Of a stretch of DNA of 64,000 nucleotides, positions 1 to 64,000 are shown piece after piece. The stretch is from the NCBI GenBank assembly GCA_963663965.2, contig CAXXFK010000018.1, forward strand, positions 1 to 64,000, given 5' to 3'. A model generated the notes under the pieces. That model was not told where the DNA came from. It saw nothing but the letters and a program-made list of their open reading frames with translations, and did not search any database. Within the stretch, counting starts at the first letter, position 1; every line of letters begins with the position of its first letter. The position numbers and the translations under genes are program-made. This stretch comes from Sedimentisphaerales bacterium (GTDB lineage Bacteria; Planctomycetota; Phycisphaerae; Sedimentisphaerales; SM23-30).

Positions 1-117
1 CAGATCGAACCCAGGCTGGGATTGGAAGGCAATGCGGTGATCCAGTGTCAAAATCGCTCCCTGTTTTATATCCTGACTCACGAATTCACCGATTATGTGC
101 GGGTGAGCACATTTTAA
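1..117 (+). CDS. C-terminal end (5'-truncated) of a HlyD/efflux adaptor-family protein
   Basis: Frame 1 reads QIEPRLGLEGNAVIQCQNRSLFYILTHEFTDYVRVSTF* (stop 115-117). It resembles the C-terminus of the neighbouring M50/HlyD protein (KPYLSGRARIHCGYYTLFRW). Confidence 0.55.
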   Translation, partial: QIEPRLGLEGNAVIQCQNRSLFYILTHEFTDYVRVSTF

Positions 118-134
118 TCGAAAGGGTTATCATC

Positions 135-1089
135 ATGAATCTAGACAAAAATCGTTCTATCAGACTGGCGTTGCTCACGGCGATCACACTCTTCATTCTG
201 TCGCCGTTCAGCCTGTTGCCGGCTCAATCCTCCTCGGCCCGTTCTCAGCCTATTCCCTGTTCCTCCAGCCTCAGAAAGAAATTGTGCTCGGTTCAGAAAT
301 TACCGGCCTGATTATGGCTGTGAATGGTGAACCCCAGGATTACGTCGCCGCCGGCGAAACCTTGATTCAACTGGACAGTGGAACAACGGAACTGGAATTA
401 AAGGCCCTCGAAGCCCGACGCGACCTGTCGACCGTGATGGATGATGCCAGAATCAAACTGGAATACGCCCGCGATAATCTGAATATTGTCAAAGAGCTCT
501 ATGAAAAAATGATCGGCGAGTCCGCGTTGGCTCTTCCAAAGAACTCAAACAGGCCCAGCAGACGTTCGATTTGACCGAACTGGGTGTGAAAAACGCCACG
601 TTAGAATTGGAAATTCTCAAAATCTCTATCGAGCAGCGTCAGCAGGAGTTGAAAAAACATCGGATCATCGCGCCGGTTGAAGGCGTTCTGGTTCCCTTCG
701 CCAGTATCAAGAGCATGAAAGACCGTGTCGTTAAACGGGTCGAAACTGGCGAAATGGTGGCGCCCGGCCAGCCGCTCATCGCCATGATGAAGGTGGATAA
801 ATTACGTATTGATGTCCTGCTGGCTGTTCAGGATATCAACAAAGTCCGGATGGGCGGAAAAGCCCGTGTTTACATCGAAGGCGCCGGTCCGGAACCCCTG
901 AAAGCCGAAATTGTCTTTATCAGCCCGACCATCAACGGGCCGACCAGCCAGTTCCATGTCGAAGTCGAATTTGATAATCCCGCGGTGGATATGAAAGATC
1001 AACCCGCCGGCTCCTACCCGTTCAAATATCGTCCCGGAATGCGCGCCCGGGTCGAACTGGACAATATTGCTTCCAACGATAATGACTGA
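135..1089 (+). CDS. Efflux RND/HlyD-family periplasmic adaptor subunit (frameshifted, three ORF pieces)
   Basis: Signal/TM segment from ATG 135, lipoyl-like motifs (GSEITGLI..VAAGETLIQLD; IIAPVEG..GEMVAPGQPL), coiled coil and C-terminal YRPGMRARVE. Pieces 45-311, 284-574 and 571-1089 overlap in different frames. Confidence 0.75.
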
Positions 1090-1137
1090 TCCGCACGGAT
1101 GGATTTGGATAAATAATTTCACAGTATTGTTTCATAA

Positions 1138-3347
1138 ATGGCAGACCAGAACCAGAATCAAAATAACAAAACACCCGATGAACAGACCTTGCCCGGGGTA
1201 CGTTCGGAACTGGAGATTACCCGACAGGTTTACGACGGGCAGCCCTATTGGGTGTACAAGGATCCAATTGCCCTGCGCTATTACCGATTCAGCCGCGAAG
1301 AGCATTTTATCATCTCGCAAATGGCAAAGGAATGACCCTGGGCCAGTTGAAGCAGGCGCATTATGATGAATTTCACGGCGATTACCTGACCAACCAGGAG
1401 GTTGGTCAGTTTGTCAGCTCATTAATGGCCAAAAACTTACTGCTGAACCCGCATCCCGACCGCGATGAACTGTTTTATCGCACCTCGCGAAAGATCAAAT
1501 ACAAAAAATTCTACGCCCAGCTGGTCAATTTATTGTTTTTCAGAATTCCGGTTTACGATCCCGACAAAGCCCTGACTCGCATCCTGCCTTATATCCGCTT
1601 TTCTGGACGCGCGGTTTCTTTTTGTTTTATCTGGTTATGATCGCGGTGGCGATGATGCTGGTTATTCGGCGCTGGCCCGATTTTGTTTATATGTTCAAGG
1701 AGCAGTTCTTTACGCTTTTGAATCTTCCCATCATCATCGCCGCCTACTGGCTGATTAAAGTAATCCACGAGTTCGGCCATGGTTTCACCTGCAAGAATTT
1801 CGGCGGCGAGGTCCATGAAATTGGATTTATGTTCCTGGTGCTGGCCCCGTTTTTATATTGCAACGTGACTGATTCCTGGACTTTCGAAAAAAAAATATAC
1901 CGGATTATGACTACTGCGGCGGGTATTATGACCGAAGTGATGCTGGCGGCCATCGCGGCGATCGTCTGGGCTTTTACCGAACCGCCCGGTTTTATTCATG
2001 CCTTCTCCTTTAATATTGCCGTTTTGTGTTCCTTGTCGACTATTTTATTCAACGCCAATCCGCTCATGCGTTTCGATGGTTACTATATGATTATGGATTT
2101 AATGGAAGTCCCTAATCTGCGTCAGCGCGCGTCGCGGCTAATGAATTATCTTTTTATCCGTTATATCCTGGGTGGCCAGACCAGCGAGTTGCCCGAAGAG
2201 CATAAGTTTAAATTCGTCTTTCCCATGTATGCCGTCTGTGCGGCAATCTATCGCTGGTTCCTGGTCATCACGATTTCTTTTAGTGTTTATCGCTTGTTTG
2301 AGCGCGCTCATCTTCTCGTTCTGGGCCGGTTGCTGGTGATGGTCAGCCTGGTTTCCATGCTGTTTATACCTGTTTTTATGGGAGGCCGAAAATTGGTCAT
2401 GCAACGTTATAGCCTGGGCGTCAGCAATACCCGTCTTTTGACAATCCTGGCCATCCTGATCGTTGGAATGGGTCTCGCATTATTCTGTCCGCTGCCTCAA
2501 CACGTTACCCTGAATTTTATTCTCGAACCGGCCCAGATGGCCTGGTTGCGCAGTGAAGTGCCCGGAGTATTGGATTGGGACCCGCAGATTGTTGAAGGCG
2601 TCAAAGTCACTCTGGGCGAGCCGGTCGCCCGGTTGACCAATAATGAACTGCTTTGCCAGATCGAAGTCGCCCGTGCCCAGATCGAGCAGACGAAATCGAT
2701 CTGGCGGATTTCACCAGCCGCAGTCTGCAGGACCGCGTCACCCAGACTTCCGAACGGCTGGATATGCTTCAACGTCAGTTGACCCGTCTGACCGAACAGC
2801 AGGCGGCCCTTTCGATAAACGCGCCCTTTGCGGGCGAAATTCTCACCTCCGACCTGGATATGAAAAAGTTGCAGGGGGGGTACGTCCATGTCGGCACACC
2901 GCTGGCGCTGCTGGCGGATAGCGACACTCTGACTGCCCGGGTGTGGGTGCCCGAAAAAATGCTGGCGCGCATCCCGCAAAAAGAGGGTTCGCTTCAGACC
3001 ACCGCCGAATTAATGCTGTACGCCTATGCCGGCCGACCTTTTGCCGGGCAGATTAACGGCCCCGCGGCCACCACCCGGGAATTGAATATGGGGGAATTTG
3101 GCGAAAAACTGGCCTCAGCAACAAGGTGGGCGGCGAAATCCTGACCGAATATGATGCCGGCGCCAAACAGGAACGGCCCATGGAAGCGGTCTATGAAGTG
3201 ACCATTAATCTGGATCGGGATTCCATGCCGGATAGCGTCAAACCCTATCTGTCCGGACGGGCTCGAATCCATTGTGGCTATTATACCCTGTTTCGCTGGG
3301 GGATGGATTCCTTGCGGCGGGTCGTATCGCCCAATATCTGGCTGTGA
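1138..3347 (+). CDS. Site-2 protease (peptidase M50)-HlyD fusion with N-terminal PqqD-like region (frameshifted, five pieces)
   Basis: HEFGH zinc motif and NANPLMRFDGYY (NxxPxxxxDG) of M50 proteases, multiple TM helices, then lipoyl/adaptor segments (APFAGEI..GGYVHVGTPL). Pieces: 1138-1335, 1248-1640, 1622-2782, 2653-3144, 3126-3347. Confidence 0.8.
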
Positions 3348-3377
3348 TGCCACCGGTTTTTCTCACACCGGATCGAT

Positions 3378-3623
3378 TTAGAATTCCTCTTCTCTGATCT
3401 TATATTCTTCGATGGGCGCATCGTCGAGGATGTGTTTTTTCCACATCGTATATCGCTGATCGGAACCCGGCATCATTTTGGGAATAAACCGTTCTAAAAT
3501 CTTATTTTCACTCATCTCCGCTTCATAGCTGAGTTGCCGGCGCAACACTTCATAAATGGCATCCACTCCCTGGGATAAGGTTAAAATAGCAGCAGTCAGT
3601 TCGGCAGTTTTATCTTTATCCAT
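3378..3623 (-). CDS. Small hypothetical protein
   Basis: Stand-alone ORF filling the gap between two genes. Likely start MDKDK at 3623 with GGAG upstream. Confidence 0.5.
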   Translation of the reverse strand: MDKDKTAELTAAILTLSQGVDAIYEVLRRQLSYEAEMSENKILERFIPKMMPGSDQRYTMWKKHILDDAPIEEYKIREEEF

Positions 3624-3902
3624 CCTGGGCGATCTCCTCAATGGGCGATAATATTTCATACAATAGTCTGTCAGTCTATACCTGATGAGGGTTTCGAGTC
3701 AATCAGATTCGGTTGTCCGATAAGAATTTGGTTATTAAATGTGATAACAACCGCTTTCTCCGGTTAAAATTCTTATTGACAGACGGATCATTAACGGGTA
3801 ATTCAATCATTATCAATTGCCGATATGTTAAAAAACGTTAAATAATGTGCAATTTGAAAAGGGGTTCTGGTATTGATCATGGTTACCCGATCCAAAATCG
3901 AT

Positions 3903-5762
3903 ATGAAAAGGGTTCTGTTGCCCGCGTTTCTGCTGTTCGTTTTAGTGATGGGGGGACTGTCGTATTTATTGTTTCAGCAGTATATTATTGTGCAGGCGGA
4001 AAAAAGAGTCGAAAGCGTTCTCTATGAATCGGTCGCGTTACATCATTACGTCCAGAAATGCATGCATCCGGTCATGTACGAACTGAAAGAATCGGGTCGG
4101 CTTCCCAAAGAGTTTTACGCGCCGGAAATGTTATCTTCTTCTTATATCGCGCGCCATATGTTTCAATTATTCAATGAACAGCGTAAAATGGCAGGATTGC
4201 CCCCCGTAACCTATCGGATCGCCTCGGAAAATCCTCGAAATTCCGTCAATCAAGCCAGTGAGCGTGAAGCGGAATTGATCCGCATGTTTAATCAGGATCG
4301 CTCTAAAAAAAGTTTTCATCAAATAGTTCATGATAGCGGCAATCATTATCTGCTTTATGCCCAGCCTTTTCTTGAAGTCAAACCGGCCTGTTTAAAATGT
4401 CATGGCCGCCCGGAAGATACCCCCATTGAATTACGCCAGGCCTATAACTGGACCGGCGGATATGGCTTAAAAGTAGGTGATATCATCGCCGTTGAAACCA
4501 TTGAATCGCCTTTGGCCAGCGATTTAAAGGCTTCACAACTGTTTTTAATTGGTACCATTGGTGTCGTATTGACCCTGGGTGTTCTGGCCCTGCTCAATTT
4601 CAAATTAGCCTCATCAGTTCAGGATAAATCCCGGGAATTACTGGAGAGCCGTCATTCTCTGCTGGTCGCTCAAAACATTGCGCGCCTGGGAAATTGGCGT
4701 TATGATAAAACGCGTGATGAGTTCATGATTTCTGATATTTTTGCGGATATACTGGGGGATAAATCTCTTGGCAATCATGTCATTTCACTGGAGGATTTCA
4801 TTGACCATGTCCTCTGTGAGGATCAGCACCTGGTCCGGCAACATTTCAAAGACAGCCTTGATCAAGTTGCGGATGAATTGGAATTTCGGATTGTTAATCA
4901 AAAAAATTCGGAAATTCGAATTTTGCATTTAACCAGTCGGCTTCTTGACGATAATCAGAATGAACAGAGGTTAACCGGTGCCGTACAGGATATTACCGAA
5001 CGGGTCATGGCCGGTCAGGAACGGGAACGTTTGATTAGCGACCTGGAAGCTCGTAACCGGCAGCTGGAGCAGTATGCTTATTCCATTTCGCATGACTTGA
5101 AAACTCCTCTGGTTACCATTGAAGGATTTGTTGGATTCCTGGAAAAGAATCTGGCGGAAGGGGATCTGGAACAGGCTGCTGTCAGTATGGAGCATATCCG
5201 CCGGTCGTCTCATCAGATAAACGACCTGCTGCAGGATCTGTTGCATCTGACGGAAATCGGCCAGATGGAAATAACTTTCGAAAGGGTTAATCTGGAAAAA
5301 TTGATGCGTAATACGATTGACCGTTGTCATGCTCAAATCAACGCGCGGGGTATTCAATTGCTTGTCGATGACAATCTCCCGGTTATTCAGGGAAACGTCA
5401 GGGTATTGTCTCTTCTGTTCGACAATCTGATCGAAAATGCCATCAAATTTATGGGAGAACAGCAGAATCCAGCCATTCATATCGGATGCGAAATTCTGGA
5501 TGAACGCGTGCTGATTACAGTGGGTGATAATGGAATAGGCATTCCTGAGGTTTATCGGGAACGCATTTTCCGGTTGTTTGAAAAACTGGATGTCCGGTCG
5601 TTGGGGACCGGTATTGGCTTGACCATGGCGCGCCGCATTGTTGAACTGCATCATGGCCGTATCTGGGTGGAATCCAATAATCCCGGCAGCGTATTTTACA
5701 TCGAATTACCGCTATCGGCTCATGCTGGGGTTTATTCTGACACCCCGGTTGAAACGGCTTGA
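3903..5762 (+). CDS. Sensor histidine kinase with periplasmic c-type heme (DUF3365/Tll0287-like) domain, PAS, HisKA and HATPase
   Basis: TM, then ASENPRN and CLKCH (CxxCH), second TM, PAS-like region, H-box SHDLKTPL, N-box NLIENAIKF, G boxes DNGIGI and GTGIGL. The start could be as early as 3873/3879. Confidence 0.9.
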   Translation: MKRVLLPAFLLFVLVMGGLSYLLFQQYIIVQAEKRVESVLYESVALHHYVQKCMHPVMYELKESGRLPKEFYAPEMLSSSYIARHMFQLFNEQRKMAGLPPVTYRIASENPRNSVNQASEREAELIRMFNQDRSKKSFHQIVHDSGNHYLLYAQPFLEVKPACLKCHGRPEDTPIELRQAYNWTGGYGLKVGDIIAVETIESPLASDLKASQLFLIGTIGVVLTLGVLALLNFKLASSVQDKSRELLESRHSLLVAQNIARLGNWRYDKTRDEFMISDIFADILGDKSLGNHVISLEDFIDHVLCEDQHLVRQHFKDSLDQVADELEFRIVNQKNSEIRILHLTSRLLDDNQNEQRLTGAVQDITERVMAGQERERLISDLEARNRQLEQYAYSISHDLKTPLVTIEGFVGFLEKNLAEGDLEQAAVSMEHIRRSSHQINDLLQDLLHLTEIGQMEITFERVNLEKLMRNTIDRCHAQINARGIQLLVDDNLPVIQGNVRVLSLLFDNLIENAIKFMGEQQNPAIHIGCEILDERVLITVGDNGIGIPEVYRERIFRLFEKLDVRSLGTGIGLTMARRIVELHHGRIWVESNNPGSVFYIELPLSAHAGVYSDTPVETA

Positions 5763-5771
5763 AGCGGGCAT

Positions 5772-6854
5772 TTAAAGCCATTTGTTTTTCTTGAAAAGCC
5801 AGATCATCAAACCTCCGGCGGACAGCATGGCGATCCAGACCGCCAGATAGCCCCATTTCCAGTGCAGCTCCGGCATATGATCGAAATTCATACCGTAAAC
5901 ACCGGCGATAAAAGTTAAAGGGATGAAAATGGTCGCGATGATTGTCAGCACCTTCATCACATTATTCATGCGATTGCTGATGGTGGACATATACAGGTCA
6001 AGCAGCCCCGATACGATATCGCGATAACTCTCCGTGGTTTCGATCACCTGAATGGAATGGTCGTAAAGATCGCGCAAATAGGGATGACTGCTGTCATTTA
6101 TCAGTTCCGAGTCGGTTTTGATCAGGCTGTTGATCATTTCCCGCAGGGGCCAGATGCTTTTTTTCAAACTGATTAATTCCCGTTTCAGGCCATGGATGCG
6201 GTGTAATAAACGATCTTCCGGATGTTCGGTCAGTTCTTCTTCCAGAGTTTCTATTTTTTCCCCCAGTCTGTCCAGAATAACAAAGTAATAATCGACGATC
6301 GCGTCGATCAGGGCATACACCAGGTAATCACCCGACATTTTTCGGATCCGCCCTTTTCCGGTACGAATTCGCTCACGAATCATTTCGAAGACATCGCCGG
6401 GCTCTTCCTGAAACGAAATCACATAATCCGGGCCCAGCACCAGGCTGATGTGTTCTGAATGAACATGGTCTTTCTGGTCATCCCAGGTCAGCATTTTTAA
6501 GACAATGAATAAATATTGCTCATAATCTTCACACTTGGGTGGTTGCGAGGTGTTGAGAATATCTTCCAATATCAGGGGATGGAGTTTATATTTGGTTCCC
6601 ACTTTCTCGACCACGCTGATATCATGCAGACCGTCAATATTCAGCCAGGTGATCATGCTGGGTTCATGCTGGGTCAAAGCTTCTTCGATGACTTGCAGCC
6701 GCTCTTCCAGCAAGTGATCGTTATTGTACCGGAATAGTGTAATTCGAATCGATTCGATCCGTTTTTCTCCGACATGAACCAGGGTACCCGGCGGCAATCC
6801 GGTTTTGCTCGCGTATTTTTTCTTCCGGGTAAAAGGGATTTTGGTCAAAATCAT
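5772..6854 (-). CDS. corA: Magnesium/cobalt transporter CorA
   Basis: GLPPGTL N-terminus, YGMNF (GMN) signature, MPELHW, two C-terminal TM helices. Confidence 0.95.
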   Translation of the reverse strand: MILTKIPFTRKKKYASKTGLPPGTLVHVGEKRIESIRITLFRYNNDHLLEERLQVIEEALTQHEPSMITWLNIDGLHDISVVEKVGTKYKLHPLILEDILNTSQPPKCEDYEQYLFIVLKMLTWDDQKDHVHSEHISLVLGPDYVISFQEEPGDVFEMIRERIRTGKGRIRKMSGDYLVYALIDAIVDYYFVILDRLGEKIETLEEELTEHPEDRLLHRIHGLKRELISLKKSIWPLREMINSLIKTDSELINDSSHPYLRDLYDHSIQVIETTESYRDIVSGLLDLYMSTISNRMNNVMKVLTIIATIFIPLTFIAGVYGMNFDHMPELHWKWGYLAVWIAMLSAGGLMIWLFKKNKWL

Positions 6855-6935
6855 GAGACATCTCCTGTGATATACTGCTTACAATTAAAAATGCCCGCTG
6901 GGCCGTGATATCAGCAACACTGATCTTGCGAGCGT

Positions 6936-7862
6936 TCAGGAATTTTCATACCCATTGGGTATACTTTTTTCGGATCGTAACTTTGATGTGTCAATTCTGC
7001 TGTGAGTTGAGGCTAACAGGATGGCCGCAATAATCACCCCGCCGCCAATAATTGTCCTTAACGAAGGAATTTCGTGAAAAATCAGTAATGCGAATATAAT
7101 ACCGTATACCGGCTCCAGGGCAACAATTAAACCGGCCAGCTGGGTTTTCATGTGTTTCAGACCCGCAATAAACAGGGCATGGGATAGCCCGGTGCATAAA
7201 ACCCCCAGAATGAATAGCCAGGCCCAATCGGAAATGGAGATTTCCGTCAGGCGGCTCCCGATGAGGGGTGTTAATACCATCGATGCGATCAGGTTTTCAT
7301 ACATGGCGATCGACATGGCGGATTGGCTAGCTACCAGTTTTCGATTCATAATGGATAGCAGTGCAAAGGTGGCCCCGGATAGAATACCCCACAGGACGCC
7401 TTGAACAATGATGTTCTGCGGATCGATCGAAGGGGTGAGTATAAGCAAACCGGCCAGAATCATTCCCGCAGTAAATAAATCAAATTGACGTAATCGCTCA
7501 TTAAAAATGACCGGTTCCAGCAGGGTGACAAAAACCGGAAACGTTGAAAATCCAAGTAATCCAATGGCGACGGTTGACACCTGAATAGCCTGAAAAAAGG
7601 CGATCCAGTGAATGGCCAGGACCAGACCGGCTATGGTAATGGCAATAAACAGCTTCTTTCCGGATCCGGTTTTACGGATCTCTCCATTCCGGCGAATCAA
7701 CCGTAATCCGCATAGCGCTAATGTGGCAAAAAAAGCGCGTCCCCAGACTATCAGCAACGGGGACAGGGCCAGTCCCTTGCCAAAGAGTCCGGCCAATCCA
7801 AATAACAATACAGCCAGATGAACTTGCAGCATATCGCCACTATCATAACCGATGATTTCCAA
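6936..7862 (-). CDS. DMT/EamA family transporter
   Basis: About 10 TM helices in two repeats with EamA motifs (IFNERL; LEPVYGIIFALLIFHEIPS). The start may be at 7832. Confidence 0.88.
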   Translation of the reverse strand: MEIIGYDSGDMLQVHLAVLLFGLAGLFGKGLALSPLLIVWGRAFFATLALCGLRLIRRNGEIRKTGSGKKLFIAITIAGLVLAIHWIAFFQAIQVSTVAIGLLGFSTFPVFVTLLEPVIFNERLRQFDLFTAGMILAGLLILTPSIDPQNIIVQGVLWGILSGATFALLSIMNRKLVASQSAMSIAMYENLIASMVLTPLIGSRLTEISISDWAWLFILGVLCTGLSHALFIAGLKHMKTQLAGLIVALEPVYGIIFALLIFHEIPSLRTIIGGGVIIAAILLASTHSRIDTSKLRSEKSIPNGYENS

Positions 7863-8169
7863 TTTGTTGAGTAAATCCTGATACCACCCCGGAATATCGT
7901 ATATCCTTTAAATAAGATTTGAAGAAGTAGAATGTAACTGATTGATAGTAATGATGTTAATGAAAAATATCCGCATGAGGGGTTTCGTCGGGAAAATAAG
8001 GCATGGTTTTCGATTTCGCAAAGTCTTCATGGTTTAAAATAATGGTTCGATTATCGATTGGAATACTCCAGGTGCCGATACTCATTAATACCCTGGTTTC
8101 TATTGAAAATATCAAGTGCCCACTTATAATGTCTGTTGTATGGAATGCCTCTGTTGATAAAGGAAAATA

Positions 8170-8883
8170 ATGACCGACTCCACTGAAAATAATCGTGTTT
8201 CTGACCGGCTCAGTAGCTGTTCCTGCCATTGTGGTTGCGATGCGTCCCCGGCTGCCGTATCGACGCCCCGGCCCGTTACCTGGTGGCATTTCCACCGCCG
8301 CTTATACGACTGGGTGCTGCATTGGGCCAATACCCCATACGGCAACTGGGCGCTATTCATCCTCTCTCTGGCCGAATCCTCCTTCTTTCCCGTACCCCCC
8401 GATGTCCTGCTCGCCCCGCTCACCCTCGGCAATCGCAAAAAATGGTTTCAGTTCGCGCTCAATTGTTCCATCGCCAGCGTCATCGGTGGCGTCTTGGGAT
8501 ATCTGATCGGAGTCTTTCTTTGGGCCAGTATCGGCGAGTGGGTGTTTACTCATATGGCCTGGGCCAAGATCACGCCGGAAAACTTCGATAAATTCCAGAG
8601 CTGGTATGATAAATACGATTTCTGGATTGTTTTTCTATGTGGATTTACCCCTTTACCCTACAAAGTCTGTACCATTACCGCCGGTGTAGCCAAGATCAAT
8701 TTCATTGGCTTTTTTATCGCGTCCTCGGTCAGCCGGTCAGCTCGTTTCTTTCTGGTTGCCGGCCTGTTTGGCCGTTATGGCGAAACGATTAAACCATTCA
8801 TTGATAAATATTTTAATTGGCTGTGCCTGGCCTTTATGGCCCTGCTGATAGCCGGTTTTGCTGCGATTAAATTAATTCATTAA
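8170..8883 (+). CDS. YqaA/DedA (VTT/SNARE-associated) membrane protein
   Basis: AESSFFPVPPDVLL and GFTPLPYKV motifs. Confidence 0.88.
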   Translation: MTDSTENNRVSDRLSSCSCHCGCDASPAAVSTPRPVTWWHFHRRLYDWVLHWANTPYGNWALFILSLAESSFFPVPPDVLLAPLTLGNRKKWFQFALNCSIASVIGGVLGYLIGVFLWASIGEWVFTHMAWAKITPENFDKFQSWYDKYDFWIVFLCGFTPLPYKVCTITAGVAKINFIGFFIASSVSRSARFFLVAGLFGRYGETIKPFIDKYFNWLCLAFMALLIAGFAAIKLIH

Positions 8884-8918
8884 CGTTGAATCCGTTTCGT
8901 TAAAGAAGGAGCTTCGTC

Positions 8919-9476
8919 ATGACCGAAAAACAAAAACGCACACTGTTACAAGTTGCCAGAAAGGTGATCAAAGCAACCGTCGAAAGACGCCCGGTCAGCC
9001 AGTTTGAATCAGAGGACCCCCTCTTTAACGAGCCGCGCGGTTGTTTTGTGACGATGCATAACCATGGTCAGCTGCGCGGTTGTATTGGCGTTTTCGAGGC
9101 CCGGGGCTCATTACTGGAGATGATTGGCGAAATGGCGGCCGCTACGACCCGGGACAGTCGCTTTCAGGCTAATCCTGTCCGGCCGAAAGAACTGGCGCAA
9201 ATTGATATTGAGATTTCTGTGTTGTCGCCATTAACGAAGATTGACGATCCTCTCAACATCGAATTGGGCAAACACGGCATCTATATCAAACACGGCTGGC
9301 GGGGGGGCTGTTTCCTGCCGCAGGTCGCCACCGAAACCGGCTGGAGCAAAGAAGAATTTTTAGGAAACTGCTGTGCCCATAAAGCCGGCCTGGCTTACGA
9401 TGCCTGGCGCGATCCTGAAACGGATGTGCTGGTTTTCACTGCCGATGTTTTCGGCGAAAAAGATTTTGCCGGTTGA
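8919..9476 (+). CDS. amrA: AMMECR1-domain protein (AmmeMemoRadiSam system protein A)
   Basis: GCFVT..LRGCIG, IEISVLSP, FLPQVA and KAGL motifs. Confidence 0.9.
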   Translation: MTEKQKRTLLQVARKVIKATVERRPVSQFESEDPLFNEPRGCFVTMHNHGQLRGCIGVFEARGSLLEMIGEMAAATTRDSRFQANPVRPKELAQIDIEISVLSPLTKIDDPLNIELGKHGIYIKHGWRGGCFLPQVATETGWSKEEFLGNCCAHKAGLAYDAWRDPETDVLVFTADVFGEKDFAG

Positions 9477-9478
9477 GT

Positions 9479-10315
9479 TCATTTCGCTCCCAGCGCCTTG
9501 CTTAAGGTCAACAGCGCGACCGTAATAGTAAATAAAATAAACGCGATGCGCAGCACATTACGCGGCAGGGTATGAGTTAATCGTCCCCCGATATAACTGC
9601 CGATCATGGCGGTTGGAATGATGGCAATGGCCAGCCTGATCGATTCGGACACGGCAAAGCCATGCATGGGAAGTGTCGCGTTTTTATAAAAAGCCCCAAA
9701 TCCCGAAACACAAACAATCGTTAATGCGGAATTGGCGATCGCGCGCCGGAGTGGTATCCGCAAAAACATCAATTGCGCCGGCACGCATAACGCGCCCCCG
9801 CCAATACCCAGCAGGCCGGCCACAAATCCCATCGCGCCTCCCACCAGTAAAGTTCGTAGCGGATAGAGCGGGATGTCTTCCTCAGGATGAAATGCGTTTT
9901 TGCAGGTCAGATCGGCCCGGTATTTCCAGAGATTGTATAACGCGACATAACCCAGGAATCCCGCTAATCCCATGGCCAGATACCGGCCATTTTCACGCGC
10001 GAACAAAAAACTGTTACTCAATGAAACCCCACCCAGAATCCCGATGATCGCCGAAACAATCAAACGCCAGGCCACCGGCCCGATAACCGCTTTGGCCCGA
10101 ACATGGCTCAGAATCGAGGAACCGGCGATAAATACATTGCAGATCATCGCCGCCGCCTGCAATTTGTGCTGATCCTCACCACGATAGCCCTCGGGGGTCT
10201 GGCTCAGATACAGGATAAATGCCGGAATAATAATGGTCGAACCGCCCACGCCCAGCAGGCCGCCCAGCAGACCGGCTAATAAGCCGATAGTCCCTTGAAT
10301 GAACAGATCAATCAT
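9479..10315 (-). CDS. Sulfite exporter TauE/SafE family membrane protein
   Basis: Duplicated GLLG(V/I)GGG/S motifs, about 8 TM helices. Confidence 0.85.
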   Translation of the reverse strand: MIDLFIQGTIGLLAGLLGGLLGVGGSTIIIPAFILYLSQTPEGYRGEDQHKLQAAAMICNVFIAGSSILSHVRAKAVIGPVAWRLIVSAIIGILGGVSLSNSFLFARENGRYLAMGLAGFLGYVALYNLWKYRADLTCKNAFHPEEDIPLYPLRTLLVGGAMGFVAGLLGIGGGALCVPAQLMFLRIPLRRAIANSALTIVCVSGFGAFYKNATLPMHGFAVSESIRLAIAIIPTAMIGSYIGGRLTHTLPRNVLRIAFILFTITVALLTLSKALGAK

Positions 10316-10414
10316 GCCATTACTATAAAAGAAACCGTCCTGCCTGGCAAAAGAATTGCGTTAGAAACGGAATTGCGATAGGGGGGCGATACGGACTGTT
10401 CAACAACCCGTCTT

Positions 10415-10927
10415 TCAGGATTCCTCATGTTTCGGGGTCGATTTAACAATAATATTATTCCCTTCAATCCGGCTGACAATGATTTCACTGCCCGAACTGA
10501 TAAATTCCCGGGAAACCACGCTGAGTCGCCGGCCTTCCAGCAACGCGACGCCCGAGGGTCTCAGGTCGCTGAGCGCTTTTCCCGTCTGTCCAACCAGATT
10601 TTCCAGTTCCAGCGCGTCGACGCCGGGCTTCCCGGTGGTCGCGGGGGTTTGCTCAGGAACATTGCCCAGAATCATCCGCCTGACCAGCGGGGTTTTGGGC
10701 ATGATCGTCAATCCCAGTACCAATGCGATGGGGACAATGACAAGAGTAGCCAGCAGGAAAAACAGCCCCAGTTGCTCACTGGCCTCAAAAGCCTGCCAGA
10801 CCGATCCAACGATCATCCCTGCCGACAGTAATCCTAATATCCCGCCGGACGGCAGGAATAGCTCCAGAATAAAAAACAGGATTCCACCCAATAATAAAAT
10901 TAAAGGCACGATCAGTTCTGACATCAT
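10415..10927 (-). CDS. NfeD family protein
   Basis: ELFLPSGGILG TM region and C-terminal OB fold (LVGQTGKALSDLRPSG). Confidence 0.85.
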   Translation of the reverse strand: MMSELIVPLILLLGGILFFILELFLPSGGILGLLSAGMIVGSVWQAFEASEQLGLFFLLATLVIVPIALVLGLTIMPKTPLVRRMILGNVPEQTPATTGKPGVDALELENLVGQTGKALSDLRPSGVALLEGRRLSVVSREFISSGSEIIVSRIEGNNIIVKSTPKHEES

Positions 10928-11041
10928 ATAATCCTCACTGCTGGCCGGATTCGTTAATAGGCAACTATTTTACCCGGATAGCACTGCCATTACCAGAAAA
11001 TGTTGCCTGTTACACAGGCATCCTGCCCGGTTTATAGGCAT

Positions 11042-11068
11042 AAAAAAACGAGACCTGTTGGTCTCGTT
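11042..11068 (-). terminator. Rho-independent terminator of rpmB
   Basis: AACGAGACC-TGTT-GGTCTCGTT stem-loop with an A7 tract on + (U tract on -), about 30 nt after the rpmB stop. Confidence 0.75.
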
Positions 11069-11099
11069 ATAAAATTCGGATATTAATTCATTCAGGAGT

Positions 11100-11360
11100 T
11101 TAAGCAGATTCCTGTGGCTGCCAGTCGCGTTTGGGCGGTTTGACTACCAGACCGTCGCGAATTGCTTTAGTAGACACTCGAATGCGGACAATCTTGCCAT
11201 CAACCAGGGCGCGAACCTTCTGGATATTGGGTTTGAACTTCCGCTTGGTAATACCAGTTACCTTGCGGCCTACACCACCCAGATACTTCGCTTTACCGCG
11301 TCGTGCTATACTGCGGCCAAAACGGGTCTTTTTGCCGGTAAAGAAACATTCACGTGCCAT
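11100..11360 (-). CDS. rpmB: 50S ribosomal protein L28
   Basis: MARECFFTGKKTRFGRSI..TKRKFKPNIQ..RVSTKAIR, with the insert GKAKYLGGVG typical of the PVC-group form. Confidence 0.95.
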   Translation of the reverse strand: MARECFFTGKKTRFGRSIARRGKAKYLGGVGRKVTGITKRKFKPNIQKVRALVDGKIVRIRVSTKAIRDGLVVKPPKRDWQPQESA

Positions 11361-11403
11361 ATCGTTAATCTCCTTGAATCTTCAAATTCTATAAAGAAAG
11401 GCC

Positions 11404-11431
11404 ATTATATCGGGTGATCGATTATTTTCAA
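11404..11431 (-). promoter_or_regulatory. Sigma70-type promoter candidate for rpmB
   Basis: Minus strand TTGAAA-N16-TATAAT, 44 nt upstream of the start. Confidence 0.5.
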
Positions 11432-11677
11432 GTGGTTTTTAAGGTCTTTTCAGCAGGAGAAGAATTAATTTTAATTAACTTATTTGTCTATAAATAGATA
11501 GGATGCTTTTGATTTTGTTGCCATTTATTGGCAATGTCGAATAAGTTGAAGCGTTATATTTCGTAACTACTTTTTAATCAATATCTTATAGGATGTAAAC
11601 TTTTCTCTGTGACCCGATGCAAAACTTATGTAAAAACCGAGAATTTAAGTGAAAAAAATCGGTAATTGGATAAAAAA

Positions 11678-11706
11678 TTGCAAATAAAGTAATAATGCGT
11701 TACCAT
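11678..11706 (+). promoter_or_regulatory. Sigma70-type promoter candidate for the ECF sigma gene
   Basis: TTGCAA-N17-TACCAT ending 14 nt before ATG 11721. Confidence 0.35.
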
Positions 11707-11720
11707 TTTCCGTTTACATT

Positions 11721-12299
11721 ATGAAGGATGAACATAAAAAAGCCGATGTGCTTGAGGAGATGCTGGCCCGCTGCCAACAAGGCGACCGGTCAGCGTTTAC
11801 TTGGCTTTTAGAGCAGTATGGCCAGCGAGTGTACTGGTTTTACGTCCGGCTCAGCGGCTCGACCCAGGAGGCAGAGGATCTGCTTCAGGATCTGTTCGTT
11901 CGGCTCATTGAAAAAATAGAAAGATACAAACACGATGGCCGGTTTGAAAGCTGGCTGTTTCGCGTTGCGGCCAATCTGGCCCGTGATCATGCCCGCAAAC
12001 GCAGTCGAATGACGGTCTTTCAGAGTTCCGGAGAAGATGATTTCGACTTCGAAGATACGCTGATCGCGGAAACGGGCGATCCGGTTGAAACCGTTATCGG
12101 CAGTGAAATGGCCGATAAACTCCAGGTTGCCCTGAAGAAGCTTTCCCAGAACGAACGCGAAATGGTAATTATGCGGCATTACGGCCAGTTGAGTTTTAAG
12201 GAAATCGCTGAGCATTTTAATGTCCCCTTAGGAACGGCGCTTGCAAAGGTGCATAGAGCATTAAAGAAGTTGAGAGGTATGATTGAAGATGAAACCTGA
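11721..12299 (+). CDS. ECF RNA polymerase sigma-70 factor
   Basis: Region 2 (AEDLLQDLF..FESWLFRVAANLARD) and region 4 (LSFKEIAEHFNVPLGTALAKVHRA). Confidence 0.93.
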   Translation: MKDEHKKADVLEEMLARCQQGDRSAFTWLLEQYGQRVYWFYVRLSGSTQEAEDLLQDLFVRLIEKIERYKHDGRFESWLFRVAANLARDHARKRSRMTVFQSSGEDDFDFEDTLIAETGDPVETVIGSEMADKLQVALKKLSQNEREMVIMRHYGQLSFKEIAEHFNVPLGTALAKVHRALKKLRGMIEDET

Positions 12300-12816
12300 A
12301 AACGAATTACAAAAAATTTTGAATGAGTTGAAAATCGAGCCAGACGAGGCCCGCGAAATAAAGAATGATATCGAATCTGCCGACCGGATCTGGAATCGGA
12401 TGGATAATGGTCAGGTGCCCGACGGCCTCTTCACCCGTATCGAAAGCGAAATGGTCCATAAGCTGACACGGCGTCGTATCGCCCATATCCGCTTGTTCCG
12501 GATGGTTGCTGCCGCCGCCTGCCTGATTGTGATATTGGGAGCGGTCTTATATCAGCTGAATCTGGCGGGCCAGAAAAATCAATCTCCCAAAGTGGAAACG
12601 ATTGTCCAGAATCCTCCGGAAAAACCCGAGGTGGTTGTCGATGACAATCTTCATTATGAATTGAAATACTGGCAGGAGAGCCGTCAGAATATTTACAACA
12701 ATATGACCCGGCCCGCTGCCATTGAAGAAAAAAAACCGGAACAACCGCCGCAAAACGAAGTGGAACTCAAAAAGGATGAAAGCGTCGGGGTGGTGATCTG
12801 TAATTCCATCGCTTAA
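12283..12816 (+). CDS. Putative membrane-bound anti-sigma factor
   Basis: Overlaps the ECF sigma stop and has a single TM helix starting AAAACLIVIL. Confidence 0.65.
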   Translation: MKMKPENELQKILNELKIEPDEAREIKNDIESADRIWNRMDNGQVPDGLFTRIESEMVHKLTRRRIAHIRLFRMVAAAACLIVILGAVLYQLNLAGQKNQSPKVETIVQNPPEKPEVVVDDNLHYELKYWQESRQNIYNNMTRPAAIEEKKPEQPPQNEVELKKDESVGVVICNSIA

Positions 12817-12845
12817 TTTTCCCTTTGACCATCGATAGCATAACG

Positions 12846-12875
12846 GGCACGATACAGTATATCGTGCCTTTTTTT
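12846..12875 (+). terminator. Rho-independent terminator
   Basis: GGCACGATA-CAGTA-TATCGTGCC followed by T7. Confidence 0.8.
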
Positions 12876-12902
12876 ATGGATCCGCATTAACAAGGTTTCG
12901 TC

Positions 12903-14792
12903 ATGAAAAAATCATTCGCGTTTCTGATCTCGGTTTTGGTTTGTTGCCAGTTTATATCAGGGATTCAGGCTGAAACACCCTTTTCCTCTGAACGTCAACA
13001 GCAGATTGCCAATATGTTGCCGCCGAAACCCGCCGGGCCCGGCCAACCCGCCACGCGCAGCGAAGCCTGGCTGGCTATCGCCAAAGCCGATTATGCCGAC
13101 GCGATTCTGGCCGAGGCCCGCCGGGCCATGAATGCCGAACCTCCGGTTCTGCCCGATGACCTCTTTCTGGAATTCAGCCGCAATGGCAATCGCGCTAACT
13201 ATGAACGTCCCTATTCCGATATCCAGACTCGCCTGGTTTCGCTGGTCCTGGCGGAATGTGTTGAGTACCAGGGCCGCTTCCTGCCCGCTATCGATAAATA
13301 TGTCCAGGCCATATGTAACCTCCGCTGCTGGACTATGCCCGCCCATGACCGGAATCTGGATGGTTTTAATGGCAAACTGCAGATTGTCGATCTGGGCAGT
13401 TCCCGCATCGGCTGGACGCTGGCCTGCTGTGAATATCTGCTGTCAGATAAGCTGGCCCCTGAAACGCGCCGGCTCATCCATGACCAGGTTATGCGTCGTA
13501 TTCTGAACCCCATGCGTGATGAAATCGAAGGCCGGCTCAAACCGCAATGGTGGTTTACCACGACCAACAACTGGAACGCCGTGTGCCTGGCCAATGTCAC
13601 CGGTACGGCGCTCACCCTGCTGGACCAGCCGCAGGACCGCGCCTTTTTCGTCGCCACGGCCGAATATTATATCAGAAATTTTCTCAAAGGCTTCGGCGCC
13701 GATGGCTATTGCACCGAAGGAGTGGGCTATTGGAATTATGGCTACGGCCATTTCATCATTCTGGCCGAAACCCTCCTGCAGGCCACCCAGGGCCAGATCA
13801 ATTTATTTCAATCGGATCGCGCCCGCAGCGCCGCGCTTTATGGCCGGGATATTTTTATTACGCCATCGATCTGCCCGGCATTTTCCGATTGTTCGATTGG
13901 CTCATGCCCCGATACTCTGTGGCGTTATTATCTCCAGAACCGTCTGGGAGTTCCCATGGGAATCAAACAGGCCCCGGCTCCCAATCGACGGGATTTGCCC
14001 GCGTTTTTATTATTCGCGTTTGATCCCTGGCCCTGGCCAACGAATCCGGCCCAGACTTCGGATTACCAGGGTTTGCCTTTGCGGACCTGGTTTGAGTCAT
14101 CAGGCATTTTAATACTCCGGCCTGGTCCCGAGGCGAACCAGACCAGACTGGCCGCCGCCCTCAAAGGCGGCAATAATGATGAACACCATAATCACAACGA
14201 TGTCGGTTCCTGGCTGCTCACTAGCAACGACACGCTCATGCTGGCCGATCCCGGCTCCGAAATCTATACCTCCCGCACGTTCAGTTCACACCGATACGAC
14301 AGCAAGGCGCTCAATTCCTACGGCCATCCGGTGCCCCGCGTCGCCGGCCAGTTACAGAAAACCGGTTCCAGTGCCCGCGGGGTCGTGCTCGATTATCAAT
14401 CCGGCCCGGTCTCTGAAACCATCCTCTTTAATATCAAATCTGCCTACAATGTTCCATCGCTGAAAACGCTGACCCGGCAATTCACCTATCACCGTTCCAA
14501 TCCCGGTTCGTTTGCCATCCAGGATCAGGCCGCGTTCTCGCAACCCGAGCCTTTCGAAACCGCATTGGTTACCTTCGGCAGCGTCAAAAAGCTCTCAGGC
14601 AATCGCCTTGAGATTACCGTCGATAAAGAAACCGTTTATGTCACCATCGAATCGCCCCAGCCCTTTAAACTCTCAACGGAAACCATTGAAGAAAATTTCC
14701 GCACCCGCAGTAAACCCACCCGGATCGCTATTACTCTGGTTGATCCGGTGATCGAGGCGGATATCACCGTCCGGGTAAGCGCCTCAAACTGA
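12903..14792 (+). CDS. Secreted heparinase II/III-family polysaccharide lyase-like protein
   Basis: Signal peptide; NNWNAVC, DGYCTEGVGYWNYG, HHNHNDVGS, LADPG and GHPVP motifs. Confidence 0.82.
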   Translation: MKKSFAFLISVLVCCQFISGIQAETPFSSERQQQIANMLPPKPAGPGQPATRSEAWLAIAKADYADAILAEARRAMNAEPPVLPDDLFLEFSRNGNRANYERPYSDIQTRLVSLVLAECVEYQGRFLPAIDKYVQAICNLRCWTMPAHDRNLDGFNGKLQIVDLGSSRIGWTLACCEYLLSDKLAPETRRLIHDQVMRRILNPMRDEIEGRLKPQWWFTTTNNWNAVCLANVTGTALTLLDQPQDRAFFVATAEYYIRNFLKGFGADGYCTEGVGYWNYGYGHFIILAETLLQATQGQINLFQSDRARSAALYGRDIFITPSICPAFSDCSIGSCPDTLWRYYLQNRLGVPMGIKQAPAPNRRDLPAFLLFAFDPWPWPTNPAQTSDYQGLPLRTWFESSGILILRPGPEANQTRLAAALKGGNNDEHHNHNDVGSWLLTSNDTLMLADPGSEIYTSRTFSSHRYDSKALNSYGHPVPRVAGQLQKTGSSARGVVLDYQSGPVSETILFNIKSAYNVPSLKTLTRQFTYHRSNPGSFAIQDQAAFSQPEPFETALVTFGSVKKLSGNRLEITVDKETVYVTIESPQPFKLSTETIEENFRTRSKPTRIAITLVDPVIEADITVRVSASN

Positions 14793-14882
14793 ATGCTGGC
14801 GTGCAGGAGAGATCATTGCTAATCCCTTGTGGTTGACTATTGCAGCCCTGAATGAAGGGTTGGAGGTTCCCTTTTAATTTTT

Positions 14883-16347
14883 GTAACAATTCACACTTTT
14901 TTTAAAAATAACAAGAAAAAAGATTGCGCCCTGCACAACCATCTGTTATACCAAAAGTTATGGATGACAAAGATATTGTTATAGCGCAGCTGCTCCAAGA
15001 GGTCGCTTCCTTACGCGAAGAAGTAAGGCAGCTCAAAGAAGAAATTGCTCGGCTCAAGAAAGATTCGAGCAATTCGTCCAAGCCGCCCTCAAGTGATATT
15101 GTCAAACCCAAGAGGCCTTCCGCTAAGGCTAGTCGCAAAAAACGCAACCGGGGTGGCCAGCATGGGCATAAAAAGTTTTCGCGTCAACCGTTTGAAGAAG
15201 TTGACCACACATTTGAATACGAGTTGGCAGACAAAGACGCCGTGGGCCTTAAGCCTCTGGATGCCTGGTTTGTCATTCAACAAATCGGATTGCCGGAGAA
15301 AATGTACCAGGTGATTGAGCATCGAGCCAGAAAGTACCGAAACCCTGTGACAGGAAAGGTCCAGATCACCCCCTTGCCGAACGAGATTCGTAAAGGGGGA
15401 TTGCTGGGTGCGGACCTGACGGCGTTGGTGTCCTATTTGAAAGGCGCCTGCCATATGTCGTATAGCACCATTCAGGGTTTTTTCCAGCAGGTGATGAAGC
15501 TGGAGGTTTCTCGCGGCATGCTTGGCAAGGCGGTTCAGAAGGGATCGAGCGCCTTGGGCCGATCGTATGATGAACTGGCCGACCGATTGCCGAACGAACC
15601 GCAGGTCAATATCGATGAGACAGGCCATCATGACAATGGCAAGCTGCATTGGACCTGGTGTTTTGATACCGGCGCCTACAGTTTGTTTAAGATTGATCCG
15701 TCGCGCGGCAGCGGCGTGCTGGAAACCATGCTTGGTAAAACCTTTGCCGGGATCATTGGGGCCGATTACTGGGGCGCCTATCGCAAGTATGCCCGGTTGT
15801 TTGGTGTTCGTGTTCAGTATTGCATGGCTCACTTGATTCGAGACGTTCGTTTTCTGGCCGAGCATAGCGTGCCCGCACTGTCTCGCTGGGGAACAAAATT
15901 GCTGGCATGGCTCAAAAAACTGTTTGACACCCTGCATCGGCGAGACGCCTTGACGCCACCGGGCTGGTTGCGTTCGATGGCGCGCCTCAAAACCGGCTTT
16001 TTGAAGCAAATGCGAAGGCCGCCGAATCACAAACTGGCCCAGAAACTGGCCAAACGATTTAAGGGCAATGCTGCAACCGATTACTTCCGATTTTTGACGG
16101 AGCCGGCTGTCGAACCCACCAATAATGGCACGGAGCGCCAAATTCGCACCGTGGTGATTGACCGACGGATCACGCAAGGAACGCGCGGCCAGGCAGGCAT
16201 GCGCTGGTGCGAACGCATCTGGACAACAATAGCAACCTGCAAAAAACAGCGTCAGAATGTCCTTGATTTTATCCATGAATCGATTATTGCTCATTGGAGC
16301 AACATAAAATATCCATCGTTAATCTGTCAGAATGTGTGAACGGTTAC
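14883..16347 (+). mobile_element. IS66-family insertion sequence (single-ORF, ISBst12-like)
   Basis: Terminal inverted repeats GTAACAATTCACAC / GTGTGAACGGTTAC and an 8-bp direct repeat TAATTTTT at 14875-14882 and 16348-16355. Confidence 0.93.
14960..16339 (+). CDS. IS66-family DDE transposase
   Basis: Coiled coil, SSNSSKPPSSD, GGQHGH, IDETG, QYCMAHLIRD and PTNNGTERQIR motifs. Confidence 0.95.
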   Translation: MDDKDIVIAQLLQEVASLREEVRQLKEEIARLKKDSSNSSKPPSSDIVKPKRPSAKASRKKRNRGGQHGHKKFSRQPFEEVDHTFEYELADKDAVGLKPLDAWFVIQQIGLPEKMYQVIEHRARKYRNPVTGKVQITPLPNEIRKGGLLGADLTALVSYLKGACHMSYSTIQGFFQQVMKLEVSRGMLGKAVQKGSSALGRSYDELADRLPNEPQVNIDETGHHDNGKLHWTWCFDTGAYSLFKIDPSRGSGVLETMLGKTFAGIIGADYWGAYRKYARLFGVRVQYCMAHLIRDVRFLAEHSVPALSRWGTKLLAWLKKLFDTLHRRDALTPPGWLRSMARLKTGFLKQMRRPPNHKLAQKLAKRFKGNAATDYFRFLTEPAVEPTNNGTERQIRTVVIDRRITQGTRGQAGMRWCERIWTTIATCKKQRQNVLDFIHESIIAHWSNIKYPSLICQNV

Positions 16348-16403
16348 TAATTTTTCATATCATTAAACGGGATTACATTGAAAATGAAAGGATGTAGAAA
16401 GTT

Positions 16404-18578
16404 ATGTCAGGTAGACTTCTTTTCAGTCTTGTTTTTCTTTTAATGAGTTTTCAGTCATACCAGGCCGCTGCCGGGCAGGTTGAGCAGGTGGCGTCAGGTG
16501 TATGGCGGATACGTTTTGGTCAGCCGGAATCTTTTACGCCTGACCAGTTTCGCGAAAAGGCAATTCGCACAGATTCACTGAAAAGTTTACCGGCGCCGGG
16601 TAAGTTGCCGTTTCCGTTGGAGGAAATTCAATGTCAGATCAAACCGGCCCGGACAGTTGTTTATATCCCATGCAATGAACCGGCCGACCAGATCTACGGA
16701 TTTGGGCTGGATAGTGGCGCTTTTGAGCAGAAAGGCCTGCGAAAATTCCTGACAGTGAGTGCCCAGTCGGTCGGTCGGACAGGCAGCAGCCATGGGCCCG
16801 TTCCTTTCTATGTCAGCACCAGGGGCTACGGGGTTTATGTGGATACCGCCCGGGTGCCTTTTGTACATGTGGCCCGTCTGAGTCCTGCCGGGGCTTTAAC
16901 CAGACAACAGCCCGGTGAATCCGCTTCAGATCAATCATCGATCAAAACCTCGGTGGAAGAACTTTATGCCGCCCGGGCAGCCGTTGGCCGAACCGAAGTC
17001 GTTTTTGATTTGCCCGGCGCCACCGGGGTTGATGTTTACCTCTTTGCGGGGCCCGGCATGAAAGAAGCGGTCCAGCGTTACAATTTGTTTTCCGGCGGCG
17101 GTGTTGTTCCTCCCTTGTGGGGATTAGGGATGAAATATCGCAATTATACCCGCGGGGACAGGAATACCGTCATGGCGGTTGCGAAATCGCTGCGCCAGTT
17201 TGGAATCCCATGTGATATGATCGGATTGGAACCGGGATGGCAGACCAATGCCTATTCCTGTTCGCTTAAATGGTCCGATGAACGGTTTCCTGAACATGAT
17301 GTTTTTGTTGATGAGCTGGTCGATATGGGCTATCGCGTCAATCTGTGGGAGCATGCCTACATCCATCCCAGTTCTCCCATATTTGATCCACTCAAGGATA
17401 AATGTGGGGATTTTGTGGTCTGGGGCGGCTTGGTGGTTGATTTTGCCGATCCGAAGGCCTTCAATATCTTTTCCGACTATCATGGAAAAACATTCATCGA
17501 TCGGGGTATTACGGGCTTCAAGGCCGATGAGTGTGATCGGGAGTTTATCGATAATGTCACCCCGTTTAACTATCCCTATTGTTCCACATTCCGCTCGGGT
17601 ATCGATGGCGATCAGATGACCCAGTTGTATGGATTTTTGTACCAGCGCAGTATCTTGCGGGCTTTCAAGGCGCGTAATCTTCGTACCTGGAGCGATGTAC
17701 GGGCGACCTGCGGTTTGGCGTCTCCGCTGCCGTTTGTTCTGTATAGTGATTCGTATGGTTTTAATGAGTATCTCCGTCAGCTCGTTAACGCCTCCTTCAC
17801 GGGTTTGTTATGGTCGCCGGAAGTGCGTGAGGCCGGTTCGCTGGATGAATTGCTGAACCGTGTTGCCATGTCTTCATTTGCCCATCAGATGTGCCTGAAT
17901 CCCTGGTTTGTTCCGAATCCATTATGGACACAATATGACCGGGGAAAAAATGAGCGTAATGAATTGCTGGATGAAGCGAATCAAAAAAGTGTGGCGGAGG
18001 CATTCGCTGAAATAATTAATCGGCGTATGAGTCTGATTCCCTATCTGTATGCGGCCTATTATGAGTACTACCTGAAAGGACTTCCCCCGCTTCGTGCCTT
18101 GTTGATGGATTTCCCTGATGATAAGAATTTGCGAAAAGTGGATGATGCCTTCATGTTTGGCGAATCGCTGCTGGTTGCCCCATTAAAAGGCAGGGATAAA
18201 CAGCGCACGGTCTATCTCCCTGCCGGGCGTCGCTGGTACGATCTGAATGCCGAAACCTGGCTGGAAGGTGGAAAGGAAATCAAAGTGACTCTGGAACCGG
18301 GCGAGGTGCCGGTTTTTGTCAGGGAAAATTCAATCGTACCTTTTGCCCGGCCGCTAGAGTATGTGGCAGATGATACGGTGTTTGAACTAACCGTCAAGGT
18401 CTTTGGAAATGCTCCCGAAGCGTTTACGCTCTATGCTGACGATGGCGTGACCTGGGATTTCGAGAAAGGACAGTATAGCCGGATTAAACTGAGTTGGAAA
18501 GACGGCCAGGGCACGGTTCAGGAGAATGGCTCATACCAGAAAAAGCGTTATGAAGTCATTCGCTGGGAACAGAAATAA
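16404..18578 (+). CDS. Glycoside hydrolase family 31 (alpha-glucosidase/xylosidase-like), secreted
   Basis: VPFYVSTRGYGVY, PPLWGLG, GFKADECD (nucleophile region), RMSLIPYLY, FMFGESLLVAP and VYLPAG motifs. Confidence 0.9.
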   Translation: MSGRLLFSLVFLLMSFQSYQAAAGQVEQVASGVWRIRFGQPESFTPDQFREKAIRTDSLKSLPAPGKLPFPLEEIQCQIKPARTVVYIPCNEPADQIYGFGLDSGAFEQKGLRKFLTVSAQSVGRTGSSHGPVPFYVSTRGYGVYVDTARVPFVHVARLSPAGALTRQQPGESASDQSSIKTSVEELYAARAAVGRTEVVFDLPGATGVDVYLFAGPGMKEAVQRYNLFSGGGVVPPLWGLGMKYRNYTRGDRNTVMAVAKSLRQFGIPCDMIGLEPGWQTNAYSCSLKWSDERFPEHDVFVDELVDMGYRVNLWEHAYIHPSSPIFDPLKDKCGDFVVWGGLVVDFADPKAFNIFSDYHGKTFIDRGITGFKADECDREFIDNVTPFNYPYCSTFRSGIDGDQMTQLYGFLYQRSILRAFKARNLRTWSDVRATCGLASPLPFVLYSDSYGFNEYLRQLVNASFTGLLWSPEVREAGSLDELLNRVAMSSFAHQMCLNPWFVPNPLWTQYDRGKNERNELLDEANQKSVAEAFAEIINRRMSLIPYLYAAYYEYYLKGLPPLRALLMDFPDDKNLRKVDDAFMFGESLLVAPLKGRDKQRTVYLPAGRRWYDLNAETWLEGGKEIKVTLEPGEVPVFVRENSIVPFARPLEYVADDTVFELTVKVFGNAPEAFTLYADDGVTWDFEKGQYSRIKLSWKDGQGTVQENGSYQKKRYEVIRWEQK

Positions 18579-18609
18579 TATGAAGATTAGAAAATACCAA
18601 TTATATTAA

Positions 18610-18789
18610 GAGTGCCTAACAAAATGATTTTTTGTAGCGAGACCGGGCGAAAAAGTGGTCAGCAAGGCCGCAGGGGTCAAGCACCCGCAGGCAACCCTTC
18701 TATGGGTTGTCGAGGATGATTGGCCTCGAGAACGCAGATGACGACTTTTGCAGCCGGTCGCAGTAGAAAATTCATTTTGTTAGGTGCTC
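18610..18789. mobile_element. 180-bp non-autonomous MITE-like element
   Basis: Ends GAGTGCCTAACAAAATGA / TCATTTTGTTAGGTGCTC (16/18 inverted match), imperfect pairing continuing inward, TAA on both flanks (18607-09, 18790-92), no ORF. Confidence 0.75.
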
Positions 18790-18882
18790 TAAATAAAACC
18801 TTGTATCAACCAGGGCAACCTTCCCTGTTTTTAAAAACTTATATTTTCAGGTTAAACTGCTTTGTCACGTTCATGTAATACC

Positions 18883-19458
18883 ATGCTCAAACGTCCCGGC
18901 GCCGGGTTGCCCTGGTTCGAGATCCTGCCGGCCCGTCTGTTTTTTGCGGGTTATCGCCGCTTCATGCCATTGAGCGCGGTGAATGCCCGATTCAAACATG
19001 AGGGTGAAACGATCCTGCGACTGGCGCAAACCGTCGATAGTGAAACAGGCTGTCGACCGGTTCTGGTACGCCGGGTCTTTGGGATCGAAGACAGCAGCCG
19101 CCAATGGTCCGTATACATGTTGTTGCATCATCTGGTGATCGTCGACCAGGGCATGATGGCCGTAATCGAGTCGTTATGCGCCGGCCGGCCCTTCGAGCAG
19201 CAAATCAAAATTGAACAGGTCAAGCCCGATCCCGCCACCGGCCCGGAAATCGTCGATTCCTATCGCCAAACCCAAGCAGATTATCAGGCGACGCTCACCC
19301 GCCTGAGTCCATTAAAGTCCGCCCAGACCCACGATCACCCCTGGTTTGGCCCCATGAATGCCCGTGCCTGGCACGGTCTGGCGGCGATCCATCATACCAT
19401 CCATCGTCGGCAGTTACAGGCCATCCTGTCACAACTGGCTCTGAACTCGCCCAGTTAA
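18883..19458 (+). CDS. DinB-family protein
   Basis: WSVYMLLHHL..HDHPWFGPMNARAW..HHTIHRRQ histidine pattern of the DinB/YfiT fold. Confidence 0.8.
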   Translation: MLKRPGAGLPWFEILPARLFFAGYRRFMPLSAVNARFKHEGETILRLAQTVDSETGCRPVLVRRVFGIEDSSRQWSVYMLLHHLVIVDQGMMAVIESLCAGRPFEQQIKIEQVKPDPATGPEIVDSYRQTQADYQATLTRLSPLKSAQTHDHPWFGPMNARAWHGLAAIHHTIHRRQLQAILSQLALNSPS

Positions 19459-20813
19459 ACCGTATCCGGATGAGGATGAACCCAGGGTTCCCGATAGGGC
19501 CGTGCCAGCAGAGCGTTGGCCCGCTTATCATCAATCAAAGCCCCAACCCCGGGATCCCACGCCAGGGTGCGTTGGACTTGCTGCGATACATTGGCCAGGA
19601 TACAGCAGGCGCTGGAGATAAAGCCCTGTTCGATATCGGCAATCGGTTTGCTGCGATTGTCGACAGCCTTCAGAAAATTCTTCCAGTGGGCCCGCATGGC
19701 CGGCGCGACATGCCGTTCCAGGTCCTTTTCCGTTTTGTCTTCGGGATATTGTTCAAATTCGTATGTCACATCTTGATGGACCGTTTCGCCGCCATCGCGT
19801 GGAATAAAGTCATAGCGCATCACGCTGAGCTTGAGCGTGCCCTGATCGCCATAGATCGTCGCGCCCCAGGGATAATCCGGATCCACCGCATGCCCCCAGG
19901 TTCGATGCTGCCAGACCACCGACAGATTCTGATCCGGATAGTTGAAAGTGGCGGTCTGGGTATCGGTAATATTGGAAATGCTGTCTTTATCGATATAGAT
20001 ACCGCCGCTGGAACTGATCGTCCCCGGCCAGCCCAGGTTGAGCATCCAGCGGATCATATCGAACATATGGATACACATATCGCCCATAATCCCATTGCCG
20101 TACTCCATGTACGCCCGCCAGCGCCGTGGATGAATCTGGGAATTGTACGGCCGCATGGGGGCCGGACCGGTCCACATGTCATAATCGAAATATGCCGGGG
20201 GTGTCTGCGTTGGCGGATTGCCACGGGCCCGCATATGATAATAGGAATAGATCTCCACGTGTCCGATTTTACCCAGTTTCCCGGTGTTGATAAATTTGTC
20301 ACGCGCCTCGATAAGGTGAGGGGTGCTGCGCCGCTGCGTATTCACCTGCACCACCCGGCCATACTTGCGGGCCGCCGCCACCATCGCCTGTCCCTCAACC
20401 ACATCGGTACTGATCGGTTTTTCCACATAGACATCCGCCCCGGCCTTAACCGCCGCGATCATAGCCAGCGCGTGCCAGTGATCCGGCGTCGAGACCTGAA
20501 CGATATCCAGCTTCTCATCTTTGAGCATCTGGCGATAATCGCCGTACAGGGCCGGTGTCTTGCCCGATTTCTGCCGCGAGGCGACAATCTTCCCCGCTTC
20601 TTCAAGCATATTGCGGTCCACATCGCAAAGGGCCACCACTTCAGCCGGTTCGACCTGAAGTAAACGTAGCAGGGCCGCTTTGCCATACCACCCGCACCCG
20701 ATCAATCCCACCCGGCGCGCCTGACCCGAAGCGCCCAGGCTCATAGCAGGCTGCATCGCAGACAAAACCAGTCCGGTTCCGGCACTCTTTAAAAATGTGC
20801 GACGATTCATCAT
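19455..20813 (-). CDS. Tat-exported Gfo/Idh/MocA oxidoreductase
   Basis: MNRRTFLK twin-arginine signal, VGLIGCGWYG, TPDHWHA, VYVEKP and DMCIHMFD motifs. Confidence 0.92.
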   Translation of the reverse strand: MMNRRTFLKSAGTGLVLSAMQPAMSLGASGQARRVGLIGCGWYGKAALLRLLQVEPAEVVALCDVDRNMLEEAGKIVASRQKSGKTPALYGDYRQMLKDEKLDIVQVSTPDHWHALAMIAAVKAGADVYVEKPISTDVVEGQAMVAAARKYGRVVQVNTQRRSTPHLIEARDKFINTGKLGKIGHVEIYSYYHMRARGNPPTQTPPAYFDYDMWTGPAPMRPYNSQIHPRRWRAYMEYGNGIMGDMCIHMFDMIRWMLNLGWPGTISSSGGIYIDKDSISNITDTQTATFNYPDQNLSVVWQHRTWGHAVDPDYPWGATIYGDQGTLKLSVMRYDFIPRDGGETVHQDVTYEFEQYPEDKTEKDLERHVAPAMRAHWKNFLKAVDNRSKPIADIEQGFISSACCILANVSQQVQRTLAWDPGVGALIDDKRANALLARPYREPWVHPHPDTV

Positions 20814-20991
20814 AAGCCTCCAGAATAAGTAGCATGGGCATCCAGCCCATGAATAGAGTTTGGCGCATTGACGCATGGTATTATAACAAACAGTTAATAT
20901 TATTTTATTGACATCTCCCTAATATCAACATAAATCTGGGAAGATTAATTGCATTATCAATATAAATTTTGGACAGGAGTGAGGCTTTACC

Positions 20992-23981
20992 ATGAAAAAA
21001 TCCTACCAATACCCGGTTATCTGCCTGTTAGCCATCGCCCAGACCATTTCTGCCGCCGCTTCGAACGAAAAACCAACCGCTTATGTCTTTGAATACGCCG
21101 ACCAGTGGACCCGCTCATCAGGTGCAGCCGGCCAACTGGCTCACGCCGGCTTCGAGGTCGCCGAACTCCCGCTGGACCGCTCGCCCCTTGAAATGACGGT
21201 TGATCTGATTTTCCTGGGATCGTTTGTCAGCGAAAATCCCGCCTATCGCGAATACATGAAAAAATATGCCGCCGACCTTTATCATTATGTCGAGAAAGGC
21301 CGCCTGCTGGTCCAGATGGTCCAGGCCGATCAGACCGAAAAGAGCCCTCCCTTCCTGCCTTCAACCCTTGCTGCCCGCCGGGCCGATCCCGACTATGCCA
21401 AGGCCCATATTCTAACACCCAAAAGCCACTTACTCCAAAGCCTGTCATTTCCAAATAACACCTTTCAGTTTCATCAGCGCGTAACGATCTGGGAGGCCTT
21501 TGTCGATCAGGCCGGTTTTGAAGTCATTGTGGCTGGCGATCCAGATGCCCAGTCTCCGGCCCTGATGGAAGGGGCCTGCGGCCGGGGCCGTATCATTTTG
21601 TCATCCCTGGCGCTGGATAAAACCAGCTTCGGCACCTTTGGTGATCCCGACTCGGCCATCAAACCCATCCGGGCCGCCTTTTTCCGCAACCTCGCTGCCC
21701 ATGCCCTCAATGTCCGCCTTCGCCAGACCAAACCGCTGACCATCACCCCCTCGCCTCAAGCAGTCCTGGACTATGTCGAGGGTTCATGGACCTTTGTTTT
21801 ACTGCCCGATACCCAGCACTACTCGCGTACTTATCCCGGCGTCTTTCTGGCCCAGACCGCCTGGATCGCCCAGAATCATGACCGCTACCGCATCGCTTAC
21901 GTCTTTCAGTTGGGCGATATTACCAACAACAACACCATCGGCGAATGGGAAAACGCCCGCATGGCCTTGTCCCTGATGGATGGCAAAGTCCCCTACGCCT
22001 TCTGTCCCGGCAACCACGATTACGGCCCCAACGGTGTAGCCTCCAGCCGAGAAACGCGCATGAACGAATTCCTGTCTTACGACCACTACCAATCCTGGCC
22101 CACCTTCGGCGGCGCGATGACCCCCGGCAAAATGGATAACACGTATCACCTTTTCCAGGCCGGCGGGTATAACTGGATCGCCCTGGCCCTGGAGTGGGCC
22201 CCCCAGGATGAAACCATCGCCTGGGCCAATCAAATCATGGCCCGTTACCCCGATCGCCTCGGGATCATGTTCACCCATGCCTATCTCAACAATAATGATT
22301 TACGATACGATCACACCGACAAAGTCAATCCCCAGCGTTACAATCCTTATGAATCCCGCACGCCCGGATCCCTCAACGACGGCCAGGAACTCTGGGACAA
22401 ATTAGTACGAAAACACAACTTCGTCTTTGTCTTTAACGGCCATGTGCTCGGCGACGGCGCCGGCTATCGCGCCGATGTCAACGATCTTGGCCGCACCGTC
22501 CATCAGATGCTGGCCAATTACCAGATGCGCACGCTCGGCGGCGAAGCCTACCTGCGCCGGCTGGAATTCCTCCCCGATGGCAAAACCGTACAAGTCAAAA
22601 CCTATTCCCCGCTCTATGACAAATACCTCCTCACCCCCGACCAGCAGTTCCCGCTCAAGGTCGACCTCACCGCCTACGCCCGGCCTATCTCGACTGAATC
22701 ACAACCGGCAATCCCAATCCTGAAAAGCGACCAGACGCTAATCCAGTTAAAAAATGCCAATCCGGACAGCCTCGGATTATCCCTTTTCGGCGATCTCGCT
22801 TCAGGCAGTTATATGTATCCGGTCAAAGAGGAAATCAAAAAATTCCCCCCACAGGCTGAAATCGTTAAAACCTTTCACCTGCCCATGCAAGTGGGCCAGT
22901 ATTTTGTGAACTACGCGTTAAAAGACCAGAACGCGTATCAAACCATCCTGGAAGATGATTCCCCATACTTTAATACCGGCATGACCTATTCTCAATATCT
23001 CAAATCAAGATATACCACAGAACCGGTCGATGGCATCGTCTCCGTTTGCGTAATCAAAAAAGAAGATAAAGAGATGGTGGTCATCGATGCAATAACGATG
23101 AAGATTTCACCAATGATCCGGTCTTGCCCTACACCCTCATGCCGGCCGCAACCACGCCCAATCCAGCATCGGTTCCAAAGCAGGAATACGTCGAGGTAAA
23201 TGCCACCGTGGAATATTGCGATATCAGCAAAAAAGTCATCTCAAAAAAAATACCCTTCCGATTCTCGAAAACAACATTCGATAACAGCATATATTATCTT
23301 TATTCCATTCGAAATGTGAAGCATGGTACGTGGTCGGTTGATAATAATGAGTTTACGGTCGTACTGACCAGTTCCATGCTGGATTTTGACCTGAACTCCA
23401 AATTGATGATCGATTCCGATAAGAACCATCAGTTTGACAACCAGGATATCTCAGCCCCGCTTTTCCAGCCCTTCTCATTCAAAGGGAATTCCTATGAACT
23501 GGGCCAGATCGATCCCATGGAAAAATACCTCATCCTGCAAAAAACCAACGTTCCCGTAGTGGAAATCGGTTACCCGGCGCCCGATTTTGACAGCCCGACC
23601 GTCGATGCCAAAAGCTTTAAGCTCTCGGATTACCGGGGCAAATATGTCCTGATCGATTTCTGGGCCACCTGGTGCGGCCCCTGCGTCGGCGAAATTCCCA
23701 CCCTCAAAGATGTCTACACCCGGTTTAAAGATAAAGGCCTGGTAATGGTAGGAGTCGCCATCCATGAAGATCCCGATAAAGTCAAAACCTATGCCCGGAA
23801 AAATGACCTCAACTGGTTCCAGATCTGTCAGGAAGACAATGAAATCATGAAACTCTATCAGGTCAGCGCGGTCCCCACCGCCTTCCTCATAAACCCGGAC
23901 GGCGTTCTCGTTAACCAGGGCAACGAACTGAGAGGAGAAAACCTGAAATCAACCCTGGAAAAATATTTCAAAAAAGATTAA
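20992..23981 (+). CDS. Secreted calcineurin-like metallophosphoesterase fused (via one frameshift near 23090) to a TlpA/redoxin domain
   Basis: LPDTQHY, LGDI, PGNHDY and NGHV phosphoesterase motifs in 20992-23199; APDF..LIDFWATWCGPC in 23124-23981. One added base near 23090 restores VVIDA-NNDEDFTNDPVLPY. Confidence 0.7.
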
Positions 23982-24007
23982 AAGCGCTCGACAAAATGAT
24001 AGCAACC

Positions 24008-24053
24008 GTAGGGCCGGGCAAAAAAACGCCCAAGGTAGGCTCCGCCCACGCGG
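24008..24053. repeat. Degenerate GTAG-type REP-like hairpins
   Basis: GTAGGGCCGGGC-A7-CGCCC and GGTAGGCTCCGCCCACGCGG immediately after a stop codon. Confidence 0.45.
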
Positions 24054-24143
24054 ATTGGTTCAATAACCATGAGCACATCGAATACCACATTGATATTCAA
24101 CGTTCATAACATCACAAACTATTCTGTTATCAGTAACTTCCCC

Positions 24144-24325
24144 TTCGTGTAGCGCCGCAGGTCGTAGATCCGCCTCAGGAGGACGCGCTTCGTGAAGCCG
24201 AAGGCGCTTCGTGGTTCAAATTTTAATCTCTACCAGTTTCTTTGGGGATTGCGGTTCAATCCCTCCAGGTAAATTCATTGTCCCTCTTTCACGCCGTTCC
24301 CTTCGTGCCTTCGCGGCTTCGTGTG
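24144..24325. repeat. Intergenic cluster of short TTCG(T/C)G-type repeats plus a GATCCGCCTCAGGAGGA hairpin module
   Basis: CTTCGTGTAG, CTTCGTGAAG, CTTCGTGGTT and CTTCGTGCCTTCGCGGCTTCGTGTG. The module at 24167-24183 recurs at 25892 (-), 30433 and 30706. Confidence 0.55.
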
Positions 24326-24344
24326 AAATCTTATTTCTTAAAGT

Positions 24345-25565
24345 TTATCCGCCCCCGGGATAAATCAGATATTTCCTCCGAATCGCCTTAAAAGCCTCCA
24401 ATCCCGTTTGGATTTCTTTAGCCATCGCTTCAACCGACTCCCCGGCAATAATCCCGGTCCTGATCCGATCCGTTCCGCACAGCCGGTCAAAATGGCTGAC
24501 GCGCCACTCGAACGACTCCGGGTAAAGCTGATACGCAGCCTGGATAATCGCCAGTCCGGTCCGGGTCGTATCGATCCGGTCCCGGTCGATAATCCGGATC
24601 CGCGCCCCATGACAAACCTCACCCGAAAATTTGGAAAGCGTGGGCGTAAACGTAACCGGTTCGAAAACTATTCCGGGCAGTTTCTTCCCGTTCAAAGCCT
24701 CCGCCAGCGCCGCGCCATCGACCCAGGGCGCGCCGAATTGCAGGAACGGCCAGGGTGTGCCCCGGCCTTCCGACAGATTGGTCCCTTCCAGCAGACAGGT
24801 GCCCGGATAAACCGTCGCCACCGCCAGGCTCGTCATATTAGGCGACGGCGGGATAAAAGCCAGCCCCGTCTGATCATACCACAGCCCCCGGCGGTAATGC
24901 CTCATGGGGATCACCGTCAGTTTCGCCCGAACCCCGTTTTTCAGCCAACCCTCCCCGTTAAACATCCCGGCCAGTTCACCAATAGTCATCCCATGCCGGG
25001 TGGCGATCGGGTAAAGCCCCACAAAGGTGGCAAATTCACGCTGGAGTATCGTTCCCTCTACCGCCACCCCGTTAATCGGATTGGGCCGGTCCAGCACCAC
25101 AAAGTCAATCCCCGCCTCCGCCGCCGCCTCCATCGCCAGCGCCATGGTCCACGTATAGGTATAAAAACGGGCCCCCACATCCTGAATATCGAACACCAGC
25201 AGATCGATCCCGGCCAGCATCTCCGACGTCGGCTTGCGATTCTGCCCATAAAGACTGTAGATGGGCGCCCCAAATCCGCTCTGGGCCTGATCGGTAATCT
25301 TCACCCCATCCTGCGCCACCCCCTCAAACCCATGTTCCGGCCCGAACAGCGCCACCACCTTCACCTCCGGCATCCCCCCCAACCGATCCGCAATAAACCG
25401 CCCCCGGCCATCCCGCCCCGTATGGTTGGATATAATCCCGATCCGCTTCCCACCAAACAGCGAACCATATCGCTCCACCCGATCCAACCCGGTCTGCACC
25501 ACCCGCCCACATCCACCACCAACCAGCAGAATGGCGGCAATTACGATCAATAAATAATATCTCAT
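24345..25565 (-). CDS. namZ: Exo-beta-N-acetylmuramidase NamZ (DUF1343) family, probable lipoprotein
   Basis: LFGPEHG, FDIQDVGARFYTY, VLDRPNP, RHGMTIGELA and SEGRGT motifs. Confidence 0.9.
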   Translation of the reverse strand: MRYYLLIVIAAILLVGGGCGRVVQTGLDRVERYGSLFGGKRIGIISNHTGRDGRGRFIADRLGGMPEVKVVALFGPEHGFEGVAQDGVKITDQAQSGFGAPIYSLYGQNRKPTSEMLAGIDLLVFDIQDVGARFYTYTWTMALAMEAAAEAGIDFVVLDRPNPINGVAVEGTILQREFATFVGLYPIATRHGMTIGELAGMFNGEGWLKNGVRAKLTVIPMRHYRRGLWYDQTGLAFIPPSPNMTSLAVATVYPGTCLLEGTNLSEGRGTPWPFLQFGAPWVDGAALAEALNGKKLPGIVFEPVTFTPTLSKFSGEVCHGARIRIIDRDRIDTTRTGLAIIQAAYQLYPESFEWRVSHFDRLCGTDRIRTGIIAGESVEAMAKEIQTGLEAFKAIRRKYLIYPGGG

Positions 25566-25608
25566 CAGTCTATCCCCAAAATCAATACTCGAATTCTACT
25601 TTGTATTT

Positions 25609-25717
25609 ATTCGTGTCCATTTGTATTTCGCTTGTTTTTTCTTCGCGGTTTCGTGACTTCCTGTGAACTATTTCCCCCTGATTTATTTCCGTGTCTTTCC
25701 GCGTTTTTCCGTGGTTC
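25609..25717. repeat. Second cluster of short TTCGTG/TTCCGTG repeats
   Basis: TTCGTGTCCATTTG, CTTCGCGGTTTCGTGACTTCCTGTG and TTCCGTGTCTTTCCGCGTTTTTCCGTGGTT. Confidence 0.45.
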
Positions 25718-26028
25718 AAACGGCTGTTCTATTTTAAGCTCAAAATTATCATTCATATTCCTCCGCCAAACTCAACGGTTCGGCCATCTTGCCTGCGATA
25801 ACCGGCCATGGCTTAAACCTGAAAAAATCAAATGTGCTTTTCTTATCCATCATTCACATTCATAACACAAACGCCAATATAAATCAACGGCCCTCCTCAG
25901 GCGGATCTTCGGCATGGGCAAATCACAGATTTATCTCATCTACAAATTGCCCATGCCACCCTGCCGATTCGAGATTAATATTTTTTGACATACTAACTCC
26001 TCAAGTCATTAATATTTGCAGACTTATA

Positions 26029-26961
26029 TTAGCCTCTAAAAGAAGCGGTCTTATTAGGCTGTATTACATAAGAAAAAACTACTTCATCAATCGGAGATCC
26101 ATGGGATCTGCATTTTAGTGTTTCTATTTTTGTTGCTGCATAGTAACCGGCACTATTTTGCCATACGACTATTTCCCCAAGTTGAGCGGTTCTCACTCTG
26201 GATGAGGTATCATACGTTGAAGCATCTTCAATTTCCTCTATCTTTTTAATATCTGTTATCAGGGCTATAGATCGTATACTCTTGGGGTCGTTATAAGCAT
26301 GTATAGATTTTTTATTTGCGCCTGTCCATGCCGTTTCAAACGCCATATCACCTGCACCTATTATATACCGACCGTTATTATTGGAATAATCGAAAGTTAC
26401 TATACCGGCCAACGTCGGCGAAATATATCGCTCTTTGCTGAAAGATAATTTTGGTTCGATATCTTTGGGGGTCACTTTAAACGGATTATAGCCGAGCGGT
26501 GGTCTCGGCTTAATCTTCTCTCCATGTATTTCGCGCACTAATTCTTCATATTTTTCTTCATACTTTTGATCATCCCTGAAATCAACATAGGCCTTTGAAG
26601 CCAGAAAGGTCGGGATTGGAACTTTATTATCATTATCGCGAATCACTGGAATAATACGATCACTTTGAATGTCTTGCATCAATTGACCAGTCAGAATCAT
26701 CTTTTCATAGCCAACTCCACCTGCCCCTCTGTTTGCTTTCTTTACATAATTATCTGTACATATTGCCAATACTCTTTTGGCTTCAGTAAGGCCGGATTCC
26801 ATGAATTGCGGCAAATCCCCTCCTAAGGTCAGATTCCATTGATCCAATATAACATCAACCCCGTTGTTAACTAATCTTGTAGCTAAGGTTAAAACCCAGT
26901 CTTTATGCTGATCACTATCATGTGAGTAAGAAATAAAAACTTTGGAAGCACCACTTGACAT
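26029..26961 (-). CDS. TIR/SEFIR-domain protein with an uncharacterised C-terminal domain
   Basis: KVFISYSHDS..HKDWVLTLATRL..GVDVILDQW..GGVGYE..IIPVIR. Visibly lower GC than flanking genes. Confidence 0.88.
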   Translation of the reverse strand: MSSGASKVFISYSHDSDQHKDWVLTLATRLVNNGVDVILDQWNLTLGGDLPQFMESGLTEAKRVLAICTDNYVKKANRGAGGVGYEKMILTGQLMQDIQSDRIIPVIRDNDNKVPIPTFLASKAYVDFRDDQKYEEKYEELVREIHGEKIKPRPPLGYNPFKVTPKDIEPKLSFSKERYISPTLAGIVTFDYSNNNGRYIIGAGDMAFETAWTGANKKSIHAYNDPKSIRSIALITDIKKIEEIEDASTYDTSSRVRTAQLGEIVVWQNSAGYYAATKIETLKCRSHGSPIDEVVFSYVIQPNKTASFRG

Positions 26962-27358
26962 ATTTATACTCCAGAGCTTTAATAGTTATTTTGCATCGTA
27001 CTTTCTTGTTTTTTTTGCACGCCCCAATTCCGATTGATACTTTATACGCGGTTTGATAATCCACGTTGATACTGCAAATCCTATTAAAATAAGTGTATTC
27101 TTAACTATGATCCGAAACTCCTTAAGTCAGAGTTTTGATTGCATGCACTATCCATTCCTTGTTGTACTCACTACCAACTATTGGTAACGACACACACGAA
27201 AGCCAATGTTGTGGTAGCGATAGCTTGGAGAACTCCAGTAGCGATGGGCAATGCGACAACCTTCGGCAGTACTGCTCCAACTGCCACCTCGATTCACTCG
27301 GTCACTACCATTATCTGGCCCAGTTGGATTATTGGATGGACTTGAAGAATCGTAACTA

Positions 27359-28577
27359 GTGCTCTGTAAAGATTAAATATTCGGATATAGTGATCTCAAT
27401 TTACACCTGGCATCTTCCACTTTAAATTGCCAGTTAACGCCTCGTTGCTTTTCGTTGGAGTGGGTGGCCCATGCTTTCGTCTCTTTTTTCAGCCTATCCA
27501 TGTCGGTCATTTTTCGATCCTTCAGACATTGCCGGGTCATCGCACTCAGTTCATTTTCGGCCACATTGAGCCAACTGCCATGCTTGGGCGTGTAATGAAA
27601 TTCAATTTTTTCCACATACCGGCGCGCCTGCTCCGGAGGAAAAACCTCGTAAAAAGCTCCCTTGGTATGAGTATTCAAATTGTCGCACACCAGAAGCACT
27701 CGTTTCGCTTGGGCATAGCGGCCCTCCAGCAACTCTGCCATTTCAACGGCCCAGTCAACCTTTTTCCGTTGTGGACGAACGCTCACCCCACGCCAGCCGG
27801 ATTTGGGTTCTGTGAACATGAATATGCTGGCGGTTCCGGCGCGCTCGTATTCATAGTCTACTCGACGAGGATGATGCAAGGTTGCTGCCATCGGAGGGCG
27901 AGTTTCCTTGAGCAATTGCACTGGCTGTTCATCCATGCATAGCGCCGGAAAATCCGGGTGATATGGCAGGGAATAGACATTCAGAACATCTTCCATGCAC
28001 GCGACAAATTCACTGTTTTGGTCCGGCGGTATCACCCAGTACTGTATCTTTCGGTTCGTCATTTCATTTTTTTAAGCGTCGTGGCAACGGTGGTGTGACT
28101 GATGGATTCTACGATTCCCAATTCCACCGCTTTGTCGGCTATCAAACGCAACGACCAGTTACTGTAACCTTCCGGCGGATCGCTTAGCCTCAGGGCAATG
28201 ATCTTTGCCTCCTGCTCGCCATCCAGCAGCTTGGCGCGAGGCGGCGTGTCACGCTGCTTACCGTTCAATGTGATGTCAAACCCTCTTTCTACCAGCGATT
28301 TACGAACTTTGGTTACGGTCCTGAGACGACACAAAAAAGCGTCGGCAATTTGATTGCAGGACCAGTTGGGACCGTCCGCATCCGCCTTAAGCAAGATTTG
28401 AGCCCGTTTGACTTTTTGCGAGGTGCCCTTGAGTTTTGTAACAACTTCAAGCAGCTCTTTCCGTTCTGCGTCAGTGAGACGAACGATGTACTTTTTCATA
28501 ACAAACTCCATAAATATTCGGTTTATGGAGTTATTATCGGACATGCTATATAAGAATATTTAGTTTTTACAGAGCAC
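27359..28577 (-). mobile_element. IS630-family insertion sequence
   Basis: TIRs GTGCTCTGTAAAGATTAAATATTC / GAATATTTAGTTTTTACAGAGCAC (22/24), TA duplication at 27357-58 and 28578-79 within a CTAG target. Confidence 0.95.
27373..28499 (-). CDS. IS630 transposase, two ORFs (28059-28499 HTH, 27373-28062 DDE) joined by a probable programmed -1 frameshift
   Basis: PPEGYSNWSLRL HTH part; MDEQP, DYEYERAG, DNLNTH and TPKHGSWLNVAE motifs. An A7 slippery run lies at the ORF overlap (about 28067-28073). Confidence 0.9.
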
Positions 28578-29745
28578 TAGGATTATACCAATCAGCACAC
28601 CATTCACGAACATTACCTGACATATCAAAAAGGCCGTAGCTATTAGCATTAAAACTACCCACTGGAGAAGTATATGGTTTGGTGCCGGTATTGTAGGTGG
28701 GATGATACCCACGAGTGAAACTGGTGTTGTAACTAGCAATGTAGTAACTATCAAAATTGGCATGGGAATGGGTGATAAACGTACCCCATGGAAAGCGCCA
28801 ACCAGAATGAGCACCACGGGCAGCATATTCCCACTGGGCTTCGGTGGGCAATTTATAGCCATAGAAATCGCAGAAGGCTTTGGCGCCGTACCAACTGACT
28901 CTAACTATTGGATGATTATCTTGGGGATTGCCATTGCGGCTTTTAACAGAATAACTTCCGTCGCTGGAATTTATCAGACTTTGTGAACTGAAAATTGAAG
29001 TGTCACACCAAAGCTGGCTGTTGGAACTGTCCGTACTAGCGTAAATTACACCGTTGACCTCCTTTAGCATGTTCTGCGCTTTGGCTTCGTTAAGGAACTG
29101 GGCATACTGGGCATTGGTGATCTCTTGTTTGCTCATCTGAAAGGAACTGAGTGTCACGGTATGAACAGGGAGTTCGTTGCCATAACCTTCATTAAAGTTA
29201 TCGCCCATTTGGAACGAACCAGCGGGTATGGTAACAAACTCGATATCTCTAGGATCAGTAATATAAATTCCATCTGTTGACCAGTTGGATGTCAGAATTG
29301 CCAATTTATCAGTGTTATAAATGTCCAGCCATTGGTCTGACATAAGTTTGAAATCATCTAGATCGATTCGACAATCACCATTTAAATCGCCTTGGGGACA
29401 TTGCGACCAGCCAGGGTAATATAATCCCAATATAGTAAGGACCATTACCAACAACCACTGTCGAGTAAACGGGCTTTTGTCCATCTTTTTCACCTTTCAC
29501 GAGCCATAGAGATATCCGGGTAATCTTATTATTAAAACTAACTATTCATTATCCATTATAAACTTTATGTAGATCTAATTCAATCGTGGTAAATACGGTT
29601 TTTATCCCATTTATGAAAAATCTGATATTAAAAGATAAAGTATGAATTATTTGGTTGATAGATTCCAAAAATCATATAAAGCATTATATTGTAAGCAATT
29701 AAAGCATAGACCCCATATATCTTATAAAGACAACATTGACATTAA

Positions 29746-29913
29746 TATGATTTATTAATAAAGAAGGGTTCGGCACATATTTCCGAAATCGAACAACTCT
29801 GCCCCGAGGTCACCCGGCGTACCTTGCAACGGGATATGAATGCTTTAATTGAACTCAACCTGGTTCGAGTTACCAGTTCAACCCGTCAGTCGAACTATGA
29901 ATTCATCAAATAG
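29746..29913 (+). pseudogene. Remnant winged-HTH (DeoR-like, resembling the C-terminus of Fic-family proteins)
   Basis: Start-less frame LLIKKGSAHISEIEQLCPEVTRRTLQRDMNALIELNLVRVTSSTRQSNYEFIK*. Not in the ORF track. Confidence 0.55.
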
Positions 29914-29915
29914 TA

Positions 29916-29947
29916 TTGCGACAAATTGCGACATATATCGCGACATG
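29916..29947. repeat. Three short direct repeats T(T/C)GCGACA
   Basis: TTGCGACAAA TTGCGACATA TA TCGCGACATG directly after the wHTH remnant stop. Confidence 0.6.
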
Positions 29948-30260
29948 ACTATTGGTCATTATAAACAATATATGTAAATTGGTTGATGCCAACGATCAGA
30001 GGTGCATAACTATTTATTATATAATTCATTAACGCTGAATCGGTCAAATTTTTCATCTGAAACAAATCAATCATCTGGCATAAATTAATCAATATTATGT
30101 TAAATAAAATAAAAACATAAAATTTAATTTGCCTTTAAATATGACTCGGTCTATAATACCAAAGTCGACCCAATAGCCCTCAAACCACCCGACTGAATCA
30201 GCGTACTCCGCCCCAACCGGCCACGCCCGCAGAGCCCCTCTGCGCATGAACCGTGGTGCT

Positions 30261-31371
30261 TTCAAGCGTAGCAAAGCGCAGCTTGTGGGTGTATTCATCG
30301 TCTTGTGTAAGATGGTGTGAACTGGGAATTAACCGGCCAATTTGCTTTGGCTGCTATAACAATACGAAAGAAATGGGATTCGCAAAAATGGAACAACCGG
30401 ATAACGAAGACGCAAAAGGCTCGAAGGTCGCAGATCCGCCTCAGAAGGAACCGACCGTTCCTGGCCGGGGTTCGTAAGGCCCCGGTCAGCGATGGTAATT
30501 GTAATGTTTTTCAACCCTCGCCTCCCCGAGGCGAAAGATAACGTAGGATGGGCAACCCCCGGTTGCCCATGCTGGTCTAATTAACATGAGCGCAGCGAAT
30601 ACCAACATAAAACGAAACAAAGCCAATGATGAAAATAATGGTCCTAACCCCAACAACGAAACGAGCTTAACGAAAAATAAAAAAATCATCCGCCGAATGC
30701 CGCAGGTCCGCCTCAGGAGGACGGATACCCAAAGCGGCCCAACGGGCCGGCATAAAATAGCCCAGGCAGAGCGAATCCCGTAAAACGGGATGAGCGCCAC
30801 CCTGGGTAACAAACATGATTTTAAAATTTTAACCCACGCCTCGCAGAGGCGTACCGCCAGGATATCTCGCAAAAGAGATAGATAAAACCAACATGAGCGC
30901 AGCGAAAACCAACATAAAACGAAACAAAGCCAACGATAAAAAATATCACCCTAACCTTTACAATAACAGGAGGATAACGAAATTTTATTCATACCCTGGA
31001 TGCCATCTTCAAGCGCAGCTTGTGGGTGGATTGGTCGCCTTGTGAACTCCAATTTGAATTGAGCTTAACGAAAAATATAAAACCATCCGCCTCAAGGCGG
31101 ATACAAATAATATCTCGGAGAGATCAAAAGCGCATAGCCCGCCAATTCATTGGCGGGAATACCCGAACCAGCGTAGAAAATTTTTAAACCCACGCCTCGC
31201 AGAGGCGTACCTGCAGGATATCTCGCAAAAGAGATAGATAAAACTAACCATGAGCGCAGCGAATACCAACAGAAAACGAAACAAAGCCAATGGGTTAAAA
31301 TATTGCCATAACCCTAACAATATATCGAGCTTAACGAAAAATAAAAAAACCATCCGCCTCTTGGCGGATAC
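30261..31371 (+). repeat. Non-coding modular repeat array (three clear units plus one degenerate unit, ~290-360 bp period)
   Basis: ATGAGCGCAGCGAAWACCAACAKAAAACGAAACAAAGCCAA ending at 30626, 30933 and 31290, each followed by 36 variable nt and GAG(C/G)(T/A)TAACGAAA. A ~110-bp near-identical block occurs at 30823-30933 and 31177-31290. Interspersed hairpins throughout. Confidence 0.88.
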
Positions 31372-31426
31372 CACAATTTTGCATTTTAAATTCTAAATTT
31401 TAAATTTCTAAACAGGAGGTACTACC

Positions 31427-32266
31427 ATGTCATCTTCACTCAGAAGACTACGCGCCAACCGTCGTAACGCCCAGAAATCCACCGGCCCCAAAACCCCCGA
31501 GGGCAAGGCCATCTCATCCAGAAATGCCATCAAGCACGGCCTCAGCGGCCAGGACCCCGCCCACCTCATTGTCCCCGGCGAATCCGAACTCACCTACCTC
31601 GAATTCCGCGCAGCGTTGCTGCAAGACCTCAAACCCACCACCTATCTCCAGCGCCACATCGCCGACCAGATCGTCTCGGCCGCCTGGCGACTGGAACGCC
31701 TCGGCCGCATCGAAGCCGAAATGATCGACGCCCGCGTCTATAAACTCCGCCTCACCAACGAAGAAATTCGCAAAGACACCGTCATCGACCAGCCCTTCGC
31801 CCACTCCAGCATCTACTTACCACGTCACAACGAAGTCGGCACCGCCTTCACCCTCGAAACCCCCGCCTTCAACTGCCTGGCCCGCTACGAAGCCCACCTC
31901 AACCGAACCTTCCAGGCCAATCTTAAGCTCCTGCAACAGTTGCAATTACAACAAAAACCAAACGAACCCAATGCCTACCCCACGGAGTACCCATTTCCCG
32001 ATTTACCCCGCGTCCACATCCCCGACCCACCCAGAATCCCCACACACCCCAGCGAAGCCAAATTGGCCCCCGAATACATCAAAGACCGCCTGCCTGAGTT
32101 GATGAAAGACCACAGCGTAACTGACGACCAGGTCTTCAGTTACGCCTGCAACCGCTACGAAGCCCTCAACACCTTCTCCCAGCAGAACGGCGAAGAAGCC
32201 CTCCACGCCCTCGGTATCCCCACCAAACCCCCGGCCGATATCCCCATCCAGGAGGAAAAGAAATAA
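31427..32266 (+). CDS. Uncharacterised protein of the 'ANRRNAQKSTGPKTPEGK..NAIKHGL' family (HGGxSTG-related motif)
   Basis: Strong RBS AGGAGG, the family N-terminal motif, 'IVSAAWRLERLGRIE' and 'LARYEAHLNR' segments, strongly C-biased codons. Confidence 0.8.
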   Translation: MSSSLRRLRANRRNAQKSTGPKTPEGKAISSRNAIKHGLSGQDPAHLIVPGESELTYLEFRAALLQDLKPTTYLQRHIADQIVSAAWRLERLGRIEAEMIDARVYKLRLTNEEIRKDTVIDQPFAHSSIYLPRHNEVGTAFTLETPAFNCLARYEAHLNRTFQANLKLLQQLQLQQKPNEPNAYPTEYPFPDLPRVHIPDPPRIPTHPSEAKLAPEYIKDRLPELMKDHSVTDDQVFSYACNRYEALNTFSQQNGEEALHALGIPTKPPADIPIQEEKK

Positions 32267-32570
32267 GATAAACTCAACGACTACAACCAGAGCATAACAC
32301 TCATGGATTGAACAGAAAATTCAATCCACCCGGACCCGCTGCGCACCTTGGTTACCAAATATATAGCAGTGAAACTGTTCTTTTATCGTTTGAAAAAAAC
32401 GATCCGATTGGAACAGTTTCATGAATGAAACGAACGGATAACGCATTAATATTATCATCCCTGGCCCCGATGGCCGGCGAAAGCTCCATCAGCGCCTCCG
32501 GGTGAAAAGTTTAAAGGGGTGAAGAAAACGACGTGGGCGATGCCCATCCTGTGACTGATCAACGGGTCGG

Positions 32571-33155
32571 TTACTGGGGGCAATAATCCAGCCAATAGGT
32601 TGAGAGCCAGGCGAAATCGGGCATGAACGCGCCGGAATCGCTGCCATGCGGGTCTGTCCCTTTATCCAGCCAGCGGGCCGCCAGGTCAGCCAGATCCATC
32701 ATGGATACCATGCAAACCCGGACCGCGCCGGTTTTCAGCCTGAACCGGATCCAGCCGATATTCTCGCCCCAGGCCCAGCCGTAAAACTGGCCGCCGGAAT
32801 CAATTTTAACACCATAGTCGATTTTGGAATTGGGAACCTGGGGGCTGAAATTGATCCAGCCGGCATTTTCACTCCAGGCAAAGCCGGACAGATTGCCCGC
32901 GCCATCATTCAACACGCCGCCGTACGTCGGGGCCAGGTTGATCCAGCCGAGATTTTCGGACCAGACAAATCCTTCGATCCGGTCGCGATAGACCTGCACG
33001 CCGGGACCCAGGCCGGGCTCGAAGTTGAGCCATCCGGCATTTTCACTCCAGGCGAATTGACTGCCGGTATTATCCGGGTCGATATTCTCTGCCAGCCCCA
33101 TACCGGCCAGCGTCAGCCAGAGACTCACAATTATAAGATGCGTTTTGTTATGCAT
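32571..33155 (-). CDS. Secreted hypothetical protein with four (A/V)W(S/G)ENxGWI repeats and a C-terminal dockerin-like remnant
   Basis: Signal peptide; FAWSENAGWLNF, FVWSENLGWINL, FAWSENAGWINF, WAWGENIGWIRF; DLADLAARWL..DFAWLSTYWL. Confidence 0.75.
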   Translation of the reverse strand: MHNKTHLIIVSLWLTLAGMGLAENIDPDNTGSQFAWSENAGWLNFEPGLGPGVQVYRDRIEGFVWSENLGWINLAPTYGGVLNDGAGNLSGFAWSENAGWINFSPQVPNSKIDYGVKIDSGGQFYGWAWGENIGWIRFRLKTGAVRVCMVSMMDLADLAARWLDKGTDPHGSDSGAFMPDFAWLSTYWLDYCPQ

Positions 33156-33166
33156 GTTACCGGCCC

Positions 33167-34234
33167 TTAATCAGTCAGGTTGTCAACGCGCACACTGCCG
33201 GAACCCGACACCATGCTCGCCACCGTGTTTCCGAGAGCGACATTATTTTTGAGCATGACCACCTGGGTATTCGCGCTGATGCCGACACCGGTATTCCGAC
33301 AGCAAACATTATCGATAATCAGGCAGGAGTGAGAACAGAGCAGGCCTCCCCCCTGGGTGTTATCGCAAATATTGTTGCCCTTCACGGTGCAATTGGATGA
33401 GCAATAGAGCCCATAGTAACCGTTATAACCGCAGATATTGTTCTGGATCAGGCAATCCTGGCCGATACGCATGCCATAGTAACCGTTGTGGGTGCAGGTG
33501 TTGCCGATAATCTGGCAGGAATTGAGGCATTGAATACCGGCATAGGAATTGGAATGGGTGGCGCAGTTGTTGATTCGGCAGCCGGTAATGATTGCCCGGT
33601 TCTCGGTCCGGACCCCGTCCCAGGGACAGTCGCTGATCACGCAGTTTTCGACCCGATGCCCATCGCCCCAGAGCTGCAGACCGGCCCTGGCCGCCTTCTC
33701 GATCGTGACATCGCGAATCGTGGCATGGGAGGTGATCTTCGGCGTAGAGCCGCTTACCTTGAGAATCGCTATGCCAAACGTGAAACCGCGGTAATAGGTC
33801 TCGCCGTCCGTACGAAAATCGGAAACAATCGCGCCATTTTTAATTGTTACATCGGTATAGCTGTGATCAATGGAAATGCCGCTGTAACCGGATATCTGAT
33901 CGGGATCGGTCGTGGCCCAGCTCCGGCTGATGGTATAGCCGTTGAGGTCGATGGTGACATGGCCGGCCTGGACATGAATCACGGTTTTGTTATTGATATT
34001 GGACACAATATGATCGGTCAGGTAATACGTGCCGGGCTCGGTAATCAAATAGACAATCGTGTTGGTGCCGGACAGGCTTTGGATGGGGATGCGCGGTTCG
34101 ATCTGGTCCAGGGTCTTCATGGTGCCGGAGATGGGCGGTTCGGACGGTTCCAGTTGCCCGGCCTGGATGGCCTGAAAACAGAACAACAGGGTCAAAATCA
34201 AACCGGCGCTAACGGACGGGCTCAATAAACGCAT
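33167..34234 (-). CDS. Secreted right-handed parallel beta-helix repeat protein
   Basis: MKTLDQIEPRIPI, ITEPGTYYLT and VTIDLNGYTI, followed by repeated 'CxIxxNxxxxNxxxGI' units. Start MRLLS at 34234 with GGAG RBS. Confidence 0.82.
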   Translation of the reverse strand: MRLLSPSVSAGLILTLLFCFQAIQAGQLEPSEPPISGTMKTLDQIEPRIPIQSLSGTNTIVYLITEPGTYYLTDHIVSNINNKTVIHVQAGHVTIDLNGYTISRSWATTDPDQISGYSGISIDHSYTDVTIKNGAIVSDFRTDGETYYRGFTFGIAILKVSGSTPKITSHATIRDVTIEKAARAGLQLWGDGHRVENCVISDCPWDGVRTENRAIITGCRINNCATHSNSYAGIQCLNSCQIIGNTCTHNGYYGMRIGQDCLIQNNICGYNGYYGLYCSSNCTVKGNNICDNTQGGGLLCSHSCLIIDNVCCRNTGVGISANTQVVMLKNNVALGNTVASMVSGSGSVRVDNLTD

Positions 34235-34699
34235 TTGTTTCTCCTGCAAAGTAGACTCATCGGGTATGGAACGATCTGATTGTTCGCATGAGTCAAGGCG
34301 CCAAGTATCGCGTCTCTTCAGGCGGACTGGATTCATTTTTGATTTTTCTTCCAGGCTTTATTCAGATTTTTCCAGCAAACTCAACGCTTCGGCCACATCG
34401 CCGATCATAAGGCTATTATTATACTCCAGATCGCGATATTGGGCAATAGTCGAATTCGGCTAATTCCCAGTATGTTTGATAGATCCAGATTACGCCGGAT
34501 TATAATCGTCATAATCGATATCATTTTGCACATTCAACTTCATGGGGAATAAGATGTTCCCATAACCATTGTTGTCTGAATCCGGCTTCCCCCGCAATGA
34601 GTCAACTTCAACTGCCCCGATAAGCCGTGATTTTGGTTTGTGAAAAATGGGTAAAATGGAATTTTTTATATTGGTAGAATAGAAATAATTGGGGGAGGA

Positions 34700-35731
34700 T
34701 TATTTCAGAACCCAGCGTTTGAGGTGGTAGAATTTGACGGGCGGGCAGTGTTGACCGGGTTGCGGGCCGGGGGGGACGAGCATCCAGGCGGAGGAGGGGA
34801 CGATTTGGAGTTGGAGGGGGAGGGTGCAATAAGGGTCGCCGTCGATTTCGATGGGCAGATTTTCGCAGGGGCTGCTGATGTGTATTTTGTGGCAACGCCG
34901 TCGGAGCATTCTACCGGGCCAGTCTTTGAAGCGGCCGGCGGTGCGGACGGAATGGTGGAGCAGGTCGATCTGGTTTTTGCAGATATAGAAGGTCAGGTCG
35001 AAATAGCCATCGCCGCAATCGGCCTGGGGGCTGATAATTAAGCCGGCGGCATAGCGCGAGACATTGCTGACAAAAACCAGGCCGGGTTCTTCGGCGAGGA
35101 ATTCGCCATCGATTTCGACCCGGATCGGCGGGAATTTGTATTCCCAGAAGGTGCGGCAGATCGGCCAGATGTAATTGAGCGGGGTGATGTGGCCTGAGCG
35201 GCGGCTGTGAACGTATTTGACGACCTGGGCATCGAATCCAACTCCGATCACGGACATAAAGGAATGGTCATTCACTTTACCCAGATCCAGCGCCCGCATC
35301 ATGCCGCTATCGAGAGCGGCCAGGGCGTTATCGACGGTGCCATCCAGGCCCAGTTCTTGGGCCAGCAGGTTTTCGGTGCCAGTTGGGACCAGCAGGACCG
35401 GGACACAGCGGCCATGTATGGCGCCGGCTACTTCCCGGACGGTGCCATCGCCGCCGGCTACGACAATATGAACCGGGCAATCCTCCACCGCAATCGCATG
35501 ATAGGGGAGCTTTCCGTTCAACAGGTTATTCGATTCATCATGCAACCCTTCGGCGATCGCACATTGAACAGCCTGGCGGGCAAGTTCGCCGGCATGTTTC
35601 AGTGAGCGGGTCAGGTCGACCTGGACCCGATGGCCACGAGCCAGCAGGACCTCTCGCAGGTGTCTTAACGCCGAAACATCCAGGCTGTTGCCCGATTTTG
35701 GGTTGATAATGAACTGAAAAAATTTCTTCAA
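34700..35731 (-). CDS. Diacylglycerol/lipid kinase family protein (YegS/DagK-like)
   Basis: IINPKSG, VAGGDGTV, PTGTENLLA, GVGFDA and EIDGDP motifs. Confidence 0.9.
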   Translation of the reverse strand: MKKFFQFIINPKSGNSLDVSALRHLREVLLARGHRVQVDLTRSLKHAGELARQAVQCAIAEGLHDESNNLLNGKLPYHAIAVEDCPVHIVVAGGDGTVREVAGAIHGRCVPVLLVPTGTENLLAQELGLDGTVDNALAALDSGMMRALDLGKVNDHSFMSVIGVGFDAQVVKYVHSRRSGHITPLNYIWPICRTFWEYKFPPIRVEIDGEFLAEEPGLVFVSNVSRYAAGLIISPQADCGDGYFDLTFYICKNQIDLLHHSVRTAGRFKDWPGRMLRRRCHKIHISSPCENLPIEIDGDPYCTLPLQLQIVPSSAWMLVPPGPQPGQHCPPVKFYHLKRWVLK

Positions 35732-36158
35732 AGTCCGTATTCCTTTGTTGATCAGCTGCTTCGGCCCGAATCCAAGTATATATATGATAAAGTGTTATAT
35801 GATTTTAAAGTCATTTCATAATCCGGGCTGATAATTAATGTATCGGCTGAATATCTGATAACAATTAGCCTCTTGGGATAGATGTTATTCGAATTCAAAT
35901 GAAATAGACGTTTCCTGAAAGAGAACCGGAACAGCCGGACAAATTCGATTCCAAATCCAAGTCTGTTAAACACATATGGATTATAATCGAATCAGGAGGG
36001 TATTTTCATGGTAAAAAACAGGCGATCTGATGATTTGTGAGAAATTAGCCAGGCGATTTGGACTGTCCAATAATAGATTTTGTTTTGATTTGTGGTTGAA
36101 CTATTCAATGAATGTTATTTTTCTGGAACCCCGGATGGGGTTTTACTATATTAATTCT

Positions 36159-36527
36159 ATGAAATTATCTATTTTGAAATCGAAATTACACCGAGCCACC
36201 ATTACGGAAGCCAATCTGGATTATGTTGGCAGTATTACAATTGATGAAGACCTGATGGACGCGGCGGGTTTATATGAATATGAAAAGGTGTTGGTTGCCA
36301 ATCTGGAAAATGGAACCCGTCATGAAACCTATGTGATCAAGGGCGCGCGCGGATCGGGTGTGATCTGTTCGAACGGCGCGGCCGCTCATCTGGTCAGCGT
36401 GGGGGATAAGGTGATCATTCTGGCTTTTGCCCAGTTGCATCCTGATGAAATTCCGGGACATAAACCACGCATTGTCGTCGTTGGTCCTGACAATAAAGTT
36501 GATAAGATCAAGGTAAGCCCCGATTAA
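36159..36527 (+). CDS. panD: Aspartate 1-decarboxylase
   Basis: LKSKLHRATIT..YVGSITID (Gly-Ser cleavage site), ETYVI and NGAAAH motifs. Confidence 0.96.
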   Translation: MKLSILKSKLHRATITEANLDYVGSITIDEDLMDAAGLYEYEKVLVANLENGTRHETYVIKGARGSGVICSNGAAAHLVSVGDKVIILAFAQLHPDEIPGHKPRIVVVGPDNKVDKIKVSPD

Positions 36528-36529
36528 TT

Positions 36530-37633
36530 ATGCGGCCGGAACTGTTTGTCATACCGTTTTTGAATCTCAGCATCAAGTCTTACGGGACGATGATGGTGAT
36601 CGGTTTTGTTTCGGCGATGTATCTGGCGCGCTGGCTGGCCCGCCGCTATAAAGAGGATCCTGAACATATCAGTGGATTTACTGTCTATGCCATGATTGCC
36701 GGGGTGCTGGGCGCGCGGATCTTTCACATTATCCATTTTATCGATCAATACCGCGATAACTGGATGGATGTCTTTAAGATCTGGAATGGCGGCTTGGAAT
36801 TTCTGGGCGGCTTTCTGGCGGTATTGGTCGTGATGTTTTTTTACTTCAGGCGGCACAAGCTGAACGCGCTGAAATATATGGATATTCTGGCGGTGGCGCT
36901 GATGATGGGGCTGGGTTTTGGCCGGATCGGCTGTTTTATCAATGGCTGCTGTTTCGGCAAGACCACCGAGCTGCCCTGGGGGATTGTTTTCCCGGTTTAC
37001 AATACCTATACGGATTTCAGTGTGGGCGCCAAGCCGCAGCAGTACTGGCAGTACAGTCATTCGTACAATTATCAGTTGTATCCCGACAACGACCGGCGGC
37101 CGGGCGAGGGGCCGATTATCCCGTTGCCCGATGATTATTACGATGGCTATGTCGATAAGGATGGGCATCGAGTCGATTCGCTGGAAGAGGTGCCGGCGGA
37201 TCAGAGGGAGCGGTATTCGCGGTATGTGAAACCGCCCGGCCTGCTTACCGAGAAGCAATTACAGGATATGCGCCGGGGCGGGCCTTACTGCATGCATCCG
37301 ATCCACCCGACCCAGATCTATTCATCGCTGAACGCGTTTGGCATTATGGCGATATTGCTGATCTGGCATAAAAGGCGTTTCAAGGCGTTCGATCAGGGTA
37401 AACCGATCGCCTTTGGTGTATTGTCGGCCCTGGTGCTGTTATTGTATGGTCCGACCCGCATTATCCTGGAATATCTGCGTTCGGACAGTCCCAAGGAATT
37501 TACCGGTTTGACGATTTCGCAGAATTTGTCGATTCTGGCTATTCTGGGGGGGATAGGGTTGATGATCTATGCGATTCGGCATGCTAAAAAGCAGGCACGG
37601 AAACTGGAAAGCGCCGGCAATACTCCGGGTTGA
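36530..37633 (+). CDS. lgt: Prolipoprotein diacylglyceryl transferase
   Basis: YGTMM, GARIFHI, IWNGGLEFLGG, GRIGCFINGCCFG, HPTQIY and EYLRSD motifs. Confidence 0.93.
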   Translation: MRPELFVIPFLNLSIKSYGTMMVIGFVSAMYLARWLARRYKEDPEHISGFTVYAMIAGVLGARIFHIIHFIDQYRDNWMDVFKIWNGGLEFLGGFLAVLVVMFFYFRRHKLNALKYMDILAVALMMGLGFGRIGCFINGCCFGKTTELPWGIVFPVYNTYTDFSVGAKPQQYWQYSHSYNYQLYPDNDRRPGEGPIIPLPDDYYDGYVDKDGHRVDSLEEVPADQRERYSRYVKPPGLLTEKQLQDMRRGGPYCMHPIHPTQIYSSLNAFGIMAILLIWHKRRFKAFDQGKPIAFGVLSALVLLLYGPTRIILEYLRSDSPKEFTGLTISQNLSILAILGGIGLMIYAIRHAKKQARKLESAGNTPG

Positions 37634-37718
37634 TAAGCGTTATCGTTGTTAGTCCAATTGGGTATGGAACTATTAGATTGCGCGTGATTGAGGCTACAAA
37701 GGATCAGGTGCAAGGCAA

Positions 37719-37743
37719 TAGACGCGAAGCATCGCGTATCTAC
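37719..37743 (-). repeat. GTAG-type REP palindrome
   Basis: Minus strand GTAGATACGCGATGCTTCGCGTCTA: GTAG foot plus ACGCGA-N4-TCGCGT stem. Confidence 0.6.
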
Positions 37744-37770
37744 TGACGGCAAACTTAAGGAAGGCTGCTT

Positions 37771-39168
37771 ATGGTTATACCGCCACTGGCGATTTTGGTG
37801 ATTGGTGTCGTTACGGTACTGGTAATGATTATTGTTTTGCGACTCAATGCCTTTCTGGCGATGATCGTGGCGGCCCTGGTGGTGAGTCTGCTGGCGCCGG
37901 GCGACTGGTCGGAGAAGGTGGGCCGGGTGGCAGTGGAATTCGGTACGACGGCCGGTAAGATCGGGATTGTGATCGCTTTGGCGGCGGTGATCGGGCGGTG
38001 TCTGATCGAGAGCGGATCGGCTGACCGGATTGTCCGGTTGATTCTGAAGCTGATGGGCGAGAAGCGTTGTCCGGTGGCATTGATGTCCAGTGGGTTTATT
38101 TTGTCGATCCCGGTGTTTTTCGATACGGTGTTTTACCTGCTGCTGCCGCTGGCCCGATCGATGCACCGCCGGACGAAAAAGAGTTATCTGCTGTTGATCC
38201 TGGCGATGGGGGCCGGGGCGTCGATTACCCATTCGCTGGTGCCGCCTACGCCGGGGCCTTTGCTGATCGCGGATATGCTGCATATCGATCTGGGAATTAT
38301 GATTGTGATCGGATTATTAACGGCGGGGTGTACGGGGGTGGTGATGCTGTTTTTTGTGAGCTGGCTGAGCGGCCGGTTCGATATTCCGATGCGGCCGCTG
38401 GAAGGGGGGCGGCCGGAACCGGAGCCGCTACCGGATGATCAATTGCCGGGGTTGTTGGCGGCGGAGCTACCGATTATTCTGCCGGTGCTGCTGATCGCTG
38501 CGCAGACGGTGGTGTCGATGCTGGCGAAAAACGCGGCGCCGGAGGCAGCGATACATTCACTGACAGGTTTGTTCGCGGTGATTGGCAACGCCAATTTTGC
38601 CATGCTGCTGGCGGCGGTGATCGCGCTGGTGGTGTTATGGCGTCAGCGGAAGCCCGGCCGGGAGGAACTGGCAAGAATGGTGGAGACCTCGCTAATGAGC
38701 GGTGGGGTGATTATTCTGATTACTTCGGCGGGAGGCGCCTTTGGCGCGATGCTCAAGGCCGCCGGGATTGGTGATGCGATAAAAGCGTTGATCGCGACTG
38801 ATGCCGGCGCGACGCTGGGAGGGATTCAGCTACTGTTGCTGGCCTGGTTTATTGCCTTTCTGATCAAGTTTGCCCAGGGTTCCAGTACGGTGGCGATGAT
38901 TACCGCATCGGGTATGATCGCGGCGCTGCTGGGGCCGGAACCGGCGCTCAGTTATCACGCGGTTTACCTGGCGTGCGCGATTGGATTTGGGGCCCAGTGC
39001 GGCAACTGGATGAATGACAGCGGGTTCTGGATTTTTGCGAAGATGAGCGGACTGACGGAAGTGGAGACCCTGAAGACCTGGACAGTGACGGTGAGCAGTC
39101 TGGCGGTGGTGGGGCTGGGATTTACGATACTGTTCGCGCAGATACTGCCCCTGGTTAAGGGACCGTAA
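37771..39168 (+). CDS. GntP-family (gluconate:H+ symporter-like) permease
   Basis: IPVFFD, HSLVPPTPGP, ITSAGGAFG, AQGSSTVAMIT and NDSGFW motifs. Confidence 0.93.
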   Translation: MVIPPLAILVIGVVTVLVMIIVLRLNAFLAMIVAALVVSLLAPGDWSEKVGRVAVEFGTTAGKIGIVIALAAVIGRCLIESGSADRIVRLILKLMGEKRCPVALMSSGFILSIPVFFDTVFYLLLPLARSMHRRTKKSYLLLILAMGAGASITHSLVPPTPGPLLIADMLHIDLGIMIVIGLLTAGCTGVVMLFFVSWLSGRFDIPMRPLEGGRPEPEPLPDDQLPGLLAAELPIILPVLLIAAQTVVSMLAKNAAPEAAIHSLTGLFAVIGNANFAMLLAAVIALVVLWRQRKPGREELARMVETSLMSGGVIILITSAGGAFGAMLKAAGIGDAIKALIATDAGATLGGIQLLLLAWFIAFLIKFAQGSSTVAMITASGMIAALLGPEPALSYHAVYLACAIGFGAQCGNWMNDSGFWIFAKMSGLTEVETLKTWTVTVSSLAVVGLGFTILFAQILPLVKGP

Positions 39169-39362
39169 ATAAATAACACCTTCATTTATCATCCTATCTT
39201 ACCGCCATCTTTAGCCGCTTCTCAATCGCGAAATCCTCGACATAGCACAGCACTGCCTGAGATTTCGCTCAATCGGCGCATCTGAATCTGACGACAAGCT
39301 GTGCGATAAATGCAGCATTTATTAATATACGGACCCTAAGACCTGATTTTTTTGGAGATACT

Positions 39363-40412
39363 ATGAAAGCGCTGGTTCTTACAGCTGCCAGTCAGTTTGA
39401 GTATAAGGATATTGCAGAACCTTCTTTGAGTGCTGATGAGGTGCGTATTGGCGTGCGGGCCTGCGGGATCTGCGGCAGCGATGTGCATGGGATGGATGGC
39501 AGTACGGGGCGGCGGATTCCGCCAATTGTGATGGGGCATGAAGCGACCGGAGTGATTGTTGAAATGGGGACGGCGGTATCCGGCTGGACTGTAGGGGATC
39601 GGGGTGACGTTCGACTCCACGATTTATTGTAACCGGTGTGATTTTTGCCGGGGGGGGCAGGTTAACCTGTGCGATAATCGACGGGTGCTGGGTGTGTCTT
39701 GTGGGGAATATCGTCAGAACGGGGCATTTGCCGAGTCGGTAGTAGTGCCGGCTCATATCCTATACCGGCTACCGGATGGGGGTGACCTTTGAGCAGGGCG
39801 CGATGGTGGAAGCGTTGTCGATTGCGGTCCATGCTGTTAAGCGAGTTGGTTTAAAGCCAGGCAGACGGCAGAGCGCGCTGGTGGTGGGGGCCGGGATGAT
39901 CGGGCTATTGACCATCCAGACCTTGAAGGCGCTGGGGGTGCGGGATGATTATCGCGGTGGATGTGGATCCGGGCCGGTTGCAACTGGCGAGGGAATTGGG
40001 GGCGGATCATGTATTGGATCCGGGGTCGGATGATGTGGCGGCCTGCTGCCGGGAGTTGAGTGGCGGCGGGGGTGTCGAGCTGGCGTTTGAGGCGGTAGGT
40101 GTGACGGAAACAGTTCGCGGGGCGATTGCCGCTTTGAAGAAAGGGGGGCGGCTGACGCTGATTGGTAATGTTTCGCCGGAGATTCAGTTGCCGTTACAGG
40201 CGGTGGTAACGCGGGAACTAACCTTGTATGGTTCGTGCGCCTCCAGTGGCGAATATCCCGAATGTTTGAGTCTGATAGCCGGGGGGGAAAGTGAATGTTG
40301 ACCGGTTGATCAGCGCGGGTGGCGCCGCTTGTCGCAGGGGGCTGACTGGTTCAGGCGGCTTTACGCCCGGGAGCCGGGATTGATGAAAGTGGTTTTGCGG
40401 CCGGACAGTTGA
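39363..40412 (+). CDS. Zinc-dependent polyol/sugar dehydrogenase (MDR family), multiply frameshifted
   Basis: CGICGSDVHG, GHEATG, CNRCDFC..C, VVGAGMIG and EAVG motifs spread over pieces 39363-39632, 39604-39792, 39776-40033 and 39945-40301, with tail LMKVVLRPDS*. Confidence 0.82.
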
Positions 40413-40461
40413 TGAATTGAACAAGTAAACGCTAACCTGTAGAGATAAGGAAAAATACGTT

Positions 40462-41597
40462 ATGGATACTCTTAAAACCGCGATTATCGGTTGTGGCAAA
40501 GTGGCGCATCTGCACGCGAAGGCGGCTGGCGGATATCCCGTTTTCTCAATTTAGCGCGGCTTGCAGCCGTTCACAGGCGAAGGCGGAGATGTTTGCCGGG
40601 AAATACGGGGTGAAGGCTTACGACAATATCACAGAAATGATCGAACGCGAATCGATCGACGCGGTGTTGGTGTGCACGCCCCATATGTTTCATGCCCGGC
40701 CGACGATAGAAGCGTTGGAGGCGGGGCGCGCATGTGCTGGTGGAAAAGCCGCTGGCTTCATCGCTGGCGGATTGCGACGCGATGATCAACGCGGCAAAAG
40801 CCACCGGGCGTATTTTGAGTATGGTTTCGCAGCGGCGGTTCTATGAACCCTGTCTGCGCCTGCGGGAGGCGATTGACGCCGGTAAGATCGGCACGCCGAT
40901 CCTGGGCGCCGCAACGCTGCTGGGCTGGCGGGATAAAGCTTATTACAACAGCGATTCGTGGCGCGGCTCCTGGCAGGATGAAGGGGGCGGGGTATTGGTG
41001 AATCAGTCGCCGCATCAACTGGACCTGCTGCAGTGGTATATGGGGCCGATTGCCGAACTTTACGGCGGCTGGGCCAACTTCAATCATCCTTATATCGAGG
41101 TGGAAGACAGTGCGGTGGCTGTGCTGCGTTTTCGCAATGGCGGGCTGGGGACCCTGATGGTCAGCAATTCGCAGAATCCAGCGCTTTACGGCAAGGTGCT
41201 GGTGCATGGCAGTAACGGCGCGTCGGTGGGCGTGCAGACCGATGGCGGGGTGATGTTTGTGGCGGGGGGTATCCGAAATCGAAGAAGCGCCTTATAACGA
41301 TCACTGGACGGTTCCGGGCGAACAGGACCAATTGGCGCAGTGGCAGCAGGAAGACCGCGCCCGGTTCAAGACAATCAAGGCGACCGAACACTATCACCGG
41401 TTTGCAGGTGGAGGATTTTCTGAATGCGATTATCGAGGGGCGTTTGCCGCTGGTAACGGCGGGAACAGGGGCGGGTGACAGTGGAGATATTTACCGCGCT
41501 TTATCGTTCGCAGCGGGACCGCAGGCCGGTGGCTTTTCCGGTACAGCCGGAAGAGGAGGATGGCAGCTATGACGGCCGGCTATCCGGGAATGCCTGA
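40462..41597 (+). CDS. Gfo/Idh/MocA oxidoreductase, multiply frameshifted
   Basis: MDTLKTAIIGCGKVAHLH start, CTPHMFH, LVEKPLA, GGGVLVNQSPHQLD and EVED motifs. Confidence 0.82.
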
Positions 41598-41620
41598 TAA
41601 AATAGGTGTGCAAATACGAA

Positions 41621-41641
41621 AATGATTTTTGTCAGGCACTC
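41621..41641. repeat. Solitary terminal repeat related to the 18.6-kb MITE
   Basis: Reverse complement GAGTGCCTGACAAAAATCATT versus MITE end GAGTGCCTAACAAAATGATT, also flanked by TAA. Confidence 0.55.
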
Positions 41642-41665
41642 TAAGCGTTTGTCCTGGTTCGGTCT

Positions 41666-43055
41666 TCAGTTTGCCCCGGTCTTTTTCCTGGCGGGCGCCA
41701 TGGCGGGATCCGGCCAGTCAGGATCGGGTGTTCTAGCGGCATTCATCATCTCTATCGCCCTGGCGACGAGATCAGGATGCGTTGCGGCGAGATCTCTGGT
41801 CTCGCCGAGATCATTGGAAAGGTTGTATAACTCGACCTTACCGCCCGGACTGGGCCGAACCGCTTTCCAATCGCCCCAGCGAATGGCTTGAATGCTGCGT
41901 CCTTCATGCAATTCCAATAGAAGTAATCTCGTTTGGGAGCAGGCCCCCCTTTAAGAAACTCGACAAGAGAGTAACCATCGGTCTGGAATCCTTTGGGAAT
42001 CTCGGCATGGCCAAGTTCGGCGAAGGTCGGTAGAAGATCCCAGAATGCCCAGGGTTCATCGGTAACGCGTCCGGCCGGCACCGTACCGGGCCACCAGGCG
42101 AAAGCGGCCTGTCGCAGACCGCCTTCATACATGCCGCGTTTGAAGCCACGCAGCTTGCCATCCATCGTTTGGTTAAACCGTTTTGCCCAGCGGCGTATTG
42201 GGAGCGAATGACGAACCGTTGTCTCCCGCGAAAATAATCAGCGTATTCTCGGCAATGCCTTTCTTTTTGAGTAAGTCCACAAGTTCACCGACGTTGGCGT
42301 CCAGGCGCGAGGACCATGGCCGCGTAGTTTTTTTCTTTTTCAGTCCAGGGTTTGTCGGCATAGATCCCCTGGCTGTCGATCTCGAATTGGCCGTGTGGCA
42401 GAGTGATGGCAATAAAACAGGAAGAAGGGTTCCCCGGCATGTTCCTCGACCCAATTGAGTACTTCCTGCTGTATAAGATTCTGGGCGTAGACGTTCTTGC
42501 CATTGCGGTTTTCGGGTATTTCGAACGATTTATCGTCGTTGTAAAGTCGGGTCGGGAAATAGTTGTGCGCGTGACGCTGGCAATTGTAACCATAGAAATG
42601 GTCGATCCCGTTTTTAAATGGGCTGCCGGAGGTATCGAACATACCCATGCCCCATTTACCCATGGTCGCTGTCTGATAGCCGGCGGACTTGAGAATTCTG
42701 GCCACGGTAACGGTGTTTTCCGGAAGCGGCCGCTGGCCTTCGGGCTGAATCTCGCGATTGGCCCGAATCGGGCAGTGGCCGGTGTGCAGGCCGGGTAAAG
42801 AAGGAGGAGCGGGAGGGTGCACAGACGGTGGTACCGGAGTAGGCGGACAGATAGCGCGTGCCTTCCTGGCATAACCGGTCCAGATTGGGGGTCTTGATCA
42901 GCTTCTGGCCATAGGCGCCCACATCCCCCTGGGCAATAATCGTCTGATAGAATGAAAATAAGGTTTGGCTTCCGGGTATCTGTTTCTACCGCCAGACATT
43001 GCGTCCAGGCCAGTGCAATGATTCCAAGAAGTTTTAGAAAGTTTAGTCGATTCAT
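41666..43055 (-). CDS. Arylsulfatase (formylglycine-dependent), multiply frameshifted
   Basis: [36 protein letters not shown] and [11 protein letters not shown] motifs in successive frames. Confidence 0.85.
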
Positions 43056-43226
43056 TTTATTCTTCCTGTTTATAGCTGTTTATTGTCTTTCGATGGGATT
43101 AAAACCAGGTGGTTGATCTTTGGAAACAATCACGCATACCACTTACTTATCCATTGTTTGAGGCCTGTATTATAAGATAAGGAAGCTGTCTCGCAACGAA
43201 AAAATACTCCAATGATTCCCTTTATG

Positions 43227-43558
43227 CTATTCACCCAGGAAGTCTTTGCGGATGGGGGTGAAGGTTGTCGAGGATGGCGCCGGCTTCCAATGCGACAACG
43301 CCGTGGGTCTGGCCGGGGGTGGCGTAATAGCAGTCGCCGGGGCCCAGTATTTTGGTTTCGTCGCCGACCTGGACTTCGAAGCGGCCGCTGACGATATAAC
43401 CGATCTGTTGATGGATATCGTGACTGTGGGGCGCGCCGATTCCGCCGGCGGCGGAAACGGAACTCCACCAGCATGAGACCGCCGGCGTAGCCCAGCACCC
43501 GACGGGATACTTTGTCATCCAGTTGTTCAAATGGTGTGGTTTGGTTAGTGATGATCAT
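43227..43558 (-). CDS. Cupin-domain protein (frameshifted)
   Basis: VSRRVLGYAGGLMLVEFRF then GAPHSHD.HQQIGYIVSGRFEV..HGVVALEAG, ending ..DFLGE*. Confidence 0.8.
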
Positions 43559-43567
43559 GAGAGCCTC

Positions 43568-44425
43568 TTATGGAACGAATTTTGGGTTGGTTTTCTTGTA
43601 GTTGTTGAGAGGATGGTTGCTTCCATTTTCCACTGAGAAAATGACACAAGCTATCCGTGTCGGGGCCCAGATTGGAGACCAGCCGACAATAGTCGCATTT
43701 AAAATGGAAATGGTAGAAAGGGCTTTTTCATCGACAGGATGATCCGTACGCCAGCTATAGCCGCAGCCCGGGCATTTGCGTTTTACTTCATCCTGAGGCG
43801 GCTCCTGGTAGCGCATGAGGAAATAGTAGGTGGGGGATGGCCGTGATGGTTTCGATCCGTTTACAGAGTTCACGACCTAGCCGGGATAGTTCGGAGTCGG
43901 GTGTGGCCAGGTTGCTGACAGGCGAGGATTTTCAGTTCACTGGAATTGGACCAGATTGAATTTAAATTTCGATATTGGTTTTGCCAGAGATGGATGTCAT
44001 TATGTAGCTGCTCATTATTGTTCAGTAAATAAGCGGGGATTTGTAGGCCATTATCTCCCCGGTGCAGGGCGGTTCGGAATCCATTAGATTGGTAAACAGG
44101 AATAAAAAATGGGCATGTGTCCAGGTGGTATCCCGTTTGGGCGCGAAATCATCCAGTAGCTGCCAATCGGGCGCTTTACCAAAGCAATGGATTATCTCAT
44201 CCAGCAGTTTCGATCCACTGGAGCTGTGATATTGTCGGGCCGGGCCTGGGCGCCCAGGGCGTTGAGATAGACACACAGGTTGCCAATTCTGCATGACCAG
44301 CGAGTATTCCTCGAAAATCTGACCATTTCGAATCAAACTGGATAGATAGTTTTGGAATCAGAAAAAAGGGCCTTATCATGACTTGATTGGGGTTCGGGGC
44401 CAAAGGTGAGTTTATAGAAAGTCAT
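43568..44425 (-). CDS. DUF2310-like Zn-ribbon protein, paralog 3 (frameshifted)
   Basis: Starts MTFYKLTFGPEP; contains IRNGQIFEEYSL, FLFLFTN and YYFLMRY..RKCPGCG; homologous to the two upstream copies. Confidence 0.7.
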
Positions 44426-44432
44426 ATGGGTA

Positions 44433-45273
44433 TTATTTCTTTGGGTTCTTTGAAGATTTCCATTCTCCAATAAACGGCATGGCGTTGGTCGTCGGTATCA
44501 TAGCCAATATGGGAACCAGTCGACAATGGTTGCATTTGAAATGGAAATGGCCAAAACGGGTTTTTGTCATCGATGGCATGACCGGTACGGCCAATTGCGG
44601 CCGCAACCCGGGGCATTTGCGTTTTTCTTCGCCCTGACGCCGGCCCCAGAGTAACGCATGAGAGGTAATAAAATGTGGGGGATAGTCGTAATCGTTTCTA
44701 TCTGATTCACAGAGTTCACGGCCCGCATCGAGATAATTCGCTGCCGGGGTGTTGGCCAGTTGTTTATAGGCGGGGATTTCCAATTCACCTGAGCCCATCC
44801 AGATGGAATCAAGGTTACGATAAGAGCCTTGCCAGAAGCGGACACCATTGGGAAAGATCTCATCATTTTTTCAGACGGTAAACCGGGATTGGACGGCCAT
44901 TATCTCCCCGGCATAGCGGAGATTCGGAATCCAGAAAATGGGTAAACAAAAACAGGAAGGGTGCTTTTGTCCAGGTGGTATCCCGTCTGAGCGCTTCATC
45001 ATCCAGTAGCTGCCAATCGGGCGCTTTACCGAAGAAATCAATAATCTCATCCAGCAGTTTTAATCCGTAAGAACTATGATACTTTCGTGCCTTGGCCTGC
45101 GGACCCAGAGCGGACAGATAGACACATAAATTGCCCTTTTGTACGGCCAGGGAATATTCGTCGAAAATCTGACCATTTCGAATCAAACTGGATAGATAGT
45201 TTTCGATAAGATCGACGATTGTTTTTCGATGTGATTTGGGTTTGGGGCCGAAGGTTAGTTTATAGGGAATCAT
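44433..45273 (-). CDS. DUF2310-like Zn-ribbon protein, paralog 2 (frameshifted)
   Basis: MIPYKLTFGP..RNGQI..IPVYRL; ELEIPAYKQL; RKCPG..FHFKCNHCRLV. Confidence 0.75.
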
Positions 45274-45280
45274 TTCAGTG

Positions 45281-46096
45281 TTATTCCTTTAAAGGTTTCC
45301 ATTCTCCAATAACGGCATAGCGCTGATTGTCATAACAGCAATCGGCCAGATGGGAGACGAATCGGCAGTGATCGCATTTAAAATGAAAATGATGAAACGA
45401 GGGGTTGTCGACATGATGTATTGTACGCCAGTTGCGGCCGCAACCCGGGCATTTGCGTTTTTCTTCGCCCTGACGCCGGCCCCAGTAACGCATCAGGTAA
45501 TAATACACAGGAATACCAATGGCATTTTCAATATACTGGCAGATATCCCTGCCCTGGGTTGACAGATCACTGTCAGGCGATGCTAATTCTTTATAGGATG
45601 GAATTTCAAGGGCTCTGCTCATGTACCATATAGATTCGAAGTTCTGATAGGCACGCTTCCAGAAATAAATCATTTCCCGATGTTCGTGCTTACCCGGTAC
45701 GCGGTAAAGAGGAATGGTTCTGCCGTTATCTCCCCGGTAAAGCGGTGAATCCCATTCGGAACAGAATGTCAGGTAAAGGAATGGGGCTTTTGTCCAGGTT
45801 GTATCCTGTTTGGGCGAATCATCATCGATTAAGTCCCATTGAGGCTCTTGTTTAAATAGATATACGATTTCTTTTAACCATTTGCGTCCATATTGGCAAT
45901 GATATCTTTTGTTCCGGGCCTGGATGCCGGCGGTTGGCAGATACGCCTGTAATTGGTCTTTATGCATTGTTAACAACCAGTCGCCGTAAAGCTGGCCGTT
46001 ATGGGCAAGTGCAGAGAGATAGTAATCAATTAATTCCTCGGCTTTATTGCGTTGATGAGCGGGGATACTGCCGAATGTGACTTTGTAGAGAATCAT
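45281..46096 (-). CDS. DUF2310-like Zn-ribbon protein, paralog 1 (intact)
   Basis: NGQ, IPLYR and IPVYYYLMRY..RKCPGCGRNW..FHFKCDHCRFVSH (two CxxC). Start MILYK at 46096. Confidence 0.82.
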   Translation of the reverse strand: MILYKVTFGSIPAHQRNKAEELIDYYLSALAHNGQLYGDWLLTMHKDQLQAYLPTAGIQARNKRYHCQYGRKWLKEIVYLFKQEPQWDLIDDDSPKQDTTWTKAPFLYLTFCSEWDSPLYRGDNGRTIPLYRVPGKHEHREMIYFWKRAYQNFESIWYMSRALEIPSYKELASPDSDLSTQGRDICQYIENAIGIPVYYYLMRYWGRRQGEEKRKCPGCGRNWRTIHHVDNPSFHHFHFKCDHCRFVSHLADCCYDNQRYAVIGEWKPLKE

Positions 46097-46100
46097 ATTC

Positions 46101-46694
46101 TTATTCCCGAAAATGGTGTTCGATGACCTCTTTAACTTTTTCCAGCCACGCTTGACGTTGTTGTTCGGAGCTGGTGACCAGGACACGGAACATTTCGCGA
46201 TAGAAGGTGGGGACGCCGCAGAGGTCGAAGATGCAGTTTTTCCAGAGCAATTGGAGCGGGTCGCCGAAGATTTCAGTTTCACGTTGTTCGGGGGTGTTGG
46301 CGGTATTGAAGATGATAGCGGTCCGGGCCTTGAGCAGGCCGACGGGGACTCCTTCGCCCTGATCGTCTTCGAGGAATTTATAAGCCACTTGCGGCCGGAT
46401 CACCCGGTCCACCCAGCCTTTGAGCATGGCCGGCGGCTGGCCCCACCAGTTGGGGTGCACAATGACAATACCATCGGCGTCGGCCAGTTCCGCGCAGTGG
46501 CGGGCGATGGCGTCGGGCAGGGGGGCGGAAGATGGAATCTCATCAGCCGGTAAGATCGGATCGAATTTTTCCGCGTAGAGATCGTGGAATGTAACCTGAT
46601 GGCCCAGACTTTCCAACTGCCGGACTGCCGTTTCAGCGATGGCGTGGTTAAAACTTTTGGGATCGGGATGCGCCAGAATGACGGAGATATCCAT
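46101..46694 (-). CDS. NAD(P)H-dependent oxidoreductase, flavodoxin-like fold (quinone reductase family)
   Basis: ILAHPDPKSFN, DLYAEKFDP and HPNWWGQPPAMLKGWVDRV motifs. Confidence 0.92.
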   Translation of the reverse strand: MDISVILAHPDPKSFNHAIAETAVRQLESLGHQVTFHDLYAEKFDPILPADEIPSSAPLPDAIARHCAELADADGIVIVHPNWWGQPPAMLKGWVDRVIRPQVAYKFLEDDQGEGVPVGLLKARTAIIFNTANTPEQRETEIFGDPLQLLWKNCIFDLCGVPTFYREMFRVLVTSSEQQRQAWLEKVKEVIEHHFRE

Positions 46695-46755
46695 ACAAAA
46701 CTCCTGTTAAGCTTCAGCCGGATCATTTTATTCCGAAATTGCAGCTATTCTCGTT

Positions 46756-47058
46756 TTATTTAAACAAACAATAGAATTTGAATGGTTTGGGCCATTCTTC
46801 GCGCGGTTTGAACGCGATAGCTATTTCCTGATGATCAAGGGCTGATTCAGTGATAATAACATGATCGGGGCATTCTTTGGCTTTTTCAAATTCTTTGTCG
46901 CTAACCCGGCAAACCGCCTTGTAAAATGAACCAGACAGCCACTGGATAATTTCCGGGCTGTCTTTGAATTTCAGATAGGCTGCCAGTGAAGCATGGGCGG
47001 CCGCTAATACGGCATAGCCGACAGGAACATCCTCCCTGATCAGAATATACATCTTCAT
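46756..47058 (-). CDS. Peptidyl-tRNA hydrolase PTH2-like protein
   Basis: KMYILIREDVPVG..AAHAS..W..FYKAVCRV pattern. Confidence 0.65.
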   Translation of the reverse strand: MKMYILIREDVPVGYAVLAAAHASLAAYLKFKDSPEIIQWLSGSFYKAVCRVSDKEFEKAKECPDHVIITESALDHQEIAIAFKPREEWPKPFKFYCLFK

Positions 47059-47078
47059 GGTGTTTGGGTGGTTCTGGT

Positions 47079-47465
47079 TTATTGTTGTTTATAAGTAATC
47101 GCGCAAAGGACCGCGCCCTGGGGGTCTTGCAGGACGCAGAAGCGGCCGATGTTGGGGATATCCATGGGCGGGCGGAGGATTTTACCGCCCAGTTGTTCGA
47201 CTTTGGCGGCGGTGGCGTCCACATCATCGACGGTGATATAGATTCCCCAGCAGGGTGGCATGGGGCCGCATTCCGGCGGCTGTTTCATGATACCGCCGGT
47301 TTCATCGCCGTTGACTTTTAAGAGGGTATAGGACATGCCTTCCATGGGGTAGTCCTGGGTTTCCCAGCCGAACAGTTCGGCATAAAACGATTTGGCCGCT
47401 TCCTGGTCGGTTGTCATCAGTTCAAACCAGCCGAACGCGCCATGTTTTAGAGCTTCAGGTTTCAT
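47079..47465 (-). CDS. VOC/glyoxalase family protein
   Basis: WFELMTTD..AKSFYAELFGW..YITVDDVD..DPQGA. Confidence 0.92.
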   Translation of the reverse strand: MKPEALKHGAFGWFELMTTDQEAAKSFYAELFGWETQDYPMEGMSYTLLKVNGDETGGIMKQPPECGPMPPCWGIYITVDDVDATAAKVEQLGGKILRPPMDIPNIGRFCVLQDPQGAVLCAITYKQQ

Positions 47466-47784
47466 AAGACCGTCTCCTTCAATAAAATTAGTTACGGGAT
47501 AATCTTTCACGCCAATACCCGGCCCGAATTTCCCTTTTTCATGGACTGGGTGGCCTGATGATAATGCAAATGGAGTATAATGCAACCTTTATAATGATTT
47601 TTGCAAGAACGGGCTGGGCGGCCCGCAAGGACAGGGGATTTGTCTTGTTATTCAGTAAAAGCTTTTTATAATATTCAGGAGCAGCCACGTAGTCCGGCGG
47701 GGCGATTAACACGCCGATTACTAAACCTTGTCCGGCCGTCGATAGGGCTGTCAGGGCCGGGATCAATGAATCTGGAAATGTGAT

Positions 47785-49149
47785 ATGTTTGAAGATGATG
47801 AGACAATGAATGTGTTGCGGGATGCCCTGGAGCTTTCGCCGGAAAATATGATTCTGCGTACCCAGTACGCGCGGTTACTGATGGGGCGCGGGCATCTGGA
47901 TGACGCGGAACAGGTTTTGCGGGATGGGCTGGCGCTATCCGCGCAGAGCGAGACACTGAAGATAGCCCTGGCCGACTGTTATCGACGGAAAGGCAACACC
48001 TCGGCGGCGCTGGTCATTATTGAAGAAATGATCAAGCATCCCGGTTGCAAGCCGGCCCTGTTTATTCAATATGCCCGGTTGCTGCTGGCGAAAGGTCAGC
48101 CCGATCAGGCCGCCCGGGCCTATCGGCGGGCGGTTGAGACTGACGCGAATCTGGCAGACGCAGAGCTGGCGGAGTTGCTGGGGGTTAATGAGAAGAATAC
48201 CTTATGGCAGGATCCGGCCGAGGTGGATGAAGAAGGGCGGGTGCGCCAGTTTGCCGATGAGCCGGGTGATGATGATCTGATTGCCGAAATGGAAAAGCCA
48301 GATATCAATTTTAAGGATGTCGGCGGCATGGAGGAGGTCAAAGAACAGATTCGCATGAAGATCATCGCGCCGATGCAGAACCCGGAGATTTTTCAGGCTT
48401 ATGGCAAGCCGATTGGCGGCAGTCTGCTGCTTTATGGCCCGCCGGGTTGCGGCAAGACCCACATTGCCCGCGCGACTGCCGGAGAGATTTCGGCGGGTTT
48501 TTTCGCGATCGGATTGCATCATGTGCTGGATATGTACATTGGCAACAGTGAGCAGCGTTTGCACGCCCTGTTTGAAAATGCGCGTGAGCATACGCCTTGT
48601 GTGTTGTTTTTCGATGAGGTGGACGCCCTGGCGGCCAGCCGGTCGGATATGCGTTCCAGCGCCGGGCGGCATCTGATTAACCAGTTTCTTTCGGAACTGG
48701 ATGGGATCGACAGCACCAATGAAGGCATCCTGATCCTGGCCGCGACCAACGCGCCCTGGCATCTGGACAGCGCTTTTCGGCGGCCGGGGAGGTTTGACCG
48801 GATGCAGTTTGTACCGCCACCGGACGCGCCGGCGCGGGCTTCGATTTTGCGGGTTCAGCTCAGCGGCAAGCCCCAGGAAGATATTGATTATTTTGCCGTG
48901 GCCAACAAGACGGATAAATTTTCGGGCGCGGATCTCAAGGCGGTAGTGGATACCGCGATCGAACAGAAGCTGAGCGAAGCGCTGAAAAAAGGCAATCCGC
49001 AGCCTTTGCGGACGAAAGACCTGGTCCAGGCGGCCAAGACCATCAAACCCTCCACGGCGTCCTGGTTTGCCTCGGCGCGTAATTATGCCCTGTATGCCAA
49101 CGATGGCGGCATGTATGACGATATCCTGGACTATTTAAAACTGAAATAA
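47785..49149 (+). CDS. TPR-containing AAA+ ATPase
   Basis: N-terminal TPRs, Walker A GPPGCGKT, Walker B LFFDEVD and SRH ATNAPW..RRPGRFD. Confidence 0.93.
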   Translation: MFEDDETMNVLRDALELSPENMILRTQYARLLMGRGHLDDAEQVLRDGLALSAQSETLKIALADCYRRKGNTSAALVIIEEMIKHPGCKPALFIQYARLLLAKGQPDQAARAYRRAVETDANLADAELAELLGVNEKNTLWQDPAEVDEEGRVRQFADEPGDDDLIAEMEKPDINFKDVGGMEEVKEQIRMKIIAPMQNPEIFQAYGKPIGGSLLLYGPPGCGKTHIARATAGEISAGFFAIGLHHVLDMYIGNSEQRLHALFENAREHTPCVLFFDEVDALAASRSDMRSSAGRHLINQFLSELDGIDSTNEGILILAATNAPWHLDSAFRRPGRFDRMQFVPPPDAPARASILRVQLSGKPQEDIDYFAVANKTDKFSGADLKAVVDTAIEQKLSEALKKGNPQPLRTKDLVQAAKTIKPSTASWFASARNYALYANDGGMYDDILDYLKLK

Positions 49150-49167
49150 CCGGAACGAGATTAAACT

Positions 49168-50418
49168 ATGAATAGCCGCATCATGATATTAATGCAGCAA
49201 TCGCGCTACGATCTGGCAGAGCAGGAGCTGCGCCAGTATCTGGCACAGAATATGGATGACGCGCACTGCCATGCGCTGCTGGCCTTTTGTCTGAATCAGC
49301 TGAAGCGCTATGAGGAGGCCCAGGAGGTGGTTGGCAAGGCCATCGCGCTGGATCCGGAGCACAGTTTCAGTTTTTATGTACTGGCCCGGATCAAGATTTC
49401 GTTGAAAGACCTGAAAGCCGGCCGGGAAGCGATCGATCAAGCGATCCGGCTGGCGCCGGAAGAGAGCGAATATTACGGGATGCTGGCGTTGATCTATTTA
49501 CAGGCGCAGCGCTGGCAACAGGCGCTGGATGCGGCCAATGAGGGATTGCGGTTCGATCCAACCGATCAGGACTGTTTGAATTTCCGTTCCATGGCGCTGA
49601 CCAAGCTGAATCGGCATGATGAGGCGCAGCAATCGATCCATCAGACGCTAAGGGAAAATCCGCAGAATGAGATGGCGCATGCCAATATCGGCTGGGCGGC
49701 GCTGCATCGCGGCGATCATAAAGCCGCGTTGGAACATTTCAGCGAGGCGCTGCACATCAATCCGAATCTGGATTGGGCCCGTATGGGACTGGTAGAGGCG
49801 CTCAAGGCCCGTTATTGGATCTACCGGATCATTTTAAAGTTTTTCCTCTGGATGACGACGCTGCCACCCCAATACCGGGTCGGGCTGATTTTCGGTTTGT
49901 TTATTCTGATGCGAGCGCTGGATGCGTTTTCAGAGCGCAATCCGGCGCTGACCCCGTTTATTCAACCGGTACTTACTTTTTATATGTTTTTTGTTCTGCT
50001 GACCTGGCTGGCTGTGCCGCTGTTCAACTGGATTATCGGATTCAATAAGTTTGGGCGGCATGCGCTATCGAAAAGTCAGAAAAACCAGGGAGTGATTTTT
50101 GGCCTCTTTTTTATTTCCCTGCTGTTGTCAATTGCGGCCGGTTTTGTGACTCATATTGAACTGTTTTTCCAGGTCGCGTTATGCCTGGGTATTCTGATTA
50201 TACCCAGTACTCATGTGTTTAATCATATGGAAAAAGGAATCCCGGTCCGGGCGGTTCTGTATGTCGTTGCGCTGGGGCTGACCGGCATTGGGTGGCTGGT
50301 GGCATCCGGTCTGGGGCGGGAATCCCTGTCCAGTTCGTTGTTTGGGCTGTTTATTCTGGGATTTGTTTTTTATACCTGGGCCGGTTCTTTGCTGGGTTTA
50401 AAGACCCGGGCGGTTTGA
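49168..50418 (+). CDS. Tetratricopeptide-repeat membrane protein
   Basis: About six TPR units followed by about six TM helices; starts 18 nt after the ATPase. Confidence 0.85.
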   Translation: MNSRIMILMQQSRYDLAEQELRQYLAQNMDDAHCHALLAFCLNQLKRYEEAQEVVGKAIALDPEHSFSFYVLARIKISLKDLKAGREAIDQAIRLAPEESEYYGMLALIYLQAQRWQQALDAANEGLRFDPTDQDCLNFRSMALTKLNRHDEAQQSIHQTLRENPQNEMAHANIGWAALHRGDHKAALEHFSEALHINPNLDWARMGLVEALKARYWIYRIILKFFLWMTTLPPQYRVGLIFGLFILMRALDAFSERNPALTPFIQPVLTFYMFFVLLTWLAVPLFNWIIGFNKFGRHALSKSQKNQGVIFGLFFISLLLSIAAGFVTHIELFFQVALCLGILIIPSTHVFNHMEKGIPVRAVLYVVALGLTGIGWLVASGLGRESLSSSLFGLFILGFVFYTWAGSLLGLKTRAV

Positions 50419-50640
50419 CTGTTTAAGATATCTAAAAAAAACCGACTATTATGGGACGTTATCGGCTATCGATCCGGTATATAAAGAAAAAACAAGATTG
50501 AATAGCACTGGGCGCCGATTAAATAAAGGTCCGACTAAACAGAATCGAAGGTATCCGGTGATTTCGATAAGAGAGGAAGCGAGATCAAGGAGTGGAATCT
50601 ATTCTTATTCAGATCGAAATATCAGGAGCTTTTTTGTCAA

Positions 50641-52920
50641 ATGGCTAAGAGCCGTCAGATAAATGGTGTTGTCTGGATTGTAATACTGGGGGTATTTTTA
50701 TGTTGCCGGGGTTATGGTCAGGAAGCCGGTTCCAAACGAATATACCATGTGTTGTTATTGAATTCGTATCATATCGGTCATCGCTGGTCTGACGATGTGA
50801 CTCAAGGAATTATTGAAACGCTGGGTGATGAGAGTAGTGATTCCATTGAATTATCCGTGGAATATATGGATACCATGCGCCTGGCGGATCAGGATCATCT
50901 GGAAATGCTGGCCGGATTGTATTCACATAAGTACAGCCAGTTACCGATCGACCTTATCATTGCCTGTGATAACAACGCACTGAATTTTGTATTGGCCTGT
51001 CGGGAGCAGGTATTTGACAATCTGCCGGTGGTTTTTTGCGGGATTAATGATTTTGAGCCGGAGATGATCGCCGGGCAAAAAAATATTACCGGCATCAATC
51101 AGTATCTGGAGGTGGCCGGGACCATTCGCATGGCTTTGAAGGTGCAGCCGGGTTTGCGCAAGATGCTGGTGATCAATGATGAAACCACGACCGGTCAGGC
51201 CAATCAGCTGTTGTTTGACAAGGCCAGGACGCAGTTTGAAAACCGGCTGACATTTGAAGTCGTTCGGCAGGTTAACCCGGATATTTTATTCGAGAAGCTG
51301 GGATCATTGGGGCCGGATTCAGCGGTTTTATTGTTCAAATATCATTATGACAGTACGGGGCGGTTTTACTCCGAGCCGGAATTCGTTCAGATGATACGCA
51401 CCCATTGCCGCCGACCGATCTATTCGTTCCAGGAACAGTTCATGGAGTTTGGGATAACCGGCGGCGAGGTCCTCAGCGGCAGGTTGCATGGCCAGGCGGC
51501 CGCCAAACTGGCATTGCGTATTTTGCGGGGCGAGCCGGCTGATTCGATTCCGGTACAGATGACCAGTCCGGTGGTTGAAGTGCTGGACTATCGACAGATC
51601 GTTGACTATGACCTGAAGACGGACAAGTTGTCTCCCCATTGTCACATTTTGAATCAGCCGCCCTCGCGATTCGAAAATTACCGCAAATGGATCTGGATCG
51701 CCTTCTGGATTATCCTGGTTCAATCGATTTATATTGTTATTCTGTTGGCTTTGAGGCGGAAACAGGCGCTCACCCAAGCCGCTTTACAGGTTAGCGAACA
51801 GGCCTTGCGGCGCGAACGGGATATTCTTAATCGGATATTGGAATCCAGCCCCAACGGCATCATGCTGGTCAGTCATACCGGGCGGTTAAGCTTTGCGAAT
51901 TCACAGGCTCGCCTGTTGCTGGGCATTTCGTCTGATCCGGAGACTGCTATCGATTTGAATCATCCGGATTGGGAAACCATTGATCTGGAAGGCGAGCCTG
52001 TGCCCAGAGAAAACCGGGCATTCTTTCAGATATTGAGTTCTGGAGGACGGCTTTATAATATCCAACACGGGATTCGGCGGCGGGATCATTCGACAGTTGT
52101 GGTTGCCATAAATGCCGCTCCTTTATATAATGAGAGCGGAAAGATTGACAACATAATTTTTATTTTTGAGGACATTACCAAACAAATCGCGGCAGCCAAA
52201 GAACGCGAGAAGTTGATTACGCAACTGGAATATAAGAATCAGGAGATGGAACAGTATATGTACACCTTCTCGCATGACCTTCGATCACCGCTGGTGTCGA
52301 TCGGAGGTTACCTGGGGATGATGCAGCAGGATATCGCGCAGGGAGCATTTGATAATATCAGCCGCTACTATCAGACCATTATCACCGCGCTGAATCAAAT
52401 GAATTGCCTGCTGGACGATCTACTGGCGTTATCCCGGGTGGGGCGTGTCCAAAGCATTGCCGAATCGGTGGATTTAAATGATCTGATCCAGGAAGTTATT
52501 GCGCTGGTGCATGGCCGGCTGTTCGGTCGTCAGATTGAATATCGTATTCAGGATCATCTTCCGGAGGTAAGCGGCGACCGTCATCGTTTTATCGAAGTCT
52601 TTCAGAACCTGATAGACAACGCCGCCAAGTATATGGGCAATCAGAGCCAACCCATCATCGAAATTGGCTGCGATGTTGAGAACAGTCATTATCGGTTCTG
52701 GGTGCGTGATAATGGTATCGGGATTTTGCCCCAATACCGTGAAAAAATCTTCAACCTGTTCGAGAAACTTGACCGTTCCACGGATGGTTCGGGTATGGGA
52801 CTGGCGATTGTGGAACGGATCGTCGAGTTATATGGGGGGACCATCTGGGTGGAATCGCCGGGGGCCGGCCAGGGATGTTGCTTTTATTTTACTTTGCCCA
52901 GAACCCATTCGGTGGTCTGA
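50641..52920 (+). CDS. Sensor histidine kinase (periplasmic binding-protein-like sensor, PAS, HisKA, HATPase)
   Basis: VLLLNSYH..PVVFCGIN sensor, TM, PAS, SHDLRSPL, NLIDNAAKY, DNGIGI and GSGMGL motifs. Confidence 0.92.
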   Translation: MAKSRQINGVVWIVILGVFLCCRGYGQEAGSKRIYHVLLLNSYHIGHRWSDDVTQGIIETLGDESSDSIELSVEYMDTMRLADQDHLEMLAGLYSHKYSQLPIDLIIACDNNALNFVLACREQVFDNLPVVFCGINDFEPEMIAGQKNITGINQYLEVAGTIRMALKVQPGLRKMLVINDETTTGQANQLLFDKARTQFENRLTFEVVRQVNPDILFEKLGSLGPDSAVLLFKYHYDSTGRFYSEPEFVQMIRTHCRRPIYSFQEQFMEFGITGGEVLSGRLHGQAAAKLALRILRGEPADSIPVQMTSPVVEVLDYRQIVDYDLKTDKLSPHCHILNQPPSRFENYRKWIWIAFWIILVQSIYIVILLALRRKQALTQAALQVSEQALRRERDILNRILESSPNGIMLVSHTGRLSFANSQARLLLGISSDPETAIDLNHPDWETIDLEGEPVPRENRAFFQILSSGGRLYNIQHGIRRRDHSTVVVAINAAPLYNESGKIDNIIFIFEDITKQIAAAKEREKLITQLEYKNQEMEQYMYTFSHDLRSPLVSIGGYLGMMQQDIAQGAFDNISRYYQTIITALNQMNCLLDDLLALSRVGRVQSIAESVDLNDLIQEVIALVHGRLFGRQIEYRIQDHLPEVSGDRHRFIEVFQNLIDNAAKYMGNQSQPIIEIGCDVENSHYRFWVRDNGIGILPQYREKIFNLFEKLDRSTDGSGMGLAIVERIVELYGGTIWVESPGAGQGCCFYFTLPRTHSVV

Positions 52921-53109
52921 AGTTTTTTTATCAGGTGCTTGAAAAAATAATTCTCAATTTTTTCGGTACTTATATATGGTGAGTTATCCTATTCCGATCT
53001 GAATCGCTACCCCTGCGTAATACACTGTCAGTCTCATCACTGGATACGGGAAGTCTGGCGCAAGGCGTTTAAGCAATGGCTGGCTTCCGGGCAATAAGGT
53101 TGGAATATT

Positions 53110-53379
53110 TCAGGCAGATGATTCGAGCGCTGAGATGGCTTTTTCTATGGCCGCCACCGCATCGCCTATCGTCAGTATTTTTTCGCTATCGTCATCGGGT
53201 ACGGTAATATTAAAGGTGTCTTCAATGGCCATGACAAATTCGATTTGTGCCAGGCTGTCGAAGTTGAGATCGGCCACAAAATGTGAATCGGGGGTGATCT
53301 GTTCACGTGGGACATCCGTTTGATGGGTGGCCAGTTCGATCACCTCTTGGATCAGGTTTTTTGGGTTTGGGGTTATCAT
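53110..53379 (-). CDS. Acyl carrier protein
   Basis: FVADLNFDSLAQIEFVMAIEDTFNITVPD with the phosphopantetheinylated Ser in DSL. Confidence 0.9.
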   Translation of the reverse strand: MITPNPKNLIQEVIELATHQTDVPREQITPDSHFVADLNFDSLAQIEFVMAIEDTFNITVPDDDSEKILTIGDAVAAIEKAISALESSA

Positions 53380-53723
53380 GGCTGGACCTCCTGTTTGTTT
53401 TGGGTGTGGTTATTGATCGCGATGATCAGTTTGCGGATGGTCTTGAAGTCGGGTGTTGTCCGGCCGGTTTCGATACGGCTGAGAGTTTCCACCCGGACGC
53501 CGGCCTGCTCAGCCAGGTCTTTCTGGGTCAGGCCGGCTTCCTGCCGCCGCTGAAGCAGACGGTCGGCCAGGCGTTGATCGCTCATTGCCATGGCATCCAG
53601 GGCATCGGGTTTTCCCGGTGTCTGGCCTGGCTGGGTTAATTCGCGAAATTCATCTTCCCGGATGATGATGTACCAATTGCTATCCAGAAAAACACGTTGA
53701 TAGGCTGTTTTGTTTTGACTCAT
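53376..53723 (-). CDS. XRE-family HTH transcriptional regulator (antitoxin-like)
   Basis: RRQEAGLTQKDLAEQAGVRVETLSRIETG; ATGA overlap with the ACP gene. Confidence 0.9.
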   Translation of the reverse strand: MSQNKTAYQRVFLDSNWYIIIREDEFRELTQPGQTPGKPDALDAMAMSDQRLADRLLQRRQEAGLTQKDLAEQAGVRVETLSRIETGRTTPDFKTIRKLIIAINNHTQNKQEVQP

Positions 53724-53725
53724 AA

Positions 53726-53759
53726 TTGATTAGTATATCAAAATAGACATAGAAGTCAA
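53726..53759 (-). promoter_or_regulatory. Sigma70 promoter of the XRE-ACP operon with an overlapping palindromic operator candidate
   Basis: Minus strand TTGACT-N16-TATACT ending 8 nt before the ATG (leaderless). TTGAT-N6-ATCAA palindrome at 53726-53741. Confidence 0.55.
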
Positions 53760-54067
53760 TATTGATCTGAGGATTTTGCTTATTTTTTTTTCATAGTTTC
53801 AAGGATAGGCTGAATCGATAGATGCGAAATGTGTTGTAAAGTACTTATATTAAATAAGATATGGATTAAGGAGCCAGGGTTGCAGGCACGATTCGGTTTG
53901 AAATTGAATATCAATTTGTGGTGACTCAAAGAGGGGGCATTATTGCTATGAAAAGGTCATTTAGCGCAACAGCTGAATCCAATGCAATAGAGTACCGGTT
54001 TGGATCAGTTTATCAATCAACCTATTTATATTTCTAACAGTTCAATCATGTATCAGGGACATCAGTT

Positions 54068-55594
54068 ATGAATCGTCGCGAATTTCTCAAATCCAGTGTT
54101 GTAGTTGGCTTGTCCACATATATTACCCCGGCCTGGCCGGCTCCTCAATCGCGTCCCAATTTACTGATTATTCACACCGATGAACATAACTTCCGTACGC
54201 TGGGTTGCTACCGTAAGCTCATGTCAATTGATCAAGCCCAGATTTGGGGTGCCAAGGCGATTGTCGAGACACCCCATATTGACTGGATCGCGGAAAACGG
54301 CGCGACCTGCACTAAATTTTACGCGACCACCCCGGTCTGTTCGCCATCGCGGGCAGCCTTTACCACCGGCAGGTATCCACAGAATACACCGGTTGTGACC
54401 AATGATATCCCCATGAACAGCGATGTGGTGACTTTTGCCGAACTACTCAGGCGTCAGGGCTACGCCACCGGTTATGCCGGCAAGTGGCACCTGGACGGTG
54501 CCGGGAGGCCCCAATGGGAACCTCAGCGACGATTCGGGTTTGAAGACAACCGTTATATGTTCAACCGCGGCCACTGGAAACAGCTGGAAATTACCGATAG
54601 CGGTCCTCGGGTAGTAACCCGTAATGCTAAAGGTGTTCCCAACTATAACATTGAAGGCGCCACCCGGGAGAACTTTACCACCGACTGGCTGACTGACCGG
54701 GCCATAGAATTTATCCAGACGAATAAAGGGCGTCCATTCTGTTATATGGTCAGTATCCCCGATCCCCATGGTCCCAATTCGGTTCGGGCGCCTTATGATA
54801 CGATGTACGATGATATCGAAGTTCAATTACCGCGTACGGCATCCAAGACGGATGAAGGCCTGCCTGCCTGGGCCACAAAAACGCGGCAACCCATCACGAA
54901 GAAGATGCTCTCGCAATATTTCGGAATGGTCAAATGTATTGATGACAATGTCGGCCGTATGCTTGATACCTTGCGTCAGGAGAAACTGATCGACAAGACC
55001 ATTGTTATTTTTACCTCGGATCATGGCGATCTGTGTGGCGAACACGCCCGGCACAACAAAGGTGTGCCGTTAGAGGCCTCTGCCAAGGTGCCCTTTCTGA
55101 TCGTATGTCCCGGTAAAGTCCAGCCCGGTAAAGTGATCGGGCAGGCGATGAGTTGTGTCGATTTTCTGCCGACGATACTGGCCTTGATGGGAGTTCCCAC
55201 TGCCGGTCAGGAAGAAGGCCGGGACTGTTCGGGGTTATTTACCGGGCAGGCGCCTGTCGATTGGAAGGATGTGATCTTTATTCGCGGAACGGGAGTTCGT
55301 CCGGGCGCTAAATCCGGCAATGATGAAGATGGGGAAGAGACCGGGGGTAAAAATGATGATAACTGGATCGCCGCGATCACCGGCCGCTATAAACTGGTCC
55401 TTCAGCGTGGCGAGCAGCCATGGCTTTATGATCTCAAAAGCGATCCGGATGAGCTTAAAAACTATATTGATGATCCTGCCTGTCAATCGGTGGTGGCAAT
55501 GCTGGCACGTGAACTGATCGCCTATGGTAAAAAATACCATGATTCCCGGGTAGAACGTCTGGATATCCTTAAAAAACTGACAAACAGAGGATAA
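54068..55594 (+). CDS. Tat-exported sulfatase
   Basis: MNRREFLK signal, RPNLLIIHTD, CSPSR, GKWHL and FTSDHG motifs. Confidence 0.93.
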   Translation: MNRREFLKSSVVVGLSTYITPAWPAPQSRPNLLIIHTDEHNFRTLGCYRKLMSIDQAQIWGAKAIVETPHIDWIAENGATCTKFYATTPVCSPSRAAFTTGRYPQNTPVVTNDIPMNSDVVTFAELLRRQGYATGYAGKWHLDGAGRPQWEPQRRFGFEDNRYMFNRGHWKQLEITDSGPRVVTRNAKGVPNYNIEGATRENFTTDWLTDRAIEFIQTNKGRPFCYMVSIPDPHGPNSVRAPYDTMYDDIEVQLPRTASKTDEGLPAWATKTRQPITKKMLSQYFGMVKCIDDNVGRMLDTLRQEKLIDKTIVIFTSDHGDLCGEHARHNKGVPLEASAKVPFLIVCPGKVQPGKVIGQAMSCVDFLPTILALMGVPTAGQEEGRDCSGLFTGQAPVDWKDVIFIRGTGVRPGAKSGNDEDGEETGGKNDDNWIAAITGRYKLVLQRGEQPWLYDLKSDPDELKNYIDDPACQSVVAMLARELIAYGKKYHDSRVERLDILKKLTNRG

Positions 55595-55597
55595 GTT

Positions 55598-56938
55598 ATG
55601 TCACAAAACACGATTGATCGTCGCACGTTTATCCGGCAGACCGGTGCGGGGCTGGCCGCCCTGACACTGGGTGTAAGCCGGGGATTGAAAGCCGCACCGG
55701 CTGGGCGTCCCAATATCGTTTTGATTATGGCCGATGATATCGGTTATGAATGCTTTGGTTGTTACGGTTCCGACTTATATAAGACGCCGAATCTGGATCA
55801 ACTGGCTGCTACCGGCATTCGTTTCGATTATTGCTTTGCCCAGCCGCTCTGCACACCCAGTCGCGTCAAGATCATGACCGGTAAAAGCAATATCCGCAAT
55901 TATGTCGAATTTGGTATCATGGATCCCCTGGAAAAAACATTTGGTCATATGATGCAGCAAGCCGGTTATAAAACCGCGGTCGCTGGCAAATGGCAGTTGT
56001 TTGGTTCCATACCCCATCCCAATCTGGTTGGCAAGGGTATGCATCCGCGTCAGGCCGGGTTCGATGAGTATTGCCTCTGGCAGGTGGATGACCGCCCGTC
56101 ACGCTACTGGCAGCCGGGTCTGGATAAGAACGACAAGAAAATTAAAGGCGGGCCCAATGATTATGGCCCGGATATGGTTTGTGATTTTATCAACGATTTC
56201 ATCGAACGGCATCAAGATGAAAAATTCTTTGTCTATTACCCGATGATCCTGGTTCATGCTCCGTTTGAAACCACGCCTCACAGCAAAGATCGCGACTCAA
56301 AAGATCGGATCAGTAATTACCGTGATATGGTGGCCTATATGGATTTTATTATCGGGCGGATCGTCAAAAAACTGGATGAGCTTAACCTGCGAGATAATAC
56401 GTTGATTCTCTTTACCGGCGATAATGGGACAACCTCGGGGATTAAAAGCCCGCTGCATGGCCGGGAGATAATCGGCGCCAAAGGCAAAACGACTGATGCG
56501 GGGACGCATGTCCCCTTGATTGCCAACTGGCCGGCCAGGATCAAGCAGGCTTCGACTTGTGATGATCTGGTCGATTTCAGCGATTTTGTGCCAACTCTGG
56601 CCGAATTAGCCGGTGCAGAAATTTTGCCCGGCCCCATTGATGGAGTCAGTTTTGCGCCCCGGCTGCTGGGCAAGAAAGTAACCCCGCGTGATTGTGTTTA
56701 CTGTTATTATAATCCGCGTCATAGTGGATTCAAAGATGTGGTGGCCTGTTTTGCTCGTGATCATCGGTATAAACTCTATGGCGATGGCCGGTTTTACGAT
56801 CTGAAACAGGATCCGCTTGAAAAAGCGCCATTGGCCTTATCGAACCTGTCCGGACAAGCTAAAAAAAGTCATGCGCTGCTTCAGCAGAAGCTAAACCAGA
56901 TGGACATGCCACCTGGTAAGATTGGATCGATACAGTAA
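55598..56938 (+). CDS. Tat-exported arylsulfatase
   Basis: DRRTFIR signal, RPNIVLIMADD, CTPSR, GKWQL and FTGDNG motifs. Confidence 0.93.
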   Translation: MSQNTIDRRTFIRQTGAGLAALTLGVSRGLKAAPAGRPNIVLIMADDIGYECFGCYGSDLYKTPNLDQLAATGIRFDYCFAQPLCTPSRVKIMTGKSNIRNYVEFGIMDPLEKTFGHMMQQAGYKTAVAGKWQLFGSIPHPNLVGKGMHPRQAGFDEYCLWQVDDRPSRYWQPGLDKNDKKIKGGPNDYGPDMVCDFINDFIERHQDEKFFVYYPMILVHAPFETTPHSKDRDSKDRISNYRDMVAYMDFIIGRIVKKLDELNLRDNTLILFTGDNGTTSGIKSPLHGREIIGAKGKTTDAGTHVPLIANWPARIKQASTCDDLVDFSDFVPTLAELAGAEILPGPIDGVSFAPRLLGKKVTPRDCVYCYYNPRHSGFKDVVACFARDHRYKLYGDGRFYDLKQDPLEKAPLALSNLSGQAKKSHALLQQKLNQMDMPPGKIGSIQ

Positions 56939-57113
56939 CGTATCGACAAAAAGAGTTCTAACCACAAGGCATTCATACACTTCCGGATATTAAGGCCTGT
57001 TGTCATCTGTTAAGTGACCAGTAAAAATATTCGTCTATCGCTCTATTTTCTTATTGCGAAACGGTTGGTTTTGTCTTATGATAAAAGTATTACATAAGCT
57101 GGTACGATATGGC

Positions 57114-57172
57114 TGAGATATTGAGAGCCACATGCTTGCCCTTTTATCAAAGGGAAGTGTGCGGCTTTTTTT
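57114..57172 (+). promoter_or_regulatory. Leader terminator with TGAGA-N3-TGAGA, putative GlpP antitermination site
   Basis: AGCCACATGCTT..AAGTGTGCGGCT hairpin plus T tract about 50 nt upstream of glpT; same architecture at 59268. Confidence 0.65.
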
Positions 57173-57221
57173 ATTGATACATGGTTTCTGAACAACGAGT
57201 TACAATGATGGGATCGAGATA

Positions 57222-58571
57222 ATGTTTTCAAAGTTATGCCAGTATTTTGCCCCGGCGCCATCGATACCGCGCCTGCCGGAGGATCAGATTAAAAAGCGCT
57301 ATCCCGTTCATCGCTGGAGCGTACTGGAATCAACTTTTATCGGCTATGGCACCTTCTATCTCGTCCGGAATAACCTTTCGGTAGTGGCCAAGGATATTGA
57401 AGGGGTCCTGGGTTACACCCATTCCATGATCGGCAGCATACTGGCGATTACGGCGATTACCTACGGCCTGGGCAAATTTTTTATGGGTTCGATCTCTGAT
57501 CGGAGTAACGCCCGCAAATTCATGGCGTCCGGCTTGCTGCTGACGGCGATCTGTAATATTCTGTTTGGTAGTGTCAGCAGTTATCATCTGCATGTGTTTC
57601 TGTGGGGCTTGAATGGCTTTGTTCAGGGCATGGGCTGGCCGCCCTGCGGTCGATCCATGGGTCACTGGTTCAGCGTCCGGGAACGCGGTACGATTTTCAG
57701 TGTATGGAACACCTCGCATAATGTCGGCGGTGGTATTGCCGGTATCCTGGCAGCCTGGGCGGCGCTCCATTTTGGCTGGCGCAATGCGTTCTTTTTTCCC
57801 GCGATGATCTCCATAATCGGAGCGGTCTATCTGTTTTTCCGCCTGAAAGATACCCCTCAGTCACTGGGATTGCCGCCGGTGGAAGAATACCGCAACGACT
57901 ATCCCGAAGATGAAGCGCAGCACGGGGCCCATGAAAAGGATCTCAGCAGCAAGGAACTGTTCATCGATCATGTGCTGGCCAATAAATATATCTGGCTGCT
58001 GGCTATCGCCAATTTTTTCGCGTATATCGTTCGATACAGCATGCTGGATTGGGGCCCGATTTATCTGCGTGAGGTTAAAAACGCCACACTGACCCATGGC
58101 GGTCTTTCCGCGTTGGCGTTGGAATTTGGCGGTATTCCTTCGACGATATTTCTGGGTTGGATCTCCGACAAACTGGGCGGCCGACGCGGCAAGGTGGCCG
58201 TGCTCTGTATGATGCCGATCACACTGGCCTTCATCGGAATTATTCTCAATCCGCCCGGTTATTTATGGATTGATATGACCATGCTGGTCGCGATCGGATT
58301 TTTGATTTATCCCGTTATCAATTTTATTACGATTATTGCCCTGGACCTGACCTCTAAAAAAGCGATCGGAACTGCGGCAGGTTTCATTGGATTATTTGGC
58401 TATATTGGCCGTATGGTACAGGCCAAGGGATTTGGCTGGATGGCCGATCATTACACCAAGCAGTACAACAGTGAAACCGCCTGGATGATTATTCTCTGGT
58501 CGATTGTTGCCTGCGCGACGGTTGCGGTGATCCTGCTGGGATTTACCTGGAGATTAAAGCCCAGGGCATGA
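57222..58571 (+). CDS. glpT: GlpT/PgtP-family organophosphate:Pi antiporter (MFS)
   Basis: YLVRNN, YGLGKFFMG..SDRSN, QGMGWPPC, ERG..WNTSHNVGG and AIGTAAGFIGLFGY motifs. Confidence 0.88.
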   Translation: MFSKLCQYFAPAPSIPRLPEDQIKKRYPVHRWSVLESTFIGYGTFYLVRNNLSVVAKDIEGVLGYTHSMIGSILAITAITYGLGKFFMGSISDRSNARKFMASGLLLTAICNILFGSVSSYHLHVFLWGLNGFVQGMGWPPCGRSMGHWFSVRERGTIFSVWNTSHNVGGGIAGILAAWAALHFGWRNAFFFPAMISIIGAVYLFFRLKDTPQSLGLPPVEEYRNDYPEDEAQHGAHEKDLSSKELFIDHVLANKYIWLLAIANFFAYIVRYSMLDWGPIYLREVKNATLTHGGLSALALEFGGIPSTIFLGWISDKLGGRRGKVAVLCMMPITLAFIGIILNPPGYLWIDMTMLVAIGFLIYPVINFITIIALDLTSKKAIGTAAGFIGLFGYIGRMVQAKGFGWMADHYTKQYNSETAWMIILWSIVACATVAVILLGFTWRLKPRA

Positions 58572-58607
58572 TAAGTCCGACTAAAATTCATACGTTATTA
58601 CTGTTAT

Positions 58608-59183
58608 TTGCTAAGGAATGTAACTATCGAAACGATTAGATATGACAAGACAGTCATTGCCGCCATTGGTGATTTGGACCGGTTGAATACCGCGATTCAA
58701 TCGCAATGCAAAACGATCTTCCTGCTGACCGGCACCATCTTTAATTTAAAAGAATCGATCGATACCATCCATCGCGCCGATAAGAAGGTGCATGTGGATA
58801 TCGACCTGATGGAAGGCTACGGCAAAGATGCGGTTTTTCTGGAATATTTGCATCAGGTACTCAAGCCGGATGGGATCGTCACCACCAAAGGCCATCTGAT
58901 CCGAAAGGCTCAGAGCCTGGGCCTGTTCGCGATTCAACGGATATTCGTATTCGATTCCCGGTCGCTCTATTCGGGAATCGATTCTGTATTGAAAATCAAG
59001 CCCAGTGCGGTGGAAGTATTGCCTGGGATTATGCCCAAGGTTATCAGTAAAATCCGCAGTGAAACTGGGTTGCCGGTCATCTGCGGCGGTTTGATACTTG
59101 AACGAGAAGAAATTGACAGTGTGGTTCAAGCCGGCGCGATTGCCATTACGACGAGTGAACCGACCCTTTGGAATTTGACCTGA
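58608..59183 (+). CDS. glpP: Glycerol-3-phosphate-responsive antiterminator
   Basis: VDIDLMEG, DGIVTTK, IQRIFVFDS, EVLPG, ICGGLI and AGAIAITTS motifs. Confidence 0.92.
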   Translation: MLRNVTIETIRYDKTVIAAIGDLDRLNTAIQSQCKTIFLLTGTIFNLKESIDTIHRADKKVHVDIDLMEGYGKDAVFLEYLHQVLKPDGIVTTKGHLIRKAQSLGLFAIQRIFVFDSRSLYSGIDSVLKIKPSAVEVLPGIMPKVISKIRSETGLPVICGGLILEREEIDSVVQAGAIAITTSEPTLWNLT

Positions 59184-59267
59184 ATCGAGGAGATGATGTT
59201 AACACAGATAGGATAAAATAGCTTGTTGACTATGGGCGTTGTTGCCCGTGAGTCTGAACACGTTGGT

Positions 59268-59337
59268 TGAGAAATTTGAGAACCGCATCGTGTTATCCGT
59301 ATCAGATAAAACGGATAGAGACGATGCGGTTTTTTTT
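59268..59337 (+). promoter_or_regulatory. Leader terminator with TGAGA-N4-TGAGA, putative GlpP antitermination site
   Basis: AACCGCATCGT..ACGATGCGGTT stem plus T tract ending 16 nt before the dehydrogenase ATG. Confidence 0.7.
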
Positions 59338-59353
59338 ACACCATGAGGATGAC

Positions 59354-60781
59354 ATGTACGACATTGCGATAATCGGTGGCGGCATCATTGGATGCATGAT
59401 GGCCCGGCAGCTTTGCCGGTACGATTTGAAAATAATTCTACTGGACAAGAATAATGATATTGCGAATGAAACCACCAAAGCCAACAGCGGGATTATTCAT
59501 TCCGGATATGATCCCAATCCCGGCACTTTAAAAGCACGATTGAACCGGGACGGCAATCCCATGTTCGATGTGATATGCCGGGAGTTGGGTGTGTTGTTTC
59601 AACGGAACGGATCGCTGACCATTGCCTTGTCTGATGATGAGATTGTTGTATTGCATCGGCTTTACGAACAGGGTTGTGTCAACCGGATTCCCGGTTTGAG
59701 CTTACTGGATGCCGATGCGGTGCGGCGTCTGGAACCCAATTGCCATCCTCAAGTCAGGGCCGGCCTGCTGGCGAAAACTGCGGGAATTGTTGATCCGTTT
59801 GGTCTGGCAATCGCCTTGGCGGAAAACGCAGCTGATCATGGAGCCAATATTATTCTGAACAGCGAAGTCCTTGCTATTGATCGCGATGCGATGGGGTATC
59901 GACTCACCACTTCACAGCAAACTATTTCCACACGTTTTGTGATCAATTGCGGTGGCGTCTATGCCGGTCAGGTCCAGGCACTGCTGGCCCCGACTCGATT
60001 CACAATTACACCCAGGCGGGGTGAATATGTGGTATTCGATAAACAAGCCGGCAATCTGGTCAAAAGGACTATTTTTCAGTGCCCATCCGACACGAGCAAA
60101 GGCGTTCTGGTAGCCCCCACGGTTCATGGTAATCTGCTGGTGGGGCCGAATGCTGAAGTGGTGAAGGATCAGGCCGATGTGTCAACCACCGCAGCCGGAT
60201 TGCATGAAATTGTCAAGGCCGGATCGCGCAGTGTTCATAATATTCCCATGGATCTGGCGATCAATCATTTTGCCGGATTAAGAGCCAGTCCGGATACGGG
60301 CGATTTTATTATCGAAGAACTGGACGGATACCCGGGCTTTATCAATGTCGCTGGAATTGAATCGCCGGGCTTGACGGCCGCGCCGGCAATTGCTGACTAC
60401 GTGATTGAACTGCTTGACTCAGCCGGTTTGGAGTTACAGCCGAACCAGCGATTCAATCCCGAACGACAACCGGTTTCAAATTTTATGGAATTAAGCGATC
60501 GGGAGAAAGAGGCTCTTATTCGTAGCAATCCTCTGTATGGCCGCATTATTTGTCGCTGTGAATCAATCACCGAAGCGGAAATTGTTGAATCGATCCATCG
60601 ATCCGTGGGGGCTCGAACTGTCGATGGAGTCAAGCGTCGGGTACGTGCGGGGATGGGTCGCTGCCAGGGAGGATTCTGCGGTCCGCGTATTATTGAGATT
60701 CTGGCCCGGGAACTGCATCAGGATGCCGGTCAGATATTAAAAGATGAACAGGGATCATACCTGTTAACAGGTCAGTTATAA
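59354..60781 (+). CDS. FAD-dependent oxidoreductase with C-terminal BFD-like [2Fe-2S] domain (glycerol-3-phosphate dehydrogenase-like subunit)
   Basis: IIGGGIIG, TKANSGIIHSG, GIESPGLTAAPA and ICRCE..RAGMGRCQGGFC motifs. Confidence 0.88.
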   Translation: MYDIAIIGGGIIGCMMARQLCRYDLKIILLDKNNDIANETTKANSGIIHSGYDPNPGTLKARLNRDGNPMFDVICRELGVLFQRNGSLTIALSDDEIVVLHRLYEQGCVNRIPGLSLLDADAVRRLEPNCHPQVRAGLLAKTAGIVDPFGLAIALAENAADHGANIILNSEVLAIDRDAMGYRLTTSQQTISTRFVINCGGVYAGQVQALLAPTRFTITPRRGEYVVFDKQAGNLVKRTIFQCPSDTSKGVLVAPTVHGNLLVGPNAEVVKDQADVSTTAAGLHEIVKAGSRSVHNIPMDLAINHFAGLRASPDTGDFIIEELDGYPGFINVAGIESPGLTAAPAIADYVIELLDSAGLELQPNQRFNPERQPVSNFMELSDREKEALIRSNPLYGRIICRCESITEAEIVESIHRSVGARTVDGVKRRVRAGMGRCQGGFCGPRIIEILARELHQDAGQILKDEQGSYLLTGQL

Positions 60782-62124
60782 TGAGGTCAAGAATGATGCC
60801 ACAAGCAATGTATTATGATTTAGTTGTTATCGGAGGCGGGCCGGCCGGATTGGCGGCGGCTATAGCAGCCCGCCAAAAAGGCATTGAGAATATTCTGGTG
60901 CTTGAAAGGGACCGGGAATTGGGTGGGATACTGCAACAGTGTATCCATAATGGTTTCGGTCTGCATATCTTTAAAGAAGAATTGACCGGTCCGGAATACG
61001 CCGAACGCTTTATCGATGAGTTGGTTCGTATGAATATCGACTATCGGCTCGATACCATGGTGCTGCGTATCCAACCGGACCGCAGGATTCAGGCGGTTAA
61101 TCCCCAGGAAGGATTGCTTTCGATTCAGGCCGGCGCCATTGTTCTGGCCATGGGCTGCCGGGAGCGAACGCGAGGGTCGCTGTTGATTCCAGGCAGCCGG
61201 CCGGCCGGGATCTATACTGCCGGGGCCGCGCAGCGGCTGGTGAATATTGAAGGGTGCCGGGTTGGCCGCAAGGCGGTCATTCTGGGCTCCGGCGACATTG
61301 GCTTGATTATGGCGCGCCGGCTGACCCTGGAAGGCGCCCGGGTGGAAGCGGTTGTTGAGATCATGCCCTGGGCGGGTGGTCTCAATCGGAATATTGTCCA
61401 ATGCCTGTTTGATTTTGATATTCCACTGCTATTAAGCCATACCGTAACGAATATCTATGGCCGGAACCGCCTCACAGCTGTGGATATTGCTCAGGTTGAT
61501 ACGGAACGTCGTGTTTTGCCTCAGACCATCCGTCATATTGAATGCGATACGCTGCTCTTATCGGTTGGATTGATACCGGAAAATGAACTGTCTATGCAAT
61601 GTGGAATTACACTGGATCCAGTTACGCGCGGACCAGTAGTGGATGAAACCATGGCAACGAGTATTGAAGGAATTTTCGCGTGTGGCAATGTTGTCCATGT
61701 TCACGATCTGGTCGATTTCGTTACTGAGGAGAGCCGCAAGGCCGGCCGGAGCGCCGCTGATTATCTCCAGCGCCAGGCCTCTGCCGCCATGGCTCCGATC
61801 GCAGTGGTTGCGGATCCATCGATCCGATATGTTGTTCCCCAGTTTATCCATCCGGGAAGCCTGGATACCGATCTGACGGTTTTCTTTCGCAGCCGGGAGG
61901 TATATGATCAGGCTTTGGTGGTCGCCAGCCTCGATGGCGCCCCGATTTTGACTCGAAAAATACGACACCTGGTTCCCGGTGAAATGCAGCATATCACACT
62001 GAGTAAAGCAGTCCTGTCCCGTTGCTCCAGCGAATCCAGGTTGATGCTGTCGATCCTTCCTTCCTGGGAATCGTCTGAGACCGTGGCAATGGATGATCAT
62101 CATGCGGGTATGACGAAAGGGTAA
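60781..62124 (+). CDS. FAD/NAD(P)-dependent pyridine nucleotide-disulfide oxidoreductase family protein
   Basis: IGGGPAGLAAA, GGILQQCIHNGFG, LGSGDIGLIMARR and ACGNVVHVHDLVD motifs. Confidence 0.88.
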   Translation: MRSRMMPQAMYYDLVVIGGGPAGLAAAIAARQKGIENILVLERDRELGGILQQCIHNGFGLHIFKEELTGPEYAERFIDELVRMNIDYRLDTMVLRIQPDRRIQAVNPQEGLLSIQAGAIVLAMGCRERTRGSLLIPGSRPAGIYTAGAAQRLVNIEGCRVGRKAVILGSGDIGLIMARRLTLEGARVEAVVEIMPWAGGLNRNIVQCLFDFDIPLLLSHTVTNIYGRNRLTAVDIAQVDTERRVLPQTIRHIECDTLLLSVGLIPENELSMQCGITLDPVTRGPVVDETMATSIEGIFACGNVVHVHDLVDFVTEESRKAGRSAADYLQRQASAAMAPIAVVADPSIRYVVPQFIHPGSLDTDLTVFFRSREVYDQALVVASLDGAPILTRKIRHLVPGEMQHITLSKAVLSRCSSESRLMLSILPSWESSETVAMDDHHAGMTKG

Positions 62125-62128
62125 AGCA

Positions 62129-62482
62129 ATGAAAAAAAATGAAATGATTTGCATTGTCTGTCCCATTGGCTGTCATCTGTCCATAACAGGTAATCAATCC
62201 GGTTATGTGGTGCAGGGCAACCAGTGTCCGAGAGGATGGGATTATGCGGTAAATGAATATACCAATCCACGCCGGATGGTGACATCCACGGTAAAAGTTT
62301 CAGGCGCGGTCCATGGCCGGCTACCGGTTAAAACCAGTCAGCCTTTCCCCAAAGGGAAAATTATGGATTTAATGGCAATGATACATACCGTAGAAATTAA
62401 CACCCCCGTCAAGCTTGGTCAGGTTATCCTGGCCAATGTGCTGGACAGCGGGATTGACCTTGTTGCGACCAGAACCATATGA
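62129..62482 (+). CDS. DUF1667-family small Cys-rich protein
   Basis: CIVCPIGC..GNQCPRG..TSTV..LPVKT. Confidence 0.85.
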   Translation: MKKNEMICIVCPIGCHLSITGNQSGYVVQGNQCPRGWDYAVNEYTNPRRMVTSTVKVSGAVHGRLPVKTSQPFPKGKIMDLMAMIHTVEINTPVKLGQVILANVLDSGIDLVATRTI

Positions 62483-63339
62483 TTTTCAAGGAGATTGTTA
62501 TGTCACGAATGATCGCAGTGTTTATGCTGATCGTTTCTGTTATGCTCACGGGATGCTTTAATGGAAACGGTTCTCAATGTCGAAAGATTAAGATTGTTGC
62601 TCATCGAGGCGCCTCTTTTGTCGCGCCGGAAAACACTGTAGCGTCAACGGTTCTGGCGTTTGAAAAAAAGGCGGATATCTCCGAAATCGATGTCTATCTT
62701 TCCCAGGATCATCGCATGATAGTGATTCATGATAAAACCACCAAACGAACGGCTGGTGTCGACCTGACCGTGGCTGAAACCGACTCCGACCGGTTGCGGG
62801 AGTTGGAAGTGGGCACATTCAAATCGAGCGAATACACCGGCGAAAAGATTCCTTTTATCGAAGAAATCATCGCCGTTATTCCACGGGGCAAAAAATTATT
62901 TATTGAGATCAAATGCGGTCCGGAGATTGTGCCTTATCTGAAAAAGGCAATCGAAAACAGCGGCCGGGAAAAGCGGATGGAAATTATCGCCGGCAGCATG
63001 GAGGTCCTGACCGCCTGTGGCGAACTGCTGCCTGCCCTGCCGCGCTATTGGGTGCTGGCATCTAAAAAGGATAAGGACACAGGCAAATACCTGCCCTACG
63101 AACCCGGTATCATCGACCAGGCGGTCGCCGCCAGGTTAACTGGATTGGATCTGCATTATATGGGATTAACCCCCGAATTTGCCCAACAAGTTCATCAGGC
63201 AGGCCTGGAACTGTATGTATGGACCGTCAATGATGAGAAAGCTGCTCAGACCATGTGTACTTATGGAGTGGATGGTATTACCACTGATAAACCCGACACC
63301 ATCCGGGCGGCGCTTAAGAATCAGACTTCCAGTCTTTAA
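62479..63339 (+). CDS. glpQ: Glycerophosphodiester phosphodiesterase (lipoprotein)
   Basis: Lipobox LTGC; AHRGAS..PENT, EIDV, IEIK, WTVND and DGITTD motifs. Confidence 0.9.
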   Translation: MIFKEIVMSRMIAVFMLIVSVMLTGCFNGNGSQCRKIKIVAHRGASFVAPENTVASTVLAFEKKADISEIDVYLSQDHRMIVIHDKTTKRTAGVDLTVAETDSDRLRELEVGTFKSSEYTGEKIPFIEEIIAVIPRGKKLFIEIKCGPEIVPYLKKAIENSGREKRMEIIAGSMEVLTACGELLPALPRYWVLASKKDKDTGKYLPYEPGIIDQAVAARLTGLDLHYMGLTPEFAQQVHQAGLELYVWTVNDEKAAQTMCTYGVDGITTDKPDTIRAALKNQTSSL

Positions 63340-63753
63340 GCATGATAAAATGGGGAGCTTGAAATACCGGCTTCAAGATCCCCTGCCTTTCCGGAAATAC
63401 AATCCTTTTGGGCAGCCCATCAAGCACGCTACAATAGACGTACTGCGATTTTAGATGCGAAACGAACCCAATTATTAATCCCAACTGCTTATTCGATCAT
63501 TTCTTTTCACCTTCGGGGATTATAATCATTGATCTAACTAATTCATCTCATATGAGTTATATTCCTTTGATATTTCCATTGGTATTAAGCCGACAACAAA
63601 TAAAATCACCTTGGTTATTAAAGCCCGCCTTGATTCATTGATTTACCCTGATTTATCCGATCTGTATAATTGATCGACGCACGAAGTATCATTGTGCGTC
63701 AAGCAATGTCTATATAACCCTATGACCAACCTGGCAATTAAGCTAACGCAAAA

Positions 63754-64000
63754 ATGAATGACCCACTAATCCATACGGACCAGCTAAATTATCGTGGCCG
63801 TAATTTATCCAACTGGATGTTGATTATCATCAGCGGTTTATTATGTTTTGGCGCGTTAATGGTATTCTCTGCCGGAGCCAGTGTCGATCGTGAATTCCAA
63901 TGGTCTAATTGCTGGCAATATATCACGGTCCGCCGGGTCTTGTTCGTCCCGATTGTCTGGATCGTCCTGGCCATTGTCAGCCGTTTAAATTACCGCAAGT
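63754..64000 (+). CDS. FtsW/RodA/SpoVE (SEDS) family protein, N-terminal part (runs off window)
   Basis: MNDPL..LLCFGALMVFSAGAS..RRVLFVPIVWIVLAIVSRLNYRK matches the GLVMVYSAS..IDYR pattern of SEDS N-termini. Confidence 0.7.
   Translation, partial: MNDPLIHTDQLNYRGRNLSNWMLIIISGLLCFGALMVFSAGASVDREFQWSNCWQYITVRRVLFVPIVWIVLAIVSRLNYRK

Follow-up and report, generated by a model that had tools for sequence, protein, structure and literature searches.

What does a series of phased, near-identical DNA sites do directly ahead of a gene that carries no family name? The question is raised by one locus in a 64,000-nucleotide stretch of a Sedimentisphaerales genome (the window and G000, hereafter), for which a sequence-only reading had reported three repeat units with 36-nt cores and an in-register TAA-N19-(T/A)TA, followed by a gene with a strong ribosome-binding site (RBS). 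These observations were confirmed. The block AAACGAAACAAAGCCAA occurs exactly three times in the window, ending at 30626, 30933 and 31290, and is each time followed by 36 nt and then by GAG(C/G)(T/A)TAACGAAA; all three units fit the pattern node-N18-TAA-N19-(T/A)TA (30615-30669, 30922-30976 and 31279-31333). The degenerate fourth unit (30336-30381), the in-gene variant (31960-31971) and the lone far site (63460-63471) also lie where they had been placed, and the gene behind the array, here gene A, is an ORF at 31427-32266 with AGGAGG at 31414. The interpretation that accompanied these observations was partly supported: a mobile-type system of gene and sites and the terminase lead held up. It had overlooked the 5' end and the promoter, the 3' hairpin, how many copies there are, and the association with a large terminase (TerL) that lacks capsid genes. 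The parts of the locus are listed below, read from the sequence unless a comparison of copies, homology or a model is named.

29954-30031, + strand: 5' end module of the element, here a degenerate copy; homology among copies begins here
30007-30031, + strand: TAA-N19-TTA box inside the 5' end module
30129-30157, + strand: predicted sigma-70-type promoter consensus, TTGCCT-N17-TATAAT; the -10 anchor recurs before most copies
30158-30246, + strand: conserved leader with a hairpin, TGCGCA at its end (comparison of copies)
30336-30381, + strand: degenerate site-plus-box unit
30543-30572, + strand: GTAG-tagged module, presumably a REP-like hairpin (also module comparison)
30585-30669, + strand: array unit 1, with conserved block, site (30615-30626), N18 and TAA-N19-TTA box
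30670-30891, + strand: hairpin modules in the interval between units 1 and 2, common to copies and reshuffled (copy comparison)
30892-30976, + strand: array unit 2
30977-31248, + strand: hairpin modules in the interval between units 2 and 3 (copy comparison)
31249-31333, + strand: array unit 3
31414, + strand: RBS of gene A, AGGAGG
31427-32266, + strand: gene A, 279 aa, all-helical model, small-terminase (TerS)-like N-terminus at residues 2-48 (homology, model)
Gene A residues 73-118 and 147-176: long helical hairpin (predicted model)
31960-31971, + strand: in-gene site directly behind the conserved core, reading KPNEPN; other frames and strands in relatives
32267-32345, + strand: 3' tail of fixed length, TGCGCA at its end (copy comparison)
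32305-32327, + strand: tail hairpin, kept despite sequence change (copy comparison)
63460-63471, + strand: lone site without a gene, its box degenerate

Phased sites and the gene behind them

The element at this locus holds a single ORF. REP, GTAG, ISL3, IS66, IS630 and GTA serve here as working labels. With regard to a possible assembly artefact, both junctions are reproduced without a difference in the public contigs of run X1, none of which spans the array; run X1 is possibly the source sample, so the order of the array modules in the window copy lacks independent support. Upstream of the element lies an AT-rich island (26029-29910). It holds a TIR/SEFIR gene, an FGE-sulfatase ORF ending at profile position 194 of 255 with a DDE insertion sequence of two ORFs immediately after it, and, at 29740-29910, a broken remnant that bears an HTH. 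Elsewhere in the window, the ORF at 14924-16339 belongs to a transposase-like family of eight copies.

Across the 7.24-Mb genome, the site AAAC(A/G)AA(C/G)CCAA occurs 258 times, against ~7 expected under an order-4 Markov model, which rules out a chance motif. TAA stands exactly 18 nt behind the site in 142 of these 258 cases and the full N18-TAA-N19-TTA in 117. Many site clusters have no gene, in keeping with the earlier proposal of a multi-copy, mobile-type system that includes gene-less copies. The proposed co-occurrence of site and gene likewise held among relatives, with a site 450-1100 nt behind the gene start in 69/89 related loci and in 15/338 control windows. Phycisphaerae relatives carry site-box units of ~90 nt behind the gene, and in many relatives there are no more than one or two sites, which can be on either strand. 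The in-gene site falls in differing frames and on either strand among relatives and is therefore a DNA signal.

The fixed-length cores invite comparison with guides. If the protein used the array as a source of guide RNAs or spacers, as in TIGR or CRISPR systems, one would expect a promoter ahead of the array, as predicted here, and cores that vary more than their surroundings, and core divergence is indeed 34% at a fixed 36 nt, versus 5.5% in the conserved block. However, the 56 units hold only 38 distinct cores, which recur between loci; a search of the cell's own genome placed only 2/531 core matches away from a site, leaving no unique spacers with outside matches there; and the many relatives with one or two sites on either strand do not resemble such an array. 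No Rfam family matched at gathering score, which lends no support to a guide system or to a known ncRNA. We thus regard a guide array as very improbable, and the cores, from their sequence, are diverged fixed-length spacing between site and box and not acquired spacers. The array modules contain no frame-keeping ORF; the ATG-to-site offset is 29 in 48 of the 56 units.

Copies of the element and their boundaries

Gene A is present in G000 as 26 full-length, stop-free, scattered copies plus one 3' remnant, and each copy has its own array, which disposes of a one-off tandem duplication. None of the copies are identical (DNA 89-96% alike, proteins 92-99% alike). With a pN/pS of 0.11 overall and of 0.03-0.04 across the first 140 codons, they are by this measure under purifying selection. 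The ~2.4-kb element retains the same anatomy in most copies, in the order AT-rich 5' module, sigma-70-type promoter (predicted), leader ending in TGCGCA, mosaic array, RBS, gene and a tail of ~80 nt with its 3' hairpin, which is kept although sequence identity falls to 33-57%. By the motif set of this analysis, 25 distinct module orders were found among the 26 arrays. Within the gene, 4,793 of 8,646 biallelic site pairs were incompatible in a four-gamete test, at every distance, a figure that assembly chimerism could raise. Under the explanation that we favor below, the arrays would be mosaics produced by recombination between copies at shared modules.

Several other arrangements were observed in the same genome. 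One gene-A element is interrupted by an insertion sequence of 14-15 copies (C28:397379-400755), and elements are nested one inside another at C25:248212-250217. The 5' module occurs without gene A at 52 places, for example at window position 20880, and several times lies ahead of members of a multi-copy ORF family starting MSCRLRFK, one of which overlaps a Y1_Tnp match.

The features of known mobilizing enzymes were largely absent from these copies. We found no Pfam or NCBIfam transposase match at the element, and inspection of the 26 copies revealed neither the terminal inverted repeats (TIRs) nor the consistent target-site duplication (TSD) usual for a DDE insertion sequence; none of the 16 tyrosine-recombinase matches in G000 lies in a gene-A element; and the gene A protein, with no Y1_Tnp match and an all-helical model, lacks an HUH and catalytic Tyr domain. 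Two HUH-type traits are present, namely the subterminal 3' hairpin and, in G000, a strand bias, with the site strand C-rich upstream in 78/97 site clusters. A Y1 or RAYT enzyme encoded elsewhere could move these hairpin-bounded units in the manner of REP/BIME or IS200/IS605 elements, with the TerS-like gene as cargo. The lack of TIRs and target duplication fits this scenario, as do the REP-like modules in and around copies, the 11 Y1_Tnp matches in G000, and a 3' hairpin whose structure is conserved (z below -1.5 in 13/26 copies, versus 3/26 flanks); the C-rich upstream strand is comparable with lagging-strand-targeting elements (PMC6006769). We nonetheless give it a slim chance, since it leaves unexplained the tight link to a split TerL and the fact that a second TerS-like gene has been amplified along with these sites (both described below), as well as a site and phased box conserved across phyla and the raggedness of 3' ends elsewhere. 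The idea that the 3' hairpin is a free target repeat was rejected, one copy of it lying away from gene A.

GC skew is strong (10-35%) with frequent sign changes in G000 and at window positions 20000-44000. At the site clusters of G000 it is stronger upstream than downstream in 67/97 (p 7e-7), and the regression difference is 0.075, versus 0.005 +/- 0.014 in 100 shuffles. Strand bias and skew at the sites were not seen in 40 Acidobacteria loci, for which reason a replication-origin reading was dropped; moreover, a relative without the gene has an equally strong, roughly two-arm skew (20 samples). Two further candidates were rejected, a hijack of Xer/dif, as dif-like matches to a presumed consensus were at chance level only, and an SOS box in the 5' module, as the module was not seen by eye before recA-like and lexA-like ORFs.

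The element is not confined to this genome. The family of gene A comprises 22,351 representative relatives (clusters at 50% identity); it is present in 43/301 class genomes and 41/61 Acidobacteria-side genomes, with 20-112 matches per acidobacterial genome and 89, 112, 20, 7 and 49 matches in five genomes reached via the best loci. In three genomes, G041, G042 and G045, homology among copies has a sharp start, a GT(C/G/T)AC-type motif that precedes the gene by 110-175 nt, with half of a box at phased distance behind the motif, and ends raggedly near the stop codon. G041 and G055, which are ~87% alike, have six loci in common. All six retain the downstream flank, whereas 5/6 have different DNA immediately at the 5' boundary. 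On this comparison, the 5' end of the element is an exchange hotspot. The orthologous copies stay intact, and the element is therefore long-lived and not a fast jumper. Empty-site alleles, which the earlier reading had proposed to look for in close relatives, were not found in the six of 12 G041 loci queried singly against G055.

Such persistence also bears on a role in defense, in which solo TerS-like proteins and pac-like sites would act as decoys that jam phage packaging, benefit the host and spread by other means. Copies that stay put between ~87% alike genomes, the intactness of 26/26 copies in G000 with strong constraint over the first 140 codons, and a window copy bordering the TIR/SEFIR gene island are all compatible with this role. 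Conversely, the proteins are too alike to have diversified against many phages, tens to a hundred sharp-ended dispersed copies and multi-copy terS-terL operons look selfish, and the route to new loci is left unexplained, so that we judge a decoy distinctly improbable.

Terminase genes associated with the element

Searches of Pfam, NCBIfam, PHROG and PDB sequences with the window's protein returned no family name, neither Foldseek (pdb, viral) nor VIA-align pointed to a family or fold, and Atlas returned unnamed clusters only. The protein is modeled as all-helical and is well predicted over residues 1-175. The structure search proposed for its fold (Foldseek pdb, viral) yielded only a generic helical hairpin for helices 73-118 and 147-176, with no match above background, and the homodimer prediction scored 0.02. 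We found no gene A match in GenBank phages and one in plasmids, and no fused catalytic domain in 7 inspected of 34 longer relatives. A HEPN reading of the RNAIKH motif was rejected, its Arg being present in just 25% of relatives.

The earlier remark that a motif of the protein resembles those of terminase small subunits proved the key lead. On IMG/VR contigs, phage proteins with the gene A N-terminal motif directly precede large-terminase ORFs. Among 37 viral loci, most N-terminus-only matches have a long ORF directly behind them; 3/9 of these long ORFs that were scanned match PHROG large terminase, and 3/5 small viral ORFs match PHROG small terminase families. Profile alignment of phage TerS proteins with the gene A family covers 43-45 N-terminal columns (98.3% and 99.1%), and 3/120 family members match PHROG TerS families (E 0.002-0.006). 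These comparisons establish, at the level of sequence, that the N-terminal ~45 residues of gene A are homologous to phage terminase small subunits, and the protein is likely a putative TerS.

A search for large terminases in 15 genomes uncovered a split TerL, in which an ATPase gene and a separate nuclease gene (Terminase_6N plus a weak Terminase_6C) occur together in several copies per acidobacterial genome. A gene A relative lies within about 1.5 kb in 6/11 split-TerL loci of the first set and, in an independent pull by ATPase alignment, directly upstream in 21/29 genome loci (9 on the same strand, 12 divergent). In metagenomes, the gene is directly upstream in 21 of the 36 split-TerL loci whose upstream DNA reaches 1.2 kb or more, and in 32 of all 80. 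Wider cuts around 19 loci, 8 of which overlap the ATPase-alignment set, place the gene directly upstream on the same strand in 11, divergent in 4 and absent in 4; most hold both terL halves, with several loci per genome. In one genome (G371), three copies with ATPases 93-95% alike begin with a 5' motif of one type and are cut short at differing positions on the 3' side. All 18 genomes with a split TerL have gene A, versus 23/43 of those lacking it, a count that includes non-independent kin. One GT(C/G/T)AC-type 5' motif also stands at the start of both solo TerL and solo gene-A copies. Taken together, a partnership of gene A with terminase is likely, and we hold it with good confidence.

No split-TerL match was obtained at 1e-40 in the high-copy genomes G400, G372 and G397 (17-21 scored matches), nor at two TerL loci examined in G042. 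Four portal, capsid and scaffold queries found no match in 110 split-TerL loci (flanks of 1.5-4 kb). G041, G042, G043 and G045 each carry a similar cluster of TerL, portal, scaffold and major capsid genes (L268, L272, L273 and L278), the labels having been checked for G042 (L273) only; such clusters are possibly GTA-like and candidate helpers. At one further locus (L262, about 4600-5100), a CRISPR-like repeat array starts ~250 nt behind the terminase nuclease gene.

In G000 itself, a single TerL (C30:123675-122206) sits behind the same 5' module, promoter and sites as the gene A elements, with a frameshift near its C-terminus that is possibly an assembly error. Its orthologues occur in 183/301 class genomes and are single-copy in 43/43 order genomes. 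Their neighborhoods vary (C30:122200-130700; L216-L244), with no virion genes in 1.5-kb flanks, and the gene sometimes lies behind ParB-like, GNAT/ABC-like or TerS-like genes, the last in 7/29 Phycisphaerae loci. We read it as a domesticated terminase. The TerS slot in G000 is occupied by gene B. This gene, too, has been amplified, and its roughly 14 loci carry the 5' module or promoter, and the sites, that are found with gene A; hence, two TerS-like genes have been amplified with one site set in one genome. With a native-TerS profile, 13 gene B copies rank directly after two integrase-linked TerS-like ORFs (E 6e-4 to 3.5), and hhalign of gene B against TerS is weak (7.5%). No gene A relative lies beside TerL in 29 Phycisphaerae loci, nor does the window copy adjoin one; by hand counts that include G336, 7/43 class genomes with gene A lack the Phycisphaerae TerL (1e-20) and no association of the two exists inside family f14. 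The two integrase-linked TerS-like ORFs adjoin tyrosine integrases in satellite-like small islands at C22:90757 and C24:4048, one of which also has a primase/helicase-like ORF.

How the terminase would act is a separate matter. A TerS-aimed RNase H-type TerL nuclease might break DNA within the cell, with repair by gene conversion, or by one-ended recombination at common modules, copying the gene to other loci and no capsid involved. No portal, scaffold or capsid relatives were found in G000, and none near split-TerL loci; the nuclease is a separate gene; and the incompatible site pairs at all distances and the reshuffled arrays are what such copying might leave behind. Against this stand the Walker A/B and coupling motifs of the ATPase motor, kept in 10 aligned copies and more easily explained by translocation into a procapsid, the TerL-portal-capsid-like clusters of the four genomes above, which could be hijacked, and the failure to find Ku in G000. 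We consider this course of events unlikely.

Proposed mechanism and relation to known systems

Any explanation has to cover the observed copy number, purifying selection, site-gene linkage, TerS-type N-terminus, split-TerL neighborhood, and sharp 5' and ragged 3' ends. The best one, to which we tentatively give a little less than an even chance, is that the TerS-like protein and a large terminase acting in trans cut at a fixed 5' end and drive spread by way of helper procapsids. The gene A protein would bind the repeated site-plus-box sequences, which, as suggested by phage biology, may work like pac or cos signals, and would recruit a large terminase supplied in trans, whose cut would define the fixed 5' end. 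The cut DNA would be packaged from this end through the gene into procapsids of a helper (phage or GTA-like) and delivered. Homologous recombination, either on the downstream arm or at repeat modules in common, would then fix it, and the cut end would be joined through microhomology or through recombination with a second copy. The non-autonomous majority would consist of solo genes such as the window copy. Similarly, the TerS of SaPIs redirects a helper's terminase to their own pac sites and to chromosomal pseudo-pac sites, and packaging runs one way from pac (PMC6687093).

Several findings weigh against this best explanation. The TerS homology is limited to the N-terminal ~45 residues, high-copy genomes exist without a split TerL, G000 is without capsid genes, its 3' tail has a fixed length and a hairpin that headful packaging would not predict, and orthologous copies persist between ~87% alike genomes with no sign of rapid hopping. 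The same holds for the Phycisphaerae TerL loci without an adjoining gene A, the class genomes and family f14 that show no association of the two, the frameshift in the G000 TerL, the weak TerS link of gene B and the failure to find an empty site. Mobility of the element driven by terminase in some form is somewhat probable. We lean slightly towards a widespread class of selfish DNA made of terminase genes and recognition sites only, for which a packaging motor would cut, move and reshuffle chromosomes, and it seems marginally favored that this class would combine full terS-terL units with swarms of solo terS, with no transposase, integrase or reverse transcriptase.

The element is real, large and undescribed. 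It is likely a member of a class of mobile DNA, itself without a description, that would spread by terminase cutting and not by a transposase. No description was found in open-licence PMC and bioRxiv text, supplements being outside that scope. In a review of mobilisable elements, the presence of terminase genes or of pac/cos sites is taken to indicate mobilisation by phages, and the three passages found in it name no such terminase-only element (PMC11389934). These results offer a testable function for a very large unannotated family and for DNA motifs that fill intergenic space in Planctomycetes and Acidobacteria. If terminase drives movement, abundant uncultured bacteria would have a novel way of transposing DNA or of transferring it laterally across the whole chromosome, and also a compact system for site-specific cutting. 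If another mechanism does, it still has to be explained how a family reaches IS-like numbers, 20-100 intact copies, when no enzyme is known that would mobilize it.

Among known systems, SaPIs and other PICIs share an element-encoded small terminase, which in SaPIs redirects the large terminase as above (PMC6687093). Unlike them, the gene A element has no integrase, replication module, repressor gene or att-bounded 14-16 kb unit; it measures ~1-2.4 kb, is dispersed in tens to a hundred copies, and has its own cognate split TerL in Acidobacteria. The terS-terL modules of phages, including those engaged in lateral transduction, resemble it in the N-terminal motif, the terS-terL order, one sharp and one open end, and a site within or just ahead of terS, but no portal, capsid or tail genes were found near the element, its TerL is split in two genes, and it is chromosomal, at IS-like copy numbers. 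Gene transfer agents offer the parallel of a domesticated chromosomal terminase, as in the single-copy Phycisphaerae TerL; here, in contrast, no virion genes were found in G000, and a small subunit and its specific sites are amplified instead of a random packager. Mosaic hairpin arrays, the lack of TIR and TSD, and strand bias resemble REP/BIME with RAYT, IS200/IS605 and neisserial NIMEs, whereas the gene A protein has no HUH or IS110 domain, is multi-copy and is tied to terminase. Integrons differ in that neither an integrase nor ORF-bearing attC-type cassettes occur at the elements. Set apart by these traits from PICI, DDE, HUH, integron and CRISPR systems, the element works most like a stripped-down phage satellite.
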